Program-made: the position numbers and the translations under genes
Origin: a virus
Taxonomy: Duplodnaviria > Heunggongvirae > Uroviricota > Caudoviricetes
Reading direction: 5' to 3' (one strand)
Virus record (IMG/VR): IMGVR_UViG_2711768036_000001
DNA length: 11,692 bases
Notes under the pieces: generated by a model
Seen by the model: the letters and a program-made list of their open reading frames with translations, nothing else
Database searches by the model: none
Told to the model about the DNA's origin: nothing
In this document: positions 1 to 11,692 of the stretch, piece after piece
How positions within the stretch are numbered: position 1 is the stretch's first letter
Layout: each line of letters opens with the position of its first letter

Positions 1-1125
1 TGTTTCATTGCGAGAAATACCCGCGTAAAAAAAGGACTCATGCCTGTGCGCTTCAAAAGAGTCATCCTGAAGACTTAGCAAGGCACGTCCCGCATCCACT
101 CCACGCCCGTCATCCCAGCCACGAATAAACTCACCACGTAAATCAGGCAATTTATTTGTCGGATAAGCCTTTGCCAGTTCCGGGTATTCTTCAGCAGAAA
201 AAGCGGCACCGTTGCATTTCAGCCAGCCTGTTGGCGGAGTGGCTGAAGGCCACGGAACAGGCACCCCAATCGGTAATGCAGAGCCTTCTCCCAAACCAAG
301 GTATGCGAGAAGACCGGCAACATCCTTTCCACTCAAATGAGTCAGCGTATTGTCCAGCGGTTGTTTACCTGCCAGCGCATTGTTAATGGTGGTGCTGAAT
401 TTCGGGTCATTGTTAATGGCTGCGGCAATTTCTTTCAGTGTGTCCAGCGTGGCAGGCGCACCATTAACCAGAGCGGTAATAGCAGCCTGTACAAACGCAG
501 TGGTCGCAATCCGCGTGGTGTTATTTCCTGCATCAGGAGTCGGCGCTTTTGGTTCTCCGGTAAATGTCGGATTATGTTTCTGTGCATACTGGGTATGAGG
601 ATCCTGTGCGGCAATGTGGTTTCTCATCTGGTCATCCACATACAGCTTCAATTCCAGGACTTCATCATCCACGTATTTACGGGTCGCCAGTACCACCGAC
701 GGGTCGATTTTCAGCGTGATGGCTTCGGTATTCGTGACAACCAGAATCATGCGGATAGTCTGGGTGCGGCCACTGCCTTCCTGTAACAGCGGTTTGTACG
801 TTTCCGGGCAGTTCGCCACCGCAATGAGTACGCCTTCATCATCATAAAGCCCAATCTCACGGATCCAGAATCCGCCCTCGTTCTCAGGGATGATTTGCTC
901 CGCAATAATCTGGCTCTGGTTGTTCGGGTCAACACTCAGAAGATTCAGCGGTGCAATGCGTTTCTGATTAATCAGTTTTGTCTGTGCCGGGTCTGGTGTC
1001 GGCAAGACACCATTCGCATCACCAACGGCCATTTGCGTCAGATTCAGCTTACTGCCGAGCATCGTCGCGTTAGCCAGCCGTGCTGCGCCCTGATTAGTCA
1101 GAATGGCGTAGTATTTCACTGTCAT
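1..1125 (-). CDS. H: Tail fibre protein, N-terminal ~375 codons only (gene continues beyond window start). P2 gpH-like N-terminal anchor followed by a tail-collar-like motif.
   Basis: I reverse-complemented 1..1125 and translated it: ATG at 1125..1123 with no stop down to position 1, and a stop 6 codons upstream in the same frame. N-terminus MTVKYYAILTNQGAARLANATMLGSKLNLTQMAVGD...GGFWIREIGLYDDEGVLIAVANCPETYKPLLQEGSGR resembles the conserved N-terminal domain of P2 gpH but is diverged. Near the window edge the protein reads GWLKCNGAAFSAEEYPELAKAYP...LPDLRGEFIRGWDDGRGVD, typical of phage tail-collar fibre domains. ATGA start/stop overlap with I. Not in the ORF track because it has no stop inside the window. 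Confidence 0.85.
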   Translation of the reverse strand, partial: MTVKYYAILTNQGAARLANATMLGSKLNLTQMAVGDANGVLPTPDPAQTKLINQKRIAPLNLLSVDPNNQSQIIAEQIIPENEGGFWIREIGLYDDEGVLIAVANCPETYKPLLQEGSGRTQTIRMILVVTNTEAITLKIDPSVVLATRKYVDDEVLELKLYVDDQMRNHIAAQDPHTQYAQKHNPTFTGEPKAPTPDAGNNTTRIATTAFVQAAITALVNGAPATLDTLKEIAAAINNDPKFSTTINNALAGKQPLDNTLTHLSGKDVAGLLAYLGLGEGSALPIGVPVPWPSATPPTGWLKCNGAAFSAEEYPELAKAYPTNKLPDLRGEFIRGWDDGRGVDAGRALLSLQDDSFEAHRHESFFYAGISRNET

Positions 1126-1733
1126 GCGTTTACTCTCAGGTTATCAATTAAATGAATGGCCGAGGCCGGGAAATAATCCCCTCCGACAATAATGGCCTCC
1201 GGGGTGTAGGGATAAACCGTCAGGGCGTCGCCGTGATAGCATCCCGCACCGGCAAAAATGTTGCCGGTTGTACTTAAACTGATAGCCAGTCCCGTCAGAT
1301 GGCGGCTTGCAGGTTTTGCATCAGCAACGAGACGCTCCAGCTCCTGATACATTTCCTCGGTAATACCCTGCTCAAGCACGCCAACAACGATGCGGAACGT
1401 CCCTGGCTCCTCGTTGAGCTGCCACCACTCCCTCACCTCAATCAGATAGCCGAGCGGCTCCACCACACGGCGAATCGCACCAATAGTGCCCTTATGGCAG
1501 TGAATGAAATACGCATCGCGGATAACAGCGCGTTTGGTCGCTTCCGGCCATTTATCATCCCACCTGTCGACCGAAAATGACCACGCCAGCCACGGCAGCA
1601 GATTTGCCGGGCAGGTGTCCGGGTTCCACAGCTCACGAATACTGACCGGTGTTTTTTCAATTTCCGCACAGGCTTTTGCGGCGGCAACTTCAAGCGGTGA
1701 TGAGCCGGTCGGCAGCAGTCGCGAATCACTCAT
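1122..1733 (-). CDS. I: Baseplate assembly protein (P2 gpI-like), 203 aa
   Basis: ORF track 1122..1733. N-terminus MSDSRLLPTGSSPLEVAAAKACAEIEKTPVSIRELWNPDT recognised as P2 gpI. GGAGG lies 5 nt upstream of the ATG on the minus strand (revcomp of 1739..1743). The start overlaps the J stop and the stop overlaps the H start. Longer than P2 gpI (176 aa from memory). Confidence 0.9.
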   Translation of the reverse strand: MSDSRLLPTGSSPLEVAAAKACAEIEKTPVSIRELWNPDTCPANLLPWLAWSFSVDRWDDKWPEATKRAVIRDAYFIHCHKGTIGAIRRVVEPLGYLIEVREWWQLNEEPGTFRIVVGVLEQGITEEMYQELERLVADAKPASRHLTGLAISLSTTGNIFAGAGCYHGDALTVYPYTPEAIIVGGDYFPASAIHLIDNLRVNA

Positions 1734-2634
1734 CCGAGCCTCCGGTCACGACGCGGTATTCGGTACAGAAAGACGCCTGCGTACTGTTGAGCACGATGTC
1801 GGCCAGTGGTGCGGCCAGCTCGACACGCTGCACGCCTTCCACATGCAAAGCGGCATAAATGGCAGACAGACGGATGTCGCGCCCCAGCCGGTGCTGTGCC
1901 GTGATATACGCTTCCAGTTTTTTCACGGCGGCAGCGCGAATGGGTTCGCTTTCGGGACCAGGGTAAAGATACAGCGTGGCGTTTATCTGGTATTCAACGA
2001 TGGCGGCAGACTGCACGGTCACACGGTCAGCCACCGGCCTGACGTCCTCACCATTAAGGGCGTTACGCACCACAGCCAGCAGGTCTTCGGATGCGACACC
2101 GTTATTTTCACGTGACAGCACGGAGATGGTGACGCAGGCAGGAGACGGACTGGTAACAGAGATATCCGCGACACGCCCGTCAGCACTGCGACCATGATAC
2201 TGATAGGCACCCACCGACCCGGCGACGCTTAAACCTTCAAAGGCCTGCTGAATACGCAGACGATAATCGGTGTCAGATTCCATCACGGCCGGTGTCGGCG
2301 GGAGGGTCGAATCATCTGCCGGAGTGATAATCAGGCGCGTAGTGTTGTAATTGGCACCAATCACATCAAGGTCATTACCGGCTGCACAGGCCAGCATCAC
2401 CGCCCGTGCGGCCTCATTCACACGCTGACGCCAGATAAGCTCACGATAAGCATTTTCCTCCAGCAGTTTGACGAGAGGTTCGGATTCCAGCGTCAGGGTA
2501 CGGGCGACCGCCTCCTGCTGGTCTTCCGGGTAAAGGGAAATCAGTGTCGCCTTGCGTTCGGCAAGAATGGTTTCAAAGTCCAGCTCCTCGACCACATCCG
2601 GTGCGGGTAGCTGGTTCAGGTCGATAATCGGCAT
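1726..2634 (-). CDS. J: Baseplate assembly protein (P2 gpJ-like), 302 aa
   Basis: ORF track 1726..2634, 302 aa, same length as P2 gpJ as I recall. N-terminus MPIIDLNQLPAPDVVEELDFETILAERKA recognised. Sits between W and I as in P2. Confidence 0.92.
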   Translation of the reverse strand: MPIIDLNQLPAPDVVEELDFETILAERKATLISLYPEDQQEAVARTLTLESEPLVKLLEENAYRELIWRQRVNEAARAVMLACAAGNDLDVIGANYNTTRLIITPADDSTLPPTPAVMESDTDYRLRIQQAFEGLSVAGSVGAYQYHGRSADGRVADISVTSPSPACVTISVLSRENNGVASEDLLAVVRNALNGEDVRPVADRVTVQSAAIVEYQINATLYLYPGPESEPIRAAAVKKLEAYITAQHRLGRDIRLSAIYAALHVEGVQRVELAAPLADIVLNSTQASFCTEYRVVTGGSDE

Positions 2635-2638
2635 GGTT

Positions 2639-2986
2639 TCAACTCACAGGGATGGTTAACGAAAGTGGCTGGCCGGTGTCGTTGTGCTGGCCGGTTAACG
2701 TGACCGTCATTCGCCCGTCAAAACTGTGCTCAGTGGTGACGGATGACAGGGTGACGCGGGGTTCCCATTTCAGCACCGCCATGTAACAGGCGACCTTAAT
2801 CTGCAACTCAAGCGCCGGAGTCTGCGGCTGGTCAATCATTGACGCCAGCAACGAGCCGTAATCACGACGCATCACCCGTGAGCCGACCGGTGTGCGCAGG
2901 ATATCGCCGATACTCTGGCTGATATGCTCAAGGTCAGTGACCGTCAGGCCATCACTGCGATTCATTCCGAGATAACGCGCTGTCAT
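2639..2986 (-). CDS. W: Baseplate wedge protein (P2 gpW-like, T4 gp25-like fold), 115 aa
   Basis: ORF track 2639..2986, 115 aa matching P2 gpW. N-terminus MTARYLGMNRSDGLTVTDLEHISQSIGDIL recognised. The start overlaps the V stop (ATGA at 2983..2986). Confidence 0.92.
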   Translation of the reverse strand: MTARYLGMNRSDGLTVTDLEHISQSIGDILRTPVGSRVMRRDYGSLLASMIDQPQTPALELQIKVACYMAVLKWEPRVTLSSVTTEHSFDGRMTVTLTGQHNDTGQPLSLTIPVS

Positions 2987-3618
2987 AAAGGACTCCCGGT
3001 TGTGCCGCCGCTGTCGCCGGGGTGTTTGTGGGTATGCAGTACCTTACCGTTTGAGGAGAGTTCACCGCCGGTGTGTTCAATGTTGCCGCGCATCGTCCCG
3101 CCCTTCTGCACTTCCAGCGTGCCGGTAATCAGCCTGTTGGTGCAGACCACCTCCGGTGTGTCCAGGGTAACGCGGGTTGATGCTTTCACCGTGACCACCG
3201 GCACCGTGGCAGTAACAGAATCAGAAGCCGTCACGCTGGCCGTTTTAATTCCGCTTACCGTGAGTGCGCTGGTTTCGGGTTCATACTCAATCACCGCCCC
3301 GTCAGGGAAACGGATATGCAGGGCATCCGCCGACGCAGACGGCGCGGGGTTATCACCGGAATAAATCCCCGGCAGAACGAACGCCGTGTCGAGTTCACCG
3401 CCCACGGCCAGAATCAGCACCTGTTCCCCCTCGGAAGGTGCCCACCACGTGCGCGAACGTCCGGCGCGATGGGTCAGCCACTGAAGCCAGTCGGTGCACA
3501 TGCCGCCGGTCTGCACACGGCAGCGACCGGCGTTAAGGTCGGTTTCGACGACAAGGCCGGTGCGAATCATGTTGCGCAGTGCGCGCGCGAGTTCCTGAAT
3601 ATTTGCGAGAGTGTTCAT
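2983..3618 (-). CDS. V: Baseplate central spike protein (P2 gpV-like), 211 aa
   Basis: ORF track 2983..3618, 211 aa matching P2 gpV. N-terminus MNTLANIQELARALRNMIRTGLVVETD recognised. First gene after the S-V intergenic gap. Confidence 0.92.
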   Translation of the reverse strand: MNTLANIQELARALRNMIRTGLVVETDLNAGRCRVQTGGMCTDWLQWLTHRAGRSRTWWAPSEGEQVLILAVGGELDTAFVLPGIYSGDNPAPSASADALHIRFPDGAVIEYEPETSALTVSGIKTASVTASDSVTATVPVVTVKASTRVTLDTPEVVCTNRLITGTLEVQKGGTMRGNIEHTGGELSSNGKVLHTHKHPGDSGGTTGSPL

Positions 3619-3684
3619 AACGGGAAGGATGCCGCCGGGTCATACCGGCGGCAATGTGACGATGAGGTGTCAGGAATGGCACAA
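3619..3684 (-). promoter_or_regulatory. S-V intergenic region; expected position of a P2-type late promoter for V-W-J-I-H (P_V), assigned by synteny only
   Basis: 66-nt gap between the S stop and the V start, which in P2 carries the activator-dependent late promoter P_V. Seen in the sequence: an 8-bp GC-rich inverted repeat gccgccgg/ccggcggc at 3631..3638 and 3645..3652 (6-nt loop), and TGT-N10-ACA at 3668..3683. No exact TGT-N12-ACA found. Confidence 0.3.
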
Positions 3685-4137
3685 CTAACGGTCGAGGTGA
3701 GCCAGGATAATCTCTTCAATCATCTGCACATCCTCACTGGTAAAGCCGAGCAGAGGACGCGCCGGATAATCAATTTTCTTACCGTCTTTCCGGTTTTCTT
3801 CCGACAGACCGAACTGATGCACGCTGGCGATTTTCGGTGACTTCCCGCCGTAAAACTCCATTGATGCCTGTTCCGGGCTGGCGCGGATATGCAAAAAACG
3901 ACTGGTGATAAGTTTCGCAAACATTTTTCGCTTAACACGACCAGTCTTTTTTCTGGCGCTCTGCTGCTGGCGTGGCGCGTAGGGTGTGCCGTCCGGGGCT
4001 TTCTGAGCCATCACCCGACGCTGCTGACTCTGCCGCAGACGTTTCGCCAGTTCGGCGCTCAGTCGCCGACGCCCTGACGGTGACAGCGATTCAATCAGTC
4101 CGGTCAGCCGGTCTTCAAAACGCTTAAACTCATTCAT
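3685..4137 (-). CDS. S: Tail completion protein (P2 gpS-like), 150 aa
   Basis: ORF track 3685..4137, 150 aa matching P2 gpS. N-terminus MNEFKRFEDRLTGLIESLSPSGRRRLSAELAKRL recognised. The start overlaps the R stop by 8 nt. Confidence 0.92.
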   Translation of the reverse strand: MNEFKRFEDRLTGLIESLSPSGRRRLSAELAKRLRQSQQRRVMAQKAPDGTPYAPRQQQSARKKTGRVKRKMFAKLITSRFLHIRASPEQASMEFYGGKSPKIASVHQFGLSEENRKDGKKIDYPARPLLGFTSEDVQMIEEIILAHLDR

Positions 4138-4597
4138 CCCACTTGCTCACCAGTTCGCCATTGATATAAAGCTCCACCGGGCGGGTGACCGGCTCCGGCG
4201 GCGGGGGTTCCGGGATATTCTTCACATGCAGTGCGCCGTCCACCTCACTGACCAGCGTGCGCTCGGTCAGCATCAGGCTGATGCTGATATCAAAGCTGCT
4301 GTCATTGTTGATGTCTGCATAAAACGTGAAGCCCTTTTTCTGGCCTGCGTCGGTGGTCATGATGTCGGGCTGATTTTCCCGCAGCCACGCCAGCACCGGC
4401 ACGATGAGCAGGTCAAAATCACCGGTAAAGTCGGTCACAATCACATTGAGCGTGTAACGCTTTTCGAATGACAGCGACGTCGCCAGTGTGGAGGCAATAC
4501 TCCCGTTATCCACGAATATCCGCAGCATATCGGGGTTAGTTTTCAGCACCGTGACGGCATCAGTCAGCGCCCTGCGCAGGCTGTCGGGTTTGAGCAT
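4130..4597 (-). CDS. R: Tail completion protein (P2 gpR-like), 155 aa
   Basis: ORF track 4130..4597, 155 aa matching P2 gpR. N-terminus MLKPDSLRRALTDAVTVLKTNPDMLRIF recognised. Confidence 0.92.
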   Translation of the reverse strand: MLKPDSLRRALTDAVTVLKTNPDMLRIFVDNGSIASTLATSLSFEKRYTLNVIVTDFTGDFDLLIVPVLAWLRENQPDIMTTDAGQKKGFTFYADINNDSSFDISISLMLTERTLVSEVDGALHVKNIPEPPPPEPVTRPVELYINGELVSKWDE

Positions 4598-4850
4598 CGT
4601 TTTCGTCCTGACAGTGTTTAATCATTTTTACCTGGCTGGCACAGCGCGCCAGCGCGTTCTCAAGCTGCCGGATATCAGCACTTAAATCGCCGTTCGTCTG
4701 CGGGTCACTGCCCGGCATCGGGCAAAGGCTCACTTTCGGGCAGGCGTTGGCGACAATCACTGGCGTCAGTGCAGGCCGGGCGCTGGTGCAACCGGCGCAC
4801 AGCATCAGGCAGGTCAGCGCCGTACCAGCGGCGAAAATCTTCGTTTTCAT
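4560..4850 (-). CDS. lysC: Outer-membrane spanin lipoprotein (Rz1-like, P2 LysC), 96 aa, embedded out of frame in lysB
   Basis: ORF track lists 4560..4967 (135 aa). I place the start at the internal Met at 4850 (cat at 4848..4850), giving MKTKIFAAGTALTCLMLCAGCTSARPALTP..., a signal peptide followed by Cys in a lipobox-like context. 96 aa matches P2 LysC. Lies within lysB in another frame, and its 3' end overlaps the R start (4560..4597). Confidence 0.8.
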   Translation of the reverse strand: MKTKIFAAGTALTCLMLCAGCTSARPALTPVIVANACPKVSLCPMPGSDPQTNGDLSADIRQLENALARCASQVKMIKHCQDENDAQTRQPAQGAD

Positions 4851-5130
4851 TAAGTAACCCCGTGATGGTTTTCTCGCGCTGTGCTTCACGCTTCGCGGCG
4901 TTCTCCAGTTCCTGACGCAGTGCCACCTGCGCCAGCTCGTTTTTGTCTGCCCTGGTGAGGGCAACATGAAGCTGATTTTTCAGCATGGTGATGGTCGTCT
5001 GCTGCCCGCTGGCGACGTTACTCGCCCTGTCCAGTGAGGTGCGCAGGCTGGCGTTTTCATGCTTCGCCAGAAACAGACCGGCCACCGCCAGTGATAACAA
5101 CACAACCAGCACAATCATCAGCTTTGACAT
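4705..5130 (-). CDS. lysB: Inner-membrane spanin (Rz-like, P2 LysB), 141 aa
   Basis: ORF track 4705..5130, 141 aa. Hydrophobic N-terminal segment MSKLMIVLVVLLSLAVAGLFLA followed by a charged, helix-prone region (ELAQVALRQELENAAKREAQREK). The start overlaps the lysA stop. Confidence 0.88.
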   Translation of the reverse strand: MSKLMIVLVVLLSLAVAGLFLAKHENASLRTSLDRASNVASGQQTTITMLKNQLHVALTRADKNELAQVALRQELENAAKREAQREKTITGLLNENEDFRRWYGADLPDAVRRLHQRPACTDASDCRQRLPESEPLPDAGQ

Positions 5131-5543
5131 GGTTCCCGCCCCTCAAAACGCTGACGACAGGCCGTACGTATCAGCCGGAAGAACACCGACACCACGAGGT
5201 AAATCAGCGCGGTAAAAATCCACCCGGCAGCGACCAGCGAGATAAACGTCGCCACCATCACTACCAGAGCCGCCGCCCGTCTGCGCCACGGCACCGGCTG
5301 CAAAAACAGCGACGTGACAATCTTCACGGCCAGCGATTCCGGTGGCAGCTCCCGCCCGTAGCGTTCCAGCACATACTCAGTGGCATACACGCCGACACCA
5401 CCGGCAACCACACAGATAACCGTCGCCAGAATCGCCCAGGCGGCGACAAAATTGACGGCCACGCTCTGCGGGTAAATCAGGGACAGTGCCAGCATCAGCG
5501 CCAGCGACACATTCAGCATCAGTGAAAGGGATAATTTCTTCAT
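5118..5543 (-). CDS. lysA: Lysis-timing membrane protein (P2 LysA-like, antiholin-type), 141 aa
   Basis: ORF track 5118..5543, 141 aa. Several hydrophobic helices (LSLMLNVSLALMLALSLIY; AILATVICVVAGGVGVYA; LVVMVATFISLVAAGWIFTALIYLVVSVFF). Position between K and lysB as in P2. Confidence 0.88.
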   Translation of the reverse strand: MKKLSLSLMLNVSLALMLALSLIYPQSVAVNFVAAWAILATVICVVAGGVGVYATEYVLERYGRELPPESLAVKIVTSLFLQPVPWRRRAAALVVMVATFISLVAAGWIFTALIYLVVSVFFRLIRTACRQRFEGREPCQS

Positions 5544-5557
5544 GGTGTTTACTCCGT

Positions 5558-6055
5558 TTAAGCCGGTACGCCGCCAGCGGTACGCCAGACGGTGACCAGT
5601 TTTTCCAGTGAATGCTCACGCTGACCGTAACCGGCACCCGGCAGGGACGCCCAGATATTGCGACAGCGTGAAATGGCGCGCTCAATGCGTCCCGCCCGGA
5701 TGTCATCCAGCGCACCGCGTTCGCGGATCAACTGAATGGCGAGCCTGTCCTGTGACAACGGACTGAAATCAGGCAGGGCAAGCTGTTTGCGGTAGTGCGG
5801 CCAGAACAGGTAAAGCTGCTGATAGCGACCGGAGGCCGTGGATTTTTCACCGCGACGGTTAAACACCTTCGCCGGTCGGCCATGCGCGAACGGGTGGTCA
5901 CTGTAGTCGGTGAATATTTCCGGCTTCCCGTCCAGTCCGGTGACTATCACGTCATAGCCCCGGTTTTTCGTCAGCGGATGATTCGCCGTCCCTTCGGACA
6001 CGGCCAGCATGTCGAGAAAGGCGGCGATATTCTGATGCGTGTTAATAACCGGCAT
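5558..6055 (-). CDS. K: Endolysin, lambda R-type lytic transglycosylase/lysozyme family (P2 gpK-like), 165 aa
   Basis: ORF track 5558..6055, 165 aa. Recognised as P2 gpK, with a lambda R-like motif (FLDMLAVSEGT...GYDVIV...FTDYSDHP...CRNIWASLPGAGYGQ). The start overlaps the Y stop by 1 nt (TAATG). Confidence 0.93.
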   Translation of the reverse strand: MPVINTHQNIAAFLDMLAVSEGTANHPLTKNRGYDVIVTGLDGKPEIFTDYSDHPFAHGRPAKVFNRRGEKSTASGRYQQLYLFWPHYRKQLALPDFSPLSQDRLAIQLIRERGALDDIRAGRIERAISRCRNIWASLPGAGYGQREHSLEKLVTVWRTAGGVPA

Positions 6056-6336
6056 TACGGTTTCCCCCTGCCCTTAAAGCGACGCTGAATGGCAATCTCA
6101 ATCACCTGATAACCGGCGATACCCAGCATGGAGCCGATGCCGCACACCGCAGGCAGTGACAGGTCAGGAAACTGCACCAGAACAACACCGGCAACCATCG
6201 AGACAAAACCACCGAGCAACATACGCCCGATAAACAGACGCGGGGTGATGGGTTCACCACCGGCAAGCACCTTGCCGACAACAATCAGCACCCCAATCAT
6301 GAAAAGCGACAGGACGCTTTTTTCTTCTGCTGTCAT
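6055..6336 (-). CDS. Y: Holin (P2 gpY-like), 93 aa
   Basis: ORF track 6055..6336, 93 aa matching P2 gpY. Hydrophobic helices (VLSLFMIGVLIVVGKVLAGG; LLGGFVSMVAGVVLV; AVCGIGSMLGIAGY) and a basic C-terminus (RRFKGRGKP). Confidence 0.9.
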   Translation of the reverse strand: MTAEEKSVLSLFMIGVLIVVGKVLAGGEPITPRLFIGRMLLGGFVSMVAGVVLVQFPDLSLPAVCGIGSMLGIAGYQVIEIAIQRRFKGRGKP

Positions 6337-6339
6337 GCG

Positions 6340-6543
6340 TTACTCCCACAGGTTGACAGTTTCAGCCACGGGCGCGGTCTGAACGTCGGGCAGTTCGACG
6401 GCGGTGCCGTGTGGCAGCACCGCACCCAGTTCAGCCAGTCCCGGATTTGCGGCGAGCACGGTCTCAACCACGCCCTCAGTGCGCCCGTAATACCGGACAC
6501 AAATGGCGTCGAGCGTGTCGCCCTGTAGCGCAAAGGTCTTCAT
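6340..6543 (-). CDS. X: Tail protein X (P2 gpX-like, LysM-like), 67 aa
   Basis: ORF track lists 6340..6612 (90 aa). I place the start at the internal Met at 6543, giving MKTFALQGDTLDAICVRYYGRTEGVVETVLAANPGLAELG, recognised as P2 gpX (67 aa). That ATG overlaps the L stop (ATGA at 6541..6545). The upstream extension would overlap L coding sequence. Confidence 0.88.
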   Translation of the reverse strand: MKTFALQGDTLDAICVRYYGRTEGVVETVLAANPGLAELGAVLPHGTAVELPDVQTAPVAETVNLWE

Positions 6544-7052
6544 CAGATTTGACTCACGATGCAGCGCGGCTTGTCCTGGATGCGCGCCACCGCCCAGCGC
6601 ATATCCCGCCACAGTTCATCGATGGTGCTGTCAATGCTGTCAGCCTTCTTGTCGCCTTTCGCACTGGCATCCACGCCGCGATAACGCTCATAAAGCGATG
6701 CGGTCGCCATCGCACACACGGCGCGCTCGTAGTAAAAAACTTTGATGCTTTCACCGTCGATGTCGTCCGCCGGGACGTCAGCCAGACGCGTAAAACCGGC
6801 GGCAATTTTCTGTTCGCGGTACTCGTACAGCTCCGCATTCGTTTCAGCCATGCCTGACTTGATGGCCTCACGCAGACGGGCGGGGGCGACGGTCTGCTCA
6901 AGGCGCATACGTTCCCGGACGCGCTTCGGGTCGATATCGGGAAAAAAGAACGTGTTTTTAATCACCGGCTCGTCGCCTGCCGGTTGCGGGATGACCACCG
7001 TACCCTCACCGGACACGGGAGCCTCCTTTCGCGGAATAATCAGCGTCATCAT
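6543..7052 (-). CDS. L: Head completion/stabilisation protein (P2 gpL-like), 169 aa
   Basis: ORF track lists 6543..7112 (189 aa). The conserved P2 gpL N-terminus MMTLIIPRKEAPVSGEGTVVIPQPAG starts at the Met at 7052 (cat cat at 7047..7052). A GAGG lies upstream on the minus strand (revcomp of 7058..7061, about 6 nt from the ATG). 169 aa matches P2 gpL. Confidence 0.88.
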   Translation of the reverse strand: MMTLIIPRKEAPVSGEGTVVIPQPAGDEPVIKNTFFFPDIDPKRVRERMRLEQTVAPARLREAIKSGMAETNAELYEYREQKIAAGFTRLADVPADDIDGESIKVFYYERAVCAMATASLYERYRGVDASAKGDKKADSIDSTIDELWRDMRWAVARIQDKPRCIVSQI

Positions 7053-7151
7053 GACTACCTCTGAAAAGTCGGGCGGTGGACGCCGGTACAGCGTCAGGTG
7101 AGTCACCCTCACTGACCGGCGTGCCGCCCTGGCGCGGGGCGCATTCGGTTG

Positions 7152-7895
7152 TTAACTGGCTTTCTTTTTCGGGCGTCCACGTTTTGCCGGTGTCACGCTC
7201 CGGGTCTTACGCGGGGCGCGGGTGGCCGCTTTTGGCTGCGGCTCCGGCTTCGGTTTCAGCTCCCGCTCCAGTCGTTCAATCTCTTTTTTGACGCCTGCCT
7301 GACAGTCGAGCTGTGTCGCACGTTGCAGGTGAGCCAGCGCACCGGCGGCATCACCACCGTCACGCAGAAACAGACCGGTAATTTTGTGCAGCTTTGCGCG
7401 CACTTCATCAGGCATGTCAGCCGTGGCGGTCAGTTCAAGGGTCTCCGTCAGCAGGCGGGTATCCACAGACTCACCGGCAGCGTGAGCGCGCATGGCCGCA
7501 AGCGCTACCTCCTCGGTGAACATGTACGGCGGGGTACGGCGGTGTTTACCCGGCATGGTCAGACCGTACTTCAGGGCATAACGGGCAATCTCCAGCGCAC
7601 CGGCAATATCGCCGGTATCCAGACGCCACAGCATGACCGTCATCAGAATGTCATCCTGTGCACCTTTGCCCTGCTCCAGCACGCCGTTCACCCACGGCAA
7701 CCAGAACGGCAGCAGTTCGCGTTTTTTCGCGGCCTTCAGCTCTTTTGAATAAATCGCTTTCAGTGTGCGCTGGTCTGCGGCGAGCTTAACCAGCATCTGC
7801 TCATAGACAGTTGCATGTCGCAGCGGGGCGGCTTCCCGCTGCGCGGTCATCGCTGCCGAGACCCGCATCATGTGGCGCTGTGCGGGACTCGTCAT
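7152..7895 (-). CDS. M: Terminase small (endonuclease) subunit (P2 gpM-like), 247 aa
   Basis: ORF track 7152..7895, 247 aa matching P2 gpM. N-terminus MTSPAQRHMMRVSAAMTAQREAAPLRHATVYEQMLVKLAADQRTLK recognised. Basic, Pro/Lys-rich C-terminus. The start lies 4 nt from the N stop. Confidence 0.92.
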   Translation of the reverse strand: MTSPAQRHMMRVSAAMTAQREAAPLRHATVYEQMLVKLAADQRTLKAIYSKELKAAKKRELLPFWLPWVNGVLEQGKGAQDDILMTVMLWRLDTGDIAGALEIARYALKYGLTMPGKHRRTPPYMFTEEVALAAMRAHAAGESVDTRLLTETLELTATADMPDEVRAKLHKITGLFLRDGGDAAGALAHLQRATQLDCQAGVKKEIERLERELKPKPEPQPKAATRAPRKTRSVTPAKRGRPKKKAS

Positions 7896-7898
7896 CGG

Positions 7899-8972
7899 TT
7901 ACGCTCCAGGCTCTGCGGTCGCTTTAGCCAGTGTGGAGAAATCACCGACCTTAATTTTTTCCACCAGACAACCGGCGGCGTAGTCTTCCACCACGTAATC
8001 AATGTTCATTGACTCGTAGTTCTCCACGCGGTCGAGTTTCGGGTTTTCCTCAATCACGCGGCGATGGCTGTCATCCATGTAGTAGATGGACAGGTTTTCC
8101 AGCTTTGTGATGAGCATCGCATCCGCCGGGAAGTACGGGACGCGTACCGCCGGCAGGTTACCGATGCGTTTCTGGCTGATGATGACGTCAGCGGCCAGCA
8201 TTTCGCTGTTGTCCTGCTCCTTGTTGACGATGGGAAAATACTTGTCCGCCAGTAGCTGACGTCCCACAATCACCACAAGGTCAGGGTCTTCCTGATACCA
8301 CGGCTCAATCAGGTTGTTGGTCGCATCCATCACCAGTGCGTCAAGGCTGGCATAATCACCGCCCTTACCCACGCGGATAACCTCAGAGGTGGTGTGCCCT
8401 TCCTCGTCAGTGACCTTGCTCATCACGCGCGCCGGTGCTTCATTGCGGTATTTCTGCAGCCAGCCGACCGCCACATCCTGTAGCATCGGATTACTGCTGC
8501 GGTCAGAGGTTTCGGCACGCCTCACGCCGTTAAAACCGGCCATGATGAAATCAAGGGACTGGCGTTTGATAATGGCGTTACGGATACGGAGCTGGAAATC
8601 CTGATAACGCGCCCACAGGTCAAGCTTTTTGTAGCGGATATAAAAATCGAAGTTAATCTGGTCGCATTCGTACTTGTTAGACGCCAGCTTCGAGAAGTCA
8701 TTCGGCTGACGCTCGGTGCCACCGGCGGTGTCGGTGGTGCTGGCGATGGAGCCGGTGACACCGATGCCAATTTTTTCCCCTTTCATTTCGCTGACCGGCA
8801 CAATGTTGATGCTGGTCAGAAAGTCAGAGGACTCCTGCATGGTGTTCATCAGGGTCTGGGTGACCGACGGTTCAACGGTGAATTTTTTCGACACATCACC
8901 GGCGTCGATGCCGTTCAGCTCGGCAACACGGGACAGGTAGGAATTAAATTTAAAGCGGGTTTCCTGGCGCAT
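7899..8972 (-). CDS. N: Major capsid protein (P2 gpN-like), 357 aa
   Basis: ORF track 7899..8972, 357 aa matching P2 gpN. N-terminus MRQETRFKFNSYLSRVAELNGIDAGDVSKKFTVEPSVTQTLMNTMQESSDFL recognised. Confidence 0.95.
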   Translation of the reverse strand: MRQETRFKFNSYLSRVAELNGIDAGDVSKKFTVEPSVTQTLMNTMQESSDFLTSINIVPVSEMKGEKIGIGVTGSIASTTDTAGGTERQPNDFSKLASNKYECDQINFDFYIRYKKLDLWARYQDFQLRIRNAIIKRQSLDFIMAGFNGVRRAETSDRSSNPMLQDVAVGWLQKYRNEAPARVMSKVTDEEGHTTSEVIRVGKGGDYASLDALVMDATNNLIEPWYQEDPDLVVIVGRQLLADKYFPIVNKEQDNSEMLAADVIISQKRIGNLPAVRVPYFPADAMLITKLENLSIYYMDDSHRRVIEENPKLDRVENYESMNIDYVVEDYAAGCLVEKIKVGDFSTLAKATAEPGA

Positions 8973-9030
8973 AGTTTTTCCTGAAATTAAGGGTTAATTG
9001 TGAAGGTTTTCCCGGGCTGACTGACGCCGG

Positions 9031-9885
9031 TCAGCAGTTCGTCATCAGGGCGTCACCGCCACCGCCGGTGGCCTTGCTGCGGCGCTGCTGGGTCAGACTT
9101 TCGGTGTTGTCGAGACTGTTTTTCAGGCGGGTGAATGCCTGGCTGGTTTCATCCGCCCTGTCAGTCACCTCCTGCTTAAGTGCGGAAAAGGCAGTTTCCA
9201 TCTCAGCGAGTCGCTGCTCAGTGGCGCTCAGTTTTTCCTGTACATGTTCAGCAACAGCGGTCACCGCTTCATGCACGTCATTCAGACGGGCGTCATCGCT
9301 GGCCTGTTTGCGGCCAAAAATGGATTTCACCTTTTCGGTCAGGGCGGTGAACACGGTTTCAGGCAGGTCTTCAAATTCCAGCTCAACAGGCGTTGCCACT
9401 GAAATCAGGTTTTCAGGGCTTAATTTGAAGCGGTTCAGGGGGTTGTGTTTTGCCGTGCGGCAGAATTCCAGATATTCCGTGCCGAGGCTTGCCGGGTCAT
9501 CGGTGACGGCCAGCCCCACCAGATAACATTTGCCGGTGTTGGCAAAGTTCGGCTGGATTTCCATTGAGGTATAGACCTTCTGCGCGGCCTTGTTCATCGC
9601 GATAAGGTCATCGGTCGGGGTGATTTTCGCAAACAGCGCCCATTTGCCTTTCAGCGCCGAATCATCGTCAATCTTTTCGGCCTTCAGTTCGGCCACATCG
9701 CCATAACGCTTAAAAATACCGTCAGGCAGGATGCCGCGCAGATGTTCCAGGTTAATACGGCAACCATAGACACGCGGGTCAAAGGTTTCGGCCATTTCCT
9801 GAATATCCTGCGCACTGATGACACGCCCGTCACAGGTGTCACCCTCAACGCCGATACGAAAGAATTTTGAGACTTTTTTTGCCAT
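9031..9885 (-). CDS. O: Capsid scaffolding protein (P2 gpO-like), 284 aa
   Basis: ORF track lists 9031..9951 (306 aa). The conserved P2 gpO N-terminus MAKKVSKFFRIGVEGDTCDGRVISAQDIQEMAETFDP starts at the Met at 9885 (cat at 9883..9885). 284 aa matches P2 gpO. An AGGA lies upstream on the minus strand. Confidence 0.9.
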   Translation of the reverse strand: MAKKVSKFFRIGVEGDTCDGRVISAQDIQEMAETFDPRVYGCRINLEHLRGILPDGIFKRYGDVAELKAEKIDDDSALKGKWALFAKITPTDDLIAMNKAAQKVYTSMEIQPNFANTGKCYLVGLAVTDDPASLGTEYLEFCRTAKHNPLNRFKLSPENLISVATPVELEFEDLPETVFTALTEKVKSIFGRKQASDDARLNDVHEAVTAVAEHVQEKLSATEQRLAEMETAFSALKQEVTDRADETSQAFTRLKNSLDNTESLTQQRRSKATGGGGDALMTNC

Positions 9886-10058
9886 TGTCAGGAGTCCTGA
9901 ATAGTGATTAGAGGAGTCACATGTCGGCATCAGTTTCCCGACGATGCGCATCCTCCGCCATCAGTCCCGGATGGCTTATCACTGACACAACAGCACCTTA
10001 GCGAATCGCGGGACGCGACTCAGTAGCCTTGCCGTGTATTCATCACGGCGAGGTATTC
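9886..10058. promoter_or_regulatory. Divergent O/P intergenic control region; expected site of the back-to-back late promoters (P_O leftward, P_P rightward), assigned by synteny
   Basis: 173-nt non-coding gap between the divergently oriented O (minus) and P (plus) starts. In P2 the equivalent gap holds the two activator-dependent late promoters. Seen in the sequence: TGG-N12-ACA at 9972..9989 (a 5/6 match to the TGT-N12-ACA dyad I recall for P2 late promoters, centred about 78 nt upstream of the P ATG), inverted repeat tcagt-N15-actga at 9961..9985, and an imperfect dyad tgtcgg-N10-ccgacg at 9922..9943. Confidence 0.5.
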
Positions 10059-11692
10059 ATGACCATCACCACAGACACCACTCTTTTACACGACCCGCGT
10101 CGTCAGGCGGCGCTGCTGTACTGGCAGGGATTTTCCGTGCCGCAGATTGCCGCCATGTTGCAGATGAAACGCCCGACGGTGCAGAGCTGGAAACAGCGCG
10201 ACGGCTGGGACAGCGTTGCCCCCATCAGCCGTGTCGAAATGAGTCTGGAAGCGCGGCTGACCCAGCTCATCATCAAACCGCAGAAAACCGGCGGTGACTT
10301 CAAGGAAATTGACCTGCTGGGACGCCAGATTGAACGACTGGCACGGGTAAACCGCTACAGTCAGACCGGCAACGAGGCAGACCTTAATCCAAACGTCGCT
10401 AACCGCAACAAAGGCGGGCGTCGCAAACCGAAAAAGAATTTTTTCAGTGACGAGGCCATCGAAAAGCTGGAGCAGATTTTCTTTGAGCAGTCTTTCGACT
10501 ATCAGTTGCACTGGTATCGCGCCGGGCTTGAGCACCGCATCCGCGATATCCTGAAATCCCGCCAGATTGGCGCGACGTTTTATTTTTCCCGCGAGGCGCT
10601 GCTGCGCGCCCTGAAAACCGGCCATAACCAGATTTTTCTGTCGGCCAGTAAAACGCAGGCGTATGTGTTCCGCGAATACATCATCGCCTTTGCCCGTCTG
10701 GTTGACGTTGACCTGACCGGTGACCCGATTGTCCTGGGCAATAACGGCGCAAAACTGATTTTTCTCGGCACCAACTCCAACACCGCACAGAGCCATAACG
10801 GCGACCTGTACGTCGACGAGATTTTCTGGATCCCGAATTTTCAGGTACTGCGTAAGGTGGCATCAGGTATGGCCTCACAGAGCCACCTGCGTTCGACCTA
10901 TTTCTCCACCCCGTCCACGCTGGCGCACGACGCCTACCCGTTCTGGTCGGGTGAACTGTTCAACCGGGGACGCGCCAGCGCCGCCGAACGCGTGGAAATC
11001 GACGTCAGTCATAACGCCCTTGCCGGTGGGCTTCTCTGTGCGGACGGCCAGTGGCGGCAGATTGTCACCATTGAGGATGCCCTGAAAGGCGGCTGCACGC
11101 TGTTCGACATTGAGCAGCTCAAACGCGAAAACAGCGCCGACGATTTTAAAAACCTGTTCATGTGTGAATTTGTTGACGACAAGGCGTCGGTGTTCCCGTT
11201 CGAGGAGCTGCAACGCTGCATGGTCGACACGCTGGAAGAATGGGAAGACTATGCGCCGTTTGCCGCGAATCCGTTCGGCTCCCGCCCGGTATGGATTGGT
11301 TACGACCCGTCACACCGTGGCGACAGCGCCGGATGCGTGGTACTGGCACCGCCGGTGGTGGCCGGTGGCAAATTCAGAATACTTGAGCGTCACCAGTGGA
11401 AAGGCATGGACTTTGCCACTCAGGCTGAATCCATCCGCAAACTCACCGAGAAATACAACGTCGAATACATCGGTATTGATGCCACCGGCCTCGGTGTCGG
11501 CGTGTTCCAGCTCGTGCGCTCGTTCTATCCCGCCGCACGCGACATCCGCTACACGCCGGAAATGAAAACCGCAATGGTGCTCAAGGCCAAAGACGTTATC
11601 CGCCGTGGCTGTCTGGAATATGACGTCAGCGCCACCGACATCACCAGCTCGTTTATGGCTATCCGCAAGACCATGACCAGCAGCGGACGCAG
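10059..11692 (+). CDS. P: Terminase large (ATPase) subunit (P2 gpP-like), N-terminal ~544 of ~590 codons (runs off window end)
   Basis: ATG at 10059..10061 preceded by GAGG at 10050..10053. The frame stays open to the window end (continuous with the P2 gpP-like sequence; absent from the ORF track because it has no stop in the window). N-terminus MTITTDTTLLHDPRRQAALLYWQGFSVPQIAAMLQMKRPTVQSWKQRDGWDS recognised as P2 gpP. Divergent from O as in P2. Confidence 0.93.
   Translation, partial: MTITTDTTLLHDPRRQAALLYWQGFSVPQIAAMLQMKRPTVQSWKQRDGWDSVAPISRVEMSLEARLTQLIIKPQKTGGDFKEIDLLGRQIERLARVNRYSQTGNEADLNPNVANRNKGGRRKPKKNFFSDEAIEKLEQIFFEQSFDYQLHWYRAGLEHRIRDILKSRQIGATFYFSREALLRALKTGHNQIFLSASKTQAYVFREYIIAFARLVDVDLTGDPIVLGNNGAKLIFLGTNSNTAQSHNGDLYVDEIFWIPNFQVLRKVASGMASQSHLRSTYFSTPSTLAHDAYPFWSGELFNRGRASAAERVEIDVSHNALAGGLLCADGQWRQIVTIEDALKGGCTLFDIEQLKRENSADDFKNLFMCEFVDDKASVFPFEELQRCMVDTLEEWEDYAPFAANPFGSRPVWIGYDPSHRGDSAGCVVLAPPVVAGGKFRILERHQWKGMDFATQAESIRKLTEKYNVEYIGIDATGLGVGVFQLVRSFYPAARDIRYTPEMKTAMVLKAKDVIRRGCLEYDVSATDITSSFMAIRKTMTSSGR

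Follow-up and report, generated by a model that had tools for sequence, protein, structure and literature searches.

A common long-I tail-fibre module with a candidate invertible tip at the end of a P2-like phage sequence

Gene I and the visible part of H

The DNA analysed here, termed the window, comprises 11,692 nucleotides. On the minus strand the genes V, W, J, I and H follow each other with overlapping stop and start codons; gene I is positioned between J and the tail-fibre gene. V, W and J code for 211, 115 and 302 aa, exactly as in P2 and as stated in the first-pass annotation. DNA identity to P2 is 97.8% over positions 3683-11692 and 94.6% over 1297-3618; J, immediately upstream of I, is 99% identical. 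We conclude with good confidence that the DNA between 1 and 1733 stems from a P2-like (Peduovirus) prophage or phage and comprises gene I together with codons 1-375 of the tail-fibre gene H. The product of gene I (1733-1122, minus strand) has 203 aa versus 176 aa in P2, a difference already spotted from the sequence alone. H is partial (1125-1, minus strand, 375 aa), and its start codon overlaps the stop codon of I in the tetranucleotide ATGA at 1125-1122. The features are:

1446..1733, minus strand: codons 1 to about 96 of I, the P2-type N-terminal part, within the PF09684 match; 98% amino acid identity to P2 I over residues 1-95
1125..1445, minus strand: codons about 97-203 of I, the alternative 'long-I' C-terminal half; amino acid identity 47% to P2, 78% to MDG45, 51% to Fels-2
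1125..1205, minus strand: 27-aa C-terminal extension of I, codons 177-203, seen in alignment; missing in P2, Wphi, 186 and pyocin Tri2
676..1125, minus strand: residues 1-150 of H, the baseplate-attachment (anchor) domain; PF12571, E 5.6e-62
312..675, minus strand: residues about 151-271 of H, the shaft of the constant part; 44% amino acid identity to P2 H residues 246-364
361-558, minus strand: widely shared fibre motif within the shaft, about H residues 190-255
286..311, no strand: 26-bp crossover site for an invertase of the Din family (Gin/Cin/Pin-type), located in H immediately ahead of the collar domain; encodes LLAYLGLGE
1..285, minus strand: start of the putatively variable (invertible) part of H, with collar domain and HRH motif; runs off the window
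124-267, minus strand: Collar domain PF07484, H residues 287-334; E 3.5e-15, 56.1 bits against a cut-off of 24
40-48, minus strand: HRH motif, H residues 360-362, aligned with HSH of the T4 gp37 tip (2xgf)

In a Pfam profile search gene I matches PF09684 (Tail_P2_I) with 189.6 bits over residues 7-143 (cut-off 20.6). Residues 3-176 are homologous to the pyocin R2 protein Tri2 (PA0619, 6u5b, 177 aa; E 5.6e-41), a wedge subunit of known structure; this alignment excludes the 27-aa extension. This extension accounts for the length difference to P2 and is placed after a conserved TVYP motif; 22 of its 27 residues are identical in the Yersinia Eganvirus MDG45.

P2-like sequence with 95-98% DNA identity extends down to about 1445, i.e., codon 97 of I. 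Between 1446 and 1733 the identity is 88-100% per 60-nt window, and about 95% upstream of that stretch. Dense mismatches to P2 begin at 1443, at about codon 97. At about 1300, codon 145, DNA similarity to P2-type I is gone altogether, and megablast matches to every phage with a 176-aa I end at 1297-1303. An exchange of fibre genes with its junction near the 3' end of I had been proposed; this end of the window is indeed a mosaic when compared with P2, but the junction is located in the middle of gene I.

Joint inheritance of long I and a second class of H anchor

The match of H to PF12571 is full-length (208.6 bits, residues 1-150 against profile positions 1-150 of 150). The anchor is 51-52% identical to that of P2, 51% to 186, 65% to Fels-2 and 85% to MDG45. 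Thus, a diverged domain resembling that of P2 H was properly recognized in the first-pass annotation, yet its designation as a P2-type anchor has to be revised. The anchor belongs to a second allelic class which travels with long I; it is not a P2-type anchor to which a foreign fibre was fused.

Length of I and type of anchor co-vary without exception across 146 loci from many enterobacterial genera. Among the 75 IMG/VR loci in which H could be scored a 203-aa I is always combined with the anchor type of the window, and a 176-aa I always with that of P2. The 71 species-level GTDB loci (61 with long I, 10 with short I) contain zero exceptions to this pairing. Long I is not an oddity; it is the commoner form among enterobacterial P2-like prophages.

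We propose that the C-terminal half of I, starting at about codon 97 and including the 27-aa tail, and the N-terminal anchor of H would constitute a docking pair which is passed on as one unit, probably because the fibre trimer binds to I as its wedge subunit. [quoted passage not shown] A PDB sequence search with H matched no solved P2-H or pyocin-fibre anchor structure from which the presumed contact between I and H could be read. As the I and H segments abut, tight physical linkage, as opposed to functional constraint, could partly explain the perfect co-variation.

A more far-reaching formulation is that the C-terminal half of I, with or without the 27-aa tail, and the H anchor form two mutually incompatible docking classes, and that P2-like genera exchange them exclusively in pairs. 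The tail of I would then be a part of the socket for the fibre, and the junction near codon 97 would mark the boundary between wedge core and fibre-binding part. This we offer tentatively, as a reading somewhat less likely than not. A limited literature search did not find an explicit statement of the I/H docking pairing; structural studies of pyocins and the engineering of tailocins may contain it implicitly.

Shaft, collar and crossover site

In the shaft, positions 358-528 are 70% identical to P2 and to lambda stf at the DNA level, and H residues 206-269 match a PDB chain named 'tail collar fibers gp4'. H contains several junctions, at about 665-680, 370, 285 and 84-107. Relatives diverge at 664-680 and 84-107, and some depart at 370; 15 break off at 280-293, i.e., around the crossover site, and this site accounts for the junction preceding the collar. 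Short internal repeats, ascribed to the shaft from the sequence alone, are discarded as a feature: direct- and tandem-repeat searches of the shaft revealed no tandem array and nothing beyond trivial 12-nt pairs, namely one pair 30 nt apart, and YVDD occurring twice.

H is more AT-rich than its surroundings, as had been suspected (51.5% GC and a GC3 of 0.51 versus 57.3% GC in the remainder of the window, where no 1125-nt stretch falls below 53.1% GC). At a scale of 400 nt, 51% GC is also found at 8601-9000 and 9601-10000 in a backbone which is 97.8% identical to P2. Because the conserved P2 backbone is equally low at this scale, GC alone is weak evidence for a foreign origin.

The tail-collar motif of the first-pass annotation is the PF07484 domain, well above its Pfam cut-off, and the suggested link to lambdoid side tail fibres is real: the fibre carries a collar-type cassette common to them. 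Collar DNA (86-305) is 92.7% identical to HK97 stf, the collar protein is 45% identical to lambda orf-314, and the cassette at 104-302 is 96.5% identical to the gene at the stfE position beside pinE in the e14 P segment of Escherichia coli K-12. In the PDB the collar region aligns with chains of T4 gp37 and of short tail fibres. In the orientation present in the window the tip is a collar-plus-needle cassette of the T4 gp37 / e14 StfE / HK97 Stf kind. Fibres of the T4 gp37 / gp12 type are characterized by an HxH motif behind the collar, here HRH, and by a C-terminal strand (NI-FNYIVR-A) which returns to it.

The crossover site at 286-311, TTCTCCCAAACCAAGGTATGCGAGAA, escaped the first inspection, which had otherwise correctly described a mosaic module with a collar cassette, albeit with a single junction. 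It deviates at one position from the palindromic pattern, for which zero matches are expected (200 shuffles). The e14 locus served as a positive control for the pattern, and both of its sites were recovered; the window site has 23 of 26 bases in common with one of these two matches. It is identical to the sites in the E. coli GF75 prophage, in pro483 and in Peduovirus magyaro ('Escherichia phage P2', KC618326), each of which possesses an intact invertase and a partner site. A search of the P2 region 9500-15700 detected neither site nor invertase.

GF75 reveals what can lie beyond position 1. It is 99.9% identical to the window over 1-1300, and its H has no difference in all 375 visible residues. 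There H continues for 79 further residues, followed by a tfa gene, in agreement with the initial expectation that the receptor-binding tip and the chaperone lie outside of the window. The C-terminal sequence NISFNYIVRAA of the GF75 protein, a part located outside the window, aligns with the C-terminus of gp37. Further elements beyond position 1 in GF75 are a partner site in inverted orientation, a Pin-like invertase, a pair of opposed chaperone genes and an alternative tip for the fibre; the predicted domains are Resolvase and HTH_7 in the invertase, two Caudo_TAP proteins and Gp53-like_C. The invertase is 86.7% identical to PinE. The partner site (4450-4475 of the GF75 locus, L004) adjoins the invertase gene and has the core TT versus AA in the first site, which demonstrates its inverted orientation. 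A general inverted-repeat search missed this partner in GF75 because the two sites are only about 77% alike; it was found by a consensus-pattern search. When the inversion is simulated in GF75, an in-frame H' of 373 aa results which ends in the Gp53-like_C domain.

A corresponding set of elements can be proposed for the genome from which the window derives. Invertase, partner site, alternative tip and both chaperones would be located outside the window, where we place them from the relatives. The inverted partner would resemble TTCTCCCAAACCAACGTTTATGAAAA, about 1.8 kb away and beside a Pin-like gene. As in GF75, where the segment between the two sites measures about 1.84 kb, a Pin-like serine invertase would flip the DNA between the site at 286-311 and this partner. 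The variable tip would begin at the crossover site, after the constant shaft, and the flip would replace the collar tip and its chaperone by a gp53-like tip and a second chaperone. Such a tip exchange would switch receptor specificity, comparable to the Mu G, P1 C and e14 P segments. Inversion was demonstrated experimentally in e14 and in P2-like prophages of EPEC (Goldberg et al. 2014; PMC4272514).

Termination of contigs at the crossover site or shortly ahead of it was considered as a sign of mixed orientations. This is ambiguous, since a multi-copy collar cassette (e14, other prophages) also breaks assemblies.

Relation to known modules and competing explanations

GF75, pro483 and Peduovirus magyaro have in common with the window the Peduovirus backbone, the 203-aa I, H anchor and shaft, the crossover site, and, beyond it, an invertase with opposed tfa genes. 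Over at least 285-2700 their DNA is 96-99.9% identical to that of the window. Agreement with the window ends at 285, past the site, in pro483 and at 67 in Peduovirus magyaro, thus both carry other tip cassettes. Uniform identity to one P2-like phage across J, I and H had been regarded as speaking against a mosaic. Formally, these three show just that; the proper reading is that the mosaic, far from being absent, is both old and widespread.

Salmonella phage Fels-2 (STM2702-STM2707, Fin invertase) has a 201-aa I, an H whose constant part is collinear up to LLTYLGLGE, and the same layout of tfa, opposed tfa, a fragment of an alternative H and a Cin/Gin-like invertase. DNA is alignable to the window over 286-1430 at 67%. 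It differs in belonging to the genus Felsduovirus, with a J only 62% identical, and its current tip resembles the C-terminus of P2 H, not the collar type. The P segment of e14 (pinE, stfE, tfaE, tfaP, ycfK) shares near-identical crossover sites and two opposed chaperone genes, yet it is a defective element with another constant part and without P2-type I or H anchor. In Mu G and P1 C, the host-range switches of Gin and Cin, a 26-bp site links the constant part of the fibre to alternative tips, each of which has its own chaperone, and a serine invertase flips the segment. The module described here would be alike in principle; it differs in that its baseplate-attachment part is that of the P2 family. 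P2 itself has the same gene order, the same Pfam families and the shaft motif, and its I N-terminus and everything upstream are 95-98% identical; it differs by an I of 176 aa, by the C-terminal half of I (47% identical) and the H anchor (51%), and by an H of 669 aa.

Taken together, the fibre module is very probably of the 'long-I / Fels-2-type' and not P2's own, consisting of a presumed docking pair, a constant shaft and a putatively invertible tip. One might argue that a single cassette exchange attached a foreign collar fibre to the anchor of P2, leaving one junction close to the 3' end of I and involving no site-specific recombination. The mosaic end, the collar segment common to lambdoid stf genes and the lower GC of H would agree with this. 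Yet the junction is at about codon 97 of I, the anchor itself is of a non-P2 class, at least four further breakpoints within H are common to relatives, and the one ahead of the collar falls on the crossover site, for which the 99.9% identical GF75 has both the partner and the invertase. We regard such a one-off event as quite improbable. Even less credible, to the point of being nearly negligible, is divergence in place, i.e., that the C-terminal half of I and H merely evolved faster than the rest of the late operon. Receptor-binding proteins do generally evolve fast, and the identity to P2 drops stepwise and not at a single base. But MDG45, whose J is only 79% identical, reaches 78% in I residues 96-end and 85% in H residues 1-150, whereas P2, with a J of 99%, reaches 47% and 51%; 186 and MDG45, members of one genus, differ likewise; and the collar DNA is 92-96% identical to that of unrelated lambdoid and e14 elements.

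A different question is whether the site still operates. Relatives without sites and relic sites elsewhere mean that the window site could be inactive, with the fibre fixed in the collar orientation. A relic is annotated in K of 186, and HK97 stf has a pattern match without an annotated invertase nearby. Seven long-I loci in IMG/VR (L024, L034, L035, L039, L048, L049 and L064) have lost the site and kept only invertase fragments, and the window itself contains one site only. On the other side, the sequence has a single mismatch to the pattern and is the very site found with intact invertase and partner in GF75, pro483 and Peduovirus magyaro. Moreover, 22 long-I loci in IMG/VR have the complete set of both sites and invertase, while either one is found in 0 of 19 short-I loci. 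An inactive relic is therefore unlikely, although it is less far-fetched than the two explanations above. The long-I / Fels-2-type module with a tip that would be invertible remains our preferred reading.

Horizontal exchange of P2 tail-fibre genes and invertase-driven switching of tips are classical findings. The module is real but ordinary: a common, previously described and already known alternative tail-fibre module of P2-like prophages, in which there is no new biology. Of 5426 complete E. coli genomes, 826 (about 15%) carry the segment which comprises the C-terminal half of I and the H anchor (666-1300), and the same architecture exists in Fels-2 and pro483. As first annotated, the module determines the host range of a prophage family that is very common in E. 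coli, and it probably also switches this range. Annotating H at this position simply as 'P2 H' is misleading, and assemblies frequently end at or near the crossover site. Attempts to redirect P2-like phages or tailocins to new hosts should probably transfer the H anchor and the C-terminal half of I together.

Genes I and H and the end of P2 likeness

The minus strand holds every gene of the window. At its low-numbered end lie the baseplate wedge protein gene I and the partial tail-fibre gene H:

1733-1122, minus strand: gene I, 203 aa; Pfam Tail_P2_I at residues 7-143
1125-1, minus strand: gene H, partial; 375 codons, then off the window at position 1
H residues 1-150, minus strand: N-terminal fibre domain PF12571 (Pfam, E 5.6e-62)
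H residues 287-334, minus strand: Collar domain PF07484 (Pfam, E 3.5e-15)

The H start codon overlaps the I stop codon (ATGA, 1125-1122). In a Pfam search the neighbouring baseplate genes J, W and V belong to the expected families. V, W and J have the same lengths as in the P2 record; I has 203 aa versus 176 aa in P2. By alignment the surplus is a 27-aa tail past the conserved TVYP motif, and pyocin R2 Tri2 (PA0619, PDB 6u5b) aligned to I residues 3-176 only. Gene, Pfam and P2-record comparisons bear out the factual claims of the first-pass annotation, with the exception of 'short internal repeats' in the H shaft; repeat searches returned just one 12-nt pair and a doubled YVDD.

H has a GC content of 51.5% (GC3 0.51) against 57.3% for the remainder of the window, and the lowest value of any other 1125-nt window is 53.1%. 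Yet 51% GC is also reached by 400-nt windows in backbone with 97.8% identity to P2. In the head genes, GC goes down to 51% at 8601-9000 and 9601-10000, though this backbone has the same P2 identity. Therefore, low GC alone is no marker of foreign DNA in this phage.

P2 is colinear with the window, at 97.8% identity over 3683-11692 and 94.6% over 1297-3618. Below 1297 the sole alignable part is a 155-nt shaft stretch (358-511, 70%). In 60-nt steps the identity is about 95% to about 1451, 62-72% for 1450-1211, and nothing aligns after that. Base by base, dense mismatches set in at 1443, past a 26-nt identical run. The junction, initially placed near the 3' end of I, therefore falls around codon 97 of the gene. 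The point at 1297-1303 where megablast matches stop is only the end of residual similarity, not a junction.

The V-W-J-I(N) block (1297-3618) and the head plus lysis block (3683-11692) thus differ in P2 identity, and an additional, older mosaic boundary may therefore lie in the S/V intergenic region. In the window this region (3619-3682) has only 64 nt; in P2 it has 938 nt including the opposite-strand orf30, a nonessential gene. For Wphi, too, no gene is annotated in the S-V interval.

A chimeric I paired with the H anchor

Amino acid identity of the window to three relatives
Region: P2; Yersinia Eganvirus MDG45; Fels-2
J: 99%; 79%; 62%
I residues 1-95: 98%; 68%; 58%
I residues 96-end: 47%; 78%; 51%
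H residues 1-150 (anchor): 51%; 85%; 65%

The sequence shows I to be a chimera whose C-terminal half travels with the H anchor. Phages 186 and MDG45, members of one genus, differ in the same manner: their identity is 80% for J, 45% for I from residue 96 onward and 53% for the H anchor. The incongruent identities across J, I and H rule out that this part simply diverged fast in place.

The pairing is strict. Among loci fetched from IMG/VR by way of the P2-like I N-terminus, 75 had a scorable H. In these a 203-aa I always stands beside a window-type anchor (>=97% to the window, ~52% to P2) and a 176-aa I always beside a P2-type anchor (81-100% identity to P2). A scan of one genome per species, in which 71 loci were scored, yielded 61 with an I of at least 200 aa and a window-type anchor, in genera including Escherichia, Enterobacter, Citrobacter, Kluyvera, Kosakonia, Yersinia, Rahnella, Xenorhabdus, Photorhabdus and Erwinia. 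In the remaining 10 a 176-177-aa I adjoins a P2-type anchor, and there were no exceptions to the pairing among the 71. Thus, long I is the commoner form and the short I of P2 the minority. Of 5426 complete E. coli genomes, 826 carry the segment that spans the I C-terminal half and the H anchor.

A physical contact may underlie the pairing. The fibre of phage E217 binds, through its N-terminus, the triplex subunit gp45, whose gene lies immediately before that of the fibre (PMC10329688); gp45 would be the counterpart of gpI. The XM1 paper equated (PA0618)2-PA0619 with the T4 (gp6)2-gp7 wedge (PMC10457771). By analogy with these two reports it is reasonable to infer that the I C-terminal half touches the H anchor. 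The co-variation would also follow from tight linkage, since the two segments abut.

The module finding is already known. For this locus of P2-like phages a 2024 preprint describes that tail fibres and chaperones are swapped and that invertases are frequent (10.1101/2024.10.15.618418), and the same module is present in several deposited phage genomes. The sole mildly new point is that, across genera, each H anchor class strictly goes with its own type of I C-terminal half.

A P2-like long-I locus (I 72% identical to the window's) lies on a 30,507-nt contig of Vagococcus sp. WN89Y (L118 among the fetched relatives), a Gram-positive-labelled assembly; contamination is likely. In several long-I Xenorhabdus and Photorhabdus loci (L139, L144, L145, L154, L167 and others) H is far longer, 538-931 aa, mostly without the crossover site described below.

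A crossover site and alternative fibre tips

Relatives leave the window's sequence at recurrent points, about 665-680, 370, 280-293 and 84-107. The largest cluster, 280-293 with 15 loci, adjoins a feature omitted from the first-pass account of the module:

286-311, within H: crossover site TTCTCCCAAACCAAGGTATGCGAGAA, one mismatch to the palindromic pattern TTCTCNNAAACCNNGGTTTNNGAGAA

We take TTCTCNNAAACCNNGGTTTNNGAGAA to be the Din-family crossover-site pattern; no match is expected by chance. As a positive control the pattern was run on the e14 locus of E. coli K-12, where it picked out two sites, in ycfK and in the fibre gene adjoining pinE. One e14 site agrees with that of the window at 23 of 26 bases. 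The window's site translates as LLAYLGLGE; at the collinear position Fels-2 H reads LLTYLGLGE.

What may lie beyond position 1 is seen in a relative, the prophage of E. coli GF75, 98.2% identical to the window overall and 99.9% over 1-1300, with all 375 visible H residues the same. There, H (454 aa) is followed by tfa, then by a second tfa and a 111-aa fibre fragment, both opposed, and last by a recombinase gene. In Pfam the recombinase has Resolvase plus HTH_7 domains, both tfa products match Caudo_TAP and the tip matches Gp53-like_C; the identity of the invertase to PinE is 86.7%. At a distance of 55 nt from the invertase gene stands a second crossover site, TTTTCATAAACGTTGGTTTTGGAGAA. With TT as its core dinucleotide and AA as that of the H site, the two are in inverted orientation. 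In silico inversion of the 1836 bp between the cores gives an in-frame H' of 373 aa. The layout is the same in pro483, 'Escherichia phage P2' KC618326 (Peduovirus magyaro) and Fels-2. Of the IMG/VR loci, 22 with a long I have the invertase together with both sites; neither sites nor invertase occur in any of the 19 with a short I. A few long-I loci diverging at ~665-680 have invertase fragments only; decay of the system is thus possible.

In DNA, HK97 stf matches the collar segment 86-305 at 92.7% identity, and the fibre gene at the stfE position beside pinE in e14 of K-12 is 96.5% identical to window 104-302. The collar protein has relatives in 790 phage records, with 45% identity to both lambda orf-314 and T4 gp37. 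Its alignment to the T4 gp37 tip (2xgf) covers the collar there and takes in the HxH motif (HRH, H residues 360-362), and the C-terminal NISFNYIVRAA of GF75 H matches the gp37 C-terminus.

The most likely account has four steps. The wedge would be built from I and two copies of J, and the I C-terminal half would dock the trimeric H anchor, both steps drawn from homology and co-variation. The shaft would then bear one of two tips, collar/needle or gp53-like, each with its own folding chaperone, and a Pin-like invertase would choose between them. The anatomy for tips and invertase is present in GF75. We infer that tip switching is active because inversion was demonstrated experimentally in P2-like prophages of EPEC and in e14 (PMC4272514).

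In HK97 stf (L090, 2701-2726) a pattern match with two mismatches, TTCTCCCAAACCAAGGTTTGTGCGAG, stands at the start of the 92.7% match to the window; no invertase is annotated within the 5.2 kb examined. Many contigs stop at or just before the H crossover site (L027, L030, L036, L044, L045, L051 and L060 from IMG/VR), as does L093 from Escherichia sp. MOD1-EC7003. Such ends could stem from mixed orientations in the sequenced cultures, or from the collar cassette as a multi-copy repeat. One 47,980-nt contig (IMGVR_UViG_2565956724_000008, L031 and L070) carries two I-H copies in opposite orientation, each with a crossover site, and resembles a misassembled palindrome that spans the invertible segment.

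Follow-up and report, generated by a model that had tools for sequence, protein, structure and literature searches.

Where does the activator bind? A probable single, degenerate site in the divergent pO/pP late region of a P2-type phage

The DNA analyzed here, hereafter the window, is a stretch of 11,692 nucleotides of a Caudoviricetes virus (IMG/VR record IMGVR_UViG_2711768036_000001). Between two divergently transcribed genes, it contains a gap in which back-to-back late promoters dependent on an Ogr-type zinc-finger factor, or on a satellite-phage delta-type transactivator, are expected, and in which the dyad taken to mark such promoters, TGT-N12-ACA, could not be found in exact form. The locus thus raises the question of whether the activator site is degenerate or the assumed consensus is inexact. 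Both alternatives, offered in the original prediction, hold: no annotated late-promoter site of P2 is an exact match, and the apparent puzzle arose because an idealized consensus was used as an exact pattern. Here, we report an analysis of this gap, which we consider, with a probability of about 0.9, to be the divergent pO/pP late region of a P2-type phage, with one degenerate site for an Ogr-family or delta activator located midway and serving both promoters. This is the P2 pO/pP control region of the textbooks, already known and documented as such, so that the significance of the result extends little beyond correct annotation.

The O/P gap and its counterpart in phage P2

The window represents the morphogenetic (late) part of a P2-type phage genome, reversed relative to the P2 map; it corresponds approximately to P2 1360..13840 with orf30 missing, and is collinear with P2-like phages. 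Late operons of this phage type flank the gap on both sides. On the minus strand, the capsid scaffold/protease gene, gpO (9031..9885; Pfam Phage_GPO, E 6e-110; equivalent to P2 CDS O, 3167..4021), opens the O late operon. On the plus strand, the large terminase gene, gpP (10059..11692, running off the window; Pfam Terminase_5, Terminase_6N, and Terminase_6C; equivalent to P2 CDS P), opens the P-Q late operon. By the position of the two start codons (gpO, the reverse complement of 9883..9885; gpP, 10059..10061), the limits originally assigned to the gap, 9886..10058, are correct. The 801 bases around it (9600..10400) share 99.0% identity with P2 (AF063097) and as much as 99.3% with dozens of other P2-like phages. 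For the whole window, the best among the matches listed is a Salmonella phage record, at 97.7%, and P2 is not among these matches. Given the location of ogr at P2 24036, the activator gene lies outside the window.

Within the gap, 172 of the 173 bases are identical to P2 AF063097, with no insertions or deletions, and a gap-free alignment over 9870..10075 was used to map the P2 features onto the window. The sole difference in the gap, A at position 10013 where P2 has G, falls at -23 of pP, in the spacer, in a column that carries 0.25 bit and is not conserved in relatives. Mapped in this manner, the pO transcription start of the O operon (misc_feature 3127) lies at 9925 on the minus strand, the pP start of the P operon (misc_feature 3016) at 10036 on the plus strand, and the Ogr-binding region common to both, annotated as “activator binding site; pO, pP promoters” (misc_feature 3057..3087), at 9965..9995; for the activator site and both starts, the source is GenBank annotation together with secondary citations. 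The P2 record therefore places two divergent Ogr-type late promoters inside the gap, as had been expected, and both annotated transcript starts map between 9886 and 10058. The expectation of one activator site per promoter did not survive, because the records of both P2 and phage 186 annotate a single shared site.

A pattern scan corroborated the absence of an exact TGT-N12-ACA from the gap, and a one-mismatch scan likewise identified TGG-N12-ACA at 9972..9989 as the nearest match, the only other one-mismatch match in the gap being TGT-N12-ATA at 9886..9903. The imperfect hyphenated dyad at 9972..9989 fits 5 of the 6 specified bases and reads TGT-N12-CCA towards O. Across the entire window, 47 one-mismatch matches were observed against 51.8 expected. 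Such matches occurring at chance frequency, the pattern match alone is without statistical weight, and the dyad is weak in the window sequence itself, with 6 of 13 mirrored pairs complementary. The case for 9972..9989 is made by its position, by the P2 and 186 annotations, and by conservation, not by the pattern.

As for position, the dyad lies inside the annotated binding region 9965..9995, and its center, 9980.5, is the exact midpoint of the mapped starts at 9925 and 10036. These starts are 111 bp apart, the same distance as in P2, which places the center at -55.5 from each of them, in agreement with the center at about -55 that characterizes this promoter class. With equal base frequencies, a match this close (one mismatch or none) would fall on any single chosen position with probability 19/4096. 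The pO -10 hexamer GAAACT (9932..9937, minus strand; the reverse complement of AGTTTC, with AGT[T/A]TC in relatives) and the pP -10 hexamer TAGCCT (10024..10029, plus strand; TAGCCTT(G) does not vary across the aligned relatives) both occupy -12..-7 of their annotated starts, about 43.5 bp from the dyad center. A consensus scan found no complete sigma-70 promoter at either the pO or the pP start; the combination of -10 hexamers with the lack of a complete sigma-70 promoter fits activator-dependent promoters. In the -35 region of pO (about -32..-37) lies a conserved GCCAYC (9957..9962; GRTGGC towards O, on the minus strand), and its mirror-image counterpart on the plus strand is a conserved TTAGCG at 9998..10003, at -38..-33 of pP. 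Compared by eye, ATGGC in the -35 region of pO is in the same register as ATAGC of the P2 promoters pF and pV.

Conservation of the site and the late-promoter consensus

Scanning of one genome per species yielded 41 loci, with gpO 57-99% identical to that of the window. Position-specific counts were made over 41 distinct O/P gaps (40 relatives and the window) aligned on an anchor; for one locus (L029), the anchor is an earlier ACATCAG, and another (L040) has none, so that the numbers are slightly blurred, with the conclusions unaffected. The alignment with P2, 186, and these relatives puts the conserved site inside the gap and not in the O or P coding sequence, which agrees with the original prediction, and both the site and its geometry are kept across the 41 distinct gaps. 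Gap length ranges from 131 to 176 bp. Despite leaders that vary widely in length, most relatives have 92 bp from one -10 element to the other, and a Pectobacterium/Brenneria group has 93-94 bp.

The ACA half of the dyad is kept in all 41 gaps, and CACAACAG is nearly invariant. The nearly invariant P-proximal half-site as a whole, ACACAACAG (CTGTTGTGT towards O), spans 9985..9993; within it, positions 9987, 9988, 9989, 9991, and 9992 are invariant, and 9986, 9990, and 9993 carry the same base in 38 to 39 of 41 gaps. The left half, TGG, is moderately conserved (T in 31/41, G in 28/41, G in 34/41), and TGG-N12-ACA is the commonest form, found in 21 of the 41 distinct gaps. An exact TGT-N12-ACA occurs in none of the 41, neither at the homologous position nor elsewhere in the gap. 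Conservation is accordingly lopsided, strongly towards the ACAACAG half of the dyad, at about 2 bits per position in the right half and about 1 bit in the left.

Positions that mirror each other across 9980.5 can pair in 42% of cells, a figure that drops to 16-32% if the partner is displaced by 1 to 3 bases, and the conserved left-half bases C9968, G9970, T9972, G9973, and A9978 mostly complement the right half about the same center. Together, the fixed -10 spacing, the mirrored complementarity, and the complementing left-half bases are the signature of one geometrically constrained central site. Outside the right half-site, conserved blocks comprise AGTTTCC at 9932..9938 (the pO -10 element), GCCAYC at about 9957..9962, CGG at 9968..9970, TTAGCG (with T9998, T9999, A10000, and G10003 each unchanged in 39 to 40 of the 41 gaps), and TAGCCTTGCC at 10024..10033, which takes in the pP -10 element and stops shortly ahead of the start.

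The annotated late-promoter sites of P2 itself illustrate how loosely the consensus is followed. The pF site, TGT GCTGTCGATTAG CCA, is an inexact TGT-N12-CCA, and the pV site is an inexact TGT-N12-CAA; exact TGT-N12-ACA occurs five times in the P2 genome, never inside an annotated activator site. The P2 pO/pP region has the same flanking genes, O and P, the same -10 hexamers, and the same TGG-N12-ACA as the window (AF063097). In phage 186, the divergent scaffold and terminase promoters pV and p12, which are homologous to pO and pP, are recorded with a single site for the B protein, TGGACAACCGCCCACACAAC (U32222, protein_bind 3798..3817; “activation of pV and p12 promoters”), that is, TGG-N12-ACA followed by ACAG. 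The TTAGCG and TAGCCTTGCC blocks of 186 are the same as in the window, whereas the dyad spacer and most of the O-side sequence differ, the gap measures 165 bp rather than 173, and the activator is B rather than Ogr. For the distant P2-like phage Smp131, PP' and PO' have likewise been assigned one and the same 18-bp site (PMC3931495).

The late promoters Psid and PLL of the satellite phage P4 are activated by delta or Ogr and share with the window the activator family and the hyphenated dyad motif. The P4 late-promoter dyad is centered near -55. Exact TGT-N12-ACA is present in P4 at 9133, 9493, and 9531, in the late-promoter region between ORF88 and sid. With exact copies in P4 and none at the annotated P2 late-promoter sites, the textbook consensus fits P4 better than P2. 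TGT-N12-ACA is an idealization, and its exact form is no requirement. A scan for the exact form misses the annotated P2 late-promoter sites as well as the 186 pV/p12 site; a better detector would combine three features, namely, the CACAACAG / CTGTTGTG half, which hardly varies, a weak partner at a distance of 15 bp, and a -10 element at a fixed distance of about 43.5 bp from the dyad center.

Proposed activation from one site, and alternative readings

Ogr is a small zinc-binding protein that targets conserved inverted repeats whose midpoints lie at about -55 in P2 late promoters and that must make contact with the host RNA polymerase's alpha subunit (PMC3152322). By analogy, the activator of the window, either a small Ogr-family zinc-finger protein or a satellite-phage delta, encoded outside the window, would bind the single site at 9972..9989, at -55.5 from each start, and would recruit the host RNA polymerase via its alpha subunit to two promoters that have no usable -35 element. 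Transcription from pO would then proceed leftward from 9925 through genes O to S, and transcription from pP rightward from 10036 through genes P and Q, with one bound activator presumably serving both directions, either simultaneously or alternately. The identity to P2, the mapped annotation, the geometry, and the conservation come from the present analysis, and the binding, the starts, and the alpha contact from annotation and literature. In particular, that one of the proteins Ogr, B, and delta binds here, and that transcription depends on the activator and on the C-terminal domain of the polymerase alpha subunit, are predictions drawn from the P2 and 186 GenBank annotations and PMC3152322.

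It is unlikely that the gap holds additional sites beyond this one, such as an operator for a second factor formed by GTCGG/CCGAC or an alternative activator dyad formed by tcagt-N15-actga. Both elements (tgtcgg-N10-ccgacg at 9922..9943 and tcagt-N15-actga at 9961..9985) are present in the sequence, as described originally, and as activator sites, both are unsupported. The former pairs at only 5 of 6 positions, its GTCGG/CCGAC arms (9923..9927 and 9938..9942) bracketing the pO -10 element and start. Complementarity across relatives, at 66% of cells compared with at most 40% when the partner is shifted, and retention of all five pairs in 13 of 41 gaps speak for such an operator; however, there is almost no compensatory change (2 A-T cells), and the overlap with the conserved -10 element and start alone can explain the conservation. 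An RNA hairpin of these arms is impossible because the pO transcript includes just three bases (9923..9925) of the arm at 9923..9927 and none of the other arm. The tcagt-N15-actga element is kept only in the 4 gaps identical to P2, and its 35% complementarity is close to the 37% of the shifted control; we treat it as a chance occurrence.

Two further inverted repeats were considered and rejected. GCCATC/GATGGC (9957..9975) is conserved in sequence, with essentially no compensatory change, and the overlap with promoter elements explains its conservation. The repeat 10027..10036 / 10044..10053 can form no hairpin in the pP transcript, its 5' arm lying upstream of the start. An RNA-level role was also considered: a search of Rfam gave no matches, and the predicted folding of the two 5' leaders is no better than that of shuffled sequence (z -1.0 and -0.76).

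We regard as quite improbable the possibility that the two promoters rely on separate recognition events, each with its own register or half-site, instead of on one shared dyad. Such an arrangement could arise, for example, if the overlapping ACACA, which provides ACA at both 9985 and 9987, were used in two registers, or if the invariant CACAACAG half were the only true element, in opposite orientations for pO and pP. The very asymmetric conservation of the halves would be accommodated by this reading, as would two differences between the promoters: when aligned on TGT and compared by eye, pP has its TAGC-type -35-region motif 2 bases nearer the dyad than pO, pF, and pV, and the TTGT half that is distal in these three promoters is proximal in pP. 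Nevertheless, the records of P2 and 186 each give a single site for both promoters, the conserved left-half bases mostly complement the right half about 9980.5, and the geometry about this point is exactly symmetric and conserved, all of which argue for the shared site.

Under the shared-site reading, the unequal conservation of the half-sites may itself be functional. The strong TTGT half is promoter-distal in pO, pF, and pV and promoter-proximal only in pP, and we suggest, tentatively and as one of the less probable options, that the shared site is directional and that the O and P-Q operons are tuned to different strengths. If this were the case, a single bound activator would give the O (capsid) operon, which is in high demand, and the P-Q (terminase, portal) operon, which is in low demand, different, evolutionarily tuned strengths.

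The notion that the activator really binds at another place, such as the P coding sequence or the exact TGT-N12-ACA at 9239..9256 in the O gene, can be practically dismissed, given that this sole exact match in the entire window compares with 2.9 expected by chance and is situated downstream of the pO start by 669 to 686 bp, that the annotated site and both starts are in the gap, and that the exact matches in P2 itself coincide with none of its annotated activator sites; we attribute the match at 9239..9256 to chance.

Other elements in the window and its relatives

The gap had originally been considered the regulatory node for the whole window. This view is too broad, for V, W, J, and the genes that follow them (1..3618) have a promoter of their own, pV. 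The window is without the nonessential orf30 of P2 (P2 9439..10224), and the S-V gap is only 66 bp long (3619..3684, minus strand), between the S stop at 3685 and the V ATG at 3618, with pV near 3620..3690. It holds a TGT-N12-ACC (3683..3666, minus strand), a putative activator site. The distance from this 18-mer to the V ATG is exactly 47 bases, as for the P2 pV site, and the intervening sequence is unrelated to that of P2. Between the putative site and the V ATG, there is a G+C-rich hairpin, gccgccgg-tatgac-ccggcggc, presumably the terminator of the O operon. In P2, the V transcription start is annotated at the A of the ATG, so that the V mRNA would be leaderless.

Directly upstream of the O start codon lies the palindrome TCAGGA-G-TCCTGA (9888..9900). 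In the O mRNA, it reads UCAGG-ACU-CCUGA and includes the likely ribosome-binding AGGA; in the alignment, GTCAGGAGTCCTGA is nearly invariant in most enterobacterial relatives. In the predicted fold, it appears as a small hairpin, within an O leader whose overall stability is unremarkable (z -1.0). The palindrome may act in translational control, or it may be no more than a conserved site for ribosome binding.

On the P side, a group of loci from Pectobacterium, Brenneria, and Symbiopectobacterium (L030..L034, L036..L038, and L042) have the gpP ATG about 4 bases after TAGCCTTGC (TAGCCTTGCCGTC|ATG). With the ATG so close to TAGCCTTGC and a P2-type start 7 bases past the -10 element, the P mRNA of these phages would be leaderless or nearly so, unless the start codon is located further downstream.

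The sole sigma-70 consensus match in 9800..10150, CTGACA-16-CAAAAT (9891..9864, minus strand; 0.2 expected in shuffles), spans the O start codon. Transcription from it would begin within O, so that it is probably due to chance. Finally, a direct repeat, CGGCATCAGT / CGCCATCAGT, occurs at 9925..9934 and 9956..9965, the starts of the copies being 31 bp apart; copy 1 includes the pO start together with some of the -10 element, and copy 2 includes the -35-region element of pO.
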